Source: Zootoca vivipara
Lineage: Eukaryota
Direction: 5' to 3'
Length of the DNA: 64,000 bases
Assembly (NCBI RefSeq): GCF_963506605.1
Contig: NC_083276.1
Coordinates: forward strand, 100,874,001-100,938,000
In this document: in pieces, positions 1 through 64,000 of the stretch
How the letters are laid out: the number at the start of each line of letters is the position of its first letter
Numbering within the stretch: position 1 is the first letter of the stretch
The notes under the pieces: generated by a model
The model's database searches: none
Seen by the model: only the letters and a program-made list of their open reading frames with translations
What the model was told of the DNA's origin: nothing
Program-made: the position numbers and the translations under genes

Positions 1-1763
1 AAATTCAGAGTGTGAACTTCAAAGGCTCGCTGTGTTTTACTTCACATACCGGTATTATTTCAGGAAATATGAATTAGGTTCATGTGACTTAAAATGAATT
101 TCTTCCTAGGGATCTCAGCTTTTCCTAAGAGTTAAAAGGGGCTTAAGTACCCACTTCACAGGCAGGAGAGGAAGACTGGACAACTCCAAGACCCAGTCAC
201 TGCCCCAGCCAGGATAGAGGGCTCAGGGACTAATCACTATTCAGCCCGGCTACAACATCTCCATCGCTGAGCTTGTGTTTCTGAACACACGATATCCTTA
301 AACAAACTGTTGCAATTACACTCCTTCCCCCTTCATGACAGAGGAGGTGACAGCCTGGTTGAGGAATGACAGTATAGACTCAACCTTATCTAGAGTTGTC
401 AAAGGGTTGCCCAATAAATTTCAGACATATCACAACCCTACCTTACCATTTTCCCATACAACCTTACCTAGGGTTGCCATATTTCAAATAGTAAAGCTGT
501 TAGCCTTTTTATTGGGCAAAGTTATTGAAGAAATTCCAGACATATGGGAACCCTACTTCACCATTTTCCCAGGAGCTCCAGCTTAGTTCCAAAGGTATCA
601 CAGCCCTGCCGGGAGAACCCAGGATGCCCACCTGTATTAAAACAAAACATCCAGGTGTCTCAGCTTTCACAGTTCCAATATAAATCAGTCCTTTTCTTCC
701 AACCACTCTGTAAATGATTGGTCCTTCTTCATGTAATGGAAAGTATACAATCAAAAATGAGAGGTTAGTATTCATATTGGGAATCAGCACCAGGGAATGA
801 TATTGGCTGTGGAGCCAGACAAAAGTCCATTCACACTCCAGGTAAGTCTTCAAGCTGGCATCAGACCAAAGTTTCAATCACTGTCTTCAGAATTTGCATG
901 ATCACACATTCTCCAAACATATTTGTTTCCATAAAAACTAATGCGTGTTTCACTGGGAGACTGCTGAAATGTTGCATGTAGCTACTTGATTTTGATGTGT
1001 ATTCAAAAATCCCTATTGGCCAACCCAGGATAGTTATTGCACACAGGGAAAAAAATGTAGAAGGGAAATGTGTTTTGCCATGTGTAATGAAGGATGGCAC
1101 ATTCTGAATTTCTGTTTGCTTACATTTCTCTTTGTAATAATATAGCATGTCTTTACACTGAAGCCTTAGAAATGCAAGTACAAGGAACCATACCTCTATC
1201 ATCATCCAGGAAAAAAATTCCAAAACTAAGTAACAGAAGTCTTTTTTTTCCTTGCTAGAATTAAGGAACTTCTTTGGGTTTATTCAGGTCTTACATGTGC
1301 TCAGTGACTGTGTTTGAATCCTGCAAATCAGACTTGTCACAGCCATAGCTTGGAGATACACACACAACTTTATACCTATGGGAGGCCCACAAGTAGGACA
1401 GAAGGGCAGTAGCCCTTTCCAGATGCTACCAGATGTTCCCAAGTAGCTGGCATTCAGGTGACTGCTTCCACTAATCCTCAAGGTAGTATGTGGACATTAT
1501 GCATGGTTGCCAGTGGTAGCCTTAACCATGAGCATGTTTCACTCATGACTCAAAATGCATCTACTTAAAAATTTGGATAACCCATGTCTCTCAGGGTAGC
1601 TAATACTAAGCTAGAAGGACCATATTCAACTGTTCATCCTTTTCTAATTTCTTAATCATTAATGTGGCACACCAAGGGAAGGAAACCATGATGCAACCAT
1701 TCACAAAGGAGAAGCCAACACCACAACAGCACACATGCTTTCCTCCTAGTCTGCACACTAATA

Positions 1764-2622
1764 CCCATGATATTCTTGTAAAGAAGCTAGTAAAATGCGG
1801 GCTAGACAATGCTACCATTCAATGGATTTGTAACTGGCTGACTGACCAAACCCAAAGGGTGCTCATCAATGGCTCCTCTTCATCCTGGAGAGAAGTGACT
1901 AGTGGGGTGCCACAGGGTTCTGTCTTGGGCCCAGTCTTATTCAACATCTTTATCAATGACTTGGATGATGGGCTTGAGGGCATCCTGAGCAAGTTTGCAG
2001 ATGACACCAAATTGGAAGGGGTGGCATGATATTGCAATTGGGCTGCATCAATAGGAGTATAACATCTAGATCAAGGGAAGTAATAATACCACTGTATTCT
2101 GCTCTGGTCAGACCTCACCTGGAATACTGTGTCCAGTTCTGGGAACCACAGTTCAAGAAGGATACTGACAAGCTGGAACGTGTCCAGAAGAGGGCAACCA
2201 AAATGGTCAAAGGCCTGGAAATGATGCCTTATGAGGAACGGTTTAGGGAGATGGGCATGTTTAGCCTGGAGAAGAGAAGGTTAAGGGGTGATATGATAGC
2301 CATGTTCAAATATATTAAAGGATGTCATATAGAGGAGGGAGAAAGATTGTTTCTGCTGCTCCAGAGAAGTGGACACGGAGCAATGGATTCAAGCTACAAG
2401 AAAGAAGATTCCACCTAAACAATAGGAAGAACTTCCTGACAGTAAGAGCTGTTCAACAGTGGAATTTGCTGCCAAGGAGTGTGGCGGAGTCTCCTTTGGA
2501 GGTCTTTAATCAGAGGCTTGACAGCCATCTGCCAGGAATGCTTTGATGGTGTTTCCTGCTTGGCAGGGGGTTGGACTGGATGACCCTTGTGGTCTCTTCC
2601 AACTCTATGATTCTATGATTCT
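1764..2622 (+). mobile_element. 5'-truncated CR1 LINE (ORF2 RT C-terminal part + 3' UTR) with internal deletion
   Basis: Translations include HDILVKKL..., [31 protein letters not shown] and [17 protein letters not shown]; 3' end TTCCAACTCTATGATTCTATGATTCT is the CR1 8-mer tail; frameshifts present. Confidence 0.97.
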
Positions 2623-2660
2623 CAAGCACACACCAGATATGTTGGACACTGGGCCAAGTT

Positions 2661-2881
2661 CCCATAGGATGCAGTGGTGACCACCAACTTGGACAGCTTT
2701 AGAAGGGGTTTAGACAAAATCATGGAGGATAAAGCCATCCTCGCACTAGTGGGAAGAGTGTTGCTGTGCTCATTTTCTTCCTCTTGGCCTCCTATAGCCA
2801 TCTAGTTGTGCACTGTGAGAACAGGCCGATAGACAAGATCGGTCCTTGGTCTGATCCAGCAGGGTTCTTCTCATCTTCTTA
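2661..2881 (+). mobile_element. Older degenerate CR1 3' end (different family)
   Basis: GGACAGCTTTAGAAGGGGTTTAGACAAAATCATGGAGGATAAAGCCATC ... GGTCTGATCCAGCAGGG...TTCTT resembles ancient squamate CR1 ORF2 end/3' UTR; related text at ~42090-42280 and ~43230-43590. Confidence 0.7.
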
Positions 2882-3489
2882 AGGCACACAAAGGCATATT
2901 GTGCCTGAATCCTGGATATAACTTTCAGGGTTAGCTGCTACTGATGGAGAAAAACTTGCATTGCATGACATTACCTTAATCCCAATTTAGCAGGAGAAAA
3001 GAATGGGAAAAGCTTCTAAACAGAGAAAGGAATACATTAAAAGTATTACTATGCAGTGATTAAGATATATCTAGCCTATTTCATTTTTCCTCATGATTCT
3101 TTGAGGTCCTAACTGATGGGAAACAAAGACGACAATATGTTTTTATATACGGTGCACAAATGCATTTTTTGTGTTAGGTATAAGTTTGCTTGTTTGTGAA
3201 AACATTCCTAACCGGGAACTCCTCCAAAAAACACTTCGGCATAACATCTTGGAACTTTCTCAACAGTTGTATTTGTTCCTTCTCCACACCTCATCCCTAG
3301 TGCATAGAGGCACATCTGTCTGTTTTCTGCCTTATCAAGCAGACATCTACATCTGTGAGGAAAACTTCCACTTCCTCAGCTAAAAACCTGTATCTGATTG
3401 TGGTAATAAAGCACTACTTCCTCAGTTCAAAACATACATCAGACAAGGCCAATTACTTCAAATGACTTAGAGCAACAGGCAAAGCAATA

Positions 3490-3620
3490 NNNNNNNNNNN
3501 NNNNNNNNNNNNNNNNNNNNNNNNNNNNNNNNNNNNNNNNNNNNNNNNNNNNNNNNNNNNNNNNNNNNNNNNNNNNNNNNNNNNNNNNNNNNNNNNNNNN
3601 NNNNNNNNNNNNNNNNNNNN
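3490..3620. other. Assembly gap (N run); further gaps at 14272-14427, 17261-17392, 29645-29864, 37207-37334, 48950-49149, 58365-58569
   Basis: Runs of N in the sequence. Confidence 1.
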
Positions 3621-3928
3621 NAAAGAAAGCAGCTCACCCGCTGAGGGAAAAGAGGGGGAAGAAAGGAAGAAAAAGAAAAACCCAAACATTTTTATTTATT
3701 TTTTTGAGAGGGGGAGATGAGCAAAGGGTTTTCGTTTTGCTCTTTAGGAAAAAAAAGAAAAGGTACGGCACATTCTTGAACCAGCAACAAAAACAACAAC
3801 ATTCAAGTTCTGTTTGAAGTGCGGTAGTAACTCGATTATCAAATCACTCACAAGAGCAATACAACATGTAATCCGGTCCAAGACTGCCGAGTGAATTTCA
3901 CAGCCTTTTAATCATTTATTGTAAACTA

Positions 3929-4236
3929 GGATGGGCTTGCAGTGTTATTAGCAGGACTCAGAGCCTTTCACCTGCAGGTCACCCATTTGGATCTGGCTCA
4001 GGTTGGCTGTGACAGAACATTGTTACCATCTGGTAGCTATTGGGTCGCCTGTGTCAAATGAGCTTGTGGACTCCATCCAGCTCCTGGAGGAGAGATGTCT
4101 GCAGGAACTAACATTACAATTTGTACTAATTGGCACATTCAGTGGGTAGCCTAAGCCAAATGCTAATGATCAGGTAGGAAGAGGCCTGATCCAAAGAAAA
4201 AAACCTGGATACATGTGCTCTTCTAGGGCTGTTATC
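3929..4236 (+). mobile_element. LF-SINE (ancient tetrapod/lobe-finned fish SINE), diverged
   Basis: GAGCCTTTCACCTGCAGGTCAC...TTGTTACCATCTG...GCCTGTGTCAAATGAG...TAATTGGCAC...TTCTAGGGCTGT follows the LF-SINE consensus collinearly, as recalled. Confidence 0.8.
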
Positions 4237-4354
4237 AAGACGTATGCATATTTTATTTTTATTTAGCAGAATTTATATGCTGCTTAAGACTTTACTACAG
4301 ATACGAATATAGATATGAATATATCGCGGAGCAATCTATGGCTTTGTTTAGCAC

Positions 4355-4472
4355 TGGTTTTACCTCAGACTAGACTCAGAGGAGACCCGTTGGAGGCAAT
4401 GTCCCTAATTGAGTTATGCTCATTAACTTCAATGGGTCTCCTCTGAGCATGATTAACATTGGATGCAAACCA
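4355..4472. repeat. Small palindromic squamate repeat (old MITE-like)
   Basis: Inverted repeat CTCAGAGGAGACCCGTTG (4375-4392) / CAATGGGTCTCCTCTGAG (4430-4447), 17/18 match. Confidence 0.65.
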
Positions 4473-5603
4473 GTTTTCCATCTCTGCATTCCACATTTCA
4501 GCTTCCATGTAGCTTTGATAAGGTGAAGTTCAAATGTTCTTCCACATCATTCAGCAACTTGATTGAATAGATAGTAGCAAAGTAATGGTCTTGTTACACA
4601 CTTCTCGTTCTTTTTGGCTTTATATTTATGTATTAAATTTGTCTCCCTTCAAAGGCCATGTTGGCATCGCCAGAGCTACTTTCCTGTGATCCTGACAAAG
4701 CTGCTGACAATGAGCATGTGAGAGGATGGCATGCTGGGCGACTGCTTCCTATGCAACAGTAGCCCCTTCCTAAGGACTGCTGGTACTGTCATAGGAAGTA
4801 ATCATCATGCCATCTTGCCTGCCATGTGGCTGTTGCTTCCCTTCATTATGAGTATGGCATGGGAACGGGCCATGTGGATACACTGGCGTCAGTGGGATGA
4901 TCAGCCTCATGGCAATTATGTTCAATCTGACCTGTTGCTGCCATCTAAGCATCAGGGGCAATTTCAACAACAAAATCTGTACCTCTTCCTATCTATCTTT
5001 CTTGAACTTTTTGAACGTGGACCCTTTTCTAGGTTAACCTCCAACGAACAAATGGCGACCGTCTCTTTGGTAGGTGAGCACACAAGAATCCTTATCTGTG
5101 CATAGCTTTCGGCTGTCAGCTTATTGCTCTGTGATCTGGCAAACAAGTCTACCTCTGGCATTGGAAGAGGCCTAGATCACAGATTCTTCCTAAAAACATC
5201 TAGGCAGGGAAAGAGATGGCAAAGTTGGATTTATAATGGCTGAGTTGGAGCAATTGCTCTAGGGCCCTTGCTAATAGGACACCTAATTCCCTATCCTGCT
5301 CCAGTATTTGGCTTGCTAGCCAGCCAGCCCGCTCTGCCAATGTCTGGCTCTCCAGCCAGCTCACCTGCTGCCCCAGCTGCCTCCCTCTTAGGAAGCACAG
5401 ACCTTTCCCACCTCCTATTGGCTTGGAGAAAGAAGAGGAGGAGGGTTCTTGATGAAAACAAACAGTGAAGCAGCAGCAACCATTGTGTAGCGACCTCTGC
5501 TAACTCGTGCACCTGCTTGATCACACTAGTCTGGCAAATGTTTTTCCATTCTATGAACAGACGGCAGAGACAGAAAGAGGGGTATTCTTCAGTACAGTTT
5601 GGG

Positions 5604-5606
<3 letters not shown>

Positions 5607-5682
<76 letters not shown>
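5607..5682. repeat. (GA)38 microsatellite
   Basis: Perfect dinucleotide run. Confidence 1.
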
Positions 5683-5685
<3 letters not shown>

Positions 5686-5713
5686 TGGCCCAAGGTCTCC
5701 CAGTGAGTATAAT

Positions 5714-6068
5714 GGGTGGCACTGTGGGTTAAACCACTGTGGCACTTGGGCTTGCCGATTGAAAGGTTGGTGGTTCGAATCCCTGTGACGGGGTGAGCTC
5801 CCATTGTTCGGTGCCAGCTCCTGCCAACCTAGCAGTTCCAAAGCACACAGTGCAAGTAAATAAATAGGTACCACTCCGGCGGGAAGGTAAATGGCATTTC
5901 CATGCGCCGCTCTGGTTTCACCAGAAGCGGCTTAGTCGTGCTGGGCACATGACCCAGACAAACTATCTGCGGAAGCAGACAAACGCCGGCTCCCTCGGCC
6001 TTTAAAGCGAGATGAGCGCCGCAACCTCAGAGTCGTTGGACTTAATTGTCAGGGGTCCCTTTACCTTT
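5714..6068 (+). mobile_element. Sauria SINE (subfamily A)
   Basis: tRNA-like head with A box GTGGCACTGTGG and B box GGTTCGAATCC, core TAAATAGGTACC...GGGAAGGTAAA, tail CCCTTTACCTTT. Confidence 0.95.
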
Positions 6069-7280
6069 AGAGATTTGAACTTGGGTCTTCCCAATCCTAA
6101 TGCCACATTCTAACCCTTACGCCATATGGGGTGTCATTTTGGAATTCCTAAAATTGAAATATTAGTGGCATCTATTTAGCCCCTACTGCACAAATTCCTG
6201 TGTGGGATAATTGGGGAAACTTATTGATGTGAATTTGACATTTCTGCAAAATTAGGCATATAGCATGCACTCCTCCTTCTCCATATTCATATTACAGGTT
6301 CTGCACATGTTGGGCCAGACTTCTCATATCCTTAATTCTCCCTATACACACCTTCAACCCACATACACAACGGTCATCGTTATTAGAAGTAATATTACCA
6401 CTGTCATCATTATGCTCTACTGCCTTTACATCGTTCTTCAGGCAAATTGCCAGCTACTTATTACGTCAGGCTATTAACTGGATCTTAATTCAATGGCTTG
6501 GCAAGATTTGATGCAATGAGATTTGTGGGACCTTTTTTGCCTGGCATTTGCAATGTGCTGCTTTCAACATGAAACTGTGCACAAAAACCAAGAGTTTTAC
6601 ACGGCGTGCCTTTTAAAGCAGCACTTTGCAGCTTCAGGAGATCTGAACAGACATTGCACTTCTTCCTTTTGCTTTCCCCAAAGTTGGGGCTTTATCCATA
6701 AGGTAGGTATAACTTACAAGCTATAAGTGTTGAACTGAAGGGAATCAGCATAAGATGGTATCCTAACAACCCTGGAGAACCATTGCCATTGAGTGGAGAG
6801 AATACTTGATCTGACTTGACATAAGGTGGCTTGCTATGTTCCAGTGTTATCTTCTCAAGGACCTCTGATCATATTGATTTGGCCTTTGGAGGCAGGATGA
6901 AAAGGAGCTGCTGCGCTTCTAGACAGTAGTTAGACAGGTAGGTTAGTGGCTCTAAATCTCTAAAGCTAAACTTGTGCTGTTTGGTATCTCTGGTTGTGTC
7001 TCCTGTACACTCCTCATTAACCATCACCACCAAAACAACCCACAAAATGTATTGTGTCATCACCGCCATCTGTCCAATGGCTCATGAACCTCTGGTATGC
7101 ATGTGAGAATGCATGTGTTTTTATTTATTTAAAACATTTATTTATTTAAAGCAGTGCTATTTTTCTAGAAAAAGAGATCCCGGAACTCACCACAAACACC
7201 TCCTTTGTTCTCTTTAAAAAGCCCTGATTTAAAGCATTTATAAACTGATCGAGATTTCTAAAATCTCATAAGCAGTGAAA

Positions 7281-7700
7281 TTGTACCCTACCTTTCTTTA
7301 TAAGTTAAAGTCAAAGTGGCTTGCAAACTAAACTTTAAGCAAAACAAACCTAATGCAACATCACTGTACAAATCCACAGAAATTAAATAAAGGAAATACT
7401 TTCAAAAACAACATACTGTATCAGCAAAAAAGGCAAAGCACCATCACCCAATAATTGAAACACACTAAACGAAAGCAACCAGCAAAGACCTAAGCTGGGA
7501 CCAATTTCCACCTGCTGTCCAAACAGTTTACAATGACAAGGGTAGGCAGGCCTTCCTGGGAAGAGTATTTGACAGCATAGGTACCACCTCCAAAAAGGTC
7601 CTGCAAGGGAACCTGGAGAGAGATCTCAGATACTGAACAGAACACGTAACAAGGTAATGATGGAGAAAGATGGTCCTTTAAACTCCTTGGCCCAAATACT
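7281..7700 (-). mobile_element. Degenerate L2 LINE 3' fragment
   Basis: TTGTACCCTACCTTTC...AAAGTGGCTTGCAA (reverse L2 tail) and GGCCTTCCTGGGAAGAGTATTTGACAGC...AAAAAGGTCCTG typical of reverse L2 ORF2 end. Confidence 0.55.
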
Positions 7701-7899
7701 GATCAATGCCCATTCCCTGATTCAGCGCAAAATGAAAGAAAATATGAGTAAAATATAATGGAGGCGATTTAAATAATTCCCTTCCAAGTGCCAAGTAGAA
7801 ACAGATAGCTTGACTCTTCTAAATAAAAAATGATGTCAAATTGCTGAAACAGTCCATGGAGACCCTTGGTAGGCTACCCCTCCCCTCCCCACATGGCAT

Positions 7900-8335
7900 T
7901 CTTGCTCTTATATTAAAACACACAATAAACCCTTTTCAATTGGAGAGGCTTAATCTATGTGCAAAAGGGGATTTAGAGGCAGATTTTCTTTCTCTTTTCC
8001 TGGAGGCCTCTTTTATTTTCTTTCCAGGTATTGATTGTGAAAGTGATATCACACCACAAGGTGCATTGATATGGTGTTGAGTAACAAAAAACGGCAAAGA
8101 ATCCTTACAGTAAAATCAAAGCTCCTGTCCAAGCCTGACGCTCTGATGAAATTCAATCAATAGGGACGATTAAATGACACACACAGAGAGAGAGAGAGAG
8201 CGCCATCAATATTAAATACAGTCCATTTCCTGTACATGAGCCGGGCAACATAAAGTGGACAAGATAAAACTTAAATAGGCAGGTGATTTACAGTGTCCAT
8301 AAAGTATTTAAGCGGTGGTCAAAAATCCCGGGCTT
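7900..8335. promoter_or_regulatory. Candidate conserved non-coding element / developmental enhancer
   Basis: TE-free, retained CpGs, Pbx-Hox site TGATTTAC (8284), CATAAA at 8249 and 8298, several ATCAAT/TGATTG; conservation not testable here. Confidence 0.5.
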
Positions 8336-9131
8336 TTTGACACCTCTATATGGGTGGGTTTTGTTTTTTGTTTTTTAAAAAAAGACTGATGTCCATTAGC
8401 TACTGCAACATTTGTGTGCAGTTGTTCTTTCAAATGGCACTTTGTTCATATTGTACAATTTTGTGTCTTGGGCGGTGGTGGTGCCAAGATGATTTGGTAC
8501 CATCATGGTGTAGCAAGCAGGAACATCGCACATCTTGGGAAAGAGGTGTGGAGCTGCCTTCCTGGCACTTAGCTGGGTGGGGCTGGAGCAGGGCACAGTG
8601 GTGGTGCGTTTGGGGTCACGTGCATGCACAGGAGCACCATTTTGAATCCATTGCTCCCATTGGTGCACCTATGCAGCCCAACCCTGCCTACTCCACCTTA
8701 GCCCTGTCCTGGTAAGAGTTGCTGATGCTGCTTCTGGCAACATTTGGGGTAAGGCAGAAGGCAGATCCCTATTTAAAAGGCCTTATCTAAATTTTGACTG
8801 GGAGGGAAGGACAGTCAAGCAACCATTGGAAATGAGGGCTAAGGGATCATGGCCTGGTGGGGAAAGGAAGGTTTCAAAGAGGGTTTAAAGGAACAGGTGG
8901 TGCTACAGAGGTATTCTATGAAGAGCTCTAGGTACAAAAGCGAGCGAGGAAAGGATATCCAGGGTCATTTGGGAGCAGGAGACCCAAAGATGGTTCAGGC
9001 TGCACTCAAATGGTTGCCTTCCATTTTCACAATTTTTCTCTGTTAATTTCCACTTTATATTTGAGATTTCGGACAATGCAGAAGCCACTTCTGGAATTAT
9101 AGTGGAATTGAGTGGAATATAGCTCAAATTT

Positions 9132-9371
9132 TGTTGTTGTTGTTTAGTCGTGTCCAACTCTTTGTGACCCCATGGACCAGGCACTCCTGTCTTGCACTGC
9201 CTCCCGCAGTTTGGTCAAACTCATGTTCGTAGCTTCAAGAACACTGTCCAACCATCTCGTCCTCTGTCGTCCCCTTCTCCTTGTGCCCTCAATCTTTCCC
9301 AACATCAGGGTCTTTTCCGAGGATTCTTCTCTTCTCATGAGGTGGCCAAAGTATTGTATTCTCATGAGGTG
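9132..9371 (-). mobile_element. Bov-B (RTE) LINE 3' fragment
   Basis: Minus-strand peptide YFGHLMRREESSEKTLMLGKIEGTRRRGRQRTRWLDSV...; (CAA)n tail; TSD GCTCAAATTT at 9122-9131 and 9372-9381. Confidence 0.95.
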
Positions 9372-12300
9372 GCTCAAATTTAGACTTTCCATATTATTTG
9401 CAATTCCCCCCCACCCCCTGTATGCCGAAAGCACAGAAATGAGCACTAAACTTGCCCTATATTCCGCTATTGTTCCAGAAGTGGTTTTTACATTGTGTGA
9501 AAGCTTAAATATAATGCAAAACTCAACAGCTAGGGAAAGACTGAGAAAATGGAATAAACTGCCACATGTCCTAACCACCAGCTATTTATAAATCAGTGGC
9601 AGTGGGCAGAAGATAGAGTGTGGTCCACTGGTGGCCTTTTAGCCCATTTTGGGTAGACCACCTAGCTGTTACTGGTTGCTGAGATTCTTGCAGGGCCGCA
9701 TTAGGTAGGCCTTGGTCTAATCTCTTAAGGCACTTTGCCTCTTTATAAGCAAGTATGTGCGCTCAAGATCATTTAACACGGGCTATTTCATTGTACCTTA
9801 AGTGATTCTGAGCAGTCCCTGTTTCTTTGTAAATTTAAAACACATCGGTGGACCATGTGTATTCTTTAAAGGAAGTCATGCAAGACTGAAGTGAGCCCAC
9901 CCTGGAGTTGACCTAAGCAACTAAGCCCACAAGCAAAGTGTTACGCAAGCCGAGAGCTCACTGCAGAAAGATGTTGCCAAGTAAATGGCTCCAGATTTCT
10001 CAAGTAAGCAAGCCAAGACATGTGGTGCCCAAGGAGGCAGCCTGTTCCCAGAGGATCACTGACCTGATCCTAACCTTGAAGGAAATTCTTGTCAAGTATT
10101 AGAATCAGTCAGATCCTCTTAAGGTTGAAAGGGTGATCTAACTTGGCTTGATGACTAAGGTTAGTGCTAGAGGTGCTGAAAATATCCTGGAAATGTGTAA
10201 TGCCAGCAGCTGCTGTACTCTGCTGTTCCCCCCAAAAGAAAGAGTTTTAGATTGTGTAAGAATAGCATGGGGGAAAGGAGAAGTCTATGGGTTCATATAC
10301 CCCACATGCTCATTCATTTACTTTTATTTTTTGGAATTGGGCAGGCAAAGCGTCTTTCAGATCCTCCCTATTATGCGAGAAATGCAGCAGCATAGGAAGA
10401 ATGAAATGCCTGGCGTTCCAATTAGATCAGAAAAGACAAGAATTTGCATAACAGTGAGAGGAAGTGGCTATGGAGTCATTGGACCAGGTATAACTCAGAT
10501 TGGTTAGGTCAGCTGTTTGGCGGCTAGGAAAAACCTGAGCTTCTGATCCCTCACCCCCAACTTGGTCTGCTATGATTTATATTCTCTGCTGGCATTGAAG
10601 CCATTTTATGGGCAAGAAAAACAGAGTCGGAAAACTGGACGGTAAGTGTTGCCAATGGGCATGTGAGGTTCGCTCTGATAGATCAGCAATTAACTGTGCC
10701 TTTTTACAGGTTTGAGCAACCATTGGGAGAAGTGAACTGAGCACACCAAGCCAGGAAGCAGAGTCAAGAAAGAAGACAAAAGTGACAACAGCTTGGAACA
10801 TCTGCCTCTTTTCTGCTGACAGAGCTGAAACCAAGAACTTGTCCATTCTTTCCCTATCTACAGTACAAACAACATAAAGCAGGGATTGGATTGATACAGA
10901 ATGCTACATAAAATGTTTGCTTATAATTATTTCTAGCCCTCTTTTGAAGCTGAGGGATAACACATTTCTAATTATTCATCAGGCCTGTGGAACTCCTAGA
11001 TCTCTGTAGTAAGGGTTTAGCAGAACAACAAATAACATACAGGGATCCAGATGAAAGTGGAGAATTTGAAGGGATTATTACCATAAAAGAGCAAAAGACT
11101 ATTTGATGGAGTTACAACAATAAAGAGTCAGACAGGAAAAGAAAAAAATAATGCTAATTGATAAATACGTAGCTGCTTAAGTATTAATTTGATCTATTGC
11201 ATGGTTGCAAAATTAGTAATACCTGTAATTTTCATCTTACCAAATCACACTGCATTTAATGCTTGAAACTGCACAGGTTGGTGAATCTGAAGTGTGCCTC
11301 CCCTTTCTCTCACACACTTAATATCTAACCACACTGTAAAACCAATACTTATCTCTTTGAAATGTAGGAGTATAATAACATTCTTCCTAGTGTGGGTGAT
11401 AGGAGACTGGCTGTGGTGAATTGCGAAAAAAGACCTGGTGATTTCCTATGTGATTATCAGTCTTTACTTATCGCCCCTGCCCCCTCTAAATATCTCTCTC
11501 AGTTGAAAATTGTCCTCATTTTTAATAAAAAAAATTTTCATTCACCCATTACTAAGTAAATAAATTGCATTCAATAAATATCAAAGGGGAAAGAAAATTC
11601 CAGTGAAATTCTCATGGCTGGAAATCAGGGTTTTTGTTGTGCTTACCTTACCTAACCTCTTGTTGCCTGCTTTGCTGTTGCTTACCGGAATGAATTATTG
11701 TATAGAATTGCTATCGTAGTTTGTTTTTGTTTTTTAATTGTTTAAATCAAATCTCAATGTAGAATGTTGATTGATGTTCACATGCCCAGGCTGTTGAACT
11801 GGTTAACTCTGAAGACTGTGGTTTAAAACAGTTCTGTCCATTGTATCTCAGTGGGACCAAATCAGCTTAAAGTATCCAAATATCTTGCCTTAACTCAGCT
11901 GTAGACTGAACTGACAGTGAGCAGCTTACCTTTTGCTCCTTTCTTGGAGGTTAGCATTAAGTGTGGTTGAACTGTTAATGTTATAAATTGTGGGCTTCAT
12001 AGTTTAGAGTTCTGCTTGAATAAAAGAGCCTGTATGCACTAGATTAGCACAGAATGTATCTTGTTAAGAGTTGTACTCCTCCTAAAGCCTATTACAGTAA
12101 ATCACATTTTATACAGAGACATTACCATTCCCCCCTTCCTCTTTACTATAATGCCCCTTGAGTATTAAACTTCAGAGATATCCTGAAAATCCACTTTGGA
12201 TGGGCAGGAAAAGATGGCTTGAGGTTTACCTGTGCAGCTTGTCTTGCAGGTGACAAGCATTAAGGAACCAAATCTCAGCTAAACACAGGCTTCTCAGTGT

Positions 12301-12689
12301 CTTAATTCACTTGGAGAGAAAGGATAATTACCTGAGCTGCATTTCTGCACCCATGTGAAATGGACTCTAGGGACTACCCGGCTGCAGATTAAAAATGCAG
12401 TCAAAGCATCAGGAGGAGGAATAGGCAAGTAAATCTGTGCTTACTGTCTGTATCAAAACTGGGAAACAAATCCCATTGCAGATTATATAGAGGATTGGGC
12501 TTCTAATGACTGAGAATTCAAATTCTCAAATAACTATGAAGAAATTGATGGTCTGATCTTCCAAATTTATTTTCTCTCATGCTAAGGTGCAGGTTTTGTC
12601 GTCCCAAGAAATGTTTTCAAGGAAATATTCCAATGGTACAAACAAGGGATAGTCTGGGCAGGTTTTCAAGAGGGCTCTTATAACATATG

Positions 12690-12939
12690 CAGTCGCACCT
12701 TGGATCCCGATTGCCTTGGTACTCGGACGTTTTAGCTCCCAAATGCCGCAAACCTGGAAGTGACTGTTCTGTTTTGCAAATGTTCTTTGGAACTCAAACG
12801 TCCGACGGGGCTTCTGCGGCTTCCAATTAGCTGTAGGAGCTTCCTGCAGCCAATCAGAAGCCACACTTTGGTTTCTGAACGTTTTGGAAGTCGAATGGAC
12901 TTCCAGAATGGATTTCGTTCAACTTCCAAGGTACGACTG
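12690..12939. mobile_element. Tc1/mariner (Tigger-like) MITE
   Basis: TIRs CAGTCGCACCTTGG / CCAAGGTACGACTG; flanked by TG (probably a mutated TA) and TA. Confidence 0.85.
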
Positions 12940-14901
12940 TAATTCTTTTTCACACAGAGAGCTAGCAGTTGGTAGCAGTGCTGAACAGGGCCCAACATGG
13001 AAGCCTATGGAGCCAGCATAGGAAGTGGAGTGAGACACATGTTTATACTCTGCTCCCTTGGTCTCTTCAAATACTTAAATTATTTGTGAAATATTTAAAT
13101 AATTTAGGTGGCTAAAAAAACAACCCAAAAATATTTAAATCATTTAAATCCTGTGCTTTCATTCAGGCAGGATAAAAAGGCAAAAACTATCCAATATCTT
13201 TTTTTTTATAAAAAAAGAAACGAATAAAAAGACTATACTTCTAAAAAGCAGCATCAAATAAAGATAAAAAACAAAATTAAAGATAAAAACAAAACCCTCA
13301 TGGATAACATTCATTAAAACCATTTTCAGTGGAGGCCTAGAAGATTAATGCTAGTTAATTATTGGGCCAAGTTTAAGGTGTTGCTATTGCTGTTATAATT
13401 ATTTAATTTAAATAGTGGTTATATCTGTAGAAGAGATTGTTCCATCCGGCAAGCTGAAATGTTTGCACAAACACACACACATGAATGAATGAAAATGGCA
13501 TACAAAAATGCATTTTGTTAGGCGGAAAGTGCTTGCAAAACTGTGTATATTAGTCAAAGCTGCATACAAAACTATGTTTATTTGGAGATTCCAGTAATGT
13601 GAAACTTTGAAAGATTTGTCCATTCCTAGCCTTCAGCCTTCAGCAAGAAGGAACATGGGAAGCAGAGCATCTCCATGGGTCTTGCTGTTGCTTCTGAGGA
13701 AACCTGCTGGCTACTCATTTAAGAACGAACACTGTCCAGGAGCTCACCTGGTCCATCACATTAATTCCTATATGTTTGTACTGAAGCAGAGATTATTTTT
13801 AAAGAAATCATAAATCTCCTGTACTGTCCATAGTCCAAGAAAACCACCAATACACCAGGTCAGCAAGTCTGAAACAACAGAATTGGTGTGTGTGTGTGTG
13901 CGCGCGCGCGCATGCATAGGGTGCACACGGATTAAAGAAACAGTTGAACTGAAGTCACTCCAAATAACTAGGACTATCCTTTGGGGAAAGGGTGATTAGG
14001 ATTTCTAAAGGCACTTCATGTTCTTACTCTTTCATTGACAATTGCCACCTCTCTCTGATTCATGTGTTCCTTTTTCTTTTTTTACACACACACACCCAAC
14101 TCATTTTATGTTCTTTCGCATTCAAATTAAACAAATCTTGCTAAAACAAATGGCAAATTCTAAAGGCCTTTGTGTGCTGCCACTCGTTTGGCAAGGGACA
14201 TCCTATCACCCTCTTGTTTCTCCCACCCCCACCTCAGCACCCCCAACCCATTTTTTGCATTCAAACTACACNNNNNNNNNNNNNNNNNNNNNNNNNNNNN
14301 NNNNNNNNNNNNNNNNNNNNNNNNNNNNNNNNNNNNNNNNNNNNNNNNNNNNNNNNNNNNNNNNNNNNNNNNNNNNNNNNNNNNNNNNNNNNNNNNNNNN
14401 NNNNNNNNNNNNNNNNNNNNNNNNNNNGTGGGGGCAGATCAGAGCAAATTACTGTCACTGTGTGCTGTCGTGTTACTGCAGCCTGCCTGTATTCTGTAAG
14501 ACAAATGATACCACATTCAAGGCAACGAGACAGTACTTAGTCATACCTGTACAATAGCACCGCACTAAGAGTTGGCTTCAAATTCAACTGGAAGAATAAT
14601 AACCACCCCAAAGTAGAGAGTGGATGGACATAAATCTAGTAAATTGAGAAGGGAGTTTAACATGAATTAAGGCAGCGCTGAGCTGCCCTGCAAAGATTTT
14701 AAAGCTAAACAGTCCTGATTTTTGCATCCACCTGGAAACCAGAGGATTACGATCATCTTGCGATCCACAAAGAGGACAGATAGCATTTTTGTCGATTCCA
14801 GTCAAGTCCCCAGGGCTGCTTAAAACCAAGGATGTCTCTAAAGGATGTCATGAGGGAATTCAGTTCAGAACCACCTGCTTTAATCAATAATAATGTCATA
14901 G

Positions 14902-14903
<2 letters not shown>

Positions 14904-14951
<48 letters not shown>
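14904..14951. repeat. (AC)24 microsatellite
   Basis: Perfect run. Confidence 1.
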
Positions 14952-14953
<2 letters not shown>

Positions 14954-15810
14954 GCTTGTTTTCCCTCCATAGACAAAAGAAGGTTTTTACTGCTGTAGAT
15001 TGTGGCAATGTAATATCTTCTCCTCCTTCTCTGGACTGTGTTAGAGGGAAAAGATACCTAGCTTTTGATCTCAGTGGGAGAGAAAGCTGTTATCTGAGGA
15101 CTGAGGATTTGAGGAAGCAGCAGGTCAAACAGGTAATTTTAAAGATAGAGCTGCACAGTGCTTTCTGTATCAACACCTTCAGCGCTCTGAACAAGGTAAT
15201 TTCTTTGAGTTCCCCTGTGACTACAGACTGATGTGGGGACAGGAGGAATGGAAATGCATTAAAGGGCATCAATTTGTTTTAAAAAAATCCAAACCCACAG
15301 AGATTGGGCCAAGATTACAGTGGTATAAAGAAACATCTCTGGGAGATGTTTGCAAATATTTCTGCCTGATGCCAACCAGAAGCTTTCCTGTCTAGTGTTA
15401 GGACCTTTCCAGAAGATAAAACATGGCTTTGCTCCACAGGTCTGTAGGATGCTCTAATGGAGATCCAGTAAATACCTGTGGATAAGTAATGTTGGTAGCA
15501 TGGAGTTAGGTCTTGGTTGACGGGGCCAGAAGGAAAAGAGTGTGGTGCAATTGTGCAGTAGTCTAAATAAATCCCTCTCTATCCTCTCCAGACAAACAAG
15601 AAGCATTATCCAAATTCAAAGACCAATCAAAAATACTTAGGGTGCAAAGCAGTGACTGGGGACAAGGGAGGTGGGCTGGGCAGAGTTCAAGGGTTCGAAA
15701 GAGAGGTTTGGAGGCTGCATTTGAGGTGCCCCACCTCTTGGTGAGGTCTTCACTGCTTCCCCATGGTTCCCCCTTATTCTTTCGTTGCAGGTGGGATTGC
15801 TAAATTGCAT

Positions 15811-15862
15811 GGGGTTCAACTAGGTGACCCTTGGGGTCCTTTCCAACTCTACAATTCTATGA
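15811..15862 (+). mobile_element. Very short CR1 3' tail
   Basis: GGGGTTCAACTAGGTGACCCTTGGGGTCCTTTCCAACTCTACAATTCTATGA matches the 3' ends of the two CR1 copies in this window. Confidence 0.75.
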
Positions 15863-17392
15863 AGCATAAGCAGTTCAGACTGCTAGGGAGACTAGGGTTC
15901 TTCTATCTGCCAGAGCCTTGTCTCCCCATTGGTTGCCGTGTCAACACTCATAAACTCACCTAATTCCAATCACTACTGGTTGCAGTGCCACCCTCCCACT
16001 TGCTGCACAGGAGCAGGGAATAGGGTGGGAATTGAAGACACTTTTGTTTATATAGTTCTTTAATTACATAACTCTTCTGAAAATGCAGACTCTTGTCACT
16101 GATGATGAAGCAGCTAAGTCTTGCCTGAAAACAGTGGAGTCTCTCTCCCTGTCCCTGTCCCCCCCCCTCTCTGTCTGTGTGTGTGTGCCCAAGTGCTGCA
16201 AAACTGTGGCAAAACTGTGGAATGTTGTATTAGGTAGACTTTTGTCTTGATCCAGTTGGGCTCTGCATACGCTTTTAAGAAGATGATTGAAAGTGTTTTA
16301 TTCGCTAAGGTTGCTTTAGATTGGCTGTGGTCTCACAACTGGGGCCCCTCTGCAACACGAAACAGGCCACATGATGGATCTACATGTGCACGGATGCTGT
16401 GTAAACTGCAGTGTTCAGGTGGGCACTGCAACTTTCAGCACCAGCAGTTGGACACTCTGCAAGAAATCCTTGATAAGAGAATAGTTGAGCCACCATTCTA
16501 ACCTGGACTTGGGCCTTAATTTTTCAAAGGGTTTCAAAGAGAAGAAAATGACGGATATTGTTTAACGTGAGGTTTGGGATGTGTAGATACAAAGAACTGG
16601 AAAGAGAACAAAGATTATTTTAACCCACTGCACATTAGTTAAGAATGAGCTGTCAGGATTGATCCAGGCCAGAACAGAGCCATTGACCTAGAGGTGAGAG
16701 TCTCTGAATTTCATTTCCAAACCTCTCAGCCGTGCAGTCCCTGAAAGAACACTGACAGCCTTTAAAAAAATAAAAAGTCCAAGCAATGTTTAAGAAAGAC
16801 AAAAAGGAACGGGGCCTGCCAGTTAAGGAAGCTAACATGCTAACCAGAGCGATGAAAAGTATTTTGACTTTGGACTTTCAATGGGATTAATCTAAAATGC
16901 TCCCCCCTCCCCCAATAAAAGCCCTGAACACTGCATTAGGAAATCTCTTTTAGCGCCTGCAAAAGTTTGTCCAGAGTTAGACGTGGCATTTTTTGGCAAT
17001 GTCTGAATGTCACTGGGACCCTGACATAGTGTCATATGACACATGGTGAGTATTAAGATGGTCAACTGGCGGAAATCACCTGGTTGAATGAGGATGTCAG
17101 CAGTTCTGCTTGGCTGGTTGAGCCTAGCATACAGACTCAAGGGATCCAGGGAGAGGGAGAGGAAGAGAGAGAGATTCTAGCATTTGCTCTGCAGTGATGT
17201 GAGAAGTATTACACAATGCTTCCATTTACAGACACAGTTTTGAAGGAAAGCCTTAGCTTTNNNNNNNNNNNNNNNNNNNNNNNNNNNNNNNNNNNNNNNN
17301 NNNNNNNNNNNNNNNNNNNNNNNNNNNNNNNNNNNNNNNNNNNNNNNNNNNNNNNNNNNNNNNNNNNNNNNNNNNNNNNNNNNNNNNNNNNN

Positions 17393-17790
17393 GTTGACAT
17401 TGTTGCGCATTATTGAGCAAGATGCATATTTCTCCTTTCATTCAATCAAAAGGATCGCTTTATGAAAGGAAATCAAATATTAGTGCGGTTTTGTGCCTGT
17501 TCCCGGCTGCAAGTGCGACATTGGAAAGTATTATCTTCCCCAAAGGTTGTTTTAGTTATAAGAGTAGTGTTTTAAACTTGGCAATCGAAAAAGCGCTTGT
17601 GTTTGATTTTGGTTTCCTGCAAAAAAAAAGGGGGGGGAGTAAGACAGTGAACCAATATGGCATTTTTCCCTGAAAGAGGTTTGAGTGATGGAATTCTTCT
17701 CTGTGAAGTAAGGGGTGAATTAGAAAAGGCTTTTAATTAAACTGAATAAAAGAGAGTTTGGTGATTTATTTCTCAAGTCACTGACTATGC
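17393..17790. promoter_or_regulatory. Candidate conserved non-coding element
   Basis: TE-free, CpG retained, Sox-like CATTGT, TTTATG, TCAATCA, TTAATTAA, TGATTTAT motifs. Confidence 0.4.
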
Positions 17791-17993
17791 TGTTCTTGCC
17801 CCCAGCCTGCCACCCTGGGCTCTAATCCTACTCAGTTTTTCAGTCATCCCTGCCTACCTAGTGCTATTGCTTACCCTCTTTTCTGCCAAGATCACACAGT
17901 CTGTAGGCCCTGTCTGTAGCTACGCTCTGCGTTTTTCCAAGTGATGATTTTACCACTTTCCCCTTTGAGGCAAGATTCGTAAGCATTCTATTA

Positions 17994-18173
17994 GGCTGCA
18001 GACACACCATATATTTAAAGCAAGTGACTTCCCCCACGGAATCCTGGGAGCTGTAGTTTGTTAAGGGTGCTGGGAATTGTAGCTTTGAGGAAGGCAAACT
18101 ACAGTTCTCATGATTCTTTGGAGGGAAATAATAATATTTAAATCTGCTTTAAATGTATAGTGTATATGCAGCC
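17994..18173. mobile_element. PIF/Harbinger-type MITE
   Basis: TIRs GGCTGCAGACACACCATATATTTAAAGCA / TGCTTTAAATGTATAGTGTATATGCAGCC; 3-bp TTA on both sides. Confidence 0.8.
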
Positions 18174-19335
18174 TTATTCACTGGGCTTCTCACTGAAGAA
18201 TTGAAGAGGTTATCAACAAATCCAGGATAATACAGGAACTTGGTGCATGGCTGGGAATGTGTGTGTGTGTGTGTGTGTGTGTGAAAATGTTCAGTAGCCT
18301 GAATAGAAATCAATGTGATTGCATTGTAAGTCAGACCTGCATGGCAAGTTGAACGAAACTTACCAGCCAAATTTGACTAGTTAGATGCTCAACAAGACTT
18401 CTGTTTTGACAGTCCCATGGAGGCAGAAAAATGGAAACTTTATGAAGACTTAACACAGGTTAGGTGAGGTGTGGTCTGCTGAGTTGTACTGTGAATTAAT
18501 ATTACTGATGTATTTATCATTCCCCATCAATCATCATTCAGCTGATATGTATAATGCTACAACTCAACAGATCTGGGGTGGTATAAAATAGTATGAAATA
18601 AGTACAAGCAATGCAAAATATTTTAATATTTTAAAAACCATTTACCGTATTAATTTTAAAAGATTGGAATAGTCTTGAGCCCACACTTGGGGAACAACCA
18701 TTTGATCTCTGAGCTCACAGAAGCCTGAAGTCCAGAGTGAATCAGAGTTCCAGTGTTCAAAATGTGAAGGCAAAAGAACATTTCCTACAGGAGAATTACC
18801 CTTTTATTCATGGCTCCTCCTTCCTCTATTATGTCTGATGCCTGCAGACACAGCAGGAGCACAAGACGAGGTTGTATCTGATCAGTTATAGCATTTTCTT
18901 CCAACAAACAAGTGATGTGTTCTCTATTGATTAAAAAGCAAATTATTTAAAGCCTAACACCAGCAGCACAGGGGAAGCTTCACAAGGCATTCACATTCTC
19001 ATTTATCTATCGGGATTTAAATGTATTTTGATGATCAACTGAGGGCACAGTTCATCTGAGCACAGGTGCAGAGCATGAATGTCGAGGGCTTGGCATAGGA
19101 ATCAACAGAGCCCTGTTGCTTTCCGCACACGGACCACAGTTATGGATAGGCACACACAGAGTGCCTGGTCCGTTCTTGGGAATGGGATATCGATTCACAC
19201 TTAACTGCCTTCATCCAGTGCTGCCTCCCATCTGGGTGCATGCTGCTCATGTCTGGGTGTTAGATCTGTGCGGTCCGTTCGTGTATTCCTTTCATGCTTG
19301 GAGGTTGCTATAAGCAAGTGTGCAAGCCCAGCCTT

Positions 19336-19700
19336 GGAATGCGGGTGGCGCTGTGGTCTAAACCACTCAGCCTCTTGGGCTTCCCGGTCAGAAGGTCGGC
19401 GGTTCGAATCTCTGCAACGGGGTGAGCTCCTGTTGCTCAGTCCCAGCTCCCGCCAACCTAGCAGTTTGAAAGCACGCCAAAGTCCAAGTAGATAAATAGG
19501 TACCTCTCCGGCGGGAAGGTAAATGGCGTTTCCGTGTGCTGCTCTGGTTTCGCCAGAAGCGGCTTAGTCATGCTGGCCACATGACCTGGAAAAATTGTCT
19601 GCAGACAAACACCGGCTCCCTCGGCCTGTAAAGCGAGATGAGCGCCACAACCCCAGAGTCGTCCGCGACTGGACTTAACTGTCAGGGGTCCTTTACCTTT
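19336..19700 (+). mobile_element. Sauria SINE (subfamily A), full length
   Basis: A/B boxes, core, ACCTTT tail; TSD AAGCCCAGCCTT (19324-19335) / AAACCCAGCCTT (19704-19715). Confidence 0.97.
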
Positions 19701-19931
19701 TATAAACCCAGCCTTAACAAGAACAAGAACCCAGTAAGTGTGGCACAAATCAACAGGGACATGTAAACCCCCCTCCCCTTTGCTTGAAACACCTTTGGTC
19801 TGCTAGTTATGCTACTTGCAAATTTCTTCCACAAATGTGCAAAAATGTACCCCCCTTTCCTTTTAGAGTTCTGAATTATGTGAACATGAACTTTTAAAAT
19901 GAAAGCCTCCATATTATAACAAGATACTGAG

Positions 19932-19934
<3 letters not shown>

Positions 19935-20016
<82 letters not shown>
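19935..20016. repeat. Compound microsatellite (TC)24-(AC)16
   Basis: Direct reading. Confidence 1.
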
Positions 20017-20018
<2 letters not shown>

Positions 20019-20719
20019 TTTTATTGGGTGTTGTATGGCCTTTTTGGGGTATATAATATTCCTGATTTAATTTCAGCCATTTTTTTGCCACTTCATCATT
20101 ACAAATACTAGGCAATAATTAAATTTCACACAGGAATAATTATTAGCATGCCTCAAGAAAGCTTCTGTTGGCTTTAAAATATTTGATTTGAGGAGTTGGG
20201 TGAGCAGTGCTGAAATAATCTGTGCATGTGTGAAGATCACCAAAAGCATCTACATTTCATTTTTCAGAGGGACTGCCATCCAAAGTGCGCTTCTAAAATA
20301 CACCCATGCTGCTTTTTTTTAGTGTTGGCTGTAGAAAATCTCAACCATAGCACACCTTCTGCAAATAGTTTCAATTGGTTGAAAATATACTTGTGAAATT
20401 CAGCAATAAGAAGATGCTAGATTGAACTTTAAGAGTGGTACCCTACTTTTGTCCCTCTGGTGATAGAAGGCATCTGTTATTGGGATGGAGAGGGAGGCTA
20501 ATTTTAGCAACACCTTCTGCCCTCTTCTGACTTTGATCTCCCACATCTTCCCCAGGTGACACCCCCCCCCCCAAATTGGCACAGCACCGTCCTATATCAC
20601 CCTAACAGTTTAAACACAACAAAATGTATAGAAAAGAAAACCCATCCACATAGAGTTCATAGTAATGCAAGAGTCCAGAGAGCAAAATTTAGGTTGCAAT
20701 CCGAACCCCACTTAAGAAA

Positions 20720-21086
20720 AAAGGTAAAGGACCCCTGACAGTTAAGTCCAGTCACGGACGACTCTGGGGTTGTGGTGCTCATTTTGCTTTACAGGTCGAG
20801 GGAGCCGGTGTTTGTCTGCAGACAGTTTTTTATGGGTCATGTGGCCAGCATGACTAAGCCGCTTCTGGCGAAACCAGAACAGCGCACGGAAATGCCATTT
20901 ACCTTCCCGTCGGAGTGGTACGTATTTATCTACTTGCCCTTTTTGGTGTGCTTTCAAACTGCTAGGTTGGTGGGAACTGGGACCGAGCAAGTGAGCTCAC
21001 CCTGTTGTGGGGATTTGAATCACCGACCTTCTGATCGGCAAGCCCAAGAGGCTCAGTGCTTTAGACCACAGCGCCACCTGCGTCCC
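20720..21086 (-). mobile_element. Sauria SINE (subfamily A), inserted in an older small palindromic repeat (~20691-21160)
   Basis: AAAGGTAAAGGACCCCTGAC ... CACAGCGCCACCTGCGTCCC; flanks AGGTTGCAATCC...CACTTA | CCTGAG...TAGGATTGTGCTG form the split host. Confidence 0.95.
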
Positions 21087-23578
21087 AATTACCTGAGTGT
21101 AAACATCACTAAAATCAATACAACTTACTCCTGAGTAGACACGTTTAGGATTGTGCTGTTAGTCTCTCTTCAACGGGAACTGTGCGAATGAATTTTCTAA
21201 ATAAATTATTTTGTGCAATCTGATTGTTATTATTTTTATTATTATTTTGCATATGGAGAGTAATCATTTTTCTTTCACTTTGTGTCAAAACATGTTGAGA
21301 GATTAGATTGCATCAAAGAACAGGAACTTTTTAGAATGGTAAGCGCTTCCTGGTGCGTGCGTGTGCATTATGCTTGTATTTATGCACAAGGACATCTTTC
21401 TGCAGATGTGTTCCTTCGGTGCATTTGCTGGCCAACTGTAAACTGATCACTTACAATTGTACTTGAGTGTTTAGTGACCAGAAAATGTACAAATGCTGCC
21501 TCTGCCAGAGTAACTGAAAGTGCACAGGCAGATTGAGGGAAATACTACAGGCAACAATTAGCCATCACGGTTACCCCTGCTAATACTGCAGAAAATTGAA
21601 ATGTTTGCCTCACTGGGAATTGAAGAGCATTTCAGAAGTTTATCCAGAACAGCAGCAGCAACAGCACCACAAATCTGGCTTTTAAAAATAAATCATATAT
21701 ATATATATATATGAGAGAAACGTAACAGTGGTTTTCTGTACATTTCTATTTTATGTTTCAGTAAGGCCATTCTATATCAATGTAGTCCTGATGAATGGAA
21801 TGCTGGCAGTCTCAAATGACATTTCAAAAGGTGCGGGGACATCGTTCCATAAATGACTGTGTCTGTAAGGCCAACTACATCAAAAAGAAACGGACTTGAA
21901 ATTGCCCCAGATAATCTTTAATACATAAAGATTTTTGCTAGGTGAAAGTGTTATGCTAAAGCTCATAAATCAAGCCAACTTAACAGGGTAGTATTCTGCT
22001 CTCTAGGTAAAGCCTAGCTTGTATTTCCCATTCTGCAGTACCAGCTTAGTATTAATATAATGAGAGGCTATATATATATATTGATAAAATAATGGAGCGT
22101 TTCCATTCAAAGGGTTGTATTGCTCAGTTGACAAAAAGGTTTCTATTCCCATAACAGGAAACAATTTTCAGTGAATTATCTCCCCTCATAAATCACCTCT
22201 GTAGGGTACCCCAATCCCCTGGTGAAAAATAAGTAGGGGTGGTCTGGTCGCAGAGAAGAGGGACAGTCACACACACACAAATTCTCCCACTGTTCCACTT
22301 TCAGAAACCTTACTGTCAGGTGTGTGACAGAACTGTATGCAATTCTGTGTTATTCTGGACTTGAAAGGGTTAGGCTATCAAGTCTCACCTGACCCAAGAA
22401 AACCCAGAGCCCCAACCCCGCTGAAAGCAGGTGCTCAGGGGGTATTTAATGCAAGTGTGGGAGGCCTTAGTTTGGTGGCTTGAGGGTTTGCAGAAGAGAG
22501 ATGGGGAATACCAAGGCTAACAGAGTCCATTTTCTACTGATGGAAACCCTTTCTGGATCAAAGAGGTTTCTTCCAATGGCTGGATACTATCTAGAAACAC
22601 CACCTTTCATTTATATTCTGGGTCTTTTTTCCCCTCCTGCAGTGTAAAATATGACTCGAATGTCAATATCACTATCAAGTACATTTTAGTGACACCTGTT
22701 GGTACCGCTACAGGCTTCCGTGCACACATGGCACCATATTGGAACAATGCAGTTGATTTGACATAATGCAAATAGGTAGAGTACATGGTGCGTGCTCTAT
22801 TTAAATAGCGATGAGGTTTGATCTGAGAAACATTTAACAACATTTCTACAGCAACAAGAACAAAAAGGCTTCGTTCTGACACAATACAATCTTGGCTTTT
22901 TCATTGTGTTGAAATTATACCTTTCAGAGAGCTTTAAGAAGGGTTTAATATTTTGTCAGATTGTCAGGCAGGCAGCTACAGTATTAGCATTTAAGCAACT
23001 GCTTAAAACTCATCTGTTCACCCACATTTTCCCTGAGGGGTGATCCGGCTATCTTGATGTATTAATCTGATCTACTGAACTGTGATGCGTTTCTATTTGT
23101 TCTATAAATGTGATTTTATTGTTGTATTTACGTTGTTTACTGCTGTTATATATATATTTTTTGATGTTGGTGGTATATAATTTTTTGCACCCATTTCCCC
23201 CCCTTATTCTCATATATATATAATGTATTTTAAAAGATCTATGGTTAAGAAAGATTAAAAACATAAATCAAAAGCTATGATGAAAACTGTCACTGACAAA
23301 TTATAAAACAGTCAGTATGAAAGCTACATTCAAAGGGATGGGAGCTGTCATCTTTTTCCTAAGTGCTGGCTATTGTAGGATACCAGTGGGTTTTCAAACC
23401 AGGCCGGGGGGGGGGCAATAAATATATTTAGGGAATGTACCATCTACACCTACTGTGTTTTGATTCCACCGAAACCCTGACATATGGCAATCCGACAGAT
23501 GGGGGCTTAGTGAGGAAGGCAGGGCCAGAATTGCAGGACCTTGGATAGCTCCAGACAGATAGCATTCTCTGACAACAG

Positions 23579-24361
23579 ATTAGACAACTGGGCCAAAGCA
23601 AACAAGATGAATTTTAACAGGGAGAAATGTAAAGTACTACACTTGGGCAAAAAAATTGAAAGGCACAAATACAGGATGGGAGACACCTGGCTTGAGAGCA
23701 GTACATGTGAAAAGGATCTAGGAGTCTTGGTAGACCATAAACTCGACATGAGTCAACAGTGTGATGCAGCAGCTAAAAAAGCCAATGCAATTCTGGGCTG
23801 CATCAATAGGAGTATAGCATCTAGATCAAGGGAAGTAATAGTACCACTATATTCTGCTGTGGTCAGACCTCACCTGGAGTACTGTGTCCAATTCTGGGCA
23901 CCACAGTTCAAGAAGGATACTGACAAGCTGGAACGTGTCCAGAGGAGGGCAACCAAAATGGTCAAAGGCCTGGAAACGATGCCTTATGAGGAACGGCTTA
24001 GGGAGCTGGGTATGTTTAGCCTGGAGAAGACAAGGTTAAGGGGTAATATGATAGCCATGTTCAAATATATTAAAGGATGTCATATAGAGGAGGGGGAGAG
24101 ATTGTTTTCTGCTGCTCCAGAGAAGTGGACACGGAGCAATGGATTCAAACTACAAGAAAAAAGCTTCCACCTAAACATTAGGAAGAACTTCCTGACAGTA
24201 AGAGCTGTTTGCCAGTGGAATTTGCTACCAAGGAGTGTGGTGGAGTCTCCTTCTTTGGAGGTCATTAACAGGCATATGTCAGGAATGCTTTGATGGTGTT
24301 TCCTGCTTGGCAGGGGGTTGGACTGGATGACCTTTGTGGTCTCTTCCAACTCTATGATTCT
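23579..24361 (+). mobile_element. 5'-truncated young CR1 LINE (ORF2 C-terminus + 3' UTR)
   Basis: ORF 23541-24293: RLDNWAKANKMNFNREKCKVLHLG...EKDLGVLVD...[11 protein letters not shown]...; tail CTATGATTCT; TSD ACAACAG at 23572-23578 and 24362-24368. Confidence 0.98.
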
Positions 24362-25828
24362 ACAACAGGATCTTGGAGCTCACCCAAGTCTTTTCACTGC
24401 ACAGTCAGCTCCTTCCTTGTGTGTGCCTATATTGGTGGACCACCAGGGAACACGCCGCTCTTGGTGTAAAAGAGAATCTGCCTCTGGGGACCCAACTTGG
24501 GATCTAGGCCTGGGTTCCATGCCTCTGTGGCTTTGATGGCTGATCATCATTCTCATCTGTGACAGAATCCTAGGTTCTGTTGCCCAGAATCGGTGGGGAT
24601 GGACCACAGCCAGATGGAGCTCTTTGTCCTGAGAGCTCCCTCTAGGTACTAGTACTGTCCTATCAGTATCACCCAGAGCTCTCAGCCAGCTGTCCACAAG
24701 GGCCTATCCCTGCTCAGCACCCCTAGAAAACCCAACCTCAGAGATTTTCAGCTCAGTCTTAGCAGCTTGCACCTGGTGAGGACATTATGTAAGTACTTGC
24801 TACCCCCCCCCCACAAACACACACAAACACCTACAAAAAATTATTGTCTAGCTTTGTGACCACTTCTGACTCCCTGCTGCTGCCTTGAGGCATGGCCCTT
24901 GCCTGATTTTGGCTACCTGTTCCCTGATTCCAAAACTCGACCCAGGCTGACTGCAGACTGGCCTCTCTTTTGTGAACTGCAAAAATGCTTGCTGTAGGCC
25001 CACATAGTAATTGCAGTCCATGTTCTTTTGTGAAGCCCAACAGTGCTGAGCTTCCCTGCTCTCTTAAATCATTAGCATTTTCTTTTGAGGAAGCAGCAGT
25101 AAATCCCTGTTGTTTGATTTAAAGGTGTCACTGAGAGGTTTGTAATTACGTCAGTGTCTACTGAAGCTGAAGTGATTGACAGGTGCTAGCATTTGAAACT
25201 CAAGGTGCTCCCCATAAAAGCCATCAATCAAGTCTCATTTCCATTTTTCAGATGGAGGAGATCTATGGAATTCAAAAGGTTGCACACTTTTTAAACAACC
25301 TAATGAAACTCAGCAAAAGTCCTGTGTTAAGGCGACAAGGCTTTCCCCATTGCCTACCACCCTTTCCCAAAAATTGGCTCGGGGGGGGGGGAGGTGGAAG
25401 ACCCCTTGGAACAGTGCCTTACCCAGTGGGTAAGAGGGACGTGGATGGATGTGTTGTAAAGAAATCTCTGACTTCCACGTGGCTGGAATGTGGCCTACTT
25501 TGCAAAACTAAGAATTGTATCTGTTTGCCCCACCCACTTTTTTGCATCTAGCTCCAACCACTACTGGCATATGGCCCCTGGAATGTTGCCCACAAGGGAA
25601 CATGGCCCCTGAGCTGAAGAAGGCTTCCTGCCCCTGCTTTAGTCTTTTGTGTTGCACTCTTTCCTTATGTGACAACCCTCTAAGTACCTAGTCCTGGGCC
25701 TGTGAATCATAACATGAAATTAGAAATAATCTGTACAGTGCCTAAAAATTCTCGGATCAATACTTGTCCACTTTGTAAGACTATGCTGTATTTGGCAAGT
25801 ATTGCTAGGCAAAGAACTCTTGATTATA

Positions 25829-26071
25829 CAGTGGTACCTCTACTTATGAATTTAATGCATTCTGAACGCACATTTGTAAGTCGAAAAAATTGCAAGTCGA
25901 ATCCCTTAGGAATGCATTGGGAGAAAAAATTCATAAGTCGAAGCAACCCTATCTAAAAATTCATAAGTAGGAAAAAATCCTATCTAAACTGCATCCAAGA
26001 TGGCGGATGGAGCTCCATTCGTAAGTAGAAACATTTGTAAGTAGAGTTATTCATAAGTAGAGGTACCACTG
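25829..26071. mobile_element. Tc1/mariner (Tigger-like) MITE
   Basis: TIR CAGTGGTACCTCTACTTATGAAT perfect at both ends; TA TSDs; internal TTCATAAGT/GTAAGT repeats. Confidence 0.93.
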
Positions 26072-27188
26072 TACAAGTCATTATGATTTCCGTGAATCAT
26101 TGAATTGTCAGTTTTAATACCTTAAGTGTTTGTTCCTTTGTATTTGCTGTAGCGTTCCTAAATGTTAGCTTTCTTGAAAACTTTCTACCAAATGTATTTT
26201 TATCTCTCAGGAATTCAGAAGAATTATTGACAGTTGCTGGGTCCTAAATGTATCACTGTTTCAAGGAAAATAACAAGTTTGCCTCAGGCTGCAGTTCATG
26301 CTATGTGATCACTTGATACTTGGGTCTATGTAGCGTCAAACGGAAAGAGAATGAGGAACCGCTGTCAGACTTGAAGGAGCTCAACCACCTGCCTTACAAG
26401 GAATTGTTATTTGGCATGCGGTTGGGATTCTCCCTGATTTCAAGTTCATGATAATTAATGACCGAGTTTCCAAGCAGATTTCTGTGAATTCAGGATGTGA
26501 CAAAACGGGAAGTTTATATTTCCTTCTGATTTTGGCTCTTACTCCAGCCTTGACAGCCAAAAGGTAAAAAATAAAGCTATGATGTAGGTACATTATAGTG
26601 GGTTAAGCTGGAAATATTTAATAGGGGTCATACCATTCAGCATACAAACATAATATTGTCCTCAATCAATATTTAACCTTTAGAAAAGTGCAACCTGAGT
26701 GTACTAAGCATAAGAAGGGAAGCTAATTGCTCTGTGATATATATGGTTCTCAGGTATACTTCAGTGGCTAAAGTAAAATTAATTAGGTTATAGGTAAGAT
26801 GGTAACATTAGGAAAATATATCTTTCTTCCCTCGCAGACCTTTAATTCAGTCAATAGGCATGAAAAATAGTGGAGGACTGTGCTGGCAATATAATTCAAA
26901 AGTCAGAGTACATCAGCAGCAAAAAGCTTATGCTACTCCACAACATTATAGTAAAATATTGCTTGGTGAAAAACAGCAATCGTTACTGATTGGGGTATAA
27001 ACACTTGTGGCCCATTAAAAGGGCTTGAGAATGAGCCAACAGAGGAACTCCTTAGGATCTGCAGTCACCCCCCCAAAAAAAAAATGCTATTCCACTAAGT
27101 CAGAAACATTCCTTCCAGCAATTGAAGAGGTTTTCCATTAGCAGAAGAGCATCTGTGGACCCAACCCTACAACCCCTTTTCTTCCTAG

Positions 27189-27540
27189 GTAAAGGTAAAG
27201 GGACCCCTGACCATTAGGTCCAGTCATGACCGACTCTGGGGCTGCGTGCTCATCTCGCATTATTGGCCGAGGGAGCCAGCGTACAGCTTCCAGGTCATGT
27301 GGCCAGCATGACAAAGACGCTTCTGGCGAACCAGAGCAGCACATGGAAACACCGTTTACCTTCCCGCTGTAGCGGTTCCTATTTATCTACTTGCATTTTG
27401 ACATGCTTTCGAACTGCTAGGTTGGCAGGAGCTGGGACCAAGCAACGGGAGCTCACCCCATCACAGGGATTCGAACCACCGACCTTCTGATCAGCAAGCC
27501 CTAGGCTCAGTGGTTTAACCCACAGCGCCACCTGGGTCCC
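27189..27540 (-). mobile_element. Sauria SINE (subfamily B), full length
   Basis: Complete body; 25-bp TSD ACCCTACAACCCCTTTTCTTCCTAG at 27164-27188 and 27542-27566. Confidence 0.98.
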
Positions 27541-30330
27541 TACCCTACAACCCCTTTTCTTCCTAGATACCTACAAATGCATATGGAAGGCTGTCATCAC
27601 ACTGCCACCATTGAGGGATTAGTATTGCATCATAGATTTGCATGAACCCAGGGTGGAATAAGGGAGCAAAAGGTAAGTTAGGTTGCACAACGCCAGTGGC
27701 CATGGCATGGGGGTAATAAGAGAAGGGGGGGAGAATTGAGGTTTAAAGCAATGACAGAAGTCTGAGTAAAGCAGGGATGGAGAGGACTAAGAGGCAAACA
27801 GTGGTTTTAAACCACAGCAGAGGTGTGAGTAAGCAACCTTCTCACCATGGACTATTTGAGGGATTGGCATCCTTTATCTCTCACACATGAAGCAGCTGGG
27901 GAATGGAAGAGGGAGACGTTTGAGTTCCCTGAAAAGGGAGAAACACTGAAAAGCAAAAAGAGTGGCATGGTGAAGACTGTGCTTCTGCTTTTACAATGCT
28001 TAATGCTTTAAAATAAATAAACAACAACAAAGAAGAACATTCTAGACATTGGCAGAAATCCCACCAAGCCATGTTACACAGAATCACATCAGAGCCACAC
28101 CGACCAACTACCTAGCCTAAACTGGCAGAAGCGAGTCAGCTATCGAGGGTGACTTGGCAGAAAAGTCTCTCCTAGACCCGACACCTCCCTCAAGTTAGAG
28201 AAGCACTAGAACTGAATGAACTTCATGACTCAGCATGTGCAGCAAGTGCCCCTATGCCTGAGCAGCAAACCTGCCTGGGCTGAGCTACCAAGCTTCTTGT
28301 GGCTCTGGTTCCTTAATTGCCTTCAGTAGACATGCTTCGTCGAAACAGACAATTTACTGGCATGCAAGAAAGATTTCAAAACTTGACTACATGTACAAGG
28401 TGCACAAGGGCACTGCTGTTCATGTTGCTGTGCTGTAACTTTGCCACCGGTTCTTTTGTGATTTCATTGCATGATTCCACTGTAAAGTTGGCTTATCTTT
28501 AACGGCCCTTGTATTTAAAGGTGAGGGGTGGGTCAAAGCACTAATGGCAAAACAATCAAACGAACCACAACCCATTCATGATCAGTTGGCCAACAAAGCA
28601 AAGCTATAACTCAGAGCTAAGCCATTATTTCTTAGAAAGCTTTTTTTATTTTTTATTAGAAAATGTATAATATTTTCCTCTTACCTCTTACCCCCTCCCT
28701 TAAAAAAAAAGCCACTTTGCATATTTTTTTTTAGATACTCTGCACTATTTCTTTTGTGGCAACCATCAAATTTCACCCTTAAAATGTCTTCGAAAGATGC
28801 TACATAAGATCCCTTGTGGAGGATGCAAAATGGCGTCCAATCTGCCAACATAGTTGCTGCAGCTGTCGGTCACAGCTGCAGGAAACAACAGATACAAGAA
28901 CAACTATGCACACAGGGGAAGGAAGAAGAAGCTGTGTTTCTGCCACTGCTAATCATTCAACCCACCTCTGACAAACTACTGAAGAATCTTCTTTTTGCTC
29001 CCCACCCCCACTCAGAATTTTCATGAAATGCTTCCTCCATTTTCTCCAGAGGGGGGACAAGGGGAAAAATGTCCCCCCCAAAACAAGGAGCTTGTCCCCC
29101 CACTCCCCCCTGGCCTTAATATATACTGTCATTTTTATTTCAGATTTCTTAACATATGGGACACAACTCTCCTCCCCCTTTTTTTCTGGTGAGACTACTG
29201 ACTTGCTCTGCCCACAAATAGGATAGAGAATTTTTGGAGACCATTGGCACACAACTCTAAACACGCCACGTGCAAAGGAAAGACACCACTGTTATATTGC
29301 TATTGTATTTGGAACAGTTGTTCCTTGACACCAACTCTTTCTAAAGAATCTAATTTACTAGTATACCTGACAGGATACAGCAACTAATAACTGGTCTTTC
29401 CAGGTTCTTAGCTGATTCAAGACCTAGTCACCTCAGTGGGACTTGTGCCGGAGAGCACTCTTTGCTTGGTTGTAAATCATGTACCACCACCACCCCCTTT
29501 AAAAAAAGGGAAAAAAGCCAAATAGCTTATACAGAGTAAATCTTCTACAACTTACTGCAGTGCTAATCATAAGCATGTTATACAGTAAGTTTGCCTGAAG
29601 CTAAGTTAAGCAGGCAGATTAAGACCGTAATATAGTATCAGGGCNNNNNNNNNNNNNNNNNNNNNNNNNNNNNNNNNNNNNNNNNNNNNNNNNNNNNNNN
29701 NNNNNNNNNNNNNNNNNNNNNNNNNNNNNNNNNNNNNNNNNNNNNNNNNNNNNNNNNNNNNNNNNNNNNNNNNNNNNNNNNNNNNNNNNNNNNNNNNNNN
29801 NNNNNNNNNNNNNNNNNNNNNNNNNNNNNNNNNNNNNNNNNNNNNNNNNNNNNNNNNNNNNNNNATATTCTGATCAATCAAGAGCCCATCCACAACTGAC
29901 AGCCTCGCTAGGCTAAAACATGCCATGGGAGGATATTTTTCTATGTGTGCCATTCCCCTCTCCCTCCTTTTGTATTACATGTGGGCAAAGAAGACCGAGG
30001 AATGCTACAGGTACAAAAATGCATACTTGCCCAACAGTGCACATGGCGATGAAATGACTTCTGTTTCTGATATTCCGTAATGTTCCATTTCCTTAGGCTA
30101 GCTTCCAGTACATCATAGTAGGAAGCTTTGGGCCGTTTTATCACTTGTCTGTTACTAGAACTGCACAGGACCAAACAGCTTTATTTTTCTTTTGTTCTGT
30201 CTTTTCAGATGCCTGATTGTCCTACAATTCTTGCAGCACATTTGACCGTGTCTGTAAAATGAGTCTGTCGTGAAAAATGGGCCTCAGCCAAACGGAGAAT
30301 GGCTTGGGAATTTAAGGTGGATGCCTAAGC

Positions 30331-30659
30331 CATAGCTGCCAAGTCTCCTGTATTCCCCGGGAAACCCCCAATTTTTCCAGCCGTTTCCCACTGGCAGCCC
30401 GGATTTTTTTTTTAAAAAAACCCCTGTAAATCCCCCGGATTCTTACCGGCCCGGGGAAGGCTCCTTCTGCGCATGTCTGGAGTCTCTGGACATGTGCAGA
30501 AGCAATTTCTGGCACTGCAGCCATTTTGGAAATGGGCAGAGCATGCGAGGAAGCAACTTCCGGTGCTGCTCTGCCCAATTCCAAAATGGCCGCAGCACGA
30601 CTTCCGGTGCCGCGCCGCTGCCGATCCCAGATTTTTCAATCTGGGAGTTGGCACCTATG
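30331..30659. mobile_element. hAT non-autonomous element (MITE), CpG-rich
   Basis: TIRs CATAGCTGCCAA / TTGGCACCTATG; perfect 8-bp TSD GCCTAAGC (30323-30330, 30660-30667). Confidence 0.92.
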
Positions 30660-32101
30660 GCCTAAGCTCAGAGATGGAAATGGAGACTTCTTCACTCTAG
30701 TCCATCTGAAGGCACCTGCACGCGTACACAGTCTCCTATGTGCCCCTCCTCCTAGTTATTGTAGGAACTATTGTAGGAGTCACAGTTCAGCAGTCATAGC
30801 AATGATCATGTGGAGGTGGGGACCCATTCCAGGATCTTTGTGACTCCCTTCTCCTACCCGCTGCATGAACATATGATCAGTACTATCTCTGATCACCAGA
30901 CTGGCACTGAATTGTAGGGTGCATTTGTGATTGGGGATTACACATGCGGTATCCTATTGCTTTCCCATGAAGCCGGCCCTACCATTAGGTAGCTGCAGCC
31001 TCCTGGCTGTTCCCCTCCATTAGAGCAAAGAGCAGTGTGTGATCCACGACCTGTTGTGAAGGTGTGTTGGAGGTTGCTGTCGCATCACCTGATTCAGCTG
31101 CCAGCCCAATCATCTTCTGTTCACTGAATGGAGGAGGGCCGCCATCTTGATTTTTGCCATAGCAAAACATCAGAAGCACATGTCTTCCCACTTTTGGAAA
31201 CAGAACCCAGAGATAGATGGGTTTGGGGTTGGATTGAGCAGGCATCTCCTAATGTCCTTAAATCTCAAATACTGAGGCCTCCTTGGAATCTCCACACTTT
31301 ATTCTTAGTCTGATGCTGCACTTAGATTTTTGAATGCAAATTCAATTACCATTTTTTTATTATTACATTAGAAGCACTTATGTTTTTTTAATTAAGAAAT
31401 ATACATATACAGTACATTTAACAAGCAGTGCAAAGGCGCAGCGGAAAGAAATCACTGCACCAGTCTGCTACTTTGTCAGTATCTGCAGTGGGTCAGGATT
31501 TGAGTCAGCGTTCCCTTCCTGGAGTAAATTAGTGAGTTCTCAGTGCTGACTAGAATGACATTTACCAATAAAAAGAGAGGAACAGTCTATAAAGTTCTGA
31601 AGAATTGAAAACATAAAAGTGGAGAATGTAATGTTTAATGACCCCATTGTGTGGTGAGGCCATGGAAGACATTTCTTCCATCAACTTTGTATACTGCTAA
31701 TGTCAGTGTAAAAATATATATCTACTACCTTGGATAAGCATGGGACTGAAAGATAAAACACATTGAGTAATTGTTAAGACAGGTGCAAGCTTTGAGGCTG
31801 AAAGCATTGCGGAGAGGGGAGGAGAAAGAGCGCAAGAGAGTGAGAGTGTGCGTCTCACAATGCTAAAGTTTGAAAAATCACTGAGCTAAGGAATACTCCT
31901 TTGATAAAAACCAATGAATGCTTCTATTACCAGGTCATATTCAGATTGGGATTTAGTAGGATGTTTTCTGCTTTATCATTAACTATGGGTGTGATCTGAG
32001 GAGGGGTCAAACTATACAAAAAGGGCCATGGGGGTCAAACTATACAAGAAGGGCCACGGCTCCAGGGCAGAGCATCTGCTTTGCATGCAGACGCTCCCAG
32101 T

Positions 32102-32645
32102 TGTCACGGTCCGGTCAGTGGGCGGTTGAAGCCCTGGCTGAGGACGTCAGGACCAGAGGCAAGATGGTGATGTAGAAGCAGGAACAGGTGCAGGGCTGAT
32201 GGTCCAGCAGCAGGCAGTCGCAGAGTCAAGGAGCAAGGCAGAGGCGAAGGTCTGGGAGTCGAGAAGCAAGGCGTCGGCAAGGCAAAGGTCCAAGGGTCGA
32301 GGATCAAGGCATCGGCAAGGCAAAGGTCCAAGGGTCAAGGATCAAGGCGTCGGCAAGGCAAGGGTCCAAGGAGCGAGAGGCCAGAGGCAACCAGGCAGGG
32401 GTAGTGTTGCTGTGGCAAAGAGTTGAAGGAAAATGCCAAGCTTTTTATCCCTCCCAGCTCTTGCCACCAGGTGCAGTGAGTTATTAAGTGGCCTCACCTG
32501 AGTGGCCACTCCTTGCTTCTCCAGCACAAGCTGAGGTCTTCACCTGAGTGGCCACTCCTTGCTTCTCCAGCACAAGCTGAGGCAGGCCCCAGTCCTGCAA
32601 AGCACTACAGGCCCCTGAGCCTGACCTCTGCCCATACTCCTGACA
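32102..32645 (-). mobile_element. Solo LTR (Gypsy/ERV-type)
   Basis: TGTCA...TGACA termini, perfect 5-bp TSD CCAGT (32097-32101, 32646-32650), minus-strand GGGATAAAAAGC TATA-like box, internal tandem repeats. Confidence 0.9.
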
Positions 32646-32708
32646 CCAGTTTTATTCCCCAACACTTCCAGGTAGGACTGGAAATATCCACTACCTGAAA
32701 CCCAGGAG

Positions 32709-32866
32709 CGAAGGCAGATTTAGGAGAGGGCAACCAGTTCACCTGCACTGGGTGCCAAGCTGAGAGGGTTCCACAACAATGACAAACAACAAAAGGAGGG
32801 AGCCAGGGGGCACACCAAAATTTGGCATTGCACAAGGTGCCGCTGAAATTTTAAAGCCCACCACTG
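32709..32866. mobile_element. Degenerate hAT-like MITE inside the tRNA SINE
   Basis: Ends GGCAGATTTA... / ...TAAAGCCCACCACTG; SINE sequence resumes right after; TSD decayed. Confidence 0.5.
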
Positions 32867-33180
32867 CCTGGATAGGTGCTGCCAATCAGTGTTGTCAGTG
32901 CTGAGCTAGATTGACCAATGGTCTGATTTTGTGTAAGTCAGCTGCCTGTGTTTCCATGACGTGGGAGTAGAGTTTGGGGAGACATTCATTCAGCTTGTAC
33001 TTGAATGCAGACCCAAGGAATCCGCACTTCTCAAGCCAGTGGTTTCCCATCTGCCTCCTGCCCCAGAACACTTGAGAGTAGACTTCTGAAGTAGATGGAG
33101 TTGGGTCCGATTCTTACCCTTGATTTAATGAGTTGGACTCATTGGCGAATGCTGTTCATTATGTCTATATCACAGTGTCC

Positions 33181-33303
33181 CAGTGTTTCTCCAGCTGTTT
33201 TTGGGCTACAACTGACATCATCCCTAGGCAGCAAAACCAGTAGTCAGGGATGATGGGAATTGTAGTCCCAAAACAGCTGAAGACCCAAATTTGGGAAACG
33301 CTG
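33181..33303. mobile_element. hAT-Charlie-like MITE
   Basis: TIRs CAGTGTTTC / GGGAAACGCTG; internal IR CAGCTGTTTTTGGGCTACAA...CATCATCCCT / AGGGATGATG...TTGTAGTCCCAAAACAGCTG. Confidence 0.75.
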
Positions 33304-34470
33304 GTCTATACCATAGTGTTATTTACTGGAAGTGACATGTTTTATTTTGCACTGGGTGGGGATATTATCTGGATGGGTCTGGACTAGAACCCTGGCAGTG
33401 AAAATATGCAGATGGAGGAAGATGTATCTGAAACCCTTTGGATCAGATAACAGGATCCTACCCCCCTCCCCATCTTTTGCATCTTTCCCACACATCAACA
33501 TTCTGTCATTCCGTGTGCTTTGCTGTGTTCTCTGCCTCGTGGCAACACCTAATTTGCTTTAAACTTCCAAAGAGCTCGTTACAGAATGCTTAACAGCAAG
33601 AGTTTGCACATACTATTTGGTTGGGGGGGGGGGAATCAGCCTTAATTTTTTGTGTGCCTAAGATGAACACTTGGATTTCTGAGTAAACACAATCAGAGAT
33701 TTACACAAGCCCAGTGAGCCCTATTTATTATACTTGTGCGGAATAACTACAAAAAGGGTCAGAGGTCCAATGTCTTCATGCAGAGACAGATCATGTTCTA
33801 GCTGGTACTGAGGAGGAAAAAAACAGTAGGCAATGCTTTAATGAATGGCTTATCATGTGGAACACACCATGTGATAATAGCAGTGCTGGTATGGGAAGGA
33901 GGAAATAAAGAAACATAAAGAGGTTTAGCTAGGTTTGTGTTACTTAAAAGGTTCTATTTCAACAGTAGCAGTTGAAGGGTGTTTATTAAGAACACGCAGT
34001 AAAATCTGCAAGAAGCATCTCCCCCTCATCCTAATAAAATAGAGCACTAGAATTGTGGGTATACAGTAGCCCCTCTCTAAACAGACACTAATATCATATT
34101 ATTTAGGTTTTGTGTGTCTGTTTTTATTATCATTTACATACACTTACACATACATACATACACACACACACACTTACAAAGCAACCTTATATATTACTAT
34201 TATTATTACTCTGGAATGAGCCCCATGAAATTCATTGGAACTTTTTCTGATGCAGGTGTGTTCAGGATTGCAAACACATGGAATTACCTTACCCAACTGA
34301 ACCTGATCTGAGAACTCGTTTCACAACATTCAGCATTACAGAATAAATCCCACAAAGGGCAGCTGCAGCTTCATCCAGGTTTTCTTTACATTAAACCTGA
34401 ACATAACATCCATGGAAGTGCTTTAATGTTCTCAAATGGCTTTTGTTTCATTCTTAGTGCCAGTAGATAC

Positions 34471-34648
34471 ATATGAAACTGCCTTATATTGAGTCGAGCC
34501 ATTGATCCTTCATGTTCATTATTGCCTGAGAGCAACTCTCCAGAGTCCTTCCTAAAGGGGTGCTTAACCAATTCTACCTTGAGACACCTGGGGCTGAAGC
34601 TGACATCTACAGGCAAAGCAGTTGTTTTTAACACTGAGCTATAGCTCC
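34471..34648 (-). mobile_element. Degenerate tRNA-derived SINE (same family as 32051 and 40105 copies)
   Basis: AACTGCCTTATATTGAGTC...CACTGAGCTATAGCTCC. Confidence 0.55.
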
Positions 34649-35007
34649 ATGCAGTTGCCCCCAAAATCAGTTCTCTAACCCTGTGGGATAGTTACATGAC
34701 TAAGTCCAGGGCAAATGATGGGGCTGAAGGTGTTGTGGGACTCTGCAGCACTATTAAGCCCCGCTGCTGCCAGTCTAGGGTGAATACATTATCCTCCATA
34801 TATCTGATATTGGTTTCCAATGATATTGGTTTCCAGGGTTTCCAGGTGAGAGCTCATTGCTTCAAAGCAGGCCTGTCTCCAAGTGCTTCGCCCCTGCCAC
34901 AAACACATTTACAAATGAGCAGGTGCCACATTTAAGCTTCACAATTCCCTGTTTGTCTCTAGCAACACGCACAGGCTACGTTTTAATGTCTTACACATTG
35001 AAAGGAT

Positions 35008-35238
35008 TGGTTACAGGTAGGTAGCCGTGTTGGTCTGGGTCGAAGTAAAATAAAAAAATTCCTTCAGTAGCACCTTAAAGACCAACTAAGTTTTTATTTT
35101 GGTATGAGCTTTCGTGTGCATGCACACTGAAGAAGTGTGCATGCACACTGAAGAAGTGTGCATGCACACGAAAGCTCATACCAAAATAAAAACTTAGTTG
35201 GTCTTTAAGGTGCTACTGAAGGAATTTTTTTATTTTAC
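35008..35238 (-). mobile_element. Penelope-like element 3' terminus arranged as an inverted (fold-back) pair
   Basis: Perfect 83-bp inverted arms 35045-35127 / 35156-35238; AATAAA; CTGAAGA-stem-GAAA hammerhead-type core; 13-bp TSD ACATTGAAAGGAT (34995-35007, 35237-35249). Confidence 0.85.
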
Positions 35239-35555
35239 ATTGAAAGGATGTCTTCTGCAAAATTAAAATTGGAGCATTACTATTTGGAATAATATTTTCA
35301 GATATCAAGGAGGCACAATGGCACTGTAGTTAATGCTAGTAGCCTCGTGATAGGTTTCAAAATTCCAAAGACGATGAGGTTTACCAATGTGCAAACTTAC
35401 AAACCAATCCAGTAACTGCCACAGGTAGCACGAGATGAAAAAAGTGCTTTAAAAAATGGTGCATTTGTCATTTTTTACTCCAGTTTTCAACAGGCAAGAA
35501 TTCTGCCAGTACAGTACAACATTTGCATAGGTTTTAGTTATGTGATGTGACTGTA

Positions 35556-35692
35556 CATACCCACCAACATTTCTCCGGTGAAAACAGGAACATCCTAGGG
35601 AAAAGCGGGACATTTTGGGATCAGATCAGAAATCAGGACAGCTTCTCTAAATCAGGGATGTCCCTGGAAAATAGGGGCATTTGGAGGGTCTG
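35556..35692. mobile_element. hAT-like MITE
   Basis: Ends CATACCCACCAAC / TTGGAGGGTCTG; internal GGGACA-type subterminal repeats; TSD not retained. Confidence 0.6.
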
Positions 35693-36021
35693 ACAATGTT
35701 GTGCAGTAGTGATTGCGATGCTTTCACCATGTAGAAACCTTTTGTGGGTTGAGGGAGCTACTGGGCAATTGTACAAGGTGGAAAGGCAGTGTTTTATTAG
35801 TGAACTCCTTGACACACAAATTATTCTCATACAGTATTTATTCCAAACAGCAACTCCGTGCAGTAGTAATTGCAGCAATGCATCCTTGTAAGTCATATGT
35901 TTAACCAGTCTAATAGTCAAACCAGTAGACTACACTGGCACAACATTGCTGATCATGGGGAACGTCTGTTAGGGTACCATCCTTAGCTTCAGATTGCCTA
36001 GGTCTGTGGTGGTTGACAGAG

Positions 36022-36022
<1 letters not shown>

Positions 36023-36069
<47 letters not shown>
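36023..36069. repeat. (ATT)n microsatellite
   Basis: Direct reading. Confidence 1.
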
Positions 36070-36070
<1 letters not shown>

Positions 36071-37786
36071 AATCCCACTAAACAATCAACCAGCTTAAAT
36101 ACAATAATCATAAACAATATCCACTGCCTATTTCAGTTTTGTATTTCAGCAAAGTATTCCTAGATTGTGTTATTTTTTTAAAAAAATTCTCCCTGCAACT
36201 TTTGAATGCTATATAGGCTGAATTTTGAAAACAAACTTGGTCAAATGTGTGAAATGTAAAACTGCTACCCAAGGATACATCTGCAAAGAAGCTAAAATTG
36301 TTGCTAGATGCTAGATGCATCTGACAAAATATAAAATGACTTTTCCAGAATTTTTCTCCATTCCTAAAATAATACATAGCAAGCACAATTGTTTGAGGGA
36401 CTATGTGTGGATATAGAGAAAGAATCTGAAAAAGGCAATTTTTGCAATGTTTATAAGCAGGGCTAACTAACTCCCCACACCAAGCCTTAAAATCCTCTTG
36501 CAGCTTTATAATAGGTACAGTTAATTTGCTTATTACTTTGCTGATCTGTTCATTGAGATAATTATGTGACACCTGCCAGTAGCAGATTGTTCTGACAGAT
36601 TGATTGGTTGTGATAAATTTGTTTTTCACCATCTGTTTGGCTAAAGGTAGCTTGTTACAGGTCAACCAGACCATGAGCTCTGGAACTTCCTAAAACGATA
36701 TTACTTCCGTCTTTGCTGAAGTGTTAATTTTGTGTTAGTTTCTCGTAATATAGAAATGGATCTGAAAGTGAACGATCTTATGGAATAAATGCTCTGGAAA
36801 TGTAGCTTTAAGAAATATGTCCAGTGAAGATATTTGAAGGCGACGTTTATAAATCTTTGGATCCAGTGCTAACTCAGTGCATTCAACAATCTCTGCAACA
36901 TAAGTGATAGTTCACCATATTTGTGAATATACTGTATTAAAAGTCGTAAATCTAACATTTTAAAAGAATGTTAAGTCATTGTGAATTGACAATCAATTCA
37001 CTGCGGGTGAGAGGTCAGAAGTCAGAATGCTTCCTTGTGTACCAAATGGTCTGCACAGCTATGAAGGAATTGAACGGTGTTCCTGGACTGCTTGTGTATA
37101 CAGTATAATCTATAGATTTGTATGCCTTGTTGCAACTTGTATGGGATTATAGGGCCAACTTGGAGTTTTACCAGATGCCCTGAAGCTCATCAAACATAAG
37201 AGATCCNNNNNNNNNNNNNNNNNNNNNNNNNNNNNNNNNNNNNNNNNNNNNNNNNNNNNNNNNNNNNNNNNNNNNNNNNNNNNNNNNNNNNNNNNNNNNN
37301 NNNNNNNNNNNNNNNNNNNNNNNNNNNNNNNNNNTCTAAAATTCTTTGAGCAGGTATTCCAAGGCACATGATTGACAACTGAAGTCTATAAAAACAGACA
37401 GCCAGGAGGTGGTCAGATCAAATGGGTCTCAAGTGATATGCAGACGTTTTGGGGAGCCTGGGAGGAACACGTCAAGGAACAAAAGCCCTATTTGTGAGCA
37501 AAGAATCCTGCTAAGAGCCAGGTAGGCCTAGGAACTGTTGTAGATCATGGCCAAATGATTGCAGTTATCCATTTTGAGTTGTTTTTTGCTCCAAAGGGAA
37601 TGTTTTGGGTTTTAGCATCACATTTATTTCTATGTAGAATTCACATGTTTTATAATCTATCTTTCTCTCCCCCCCTCTCTTATTCTATGTCAATGGCCTT
37701 AATCTCACACCACCTAACTAGGCGTCAGGGAGACTCCAGGAAAATTTTGGAGGCTATTTGATAAGGGGTAGCCTGGCAAATAAGTA

Positions 37787-38051
37787 CAGTGGTGCCTCGA
37801 CTTACGAATTTAATCCGTTCCGAAGGCACCTTCGTAAGTCAAAAAATTAGTAAGTCGAAAAGCACCTTTGGAAACGCGATTTCCATAGGAATGCATTGGA
37901 AACGGAAAAATTCATAAGTCGAAGCAACCCTATCTAAAACCGCCGCAGTTTCCGTTCGGATGTCGATAAATTCGTAAGCATGCAGCCATTTGCCCCATTC
38001 GTAAGTCGAAAAATTCGGTTGTCGAGTCGTTCGAAAGTTGAGGTACCACTG
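37787..38051. mobile_element. Tc1/mariner (Tigger-like) MITE related to the 25829-26071 copy
   Basis: TIRs CAGTGGTGCCTCGACTT / AAGTTGAGGTACCACTG; TA TSDs; shared internal TAGGAATGCATTGG and TTCATAAGTCGAAGCAACCCTATCTAAAA. Confidence 0.92.
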
Positions 38052-39174
38052 TAATCTCTTATCTGGTGGTGGTGTACATTCAGCTGGGGAAAGGAAGGGT
38101 AAAAGAGAGGAGCACACTCTGTTGTGGCCAGGTTTCCCCCTGGTGGCCAAGGTCCCATGAAAGAAGAGAGGTGGCTGCCACAATATACAACAGCCAAGAA
38201 ATGCAATATTTGTATCTGCAGACAGATTTTTTTAAAAATGGGATTGGGGCACTCATACATTTGATCTTCTACCTTCACTGACTACGCCCACTTTTGACCA
38301 CACCCACCAATGAAATGCGTCCTCTAGAAGGTTGGCCAAGGGTTCTCAGGCTAACAAATATAGCCACCATGTAAGTGTATCATATGTGCATAGGTGAGAG
38401 GGAGGAGGTTGATAGGTCAGCTTTCAACTGCAAAATAAAACGTGTTTATTTGCTAAGTGTGCAGCCTCAATTTCTGCGGCCTGGAAGTGTGTTGTGTCTT
38501 CTTCACTTTTGAGCCACTTTGATCCAGTCCTGGAAATTATTGAGGAGAGCTGTTTACAATGAATTGTTTTGCTTTCCTCCTCCAATATGTTGTATCCAGG
38601 AGCCAATCTGGGTGCGTATCAGCTTGGTTGCTGTTTTTCCAAGGTGCACTGTTAATAATTTTGTCGTATTTGCCATGTTTAGCTCCTTTGACGTTCAGTT
38701 AGGCCACAGATGAAGAAGACTTTTGTGTCAAAAAGGTTCAGGCCAATGTATACTGCACATATGACTTTCCCTATTAAGCGTTTCTTCTTTGAGTGTTTCT
38801 ATATGGCAATGATTTTATTGCATGCTTTAAAAAATATATATTATTTTTTTCCAATTTAACAATCCAATAAAAACCACATTAAATCATTCCAATTTATTTT
38901 ATGCTAAGTACTTGACCCACTTTTGAGTCAAACTGATCCTGCCCCTGCAGTTGTCATGACAAAAATCAAGTTACTGAATCATTTTGTTTGCAAAAACTTT
39001 TCAAAGATTTTTTTATTTATTCTTTTGCAAAATTCACTGGGGATTTAATTTCTAGAGTCCCGATGTGAATATTGGACAGGGGCGTGTTACTTTGGAGAAC
39101 AGAATGGGGTCAGCATTGTGTGCCCTGGTTTTGATTTGCCCTGTTTACAATAGCTCTCCTCTGCCTGTGTAGTG

Positions 39175-39580
39175 GACTTAATTTTATTCCCGCGCTCAGG
39201 CTGAGTTGCGCAGCAGGGATTGCTTCCCCAAGCCAAGGCAATATCAAGTGAGAAGAAGAGCCTGCTGCCAGTGCAGGTAGAGGCCTGCATAATGGAGCTG
39301 TGACATTCTGAAAGAGGCTTTCTATTTTAACAACTTTTCGAGTGTGGAGTGAAAGACATAATGCAGGCGGTGTAATTGAAGTGGGAGAACGAAACATTAA
39401 ACATGCACAGAAGGGATTAGAGAGGAAGACTTTGGGGGTTATTAAATTTTGGCTCAGTTGTTATCTATCAGTACTGTCTTGGGGGAGGGGGGGGGTTAAA
39501 GCTCTTTGGAAGAAGAGAGAAGCGAAAAAGATTATTACCTGCCTAGGAGTACGTAAAACCTTGTTAAACTATAAAACTTA
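39175..39580. promoter_or_regulatory. Candidate conserved non-coding element
   Basis: TE-free, CpG retained, multiple TAAT(G/T) homeodomain cores, TGACA. Confidence 0.4.
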
Positions 39581-40104
39581 TAGGAGGGGGGGAGATCATT
39601 CTTTATTATGTGATATCGTGTTCTGCAAGCTATCTTTCCTTCCTCAAATTGACTAGGTCCTCTTTCTTCCATTTTTTTTTATAGAGCTGTGAATTCTGGA
39701 AATCATCTCATCCTGATGGGGGATGCCATTGTACTTTCTGCTAACAATTCATGAGCGCTTGACTTCAAAGGAAGGCTTTCCCTCTGACGCTGTATAGTTC
39801 AGAAACGGTAGCGTTAACATAGGGAACATGCTAAGCTTAATTTTTAGTGCCTAAGGAAACATTTAATGAGAGATAGCAAATGTTAATGTGTCATTTTTCA
39901 ACCAGGTCCTCACAGATAGAATAAACAAAGAATAGTGTTTTTAAAATTGCAGCAAATCCATTCACAACTGAAGTTGGAAACTCACTAAACCTGTAGTGAA
40001 GATTTTGAAGGTTGCTAGGAATAGTCTGCCCTCCTTTTTTAAAGCGTGAACCCTTCTCATCTTTAGTTATTTATTATTTATCAAATGATTTATGAAGCAT
40101 GTTT

Positions 40105-40295
40105 AGGGACATAGGAAGGTGCCTTATACAGAATCAGACCATTCACCAATTTAGCTCTGTATTGTCTGTGCTGACTACTAGTGGTTCACTGGGGTTTTAA
40201 GTAGGGAACTCCCTCAGGCCTACTTGGAGATTGTGGTGTTTGAACCTGGGACCTTCTGTATGCAAAGCAGATGCTCTTTCACTGAGATGTAGCTC
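40105..40295 (-). mobile_element. tRNA-derived SINE with CR1-type tail
   Basis: ACATAGGAAGGTGCCTTATACAGAATCAGACC ... TTGAACCTGGGACCTTCTGTATGCAAAGCAGATGCTCT...CACTGAG (reverse B and A boxes). Confidence 0.8.
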
Positions 40296-42089
40296 TTCCT
40301 TCAGGGGATATTGCCCCTCTAAGACAGTATGCAAAACTCCACAGAAATACAAGACCGACCAAAAAATTAAAAACCCATCACCTTAAATGAACTGGTAGCA
40401 CTTCGTTCTTCACAACAGGCCTGACCTCTGTTCCTCCCACCACCTTCTGTCCTGGTCACCATGTGTGGAATGGCTGCAGCAGGTGTTTGAGAACTGAACT
40501 GGGGGGGAAATGAGAAACTAAGAGAAACCTGAATTGACATGTTGGCCCATCCCTACTGCCAGGTTTTAGACTTAGCACACAGAGAATGATGCTCAGAGAA
40601 TGAGGCAGAAACCCCGTGGTTCAATGCCATAGCATTTGTTCTGTCCAAAAATGAAAAAAATAAAAATCTTTCTTGAGGCCAATAGGCTTTCTAAGGAATG
40701 AGGCAAAACTCAGATATGTAGACTCTTGAGAATTGGTTATACAAGTAACTATATCAAAGTTGGTTTTTACAAAGTTGCGTGTTCCTTCCCCCTTCCTGAG
40801 CGCTTTGGGCGCCACTGACCAGCCTCCCTGTGCATGGGGTTCAGGGTCAACAAAAGTAAGAAATGTCCATGACAGTGCATGTATTGTTTGTAGCATGTGA
40901 GCTACCTGTGGGAACGTGATAAGGAATACATACGAGGATAAGAAAGAGTCACTCTTTATTCCTGTCAGTGGGCTTTGCTTTTGACTCTCTGGATCGATAT
41001 TAGCCCTGCATTGGTTACTATGGGAATGAAGCTTTTCACTCAATAAACCCCAAGTTCCTTTTAAAACAAAGGTGAGCAAAATACTTTTAAAAGAAGGTTT
41101 TATCCATTTTGTGCCTTGAGGGACTCCGTAGCCATCACTTTAAAGGTACTTAGACACTTTGAAATGCAGAATATTATGATCTAGCTATGGGCAAGTAAAG
41201 ACTTAAAACCATTTGTTTATCCTAGAAATCAATGCCAAATTCATGTAGAAATCTATAGCCTCTGTGAGCAAGGCTGGTGCGTTTGAGCTTATAGATAATA
41301 CAGCCATTGCACCCATGTGTACATGTTGCACTGGACAATTTGCAATGTTGTGTGCGTGTTTGATTAGAGGGACTAGCAAACAAGAGCTATTGAACCAAAA
41401 AAAGATGGGAACATTTCCCAAATTTGTACGTCTGTGCAAGGATGACATGGTATTTCTTGAAACATTCCATAATATTTTGCTTTAAAATGTTAATATAACT
41501 GCTTTGCTGGTCATTGTAATTCAAACTTCCATTGCACAGGGCTGGATGGTGGTAGACTGAGTGGAAGCATCCCTCAGCCCGGTTTGCAGGGCTCTATCAG
41601 TCTCCTGTCAGCCACCTGTGGAGCAATAGCAGCACATCACTCCATTGGTGCAGTGCTCCAGCTTCTGCCTGCCGGACATGTGAGTGGGTGGAAGTGCTGT
41701 TGGCAGAAAGTCCCAAAACAAAGGCTTGGAGGGAATGGGGAGGAGGTGGGACTGCTTCAGCCCATGATCTCCCAGATCCTGATCCAATTCCATCAGCAAC
41801 ATCAGGCCTGATCTCTGGTGCATCATGTGTGGGAGGTCTGCAGATGGAGTGTTGACCCCACAGGGCTGGGGGTGAGGTGAAGATCCTCTGCGATCCAGAA
41901 CAAATTTGCCCCCAAGTATGGTCAGATGTTTTAATGTACGGTGTATGTGTAAATCTATGAACAAAGAAGGCAAACGCTATGCCACCTTAAAGTCCATCTC
42001 ACGTTTTCCTCCCTCTCTTGTAATACTGGAACTTGGGCACATCCAAGCCGAAAGCTGGACGGAGAATAGAAACTGATTTTTCATGCGGC

Positions 42090-42280
42090 ACATCATTAAG
42101 CTAGGGAATCTGCTTCCACAGGAGGTAGTGATGGCCATGAATTTGGATGGCTTTAAAAGAGAATTTGACAAATTTATGGAGGATAAAGCTATCAGTGGCT
42201 ACTAAGCATGATGGCTATATTATACTGCCACAGCTGGAGGGAGTGTGCTGTGAGTACCAGTTGCTGGGCATTGCAACTCT
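42090..42280 (+). mobile_element. Older CR1 ORF2 end / 3' UTR fragment
   Basis: CTGCTTCCACAGGAGGTAGTGATGGCC...GGCTTTAAAAGAGAATTTGACAAATTTATGGAGGATAAAGCTATC. Confidence 0.75.
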
Positions 42281-42639
42281 CAGCACTCTTTAAAAACTAC
42301 AGTTCCCACGATTCTTTGGGGGAAGCCATGACTGTTTAAAGTGGCACACCCTGCTTTAAATGTATGATACAGAGGGGGCCCTGGTACAGGAGCAGCTTCC
42401 ACATTAAGCAAAGCATGGTGTCCTAGTATGAGTTTTTTCTACTTCCATTTAAATTTCTGACATAGTCTGAAGCAATTCAGAACTAAAGTTGTAGTGGTTT
42501 ATGCAAATGTAAGCATTCTTACCTTCCCCCCTCCCCCATTTGATCAACTCATGGGGAATAAAGAAAGTGCTTAATTAAATCCAGAATTGCATTTTTGACT
42601 CGGTAGAAATTATCTTAAAAATACTTTATTCCCCCCACC

Positions 42640-43100
42640 CAAGCCCTTAACTCGCTAGCTCTTCGCCTTCCCCTTGCTCTTTGCAGTGATAAAGAGAGGA
42701 AGCACTTGAAAAGTTCTCTTTGGGGCTCAATTCATGGTAATTCTCCTCTCTGCTCCCTGATGCTGATGGATCAGATTGAACAAGTGTTCTGGAAATAAAT
42801 CACATTTGGAATGAGATCATGACAAAAGAATGACCGCGGATGTTTCATGGGCTCCCCTGGATTGTGCAGTTAGAGCAATCTGAAGTGTCTGAGCGACCGA
42901 GCAATGCTGTGGTGGGTAATTTACAATGCACTCTTCATTGCCAGCTTGCAAACTGAAGTGTTTCTCCGGCAATCACAGCAGTATGTTAGGCCAAGGAATG
43001 CCGTGGAAGGAGGAGTCAGAAATTTGAGAAAAGAAATTGTGATGACGCTGATGAGGGATTAATGCCACGGGGTTGATGGGGGGACGAATGCCGCCATATT
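42640..43100. promoter_or_regulatory. Candidate conserved non-coding element
   Basis: TE-free, CpG retained, TGATGGAT, AAATCA, ACAATG, GATTAAT motifs. Confidence 0.4.
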
Positions 43101-43308
43101 GCCATGACCGGAGCAATAAGGGATGGTGGAGCAAAGGAGCAACAACAAGGAGACACTGTACGTTGCTGGCATTGGCTTTTACAGATTTATTCAGTGTACA
43201 TCCCACCCTTCATCAGTTCTCAGGGTGAGCTGGATCAGTGGCTACTAACCCTGATGGAAAAGTTCTACCTGTCAGAGGGAGAATGCTTCTGAATACCAGT
43301 TATGGAAG

Positions 43309-43464
43309 CAGGGATGCCAACTTGAAAAAAAAATATATTGGCGGGGGCATGTAAGCCCTGCTGCACACAATGGATCACAAGATGAGACACAGCACACCAT
43401 TTGAATGGCAATGGCCATTAATTTGGTGGCAGGAGACCTTAGCCCTTAGGAACTGGCTCCTATG
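43309..43464. mobile_element. hAT MITE inserted in an old CR1 3' UTR
   Basis: Ends CAGGGATGCCAA / TGGCTCCTATG; 8-bp TSD TATGGAAG (43301-43308) / TACGGAAG (43465-43472). Confidence 0.8.
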
Positions 43465-43625
43465 TACGGAAGGAAAGAATGTTGCTGTATCCTAGTTCTG
43501 TTTGTGAGCTTCCCTCAGGGATCTGGTTGGCCGCTGTGAGAACAGGATGAGGTCCACTGGCCTGATTCAGAAGTGCTTTTCTTACGTTCTTATCTTCTGG
43601 ACAGACTATAAACCATGTAATAAAA

Positions 43626-44386
43626 AGACCGCTCCTCTTCCCAGAGGGGCGGGGTGGCAGGCGGGCCCCATGTACTCCCTGTGATAGCCATGGGGCGTGG
43701 TAAAGCCCCCTGCGTCACTGGGAGTCTCGACCGCATCACGCCCCCCAGCTGACCAATCCAGCCAGCCGAGGGGGGGGGTGCGGCTTACCCCATTTAAACC
43801 ACAGCGCGGCTCAGGAGCTCCTTCTCCTTACCTTGTCCTTTGTCAGATCTCTCACCCTCCCATTTTCATGCGTTCTTCATCTTGGCCTTGCTATGGACCA
43901 CGGTTGGTTGCCTGTTGAGGGGCCAGGTAGGAATTTTTCCACTTGGCAAATTGGCACCTGCCATGTGGTTTTCACCTGCCTCATAGCAATCATCACAACT
44001 TTCTAAGGTTTGGCAGTTAGGCATTGGTAAAACCTGGTTGATGGGAGGGGATCTTGTGGCCTTCACCTGCCCCTCCTCTTTAACGGGGTTCCATTAAAGG
44101 TATCCGGGGTGTGTGGAACTTGTCCAAAGCCTGGGTAGCGGCTAGGGCCATGCCACGACCCCATCGGGAACTCTGGGGGAGCTCGCAGTTGATGTATATC
44201 AACAGGGCTCCCCCTACTGGTGGTTGAGTCAGATATAGTCGGTTCAATTCCAATGCCTAAGCCAATACCGCTCACATCTGTAACTAATAAAGTTGTGGCC
44301 TTAATTATCCCATTAACCCCAAATACTGGTGTCCATTTGTTTTATTATCCAAGAATTGGGGGAGGGTTCGGGGCCTTGCCGTGCAA
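43626..44386 (+). mobile_element. LTR-like terminal repeat of a retroelement, possibly Ngaro/DIRS (tyrosine recombinase) type; copy A
   Basis: GC-rich promoter-like start with CCAAT and TTTAAA boxes, AATAAAGTTGTGGCC near the 3' end, ends GTGCAA, no TG..CA termini or TSD seen; homologous to 51144-51930(-). Confidence 0.6.
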
Positions 44387-47102
44387 TCAAAATAAAAGGC
44401 AAATCAATTGCAAAGCGGCAGCAGCAAATAGCAATGCAATAGTAAGATTGCAGAGGACTATTGCTAGTCACCACCAGTGGGACTCTTACTCAGCCCCCCC
44501 CCCCCAAGATTTGCCTGTACTGGGCACATCTAATTTGCCTATACTTGGAACACCCTTCACTGAATCAGGCAGAATAATATAACAGAGAATCTCTTCCCAT
44601 GGTTCCAAACTCTGGAGCTGATAGAAGTGAAATATATGCAATATCGCTAAAAACCCAAATTGTACTGGAAAGGCATGCAGTGCAAAAGCCTGGTCACTGC
44701 CACATACATATTTAAAGTGGTGGGCATTAAAATTGCAATTAAGATAAAGCATTTCACCAGAGTACCTTCAATAAACACAAATTAATAAACCAATCAGCAA
44801 CAAGAGCAACTTCAGGAAAATTATAGCATGCATCATATAATCTCACAGAGATAAGTTAGGAAAGCCTAATGTGAATTTCTTTAATGTGCCAGTTAATTTG
44901 GGGCATTGCTGGTATAACCTTCTCCAAAGGTGCTTTAACGGAAATAATACAAGCTGAAGAGCACTTTTCTCTTTTGTCTTGGCTTTATTTATTTTGATTT
45001 CATTCTTTCTCTGAGCAACTTGGGGGGATATATAGTGTACTGCCCACTCGGATATCATCACAGTACACTATGACGTTGGTTTGGCTGAGCATGTATCAGA
45101 GTCCAGTATGAGACACACTCTACCATGTTGACTCAACGTTCTGATTTATTGGATTACAATGAAAATATTTTATAAACTGTTTATTTCATCTATATTTTGA
45201 TCATTGTATCACATCTGCTTCTTTTTATTGTCTGTTGATTGTATCAATATTTTCATGGACGACACTGATGTCGATTCCTACTGACTGCTGCGGGTATGTC
45301 CTACCTTCACTGCCTCTGAACAGCAGTTGCTAGGAATGGCAACTACAGAGAATGCTATTCTGCTCGAGTCTTACTTGCATGATTCTCTATGGGCATCTGC
45401 TTGGCCAATCTTAGAAAAATGCTGGTGCGCTAGATGAGCCTTTGGTCACATCCAGCAGTCTTTTCTCATCTGCCTGTTTACATTTCATCAGATACGAGTA
45501 ACTGTTATTGTATTCTCATTTCTGCATCAGAGCGAAGACCAATTTTACACAATTCTGCATGAAGCAAGTTTTGAAGTCGTTGACTTCCAAAAATTCTCAC
45601 CCACCTCGCCTCATCCAAAAGAAATTTCAATCACCAGCAACAACACCATCTGTATCTGTCTCTCTTTTTTGTTTTTGTTTTTTGTAATAACAAGAATATG
45701 GCAAGCAGTCCATTTCAGCTGCTACACATGCAAATGAGCTTCCCCCCCCCCCCTCAAGGCTGTTAAACAATTAAACTGGAGTTTGGGCAATAAAACAACG
45801 GGGTATAGTGCAAACAACTACAACAGGGGTGACAGCCTCTTTCGACCCTGTGGAGACAATCGCAAACCAGAGAAGCTGTGATGGGCACCACATACACAAA
45901 CTGTAATAAAGCACACACTGCACACACTGTTCTATGGGCTTTCAAGCCTAATTTGAGTAGGGGAGGTAGAGGCACAGCCACAAGTGCGCACCTACAGGTG
46001 CCACACTGGCAATCCCTGGGTTACCAGATGCACAAAAGTGGCCCCTCTAGTATACCAGGCTAATTGTTAGCCACTTGCTTCCTCATCACCAATGTCTATG
46101 TTCTGTGCCACACATCACAGTATAGGTGTGTCAAGGAACAAACATGGGAATAGTGTCTTACTGTCTTTTGTATACTACTTCTTCTGCGGTAGAAAGAAAA
46201 AGGAAGAACATAAGACAGGCTTGCTGGATCAGGCCAATGACCCATCAGGTCCAAATCAGTGGACAATCAGATGCCTGTGGGAAGCCCGCAAGCTGGAAAT
46301 GAGCACAACAGCACTCTGCCCACTTGTAAACTTGGAGGTTTTATTAAGTTGAACGATGTGTGTTACAGCCTCCCCCCATCCTAGCCACACTTTCTCCACT
46401 ACTTTCTCCCTGGGGCTCTGCATACCAATGTAGAATTGTGACATAGGGAGAAGGTTGAAAGTAGGGATGCATGGATCAGTTTCTTTCTGTTCTGTCACTT
46501 AAAGTGTACATTTTCAATGTGTTTTGATACATTTCTTAGCTTAAAAACCATTGGGTTTGCACACTAATCTTGGATGTTCAGATCATGACAATCCATATAA
46601 GAATTCACAAATATAAATTTCCCCAATTGTCCCTAGTTGCAAGCGAGTATACACATTCCCAGATAATTTCCTGTCCTCTTCATAGAAACCAGGGGTGGGA
46701 AGGACAGACAGTCTAATTCTAATCTATGTTTGTTCAGAAAGAAGCCTTATTGATGGCAATGGGACATGCACCCCTTGTAAGAAAGAGGGTTTTTTGTGTT
46801 GTTGTTGGCGTCCATCTGTATCGGGAGACAATGTGGGAGTGCTTCACAAAATGTTTGCTTGCCTATCCAAAACTACACCCACTAATGATGGCAGGCCATG
46901 ATGGGAGCAAAATATAGGAGGAAGAGGAGGATGTGAGCTTATTGGCCCAGGAAGGAGAAAATACACAAATCATTTTATAAGTGAGATATTAAATGCATTG
47001 GATCCCAGCATAATTTATGCCTGGTAATTATTTCAGCACCAACAGAAAGATCTGTACCATGCTGATATCTCTAAATTGTGCCCCACTACCTCTTAGTGGA
47101 AA

Positions 47103-47457
47103 GGACGCGGGTGGTGCTGTGGGATAAACCACAGAGCCTAGGGCTTGCCGATCAGAAGGTCAGCGGTTTGAATCCCCACAACGGGGTGAGCTCCCGTTGT
47201 TTGGTCCCAGCTCCTGCCAACCTAGCAGTTTGAAAGCACATCAAAGTGCAAGTAGATAAATAGGTACTGCTCTGGCGGGAAGGTAAACGGCATTTCCGTG
47301 CACTGCTCTGGTTCGCCAGAAGCGGCTTTGTCATGCTGGCCACTTGACCTGGAAGCTATACGCCGGCTCCCTCAGCCAATAAAGCGAGATGAGCGCCGCA
47401 ACCCCAGAGTCGGTCACGACTGGACCTAATGGTCAGGGGTCCCTTTACCTTTACCTT
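47103..47457 (+). mobile_element. Sauria SINE (subfamily B), full length
   Basis: GGACGCGGGTGGTGCTGTGG head, (ACCTTT)n tail; 14-bp TSD TACCTCTTAGTGGA (47087-47100, 47458-47471). Confidence 0.98.
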
Positions 47458-48283
47458 TACCTCTTAGTGGATAATTCTGCAGCATATATGAGAAGGAATG
47501 AGATTGATTGGGAGAAAGTGCAGCAAATTGTTGGGAAAAGGAAGAAAGAAATATTAATTATGGCTGGAAGAAGAATCCAAATTTAATTTAGTCTTCCTCC
47601 CAAATTAAAAATAAAATAAACACCTATTCTGCCCAGTATATGAGGGCCTCTGGTACTGTCCTCAGACGTGGAAATAAAATCACTGTTGGCAACTGCAATG
47701 GTGTGACTGATCATGTTTTCTTTTCAAACTAGAGGGCTGACTATTGCCAAGGATCCATGTCTCTGGTAATTCAACCTTTGACCCAGCAGTCAGTGTTCCA
47801 ATGCAGGTGTCCTCCTAGAATGAAAAGTAAATTGCACTGAGCTCAGATTGGCAAATAAGAACCTTTGCACCACTCTGTGCCCACTCAGTTTTAAAATGAC
47901 TCAATTTGGTGTTTTTTCCAAGGTTTCCATGGCAAATGTATGCAGAAAGAAATGTTTTCTTTATTTTTTTGTAATATTGAGCTAGATAGTCATGTTAACA
48001 AATCTCTTAATGTGAATGTTCCTTCTTTTCTAAAAGTGGAAATTCACAAAGAAGCAGACAAAAATGCCAGTGTATGTTCCAGTAAGATATTCAGATGCAA
48101 AGGAGAGCGAGATGGCTGAACCTTAACAACAGTGGAAATGGTAAATCTGGAAGTGCAGGAGATCATCATGATACACATCCTCCCCAGAAGCCATGCTAAA
48201 AAAGACAGTCCAAAACACACAAACAAACACACCATTACCCACTAAAGAATGGCAGCAACACAATACACAACCCATTGTGAACC

Positions 48284-48321
<38 letters not shown>
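48284..48321. repeat. (GCTT)n microsatellite
   Basis: Direct reading. Confidence 1.
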
Positions 48322-48537
48322 AATACTATGCATAGTTACCTCAACTTGGTTGATCTGACTTGGTCCACATCCATACCATACATTTAAAGTACTGTGATGC
48401 CTGTAGTTCATTAAAAATGCCGAGAGTTGTTAGGAGACTCCTGTTCCCCTCATAGAGCTACAATTCCCACAGTTCCCTGTCAAGAATGATTGTTAAACCA
48501 CTCTGGGAGTTGTAGTGCTGTGAGGAGAATAGAAGTC

Positions 48538-48837
48538 CAGTGGAGTAGCGTGGTTGCCCTGGGCGCAAAATTGTTAGGGGTGCAAAATTTCAAAACCTGG
48601 TGCTGCCTCAGTACAGCTGCGCTGGGCTCCGTTGAAAACGACTTCTCTATGCAAACCAGGAAGTGACTCTGGTCCAGATGACAGAACGACTCTTAATCTC
48701 TGTGGCTGTGAACTCCTGGGTTCCATGGACACTGTTGGGCAGTTGAGCGCATGCATACTTCACCTGTTTCCCTCCTTCCCTCCCACCCCCATCCCCCCGT
48801 GCAGCCCTGGGCACTGGCAACCCATGCTATGCCACTG
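48538..48837. mobile_element. hAT-like MITE
   Basis: TIRs CAGTGGAGTAGCGTGG / CCATGCTATGCCACTG. Confidence 0.75.
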
Positions 48838-48927
48838 CAACAGTATCCAAATACGTCTTTGGCACACTTAACAAATCACAACTCCAGAATTCTCTGGGGA
48901 AAGCCTGTTTGAAATGATATCATAGTG

Positions 48928-49292
48928 TGTAAGGGTGACTCCCTACAGGNNNNNNNNNNNNNNNNNNNNNNNNNNNNNNNNNNNNNNNNNNNNNNNNNNN
49001 NNNNNNNNNNNNNNNNNNNNNNNNNNNNNNNNNNNNNNNNNNNNNNNNNNNNNNNNNNNNNNNNNNNNNNNNNNNNNNNNNNNNNNNNNNNNNNNNNNNN
49101 NNNNNNNNNNNNNNNNNNNNNNNNNNNNNNNNNNNNNNNNNNNNNNNNNGCCATTGCCGGATTCTGATTCGGGATGAGAGGTCCTGTTTTAAGCTGTCTC
49201 TACACTGTAAATAAATAGCACAATAAACCTCTTTGAAGACAAACTGGACTCAGGCGAAGTTACTCTAGAGTAGCCACAACGACCCTCTGACA
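48928..49292 (+). mobile_element. Solo LTR spanning an assembly gap
   Basis: TGTAAGGG...CTGACA termini, AATAAA; 3' part homologous to the 55970-56417 LTR (TGCCGGATTCTGATTCGG, CTACACTGTAAATAA). Confidence 0.75.
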
Positions 49293-50601
49293 GATAGCAT
49301 AGTGTTTTAAATGGACATTGTGAATGCGGCCTTCGTATCATGCTAGTTCCTATCTTTCAAGAGAGACCTTGAAAAGTTATTGTGGTACAAATTCCACTTT
49401 TGCCAAGTGCTTCTGAGGTGCTCCTGGAATATGAGCTAAGACCTTCTGGTAATGTGGGAGCTTCAATAGAAGCTGTGAAGTTTTGTTTTGTTTTGTTTGT
49501 AAAGGAAGTCACCATTTCTCCTTTGCTGATTGGTCCTTAAGGCATGTGTGAGCTCAAGTCCTCTGCTGTGGGTTTCATCCTTTCATGCTGCTGATGTGTA
49601 GATTGGATGCATACAAATGGTTTGTTGCTTTCCCAGTCTCAAACAGCTAGACTAGCTGAACATTTCTTTCTTCCCCTTGTCTGGGAAACATGTACTCCTT
49701 ATTATGAAAGGTTCCTGAATGGCCTACTGTGTAATAGCTTAGCTGAATGAAAACAAATTTAAATATAAGAAATGTGCTGGCTTGTTTTTTTTCTCTCTCT
49801 TTTTTTTAAGCGAGTTGTAAATACTCTTAGCAACAGTATGGGGCCTTATTAAGTTTGAACCTCAGGTCTTTCAACTTCCTGGTGAAAAAGAGAACAAATG
49901 GAAAATGCATGAGAAAATAAGTAACCTCTGTGATTTCCCACTTTAACTCGAGCCCAGATATATTTGTCAGTTGTTAATTACAGTCATATTTTTCTAACAC
50001 CTTTAAAAAAGAAACAGCAAGCGAAAGATTTCAAAGAGAGAAGCTGAACCAGCTGAGAAAAGTTCAGGTTTCTCTAAATATGCGGTAACCCGTTGGGTAG
50101 GGGACGGTTTTGTGCTTCTTGAAAATCACGTCCTCAGTACTGAGAAGTTTTGATTACTTTCCAAACTCATTGAAACAAAATCAGCTATTCACTTCAAAAA
50201 GAGACCACCCTGGCGTTACTGCACAGGCCACTCTTATTATTTTGTTTTTTAACCCACCATTTGTTATAGATGCCAATCTGCTTAAACATCTACCCCACTC
50301 CAAGCACATTTGGGACAATACTGTATGTTAGTAGAACTGAAAACACTGGATTCAAAGGGGAGAGAGATCATGAATTGCTAGCAGTGGCAATACAAGCAGT
50401 AGCACGGTAGCCAGCAGGGCTCCTAACAGTGGCAGTCTTTGCTTATGGCTGCTGCAGATTCCAGTAACAAGCAGTCTCATTGTGGCTAATAGAAAACCAT
50501 CCACTGTGGCAGCCTTTCCCTTGTCTGGTTTTGTGTCGCTGTTCACTACAAAAACCTCCCCTATCCTGCTACAGGCCACTGATGCAACTCTTTCATAGTA
50601 A

Positions 50602-51012
50602 GAATGAATATTTTGCCCTCGGCTGTACTTGAGGGACAATTCCAACAGATTCCACACGAAAAACGCCCATGTCTCTGTGGAGATGGCAGCACCGAATCAG
50701 TGGCACATGTCTTCCTGGTGTGCACTCTTTACCAAGACCTGAGGAATGAGATCATCACCCCTCTTTTATTGTCCATTCCGGGTCGTCCAACAACAGTCAC
50801 AGTGACTTTTCTCCTGGCAGATCAAGAGGAGCAGATTCCAGCAAAGTTGCAAGGTGTTTAGTTGGGGCAATCAGAATAAGATCCACTGTTTGACTGCAGA
50901 TTCAGGACCCTAAACTATGTTTTATTACAATTGACTTTTTATTTAGTTCTCTGTGTATCACAATGCTCTTTTGTTGCTATGGCCAATGGCGAATGCAAAT
51001 AAAGTTTCATTC
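50602..51012 (+). mobile_element. Non-LTR retrotransposon 3' fragment (RTE-X-like) with CCHC zinc knuckle
   Basis: Peptide RPCLCGDGSTESVAHVFLVCTLYQDLR; 3' AATAAAG + TTCATTC tail; 15-bp TSD ACTCTTTCATAGTAA (50587-50601) / ACTCTTGCATAGTAA (51013-51027). Confidence 0.85.
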
Positions 51013-51143
51013 ACTCTTGCATAGTAATATGTGTAATAGGGTTGGGCCTTTTGTTGTGAATTCAAGATGATTAGAGCCCCTTCGGGCCACTTGGGGGAAT
51101 TATGGTAGAGCTTAGAGGACAGAGCAGCGAGAAGCGGAGTATA

Positions 51144-51930
51144 TTGCGTGTTTAGACCTTTAAAACTCCCCCCTTAAATAAATTCAGACAAGACTCAAAT
51201 TTTGATTTGGTTTTTGGCAGAATTTAGGCAACAACTTTATTGATTACATCAGGCGAGTGGTTGCCTAGGTTCTGGTTCGACTAGCTCTCTGCACCATTGC
51301 AGGTAGCACTGACCCAGAGCACCAGCATAGGTCAGCCTAGGGTGAATACCTGGAATGGCAGAAAGCTGGGGACAGGCTATATCCACCACACAGATGTCCC
51401 CCTGGACTCAGGCACGGGCACAACCCCCTCACAGGGTTGACCAAACCATAGAGTCCCTGGATTCCTTTAACGGAATACCCTTCACATAGGGATGGCGAGA
51501 GCACTCCCCCATCCCTATCACCTGAACCAGAGCCTATCTGCAACCTTACAAGTTGTGACGATTTGCTACGTGGCAGGCGAAACCCAAGTGACACCAGCCA
51601 ATCAGCCAAGTGGGGAAAATTCCTGCCATGCTCCTGTCCCAAAGACAGATGACACACGACGGCATAGCAAGGTCAAGCGCGCAAGCCCTAAAAGTAGGGA
51701 GAGGTGGGCGGGTGTTCCGATGCACTTGCCAAAAGAGGAAGCTCTGAGTCATGTGCATGAGCATATATAGGTCCATTGATCGGTTTGGCTAGCATCCCAT
51801 TGGTCTGATTAAACCCAGCATCAAGGGACCTACCAATTGGATGTTGTGGCTATCCAATCGTACCCACCCACAACACAGGGTTTGGTTGCCAGGTCGCACT
51901 GCAACATGCACCCTCTTTGAGGGAGGACAC
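51144..51930 (-). mobile_element. LTR-like terminal repeat, possibly Ngaro/DIRS type; copy B
   Basis: Minus strand: CCAAT boxes, TATATA, shared structured core, AATAAAGTTGTTGCC, ends CACGCAA; homologous to 43626-44386. Confidence 0.6.
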
Positions 51931-52484
51931 GATATATCACTGCTTTGACACTCGGGTGGCCCACAGGGGTTTCAAGTGGATGTCACCAGTCCAACATGGA
52001 AAGATGGTTCTCTGCATTCCCAACTACATTGACCAGTCAGACCTTGAGCATGACCAAAAAGTTTACCCATGTAGTATGCTTTCTCTTTTTGGCACTTTCT
52101 AATAAAGAAGAGAAAATCTGACTATTTTGTGGACCATGACACATGATGGATAGGTTTCATTTGGCTTGGTGGTTCCCAAGTTGTGCAAACAGAGATAAGG
52201 AGTGTGCAGTCATCTTGGAGATGTGTGTGTTGCTCAGTATCAGTCATGGGAGAAATATCAGTGATGAAAGAAACATTTCCCTAAAAGACAGCTTGTTTAT
52301 CTCTGCCAATGATCTTCCTGTAAAATGTATCATTTCAAGTGTGGGATGGGCTCCAGGTTGCATTTTTCAGCTGTGGGCAATGGGAAGGTACCATCGGTCT
52401 ACCCAGACTCTGCTGAATGTGTTTACAGTCCCCTTGAAAGTGCCCCAGAATCCTTTATAACATGGCAGGGTTCTGCCACACACT

Positions 52485-52735
52485 GAAAGCCAGTGTGGTG
52501 TAGTGGTTAAGAGCGGTAGACTCGTAATCTGGGGAACCGGGTTCACGTCTCTGCTCCTCCACATGCAGCTGCTGGGTGACCTTGGGCTAGTCACACTTCT
52601 TTGAAGTCTCTAAGCCCCATTCACCTCACAGAGTGTTTGTTGTGGGGGAGGAAGGGAAAGGAGAATGTTAGCTGCTTTGAGACTCCTCCGGGTAGTGATA
52701 AAGCGGGATATCAAATCCAAACTCCTCTTCTTCTT
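52485..52735 (+). mobile_element. Squam3-type tRNA/CORE SINE (lacertid variant)
   Basis: A box GTGGTGTAGTGG, B-box-like GGGTTCACGTCT, CORE-like GGGTGACCTTGGGCTAGTCAC, L2-type 3' end, (CTT)n tail. Confidence 0.85.
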
Positions 52736-53029
52736 AAATATAAGCCTAACCAGGCGCCTACATTTCTCTCCGTACGACCGTGTATATTTATTTGCTTGCT
52801 TTTCAAAGCCGTACTCAAGGGGGCTTATGACTAAAGTAAAACACAAATGTCATAAAAACATAATAGGCAGCAATTACAGCATGCATAAAGGTATAGCATG
52901 CTCGCATTGTAAATACGGTACGATACAGCATTACAGCTCTCGGAAGGCCATTGCAAAGCAGGGAGAATTGGTCAGGGCGGAATATCCATACAATGAGTTT
53001 TTTTTTAGCCTGCCTTGCTGCCTGAAAGA

Positions 53030-53530
53030 TACAGGTAATCTAAGCAGGGACTGTAAGACACGCTTCACCTCACATGTGTGAGGCGGGCCAAAGTGCTGTT
53101 TGTTTGCATACTCTCATTTGTTGAAGGCAGATGCCGACAAGAAGCCGGCAAGTAAAGCAGGAAAAGCCAGTTATGCTGCCTCTAGATAGTATCACCACTC
53201 TTGTAATTTTTCCCCTCTCCAGAAGAAAAAGAGGCCAGTGTGTGTGTGTGTGCGTGCGCAAAGCTATTTTACCTAAGTGGGCTGCACACCTACAATTATC
53301 TCACCGAAACAGGAAAGTAAACTGTGTGGCAAGGAAACAGAGGCCATTCAAGTGGCAGGTAATAGAGCAGATCTAATTAGCGTTAAGTACCTGTAATCCT
53401 AGGAGATTTACTTTGTGATAAAAGCGAGAGAAAGTCCCTTAGGTATGAGTAATATGTCCCTTGCCAGGTTGGCTGTGTCAGGTGTACTGTGTCAGCTCCA
53501 GTGAATACAGCCTATTGATCCAGGAGGGCT
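53030..53530. promoter_or_regulatory. Candidate conserved non-coding element
   Basis: TE-free; CTAATTAG, CAATTA, GTAAAC, repeated CTGTGTCAG, E-box CACATGTG. Confidence 0.4.
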
Positions 53531-53638
53531 GGCATTCTCTGCCACAAATTGAATTTAAATTGCTTACACAAGAAAGACATCTGGCATACTAAGGTTTACC
53601 TACTTCATATTCAAAATAATTTCCCCAACCAACAAATA

Positions 53639-54260
53639 CCGTCTTTCCCCTTTTTTAAGACACCGTCTTATAACTTTTTTTCCTCAAAAAAACACAGGGT
53701 GGCTTACTTTCGGTGGGATGTCTTATTTTTTTTTTTTACCGGTACAGTTTTTACAGCTCAGGGCGCTGGCTCAGGGCGCTGCTCGGTTCTCTTGAGTGCT
53801 CGGCGCTGCAGCAGCCACTGGTTCCGGGTGGCGGGGCAGCAGGCATCCTAGGCCGGGCCAGGCAGAGGCCGCTGGCTCAGGCGCTCCGCCTGCCGCTGCA
53901 GGGCGCTCCAAGCTCCTTGGCCAGGCCAGGCAAGGAAGAAGCAGTGAGCCCAGCGGTGGCGACAAGCACAGAAGCGGCAGGGCGGCGATGGACGAGAAGG
54001 CGGAGCGCGGGGATGCAGCCAGCAAGGCGGGAGCGCGATCAGCTGTTAAGCGGAGCTCTTGGAGCGCCACTTCAGAGCTGATCGCGCTCCTGCAGTGCCA
54101 GCTGCATGGAGTGAATCTGTGAGTGGAAGTGCCTGTGGGGGTTGGTTTCCGCGGAGCGGAAGTATGGCTTATTTTGGGGGTATGTCTTATATTTCTCAAA
54201 TGCTTAAAAACCCTGCCATGGCTTACTTTCTGACTACGTATTAAAAAAGGGGAAACAGGG
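53639..54260. mobile_element. Tc1/mariner (Tc2/pogo-like) non-autonomous element with GC/CpG-rich core
   Basis: TIRs CCGTCTTTCCCCTTTTTTAAGAC / GTATTAAAAAAGGGGAAACAGGG; TA TSDs; subterminal GGCTTAC/GTCTTA repeats. Confidence 0.85.
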
Positions 54261-54870
54261 TAGCTTAGCTAAGCCACTTCCCAATCCTGTATATTTATTT
54301 GGAAGATAAATCTAGGCTTCCTCCTGCCCATTTTTTTTTTAAAGTTCTGTTACAGACAGATTTCTGTGACCAAATTATACTACTTATACCACAGTAGGTA
54401 ATAAAATGATAGGACATCTGAGCAGATACATCAGCACCTTTGCCTTTGATTTGATTAGTAAAGCAATATAATAATAATACACTAACATTCCATTTCCCTT
54501 TCACAAAAGACTGAGCTAAATAATTGCCTTTTGTTTTTCATTGCAGGGTTATTAAATCAGCATATATTCTTTTGGCACAGCAGCAGCTTTATTACTTTGA
54601 GGCAGAAGATGCTTTAATTAGAAAAGTTACTGTTGGAATAAAAGGTGCCTTCAGTCACACATCACAAAATCAGAGGAAGTTAGTAGCTCTCTCTTTCTGT
54701 AGATATACGGTGCTCCAAATTGTTTCTCTGGTGTCTCAAAGACGTTTAGTCAAGATAGAGCAGAAAGCAGCTGTTGAATTGTCTATATTTTTCAAGTGTG
54801 GCCATTGCTTAATTTTCTGCTTTTAAAAAAGGTCTCCGGGCTGAGTGGGAGCCATGCCTCTCAGACCTAG

Positions 54871-55218
54871 GTAAAGGGTAAAGGGACCCCTGACCATTAG
54901 GTCCAGTCGTGACTGACTCTGGGGTTGCGCGCTCATCTCGCATTATTGGCCGAGGGAGCCGGCGTATAGCTTCCAGGTCATGTGGCCAGCATGACAAAGC
55001 CGCTTCTGGCAAACCAGAGCAGCACATGGAAACGCCGTTTACCTTCCCGCTGTAGCGGTTCCTATTTATCTACTTGCATTTTGATGTGCTTTCGAACTGT
55101 TAGGTTGGCAGGAGCTGAGACCAAGCAACGGGAGCTCACCCCAACACAGGGATTCGAACCGCCAACCTTCTGATCAGCAAGCCCTAGGCTCAGTGGTTTA
55201 ACCACAGCACCACCTGGG
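54871..55218 (-). mobile_element. Sauria SINE (subfamily B)
   Basis: Complete body; 11-bp TSD CTCAGACCTAG (54860-54870, 55219-55229). Confidence 0.97.
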
Positions 55219-55803
55219 CTCAGACCTAGATAACCTCCTAAATTCAGAACTGTCACTGCTTCAGCCTCATGTTTTGCAACACCCAACAACTCCAGTCAGC
55301 ACTGCTATAGTAGTCATTGATGAGGATAAGTCACTTATCATAGGTTCAGAGCCCCACTTATCTTTACTAGTTACATTTTCCATATCTGAGTCCCTAGTCT
55401 TCAAACGTATGGATCAGAAGTAAAAAAAACAAACTCTTATTTGGCCACGCATAACATCACAGGTTCAGGTCAGTGCTTGCAAGTTCCCAAAAAAACACCA
55501 AGTGCTATCTCAGTATTGTCAGGACAAGGTTCTTTTGGACTTTCATTCATAAATTTGAGCAAATGCATAGATCTGATGACAAGACCAATTTCTTGTTTGG
55601 TCACATACTACATTTCCCGTATTCCCGAAATGTTTCCCTCAGAGTTTTGTTGCAACTTCATCTCATTCACACAGAAAAGCTGGGGAGGGGCTGGAAGAAT
55701 CTCGTTCTATCTAGTCCACATCAATTTTGCCTGCATTCATTCACAAATCCATTTTGCGCCATTTCTGCAAATAATCTGTAATGTGAATGTGTGTTTATGT
55801 GAG

Positions 55804-55845
<42 letters not shown>

Positions 55846-55969
55846 CATTTATAATGACATTTATTTTTAAATGCATATTAAATACATGTACTTTTCAACC
55901 AATTACATATTGGAATATGTATTTTCTCTCAGCGTATGTGTTTTTAAACATAGTTTCCCCTATAATAGG

Positions 55970-56417
55970 TATAAGGGGAAGGGCTTATAGAGAACAGCCC
56001 CCCCCCCCCTCATCAGAAGCAGCCCATCTCCAAGCAGTCATGAAAGTGAAGGGACGGATGAGGAAAGTCAGGAGACGGAAAGGGAGTGCCAGACCTCTGG
56101 CAACATCCAGGAGCCCCTGCTCCACAGGCAGGAAGAGAGAGAGAGGGGAAAAGAGAGGAGAGGACACAGGCAGAATATAGACCCTTCCTCCCGACTCCGG
56201 AATTGAGGAGGAGGAGAAAGGGGAGGAGATTCGCTGTCCCGAGGCTTTTATGCTGGTCCAGATCGCGGAAGGGGGCAGTGCCGGATTCTGATTCGGAATG
56301 AGAAGACATGAAACCGACAGCTCACTACACTGTAAATAATGTGCACTAATAAAGACTTTTGAAAGACAAGTATGTGGAAGGTCGTTACTCAGGAGTAGCA
56401 GCAATAATCCCTGACAG
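55970..56417 (+). mobile_element. Solo LTR (same family as 48928-49292)
   Basis: Ends CCCTGACA; TTTATG/AATAAA signals; homology with the other copy; 5' boundary approximate, TSD not seen. Confidence 0.7.
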
Positions 56418-58342
56418 CATGCATATGCATATTGGTCAAAAACCATATCACAAAAATTCAGAAAAGCCTGACATGTGAAGGATTGTTAGGTTCCTGCCTC
56501 TGCATTAGTCCAGAATGTGCAAATTAGGTCAGTATGCTAAAAAAAAAAAGGGTACCAAACAAATTTCTTCTGTACCTCTAAATCAGCCACCTGGACCTTT
56601 GAATGCCATGAGCAAAAGGTCTTTTCCTCTCCTCCTTATGCATATCCCCTGTTTAGGAGCAGATTTGGGCATGGCACAGGGCAGAAGGGGGAATGCCCTA
56701 CTATGCAAGCATTCTGCTTGCGGATTTATTTAGTTGAATACTGCCCAAGGTTCCAAACTGGACTTTATTGCTGTTCATGTCTATTCTTAAGTGGTACAAA
56801 GTGGAAATCGCCTGTTTGTATCAGAGAACACGCAAACAGGCACAAAGCCCTCTGAATTGCATGAAATCAGTGTGACTAGTCTGTGGATAGCTCTGTAATT
56901 TTATAAATTAAGAGAGTGCAACTTTCACAGCCCTGAGTGTAGGTTTCGTAACCTTAGAAGCAGATGTCATGGCATCCGTACATAGCAGAATTAGGTCCTG
57001 GAGTGGTCAAGTCAGCTGTACCACCTGCAACTATGTCACCTCTAGTTTCTCCTGCCTTGAGTTCTGCTGTGTGTGTAGAGCAAGCCTAAATGAATGTGCC
57101 CCCAAAATCCAATGAAGAATTCAATTTTCGCCATGTCGAAAATTCCCCAGTGAAATCACCTCCGTCCCCTCTCTCAACAAAATAGATATTTTCATTTTAA
57201 TAGGGACTATTGCCCAGTAATTGATGATGATCTTGTGACTGCGCCCAATATTCATCTGCAACTTCAGAGTGGCATTTTAAATTGCTTTTGAAGGCCCTAA
57301 ACTGCTATTTGGACAATGTCCGCTTCTCAAGAAAGCAAGATACAGACTAGACAGCTGCTTTTTTTCTCACTCATTTCACTCTCTTATTGGTTAACTTAGT
57401 GGAAAAAATGTAAATTTTCCAGGGACTTTAGGTTGGAGGTATCTCAGCCAAGGTGGATGTATGCTTGACTTGAGGCCTAATTTAACTCCCATGTAGTATT
57501 GATTGACTCGGACCACCAGGGACACTTACAATCTTCCTTTGCTAAAGGTAGACAATAGTATGAAAGTGAAGTGTAATAAATGCCTCTGCTCAGTCCCATG
57601 TCGATCTACAGCTGCTGCTTTCACCTCCTTTTTTTCCTTGCCATTTTGAGTGCATCAGTATTTCACGTTTATTGTAGTGTGATGAAACACCTTTCAAAAT
57701 GGCCGGAGGGACCCTCAGCAGTAAGTGCTTAAGCAATACACATTGGAGTGAACGGGAAGACATTTGAGGTCAAGGAACTTGAAACAGAAGCTGAATCAGC
57801 TGAAAGCAGAGGTGCGGTATCTTCTGCAAAGTAAATATAGATTACAATCCTGAAGTCACATCGATCTGCTGTGGGATGATAGGTCTTTTGGCAAGAGGCA
57901 GAGCCTAAGGAAATGAAATATCTTACACTGATCTAGGTTCTAAGTGTCACAGACAGGTTTCGTTTAATTTAAAAAGTCCAGCTATAACTCAGCTCACTGA
58001 GTGCCTGAATGGGGAAGAAACATCTTTAGAAATACACCTGGAGCCCTCTTCTTCACAGTGGAATCGGAGTTATTTGGACACTTTACAAATAAAAACAAAA
58101 CTGAAATTTGGTACTGTTGTAATGTGTGGTGTCCTGATAACTGGAAGTCTGAAATCATCACTATACTATGCTTCTTATTCAGAACACAAAATCCTTCTTC
58201 TGGTGTCACAACTAGGATAAACATAGGGGGGCAGTGGGGATGAGTGCCCCTCCATCAATACTCCCACTATCTTCCAACTCACGGAAGGTCTAAGTCTGAC
58301 ACAGGGAACCGGCTACATTCATAGGGTCTCCTCATGAATGCT

Positions 58343-58869
58343 CAGGGGCATACCCAGGATCAAANNNNNNNNNNNNNNNNNNNNNNNNNNNNNNNNNNNN
58401 NNNNNNNNNNNNNNNNNNNNNNNNNNNNNNNNNNNNNNNNNNNNNNNNNNNNNNNNNNNNNNNNNNNNNNNNNNNNNNNNNNNNNNNNNNNNNNNNNNNN
58501 NNNNNNNNNNNNNNNNNNNNNNNNNNNNNNNNNNNNNNNNNNNNNNNNNNNNNNNNNNNNNNNNNNNNNCTCCCGTCCGCCCCCCCCCAGCTCAGTCCGC
58601 TCCTCCCCCCTCCCATGTTCCTGTCGCTGGCTGCAGCCGCGGAGGGGGCGAAAACAGCCCGATTTCAGGCTGCTTCTTGCCATCCCCCGTTCCTGTCGCT
58701 GGCTGCAGCTGTGGAGGGGGCGGAAACAGCCCGATTTCCATAACCCACAGTGACTTTTCCCCTTCAGTTTTCGGAGGGGGGAAGTGCAGATTATGGTCTG
58801 TAAAATATTTTTTTTTTTGCTTCTGGGAGGGGCAGCTGCCCCCCCCGCCCCTCACTGAGGACGCCCATG
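58343..58869. mobile_element. hAT MITE spanning a gap, with ~72-bp internal tandem repeat
   Basis: Ends CAGGGGCATACCCAG / CTGAGGACGCCCATG; 8-bp TSD TGAATGCT (58335-58342) / TGAACGCT (58870-58877); GTTCCTGTCGCTGGCTGCAGC repeated. Confidence 0.85.
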
Positions 58870-61800
58870 TGAACGCTAGAACTCCAGTGATGAGAACAGC
58901 ACCATAGAGGAACAGAGATAGCAGGCTTTTCTCCACTGCCTCACTCCTTATGTGTTTGACTTAATTCTAATGCCTGAAGAGGGCTAAAACTTACTTCCTA
59001 ATAGGAAGAAGTATTCTTTCTTTTTAAAATCAATTTTTATTTAAAGTTTTCATCATAAAATACAATGACAATCATAGTTGTTCTCTGATCCAATATGACC
59101 AATTTCTCCCCAAGGTTCCAACAAATCCCAACAATGTGGTAGCCCATAATTATTTATTATATCTTCATTAATTCATACCCAATTCCATATATCCTAGTCC
59201 CATTTCCTGTTGACAATGATTGCGTATCCTTGTTTAAAGATGGGGGGGAGTCATTTCCCCATTCTTTTCCCAAGCTGATCACCAAGATCTTGAAGGCTTT
59301 TTCTTCTGTGTTCACTTCAACTTGTACTCAAGGGCCTCTGTCTCTTAGCTTTGCCTCTGCCATCTCCAGCTGTTTCCTAATGTTTCTGTTCATAAGTCCA
59401 TTCATTTCCCCCCAGAGTAACAACAGTATAAATAGGAAGCAACATTCTTGCAGATAGCAAGTTAAATCACACCTCTGATCAGATGTAGAGAGATGGAATG
59501 TCCATTTTCTCAGATACACTTGTCCCAGCAATACTTGACTTGAGACAGGGAACATTTTCAAGAACTGTTGAGAACATCCCATACATGTTACAAACTAAGG
59601 TGCATGAATGCTGGCTTTGTCTACCTTTAATAATTGTTATATTAGGGAGGACATGAAGTTCAGGGGCACCCAAGGAAGTGCCTATGCTTGCAGAATGCAA
59701 TCTGTATTTGTGAAACCAGCCCTAAACCATAGGAAACTTTTAAAGCAAAGCAATTCTAGACCTGCATCTATTCTATGGCATGTGTTGATAGATATATAAA
59801 CTAGAAGTAATGCATTTTTCTACTAGCCCAAGGGCAGACTGCAATGTGCCCAAATAGGCATTTCTTTCTGGAAATGCCTGGTCACATTTCCAAAACTTTT
59901 AGTTGCTCTCCTGCATCAGTCACTAGAATAGAAACTGCCAGTAGAGGGGGGAAACCCATAATTGAACATATAAATATTAAATCATGTGATGTGATGTTGC
60001 TTGATAGTTACAGAGACAGAGAGTTTATGTTCTCAAAACTTGTTACTCAAAATATAGCAGAAAATTGTGGAGACTTTTGTAGTTAAAGAAATAATATGAC
60101 ACCTTTCAGTGACCTTGTGAGAGTCGTGCTTTCTTTTTCTGCCTTATGGGATTCTCGCCCATGGAAGACTAGATCATGCACGTAGTTTATTTTTTTAATA
60201 GGCTTTTGCAGACACATCACAATCCCCAATACTGTGTTAAATCCAGTCAGTTCCAACCTGGGTTTCCCACAAATGAGAAGCACAACTCAGATCATTTCTT
60301 TTGTACATTGTCACCAAGATCTATCTGGTCCAGTTTTCCATACTATTGGATATCAATTAGTAAATGGGTTTACAACATTCAACCCCCCCTCTAAAAATCT
60401 CTTTAAAATGTGCAAAAAGTCGACAATAAATATGAGATGTATCAGTAGCAGCATTTACAAATAAAGGGCCATATTCAACTAAGCAGTTGCATTATTGGGA
60501 ACCAGTGCAATGAGTCCAACTAATGCAATAGGGCTTTCTACCTCTGACATTGCACCCCACACAACCCCCAAAATCAGCTCTGGGAGGTTCAGAGTACCCC
60601 AAGAACAGTGGGCAGGGGTGGGTGGTGGTGGGAGAGGTGAGATTGTTCCACCTGGCAAGGAAAAATCCTTGCGTTGATGGGACAGTCATAATAGCATAGC
60701 ATTTGATTCCTCCCAAAGACTGTGAAAAAGTAGTGGGCACCAAGTAAGTGGGCATAGCTCAAAAAAATAGACTATAATCCTAAACAAGTGGGAACTGCAA
60801 CAGACTGTGGAGTGGGCTTCTTCACTGTTTTCGTCAGGCATGCCTGTTTCCAGGATATTCCCTTCCAGTCTGGTTTTCTATCTCCCTCCCTGCTGCAATG
60901 GTGCTTGGAATTGAAGCCATGTGAAGTCAGCACCCATAACAAACTACAGTTCCAAGGATTGACTGTTAAAATGGTGCAATAGTCCTATAAATGTATTATG
61001 TGGAGATGAATTTTGTATTGATTTGGCTGTCGAAATTTGTCCACCTCTTACATTTTTCACCCCTCCTAATTCTTTTTTGCACTTCTGAAAACTTTGGGCT
61101 TCCCCCCCAACCTGCTGAAACCCCACTCTTGTGTATGGGTGGTGGCATTTTGTTTACTTAAGCTATAGCGTTCAACATTGGAAATAGGCTGGTGGGGGGA
61201 TGTTACTCTTATGGAATCATGTGAAGCCAAAGGAAAGGACATTGCTCATTCTATGCACAATTCAGCAAAGTGAAGGATTGAAGCCCTCACTGAATTAAGT
61301 GGTAAGGACTTAGAGATTCCCCAATAAATCAATGGAACCTAAAAAAGTTCTCTCTTGTGGCAGGATTGTGCCTGTAACATAGACATTCTTCCACAGGGTA
61401 ACCAACAGGTCTGGTTAAGATGACTTGTATATATTAGGAACAACCTGTTTAAAATGCTTGTCTCTATCGACTCCTTTCTGAAATTTAGAATTATGTGTCT
61501 TGCATTGCCTAAAGAGAACATCAAAAGGATCCACTCTTGTTTCTCTCTTAACAGCAATGGTATGGTTTTATGCCCTCTGCGCTTTTGCAGGTTTTATATT
61601 GTTATCATGGAAAAATATGTCTTGTAATATCCCGGGGGAGTATCCAATAAAGTGTTTCAGTGTGAAAGGGCACCACATGGGTTTTCTTGGGCAGCTTTCC
61701 CTTTGATAAGTTCTTTCCATTGCGACCACTCTGCTCTGCTGCTTCACTGATTTCCCAGCTGTTCGACTGTCTTAAGTCAAATGTGACAAATCAGAAGCAG

Positions 61801-62477
61801 TGCAGCGAATTTCCGCAAGTTTAGGGGGTGAGGAGAAGCGATATCATGGATTCCACATAAGACAAAAACAACCACAACACCCAACCAGGAAAGGACATAA
61901 TTGCTCGAAAGACTATGGGGCATATATATGTGTGTAAGAGCATCCATTTTGATTTGCTAGATACCACTGTCTTAAAATAGATATATTTAAAATGATGGGG
62001 ATGCTGCTTGAACAATCCATGAGCGCGAATAGTTGAGACATAAGTAGTCAGTGGCTAATGTATTCATAGGTCTTCCTTCCTCCCTCCCTCCCTCCCTCCC
62101 CTCCCCTCCCCTCCCCTATCCTATGTGTGATATTTAAAAAAAAACCTATGTGGTTGCAGCAGTTCATAAATGCATCTTTCCCCTGATTCCTGTGTCTGCG
62201 TCTCCAGTCTGGCTACCTGAGCGGTAAAAAGCCACATGAACTGTGCACAAGAATGGAAGTCCTGGGTGTCTGAGCTTTGCTTTGTTTAGGTATAGATTTG
62301 GAAACTTGAGTTATTCTCCTTAATTTAGACAGACATAAGCACAAAGTAGTCTAACCAAATTGAAGGCCATTAAGAAGGAAGTTAGCCATCACCAGTTACA
62401 GCTGGCATAAGTGATGCACAAAGAACCATGCCAAGTTTAAAATATGGCTGCACTGAATATTTTCTCCCTTTGATTTT

Positions 62478-62553
62478 GGGGAACCCAGCCAGATGGGCGG
62501 GGTATAAATAAATTACTACTACTACTACTACTACTGTTATTATTATTATTATT
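62478..62553 (+). mobile_element. L2 LINE 3' tail with (TAC)n/(TAT)n microsatellite
   Basis: GGGGAACCCAGCCAGATGGGCGGGGTATAAATAAATTA...; typical lizard L2 terminus. Confidence 0.75.
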
Positions 62554-64000
62554 TGGAGTCTAAAGTAGTGATTCAATGGGCATGGGGGAGTAGAATATTT
62601 GGGATAAAGTTGAGGCCATCACATGTTTAATTTTTTGGTATACGTGTGGTGACATTTCCCCTTTCCTGGGGAAATATCATTTTCAGGCAAAAGATTATTC
62701 ATTGAAATACTGGTCCCTATAATCCTAAAATCTGATAAACCCTATTTAGTTACTTTTATGTTCATTTTCTATATAGGATGCCGCTGACTCAATTGCTCCA
62801 TGCAATATAGGATCAGGATCAGGCCCTGTGTAGTGCTTGGAACAAAGCAGGAAATTACTGTTTGATTTTAAATCACATTTTTCATATATGTAATCTCACC
62901 AAACAGTGTGAACTCATTAGGAGTGTAGAACTGCTGAATTTTATGCTTCTAAGGGTATTTTATTAAATCTGTACTCTAATTTCATGAACACTAATTTATA
63001 CTTGTACTTAGAGCATAATTCTGTAACACTGGTATAAGAAATCTCATATATTTGAGGAAGCCTACACAAATTTATATATTTAATGAAAAAGTGACAGATC
63101 ATGCAGTAAACATCTTCCTTCATCCATGGATTTGGCATACAGTATGAATTCATGCCTCCTATCTCACGCAGAGTATGTACAATTCCTTGCAGATAAGTAG
63201 GACTCTAATTCAAAAATATTGAAGTACTGTGGGAAGATGAGATTTTTTAAAAGTTATGATCCTGTAGAGCAAGAGTAGGCAGAAGGTACACTGGGTGCAA
63301 GCAGTAAGATCTCTGGATATTTACAGCAATCAACAAATATTTATTTGTTTAACCTTAGCAACCAGTTTTCAAAAGCTCCATGGCCTTCCCTAAATTAAGC
63401 TACTGAAATGAAGAACGTTGCAGGCTCAGTCACCAGGAGTGGATTTTTGTCAAAAAGGACTATCAGAGCAGTTCTCTTAATGAAACAAATTAGTAAATCC
63501 TACGCTCAGAAGCACTCTGTTCCTTAAAGTCAATGGCCCCATTGAACCACTATTTTGTACCGAGCTCAGGGGGCTAGGGATATCAGAAGCTGCCTTATTC
63601 TGAGTCAGTCCATTTAGTTCAGTATTGCCTGCACAGACTGGCAGCAAATTTCAAGGGCTTCAGAGAGGGAGCCTTTCTCAACCATCGCTATAAAAGGGCC
63701 TTATTACAGTCCCCATTCACTCCTGCTGTTCTGGGACTACCTATGTAACTGATACCACCCATGCCATTATCCCACTGGCTCCTAGAGGAAGTATGGAGTA
63801 GGCCAAAAACCAGTGATTCAAAGCAGTCAGGCACACTGGTAAAAGCAAACCAAACCAAAACCTACCTGTGATCAAAGTGATCAAGTTTATCTATACTGTC
63901 ACTATTAGGGCAGGCAGGCAGGGACTGTGAGTAAAGAAACTAAAGAAGTGTCAGTGTGCATTTATATAGAACATTTGGCCTTACCCCTTCTGGCCAATCT

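What the first reader, a model, noticed from the sequence alone, without database searches (positions are those of the whole stretch)
35008..35249. Penelope-type fold-back insertion centred on a minimal hammerhead-ribozyme core with a triplicated palindrome
Seen: perfect 83-bp inverted arms (35045-35127 / 35156-35238) and a 13-bp TSD. The centre has three copies of the palindrome GTGTGCATGCACAC (35114, 35135, 35156) separated by TGAAGAA. The last copy reads CTGAAGA-A-[stem II]-GAAA-GC-TC-ATACC. This is the hammerhead core CUGANGA...GAAA...UH with an extra A after A9 and helix III reduced to the palindrome AGCU. Established: Penelope-like elements carry minimal hammerheads thought to act as dimers, and often have inverted terminal copies. 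Inference: the strand inversion and the 21-bp stutter both map to the ribozyme's palindromic stem II, suggesting that hairpin self-priming or template switching at the ribozyme builds the fold-back. In this copy the 5' strand of stem I (expected GTAT, to pair with ATAC) is replaced, so it may be catalytically dead.
Basis: partly seen in the sequence, partly recalled or inferred. Interest (0 to 1): 0.8.

Follow-up and report, generated by a model that had tools for sequence, protein, structure and literature searches.

The report
Head-to-head Penelope hammerhead mini-insertion
This is a very young, still-segregating 229-base insertion in a lizard genome, made of two head-to-head end pieces of a Penelope-like retrotransposon carrying its small hammerhead ribozyme motif; it is a clean example of a known insertion style, and the ribozyme in this copy is almost certainly dead.

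Summary
The window has a 229-bp insertion (35008-35236) between identical 13-bp target duplications. It has 84-bp perfect inverted arms, three copies of GTGTGCATGCACAC spaced by TGAAGAA, and a complete minimal hammerhead core on the + strand (C3 35148 to C17 35177).

Contigs from another individual of the same species, and from a related species, join 34994 directly to 35237. So the site is empty elsewhere, the insertion is real and young, and it is polymorphic.

The family is hugely repeated. Its consensus has GTGTAT before C3, so helix I is indeed lost in this copy.

The layout matches published Penelope-like element (PLE) behaviour: an inverted 5'-truncated copy, a one-sided 37-nt "tail", and outer ends at +83/85 and +122 from A9. 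Anolis Poseidon protein nicks and extends both DNA strands and starts reverse transcription at two internal sites about 34 nt apart (about +85 and +119).

The fold-back therefore needs no ribozyme-driven hairpin priming. Antisense-arm breakpoints in other copies are scattered. In this copy all junctions do sit at the edges of the stem II palindrome, which fits template jumping or cDNA annealing there.

The centre is not confirmed by independent reads. The scan has noted this family many times before in this genome. It is a known kind.

The parts
34995..35007 (.). Left copy of the 13-bp target-site duplication, ACATTGAAAGGAT
   Evidence: The empty-site contigs in X5 and X11 keep a single copy (records 16 and 9).
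35008..35044 (-). One-sided 37-nt 'tail'. It is the distal 3' extension of the long (antisense-oriented) arm. The sense strand reads TTCGACCCAGACCAACACGGCTACCTACCTGTAACCA, which is AC-rich.
   Evidence: It has no mirror partner in the right arm. Many family copies and RNA reads end at 35008/35010 with diverse AT-rich flanks (table 7). It matches the 30-40-bp PLE tail (PMC8557442) and the stretch between the two RT start sites of PAc (PMC11167929).
35045..35128 (-). Long arm. It is an antisense-oriented copy of the hammerhead-to-RT-start module. On the - strand it carries helix II, GAAA, helix III and the cut site, but TTCTTCA stands in place of the CUGANGA box.
   Evidence: It is an 84/84 perfect mirror of 35155-35238. 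It departs from the family consensus (..TTCTTCAGATACACTGAAAC..) after 35128 (X21 loose ends).
35114..35169 (.). Centre: three copies of the 14-nt palindrome GTGTGCATGCACAC (35114, 35135, 35156) separated by TGAAGAA. This amounts to 2.7 units of 21 nt.
   Evidence: As single-stranded DNA it folds at -39.5 kcal/mol, z = -12. It is not bridged by any listed independent contig.
35148..35182 (+). Minimal type-I hammerhead motif. C3 35148, A9 35154, bulged A 35155, helix II 35156-35169, G12-A15.1 35170-35173, G15.2/C16.2/U16.1 35174-35176, C17 35177 (predicted cut 35177/35178), helix I 3' strand ATAC(C) 35178-35182. The helix I 5' strand is missing.
   Evidence: Features as in PMC4209133. Rfam gives no hammerhead hit, even at E<=10.
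35148..35236 (+). Short arm. It is a sense-oriented copy that runs from C3 to the proximal terminus (...TTTTTTTATTTT). The next two bases, AC, are shared with the TSD.
   Evidence: Other family copies end at the same point: loose ends at 35047, which is the mirror of 35236, and at 35231/35052 (table 7).
35237..35249 (.). Right copy of the 13-bp target-site duplication

Best explanation
This is a recent, still-polymorphic insertion made by the machinery of a Penelope-like element (PLE). What was copied is only the short non-coding module that runs from the element's minimal hammerhead to its internal reverse-transcription start sites.

The inferred sequence of events is as follows. The PLE endonuclease nicked both target strands 13 bp apart, which gives the TSD. 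Each 3'-OH primed cDNA synthesis on element RNA. One cDNA started at the distal RT start site (left end, with the 37-nt tail) and the other at the proximal site (right end, no tail). The two convergent antisense cDNAs met in the hammerhead region. The left cDNA ended just after copying the helix II palindrome. The right cDNA reached C3, jumped back about 21 nt once or twice (microhomology G), and finally continued on the left cDNA, whose terminal palindrome is self-complementary.

Shown: the insertion, the TSD, the empty allele, the arm geometry, the family-wide termini, and the loss of helix I. Inferred: the order of priming and the jumps.

Consequence: neither strand encodes a complete ribozyme. 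Any transcript of the locus would fold into one long hairpin, so the copy is a dead by-product.
For: Empty site: X5 record 16 and X11 record 9 join 34994 to 35237. Junctions: X1 records 1 and 8 cover both junctions with 0 differences. Abundance: summed contig depth over the insert is about 1e6, against 18-50 in the flanks. Termini: loose ends with low-agreement, AT-rich flanks occur at 35008/35010 and at 35047, 35052 and 35231, so both outer ends are family-wide termini. Geometry: counting A9 (35154) as +1, the termini lie at +83..85 and +122, with a 37-nt tail. In Anolis PAc the tail spans about +85..119 from the ATG whose A is A9. Biochemistry: PAc cleaves and extends both strands, RT starts at two internal sites, and the hammerhead is dispensable for insertion. 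Textbook PLE layout: inverted 5'-truncated copy plus a one-sided 30-40-bp tail. Min-HHR hallmarks are met. The arms are 84/84 identical and the TSDs 13/13 identical. The hairpin folds at -154.5 kcal/mol.
Against: No RT/GIY-YIG ORF of this family is in the window, and no Repbase/Dfam search was possible. The PLE assignment therefore rests on motif and architecture, not on homology to an autonomous element. Unlike PAc, all three sense frames of the module are closed, so the autonomous partner is unknown. The centre (three palindromes) is not confirmed by independent reads. Two or three successive jumps at one position are an ad hoc reading of a single locus. A pre-existing 21-nt duplication in the source RNA cannot be excluded.
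Confidence: 0.72

Rival explanations
1. Snap-back self-priming. A single cDNA primed at one nick copied the RNA up to the helix II palindrome. It folded back on that palindrome and copied itself, and the second arm was then joined to the other target end.
For: The inversion point lies exactly at the edge of a 14-nt perfect palindrome and the arms are 84/84 identical. Some other copies have joints that look like snap-backs, with the turn in or next to helix II: 35103->35162, 35107->35160, 35110->35159. Two unchecked first-reader notes report folds at stem II elsewhere in this genome.
Against: A simple snap-back gives ...GAGCTTTC-P-GAAAGCTC..., without the two extra TGAAGAA-P units. The second arm would end at an arbitrary point, but it ends at a terminus shared with many independent copies. 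The 14-nt DNA hairpin is weak (-2.4 kcal/mol, no better than shuffles). PAc extends both strands in vitro. Antisense-arm breakpoints in other copies are scattered.
Confidence: 0.15
2. The insertion is real, but the triplicated centre is an assembly or polishing artefact of a perfect palindrome. The true number of 21-nt units would then differ.
For: No listed contig spans 35033-35214 at this locus. PLE tandem/inverted structures are known to cause assembly problems (PMC8557442).
Against: The units are 100% identical and in exact register. X1 holds 0.97 of the sampled 31-mers of the 1.5-kb stretch. Nothing in the data contradicts the assembly.
Confidence: 0.1
3. A fold-back or MITE-like DNA transposon, or a palindrome made after insertion by replication template switching.
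For: The structure is a long inverted repeat flanked by a TSD.
Against: The inverted repeat does not reach the left end, where there is a 37-nt unique tail. Most family copies are single-arm and continue into the consensus upstream of C3. The empty allele lacks the entire fold-back at once. A 13-bp TSD and ends at RT start sites fit retrotransposition.
Confidence: 0.03

Closest known systems
Poseidon_Ac (PAc), Penelope/Poseidon-clade PLE of Anolis carolinensis (Frangieh et al. 2024, PMC11167929)
   Same: Both have a minimal hammerhead at the start of the mobilised module: CUGANGA, one extra nucleotide, a long helix II, GAAA, a 4-nt palindromic helix III and C17. Both have two alternative 3' termini about 35 nt apart, at about +85 and about +120 from A9, which gives a one-sided tail. 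Both-strand priming explains head-to-head copies. Targets are AT-rich or ATT-adjacent. No RNA ends are seen at the predicted cut site.
   Different: By eye the sequence is unrelated outside the core motifs. Formal alignment was left out because the published consensus has no reference id here. Helix II is 14 nt and a perfect palindrome here. The module is closed in all three frames, whereas the PAc ORF starts at helix II. No autonomous partner was identified.
PLE min-HHRs (Cervera & de la Pena 2014, PMC4209133)
   Same: [quoted passage not shown] Pairs of motifs on opposite strands 100-700 bp apart were already reported.
   Different: In this copy helix I is lost, and the opposite-strand partner lacks the CUGANGA box. 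The family was not shown to cleave.
Generic PLE insertion architecture (Craig et al. 2021, PMC8557442; Evgen'ev & Arkhipova 2005, as cited there)
   Same: 5' truncation, an inverted 5'-truncated copy next to a sense copy, and a 30-40-bp tail at one end only.
   Different: The scale is miniature (229 bp, no ORF). There is a 21-nt stutter at the junction.
L1 twin priming (5' inversions of LINE-1)
   Same: It works alike: the second target strand primes on the same RNA, and two cDNAs are joined by microhomology, giving an inverted segment within one TSD. This comparison comes from my own knowledge and was not checked here.
   Different: In L1 the second priming is internal and opportunistic. In PLEs both strands are cut and extended by the element's protein from defined RT start sites.
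Non-LTR retrozymes (Cervera & de la Pena 2020, PMC7229834; Li et al. 2026 preprint)
   Same: They are non-autonomous hammerhead-bearing PLE derivatives.
   Different: Retrozymes are tandem full monomers that yield circular RNAs. Here there is a single head-to-head insertion with only partial 21-nt repeats.

Membership tests
Penelope-like element (PLE) insertion | Minimal hammerhead motif of the PLE type in the terminal repeat region | tested here: met
   Core, bulged A, G10.1-C11.1, AGCU helix III and C17 at 35148-35177. Hallmarks as in PMC4209133.
Penelope-like element (PLE) insertion | Inverted 5'-truncated copy adjacent to a sense copy, inside one TSD | tested here: met
   Arms 35045-35128 / 35155-35238. 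The 13-bp TSD and the empty allele are shown.
Penelope-like element (PLE) insertion | Optional 30-40-bp 'tail' at one end only, bounded by two RT start sites | tested here: met
   A 37-nt tail at 35008-35044. Family-wide termini occur at both boundaries. The positions, +83/85 and +122, compare with about 85-119 in PAc.
Penelope-like element (PLE) insertion | Family linked to an ORF with a telomerase-like RT and a GIY-YIG endonuclease | not testable with these tools
No Repbase/Dfam. Pattern scans of the public collections found nothing.
Penelope-like element (PLE) insertion | Sequence homology to a curated PLE consensus | not tested
   The Poseidon_Ac consensus was read but has no reference id. 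Formal alignment was left out. By eye only the core motifs are shared.
Hammerhead ribozyme (functional, type I) | Conserved catalytic core: CUGANGA ... GAAA ... UH | tested here: met
   Positions 35148-35177 on the + strand.
Hammerhead ribozyme (functional, type I) | Helix I closing the core | tested here: not met
   0 pairs in this copy. The family consensus has GTAT before C3, which would pair with ATAC.
Hammerhead ribozyme (functional, type I) | Match to the Rfam hammerhead covariance models | tested here: not met
   No hammerhead family at gathering score or at E<=10. The only hits are hairpin-driven miRNA look-alikes below threshold.
Hammerhead ribozyme (functional, type I) | Self-cleavage | tested here: inconclusive
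   No pile-up of RNA read ends anywhere on the stretch, including 35177/78 and its mirror 35105/06 (table 6). Only about 6% of one run was read, and those reads come from other copies.
Non-LTR retrozyme | Tandem full-length hammerhead monomers | tested here: not met
   Only 2.7 partial units of 21 nt. There is one complete core.
MITE / fold-back DNA transposon | Terminal inverted repeats that reach both ends, with family copies sharing both arms | tested here: not met
   The left 37 nt are unpaired. Most family contigs continue as single-arm consensus upstream of 35148.

The most novel reading that the evidence does not exclude
The perfectly palindromic helix II of this family's hammerhead is a preferred site where the two convergent cDNAs of a both-strand PLE insertion anneal, or where the RT jumps template. 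On this reading the ribozyme sequence itself shapes the inverted architecture of PLE insertions, and the 21-nt stutter is a footprint of repeated RT jumps at the 5' edge of the ribozyme.
Probability: 0.22. Interest if true: 0.55.

Novelty: new member of a known kind. Interest (0 to 1): 0.3.

Why it matters
The locus is a natural, dated product of PLE integration. Presence and absence alleles in one species fix its exact boundaries. Those boundaries reproduce in vivo, in a different PLE family, the geometry that Frangieh et al. derived in vitro for Anolis Poseidon: two RT start sites, a one-sided tail, and both strands primed. It shows that the machinery has been active very recently in this lizard. 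The junction at the ribozyme palindrome is a small lead on how the two cDNAs are joined, a step that the published model leaves open. It does not reveal a new kind of element or a working ribozyme.

Tried and rejected
1. Rfam, whole window at gathering score and 451 bp at E<=10: no hammerhead hit. The strong miRNA/sRNA rows are artefacts of the long hairpin.
2. Other copies in the window: none.
3. Exact-pattern scans of metagenome, viral and prokaryote genome collections for family motifs: 0 matches.
4. Pfam scan of the ten longest ORFs, looking for an RT or GIY-YIG domain: nothing.
6. Formal alignment to the Poseidon_Ac consensus: left out, because the sequence has no reference id. Only short motifs were compared by eye.
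7. Using the joints that point 'to 35148' as evidence for a hot spot at C3: rejected. Many are marked 'between: not known', and the reference's own breakpoint forces that coordinate. Only the scattered 'from' positions are informative.
8. Inferring the strand of family transcripts from the 3:1 mate bias: rejected, because the library's strandedness is unknown.
9. MITE and post-insertion palindrome readings: rejected on the tail, the single-arm majority and the empty allele.

Full report
**What is there**

- ACATTGAAAGGAT occurs at 34995-35007 and again at 35237-35249. It brackets 229 bp (35008-35236). The duplication does not extend by a single base on either side.
- Mirroring around 35141/35142 gives a perfect 84-nt run, 35045-35128 against 35155-35238. 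The only central mismatches are the five asymmetric bases of each TGAAGAA spacer.
- GTGTGCATGCACAC starts at 35114, 35135 and 35156. Tandem Repeats Finder calls a 21-nt period, 2.7 copies, 100% matches.

On the + strand the last unit reads as follows:
- CTGAAGA: C3 at 35148 to A9 at 35154
- A: 35155, extra nucleotide
- GTGTGCATGCACAC: helix II, with G10.1 at 35156 and C11.1 at 35169
- GAAA: 35170-35173
- GCT: 35174-35176
- C17: 35177
- ATACC: the bases that follow

A descriptor I wrote for such minimal hammerheads found only this locus in the 64 kb and nothing in 200 shuffles. The pattern search likewise expected 0.00 chance matches. Rfam's hammerhead models do not score it, even at E<=10. The miRNA-like rows in that search are artefacts of the long hairpin.

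**It is a real, young, polymorphic insertion**

I laid contigs of three DNA runs and raw reads of one RNA run on 34750-35500.
- In run X1 (same species), one contig runs 34750-35032 and another 35215-35500, each with 0 differences. Both junctions therefore exist outside the assembly.
- In X5 (same species, another study), a 2,080-nt contig covers 34750-34994 and continues without a break at 35237-35500.
- In X11 (a related species, about 90% identical in the flanks), a 612-nt contig does the same.
- These two contigs are the empty site with a single copy of the 13-mer. X5's share of sampled words (0.84) equals the stretch minus the insert.

So the whole fold-back arrived in one event, after the species split, and still segregates. 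No listed contig bridges the centre, so the three-fold stutter rests on the assembly alone.

**The family**

Summed contig depth over the insert is about 10^6, against 18-50 in the flanks. This is not a copy number, but it shows a very abundant family, and it is also present in the related species.

Loose ends give the family consensus where this copy departs from it.
- Before 35148 the majority reads ...TTCTGTTTCAGTGTAT. After 35128 (left arm) it reads TCTTCAGATACACTGAAACAG..., which is the same sequence on the other strand.
- The family therefore has GUAU in front of C3, able to pair with AUAC after C17. In this copy it is replaced by the preceding palindrome, and helix I has 0 pairs.
- The - strand arm has helix II, GAAA and the cut site, but TTCTTCA where CUGANGA should be.

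Neither strand therefore encodes a complete ribozyme. A transcript of the insert would fold into one hairpin of -154.5 kcal/mol (z = -25), which buries the core.

RNA reads of the family exist on both strands, but none lie in the unique flanks. No pile-up of read ends occurs anywhere, including at the predicted cut (tables 2 and 6).

All three sense frames of the module are closed, as the sequence shows directly.

**What it is**

Cervera and de la Pena (PMC4209133) list the hallmarks of the minimal hammerheads of Penelope-like elements:
- the G10.1-C11.1 pair
- a long helix II
- a short helix I
- a palindromic 15.2-16.2, so that helix III forms only in dimers

All are met here. They also noted pairs of motifs on opposite strands 100-700 bp apart.

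Craig et al. (PMC8557442) describe typical PLE insertions as 5'-truncated. Often an inverted 5'-truncated copy abuts the sense copy, and a 30-40-bp "tail" sits at one end only. Here the left arm carries 37 nt (35008-35044) that the right arm lacks.

Frangieh et al. (PMC11167929) purified the Poseidon protein of Anolis carolinensis and reported the following:
- It nicks and extends both DNA strands.
- Reverse transcription starts at two internal sites of the RNA.
- The tail is the stretch between those sites, about nt 85-119 counted from the ATG. In their consensus, the A of that ATG is A9 of the hammerhead.
- Hammerhead mutants insert normally.
- No RNA-seq reads begin or end at the hammerhead cut site.

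Counting A9 (35154) as +1, the right end of this insertion is at +83 to +85. The left end, mirrored, is at +122. The geometry is therefore the same within a few bases, in a family whose sequence is otherwise different.

Both ends are also family-wide termini. Contigs and RNA reads with diverse, AT-rich continuations stop at 35008/35010 and at 35047, 35052 and 35231. Position 35047 is the mirror of 35236 (table 7).

**How it most likely arose**

- Shown: one event, a 13-bp stagger, two outward-facing 3' ends at canonical start sites, identical arms, and junctions at the palindrome edges.
- Inferred: both target strands were nicked and each primed a cDNA. One started at the distal site and one at the proximal site.
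- Inferred: the left cDNA stopped just after copying helix II.
- Inferred: the right cDNA reached C3, re-copied the 21-nt unit (a jump with G as microhomology), and then continued on the left cDNA. The left cDNA's terminal 14-mer is self-complementary and so matches either cDNA.

A simple snap-back on the palindrome is less likely, for four reasons.
- It predicts no extra TGAAGAA units.
- It predicts an arbitrary end for the second arm.
- The 14-nt DNA hairpin is weak (-2.4 kcal/mol, no better than shuffles).
- In other copies the inner ends of the antisense arm are scattered, from 35030 to 35123 (table 5).

A few joints do look like snap-backs near helix II: 35103->35162, 35107->35160 and 35110->35159. 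Two unchecked notes of this scan report folds at stem II elsewhere. I could not test it.

**Membership and limits**

Motif and architecture tests for a PLE insertion are met. The link to an RT-GIY-YIG ORF could not be tested, because no such ORF is in the window and no Repbase/Dfam search is available here. I left out a formal alignment to the Poseidon_Ac consensus because the published sequence has no reference id here. By eye only the core motifs are shared.

As a functional hammerhead, this copy fails the helix I test and the Rfam test.

It is not a retrozyme, because it has no tandem full monomers. It is not a MITE, because it has a unique tail, most family copies are single-arm, and its ends lie at RT start sites.

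**Earlier scan notes and verdict**

This scan has recorded the same family many times in this genome: 172 notes mention Penelope and hammerhead. Follow-ups on a 92-nt class, a 130-bp class and a head-to-head insertion with a 13-bp TSD reached the same "known kind" verdict. My termini data agree with the first two classes.

Verdict:
- The Penelope and dead-ribozyme readings are supported.
- The idea that the ribozyme builds the fold-back is not needed, and as a rule it is contradicted by other copies.
- This is a clean new member of a known kind. Its modest added value is the empty-allele proof and the in-vivo match to the two-start-site model.

Noticed in passing
window 35008-35236, family-wide (table 2): RNA reads of the family show a roughly 3:1 mate-strand bias that flips between the two arms. 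Family transcripts are therefore mostly of one orientation relative to the hammerhead. Which orientation cannot be told without the library's strandedness.
   Followed up: partly
window 35182-35186, mirror 35097-35099 (table 7): A large sister subfamily, dominant in the related species X11, diverges right after CATACC. It reads ..CAGAACAAACTTAGTTGGTCTCTAAGGTGCTA instead of AAAATAAAAACTTAGTTGGTCTTTAAGG. The A-rich stretch after helix I is thus the variable part of the module.
   Followed up: no
family joints, table 5c (e.g. 35214->35127 with GGTAT between; 35210->35148 with GTCT): Head-to-tail (tandem) junctions of the same module exist elsewhere in both species, as expected for PLE partial tandems. 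GGTAT would give a 5-bp helix I.
   Followed up: no
window 2518-2615 and 24265-24362; also 2039-2496 / 23794-24252: Two roughly 95% identical copies of a repeat. Their ends (...GGGGTTGGACTGGATGACCCTTGTGGTCTCTTCCAACTCTATGATTCTA) look to me like CR1-type LINE 3' ends. That identification is from memory and was not tested.
   Followed up: no
window 5714-6076, 19343-19702, 47107-47453; inverted copies 20714-21088, 27191-27544, 54874-55203: A SINE-like family of about 300-360 bp in at least six copies, 70-95% alike. Two copies adjoin GA/TC microsatellites (5607-5682, 19935-19983).
   Followed up: no
window 32258-32371 and 32494-32582: Short G+C-rich tandem arrays (38-bp unit x3; 46-bp unit x1.9, 100% identical), about 2.5 kb upstream of the insertion.
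   Followed up: no
window 34805-34835: TGATATTGGTTTCCA is duplicated 16 nt apart in this genome. The related species X11 differs heavily in just this stretch (many substitutions and indels at 34785-34825).
   Followed up: no

Follow-up and report, generated by a model that had tools for sequence, protein, structure and literature searches.

The window analysed here (64,000 nucleotides of the Zootoca vivipara genome, contig NC_083276.1, positions 100,874,001 to 100,938,000) contains two diverged repeats on opposite strands that share a short block. This locus raises the question of what kind of element the two repeats represent and which role the shared block might play. A sequence-only reading of this DNA had described the repeats as LTR-like and the block as a structured RNA motif acting in cis. 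The positions of the relevant features are summarized in Table 1.

Table 1. Features of the two repeats and of other elements in the window
Feature	Position	Strand	Basis or remark
Copy A, solo A-C-B unit, Ngaro family A	43626..44386	+	terminates in GCAA
CCAAT box (43753-57) and TATA-like TTTAAA (43793-98), repeat A	43753..43798	+	sequence
Complete conserved three-way junction, spacer C, copy A	43882..44002	+	model R1, RNAalifold
P1, 5' strand (partner 43983-43994)	43884..43894	+	helices 1-2, 83% and 96% of cells paired
P2 hairpin with bulged purine, variable length	43906..43924	+	95% paired, two-sided change in 3/6 pairs
Shared block with lower stem P3, U-rich internal loop (AN-U3-5 / U3-6-CG, where poly(A) is predicted to bind), upper stem P4 and variable loop	43926..43980	+	P3 97% paired, two-sided change in 3/6 pairs
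x, near-invariant 10-mer complementary to x' (44290-44299) with one G-U	43992..44001	+	first three bases can also close P1
y, opening bases of repeat B, long-range partner y'	44010..44027	+	unit self-match
y', arm of long-range helix	44250..44265	+	family-specific complementary versions
Poly(A) signal AATAAA (44286-91) overlapping x' (44290-99)	44286..44299	+	sequence
Copy B, solo A-C-B unit, family B	51144..51933	-	copies 90-92% alike
Three-way junction, copy B	51549..51676	-	101.4 bits (copy B itself in model seed)
AATAAA, copy B	51236-51241	-	
Presumed CR1-like 3' ends	2039-2628, 23794-24375		
Presumed Sauria-SINE-like copies	5714-6076, 19343-19702, 20710-21088, 27182-27544, 47098-47457, 54865-55203		
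Near-perfect MITE-like palindrome, two 102-nt arms, no spacer	35040-35243		arms 93% complementary
38-nt tandem repeat, GC-richer stretch	32242-32377		

Both repeats are solo A-C-B end-units of Ngaro (tyrosine-recombinase) retrotransposons and not LTRs. In the 1.44-Gb genome, we obtained 4774 first-look candidates for family A, the copies of which are about 73-86% alike, and 4167 for family B, and 40 of each were scored. The unit ends are fixed and have GCAA/ACAA termini, and the true 5' end of copy B is located about 3 nt past position 51930, where it had been placed before. An ERV/Gypsy-type LTR was rejected because the termini are not of the TG...CA type and because target-site duplication stays at about chance level (a flanking direct repeat of at least 5 nt in 3 of 30 family-B copies over 42 offset pairs). 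The LTR-like label had to be given up, and the relatives of these units code for a tyrosine recombinase (YR) and have split direct repeats.

A search of the genome for this enzyme yielded 102 YR matches, mostly open frames of 330-336 aa, and 16 stretches around such matches were examined for repeats and for the motif. The B1 and B2 repeats were 99-100% identical in 15 of the 16 stretches and A1/A2 were visible in several. Intact relatives follow the order A1-ORF1-RT-YR-(putative SGNH)-B1-A2-C-B2. In the clearest element (L095), which has this order with a unique spacer C, A1 (1271-1479) equals A2 (6748-6956) and B1 (6348-6752) equals B2 (7135-7539), all at 100%. Pfam RVT_1 was detected in four of the four ORF2 tested (E ~1e-10) and was the only domain that Pfam reported in the scanned ORF2s, and Phage_integrase (E 1.4e-5) remained just under the curated cut-off in L095. 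The SGNH-like ORF that follows the YR comprises 209 aa with GHS and DGVH motifs, and its Pfam match to Lipase_GDSL_2 is weak (E 0.21). Since the ORFs of the element overlap without gaps, its genomic RNA is unspliced.

When L095 was aligned to copy A, unit positions 231-402 (75%, E 4e-25) and 601-693 (82%) matched; the similarity falls in C and B. This colinearity with A2-C-B2, together with the lack of LTR hallmarks, identifies the window units as solo A-C-B pieces. Solo units also occur in young intact families (8 and 6 of the 30 best C matches each). For the two families present in the window itself, a genome search with the exact junction of B and A gave 0 matches, and their parents were not found. 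An internal domain between unit positions 602/603 was considered and rejected, as the extra DNA of one related copy (L061) consists of nested foreign insertions and of a stretch of about 30 bp absent from copy A, with no RT-sized ORF. Both window copies are ordinary decayed, inert remnants. Elsewhere in the genome, about 100 YR matches fall into several families with 100%-identical split repeats, and from these sequences Ngaro looks recently active in Zootoca vivipara. A tandem extra A-C-B unit (L084, 6654-9203) and a head-to-tail element pair (L090) fit recombinase action at the B/A junction.

Ngaro elements with an SGNH hydrolase have been described in Xenopus (DIRS-53_XT, PMC9210276) and solo AB repeats are known from Cafeteria (PMC8547959). 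As far as the cited parts of these papers go, these elements resemble ours in the arrangement A1-ORFs-B1-A2-B2, the RT, the YR, the fourth SGNH-like ORF and the isolated end-units. They differ in that the elements described here have a 160-390-nt unique spacer C with a conserved fold between A2 and B2, and the same parts of the papers mention no RNA structure. The SIRE of the Trypanosoma cruzi element VIPER likewise combines A2, a short exclusive internal region and B2 in a dispersed non-coding unit, but it belongs to a kinetoplastid element, its internal region measures about 30 bp and the relevant section of PMC6681497 describes no fold.

The shared block is present where it had been located, both in copy A (plus strand: GGTAGG 43926-31, AATTTTT 43932-38, upper stem and loop 43939-68, TTTTCA 43969-74, CCTGCC 43975-80) and in copy B (51572-51627, minus strand), and no other stretch matches as well between the two copies. 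The fold that had been drawn for it holds for copy A (z -3.05, 1 of 200 shuffles as good) but is weaker for copy B alone, where another register is taken (z -1.69, 11 of 200). The pairing-preserving substitutions proposed for this pair of copies are in fact one-sided wobble changes plus one mismatch, so that the two copies alone show no covariation; two-sided changes are seen across families only.

When a plain alignment of 22 sequences was submitted to RNAalifold, P1, the P2 hairpin and P3 met at a junction unprompted. The motif is the U-rich internal-loop arm of a larger structure, a three-way junction of about 120 nt in the unique spacer C. Copy A scores 114.5 bits under model R1, the seed of which contains copy A itself. 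In 15 of the 16 stretches, each element has a single motif, and this lies in C; the exception (L089) is without A2-C, and L084 carries two motifs owing to its tandem unit. In the model-fitted alignment (34 distinct rows), 91.1% of the cells are paired with two-sided change in 17 of 30 pairs (0 of 500 shuffles), and in an unfitted MAFFT alignment with the upper stem added the values are 90.5% and 8 of 30 (2 of 500 shuffles), but the shuffle controls ignore relatedness and the fitted alignment leans to the model. Slid controls of the fitted alignment gave 32-54% pairing. More telling than the shuffle statistics is that P2 and P4 differ in length and sequence among families yet remain paired. In single-sequence folds, the junction with an open U-loop is the minimum-energy state in 6 of 9 cases.

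Conservation is unevenly distributed over this structure. Across 8 families, mean identity amounts to 0.79/0.89 in the U-tracts, 0.84/0.77 in P3 and 0.98 in x, compared with 0.465 in the rest of the unit. Thus, the U-rich internal loop is conserved as had been proposed, whereas the ATTGGC loop is not, since P4 and its loop (0.42) fall below the remainder. Among the 30 fully parsed rows of 38, the 5' tract comprises 3-5 U and the 3' tract 3-6, and the tracts grow jointly on both sides (3-4/3, 4-5/4, 4/5, 5/6). G-C pairs are kept on both sides of the loop, on the lower side set off from the U-tracts by AN/CG, and of the two nearest the loop, one is paired in all 33 and the other in all 34 rows scored for it. 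Folding is better for the sense than for the antisense strand in 9 of 9 comparisons, and the G-U pairs favour sense RNA.

Might such a block simply reflect common descent with no selection on structure? The window copies do descend from related families, and the expectation that the block is better kept than its surroundings holds across families (U-tracts, P3, x) but not within family B (0.927 for the block vs 0.916 for the rest; family A, 0.90 vs 0.84). Neutrality within a family is to be expected of remnants after insertion, and the stems keep their pairing although they vary between families (two-sided change in 17 of 30 pairs, and still in 8 of 30 in the unfitted alignment), so that we consider mere homology hardly credible. 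The proposal of a conserved, functional cis-acting RNA element is supported by the cross-family covariation, the single-copy position in intact elements and the strand asymmetry.

A scan of Rfam for an already known domain gave no relevant match at gathering score in the window, nor up to E 5 in five intact elements. A search of literature listings, which covered neither the main surveys of ENEs nor Goodwin and Poulter 2004, Repbase or Dfam, retrieved no description of this fold. Ngaro elements, solo units and ENEs were already known.

Downstream of the junction, long-range pairing is predicted to connect spacer C with the poly(A) signal. The 10-mer x is complementary to x', whose sequence includes the last bases of AATAAA in B. 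The arm y, with which B opens, has its pairing partner y' a short way upstream of the hexamer, and the two arms occur in family-specific versions; the predicted helices x:x' and y:y' nest. For x:x', the predicted probability reaches at least 0.8 in 8 of the 10 intact elements and is 0.52 and 0.16 in the remaining two; covariation is silent on this helix since both of its strands are invariant. The sequence x lies 294-510 nt upstream of AATAAA. The minimum-energy fold of the entire 534-nt L095 short RNA retains the U-loop together with x:x' and y:y', with P1 displaced; in that of the decayed copy A, P3 is lost. A C-rich box before the fold (window 43855-43863) is complementary to a G-rich box after y (44041-44049), with similar boxes in other families; this pairing would cross the nested helices and may represent an alternative state.

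The same context could suggest that C selects the poly(A) site: as an upstream enhancer made up of a U-rich site for a protein and a signal resembling a splice acceptor, it would activate B2 while the identical B1 is masked. The hexamers of B1 and B2 are identical, so that a choice needs flanking cues, and in 10 of 10 elements the predicted paired fraction of the 25 nt before the hexamer is high at B1 (0.61-0.90) and lower, 0.27-0.55, at B2, with unique sequence upstream of B1 pairing with the stretch that leads to the hexamer. But at B1 only 5 of 10 elements show a clear occlusion of the first three hexamer bases, one (L092) is occluded at both sites, and x:x' covers the last hexamer bases at B2 as well. 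This explanation accounts better for the long-range helices than for the U-loop, and we regard it as improbable. In 5 of 8 families, a pyrimidine tract with YAG/G resembling a 3' splice site, which would suit such an enhancer, precedes x by 116-276 nt. We observed this signal in spacer C of L083, L085, L091, L095 (~6996) and window copy B, and L083 has several of them in tandem after a long A-rich tract; it could serve terminal exon definition or allow host transcripts to splice into solos. Just upstream of B1, the elements L083-L097 carry a family-specific arm and a small hairpin that pair with the 25-40 nt preceding the AATAAA of B1, a candidate read-through switch according to the folding models.

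Where the motif lies in the transcript depends on the RNA considered. It had been placed just downstream of the TATA box, which is correct for solo units or for a short RNA driven by A2, but in the genomic RNA the motif is part of the 3' UTR, about 320 nt upstream of the last poly(A) signal. The CCAAT and TATA-like boxes of repeat A probably constitute a promoter, judged from their sequence, and their order is identical in A1/A2 of the intact families. When about 6% of three RNA runs of one study was aligned to L095:5300-7160, 168, 159 and 53 reads were obtained, and since most of these are 90-99% alike to L095, they derive from relatives. In two runs, reads of one orientation (sense if the library is of the usual stranded type; depth in X11 42-73 vs 0-2) extend over C and the body of B. 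No reads fall in the ORF4 bins (5993-6307) and almost none at the B1/A2 junction. The C-to-B joint is spanned by 13 and 4 reads. Read ends in X11 pile up at L095 6682 and 6691, which is 17 and 26 nt past the hexamer starting at 6660, and no poly(A) loose end was present among the rows listed for the L095 reads. The third run was sparse and mixed. Such short RNAs may originate at the A promoter, or they may enter via the splice-acceptor-like site at ~6996. Family-B reads were found on both strands across the whole unit and beyond its ends, which indicates passive transcription and gives no evidence of expression of its own.

These reads also bear on the suggestion that the block is a self-cleaving ribozyme or an element acting at the DNA level, for instance as a reverse CCAAT box in the loop or as a structure of single-stranded cDNA for the recombinase. 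Three-way junctions occur in small ribozymes, and the ATTGG of the loop is a reverse CCAAT; DIRS cDNA is single-stranded according to the relevant part of PMC7192593. On the opposite side, Rfam gives no match, no ribozyme-like core was seen, and reads cross both the fold and the C-to-B joint. In addition, the loop sequence is replaced in several families, the G-U pairs prefer sense RNA (9 of 9), and the recombination ends are 260-380 nt away. We judge both variants very unlikely.

The explanation we favour, with a probability of roughly 50%, is that the motif forms the U-rich internal-loop arm of a conserved junction in Ngaro spacer C that acts as an ENE-like clamp on the element's own poly(A) tail. 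According to the cited passages of PMC7583470 and PMC13541005, ENEs are internal loops rich in U, flanked by short helices, that bind poly(A) as U-A-U triples and slow decay, and the corresponding passage of PMC12501189 states that Evade needs its ENE and the adjacent G-C pairs for RNA stability and mobility. By analogy, the U-rich loop of Ngaro would bind the tail as a U-A-U triple helix, and a clamped tail would be deadenylated more slowly, stabilising the RNA. The helices y:y' and x:x' are predicted to fold repeat B back in such a way that the tail begins about 10-20 nt from the base of the junction. At B1, the family-specific upstream arm is predicted to pair up to the hexamer and may favour read-through. 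Such stabilisation would be valuable to an unspliced RNA that must survive until packaging.

We count in favour of the ENE-like clamp that the U-tracts and the flanking stem are conserved while the apical loop is free, that the U-tract lengths rise together, that the two G-C pairs nearest the loop are kept, that most single-sequence folds (6 of 9) have the open U-loop in their minimum-energy state, that the sense strand is preferred, and likewise the probability of x:x', the read ends and the unspliced RNA. Element identity, single-copy position, conservation with covariation, and the sense C+B reads of a young family that end just past AATAAA are directly supported. On the opposite side, the 3' tract has only 3 U in family B, in L052 and in the L218-L220 family, compared with five triples in PAN (cited section of PMC7583470), a conserved AN/CG 2x2 element separates the U-tracts from the lower stem, and the ENE families of Rfam gave no match up to E 5 in five intact elements. 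In families with AA at this element, the A's could pair with 3' U's and thereby shrink the loop. The displaced P1 in the L095 short RNA, the loss of P3 in copy A, the missing poly(A) loose end among the rows listed and the blindness of the shuffle control to relatedness also count against the clamp.

As far as the cited parts of the sources describe them, known ENEs (KSHV PAN, Evade/Copia93, plant and fungal TEs) have a U-rich loop flanked by G-C-rich helices close to the 3' end of an unspliced TE RNA, an arrangement that the Ngaro motif appears to share. The Ngaro fold differs in being embedded in a three-way junction, a scaffold that the same parts of PMC7583470, PMC12501189 and PMC13541005 do not mention for ENEs, in its AN/CG beside the loop, in having as few as 3 U per side, and in a tail predicted to be brought in by long-range helices. 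Its host is a vertebrate tyrosine-recombinase element, whereas the cited part of the ENE review names plants, fungi, slime mould and stickleback retroviruses.

The main rival explanation, though a less probable one, is a role as packaging and reverse-transcription start signal. Gag or RT would bind the junction, minus-strand DNA would start at the C/B2 border, and the B fold-back would let the 3' region of the same RNA (y' or x') serve as primer; spacer C would be present only in RNA read through B1. Hepadnaviral epsilon and self-priming LTR elements work in this way. Like epsilon, the Ngaro fold has an unpaired U-rich segment between two stems and belongs to a retroelement without an obvious tRNA primer site, but it has a symmetric internal loop instead of a one-sided bulge, is located at the 3' end, and no matching acceptor repeat was found for it. 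C occurs once per intact element, and the B1/B2 identity (99-100%) begins abruptly at helix y, about 0-8 nt after x, in 10 of 10 elements compared and equally in the young copies listed; there, copying of B2 should be bypassed if synthesis began at this position. P2 retains a bulged purine in a covarying stem, a feature typical of protein-recognition sites, and the cited part of PMC7192593 states that the primer of DIRS-1 reverse transcription is unknown. Short C+B RNAs without ORFs carry the same fold, which weakens the case for strict full-length selection, the B border has no conserved match to the UUUC of the loop, which a primer jump of the epsilon type would require, and the paired U-tracts of matched length are left unexplained. 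This role and that of an ENE are compatible and can coexist.

The sequence-only reading had also suggested that the motif is shared with CR1 elements, and we presume that the CR1 3' UTRs of some turtles and frogs contain a similar stretch. A model search of the window outside the two units, CR1-like ends included, gave nothing better than E 0.4. In the genome, the proposed pattern had 2 matches, one degenerate but full Ngaro-type fold (63 bits) and one unscored. A looser pattern had 28, of which 27 were Ngaro-type and one was a single-copy relic (L241:1473-1550, plus strand) with P2, P3 and the U-loop but without P1 or x (24.5 bits; as it was selected by pattern, its E-value is biased), for which no repeat family was found in the genome. 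Metagenomes gave 108 pattern matches, none credible among the 80 scored with R1 (best E 0.34), and none of the 9 matches in viral contigs scored.

Ngaro/DIRS elements are abundant in this genome, with thousands of first-look candidates per family and about 100 YR matches, most of them in long open frames. A conserved 120-nt fold at the inferred replication boundary bears on their primer, their packaging signal and their choice of the poly(A) site. Speculatively, and with rather low probability, the ENE-like junction and the long-range helices might constitute a 3'-end RNA machine of Ngaro, which chooses the poly(A) signal, clamps the tail and primes at B2, with an arm that is maybe shared with CR1 LINEs; if true, this would answer how tyrosine-recombinase retrotransposons prime reverse transcription. 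If the motif is an ENE, triple-helix protection of poly(A) would extend to a new order of elements in vertebrates, and the fold would provide a compact natural RNA stabiliser with a new scaffold.
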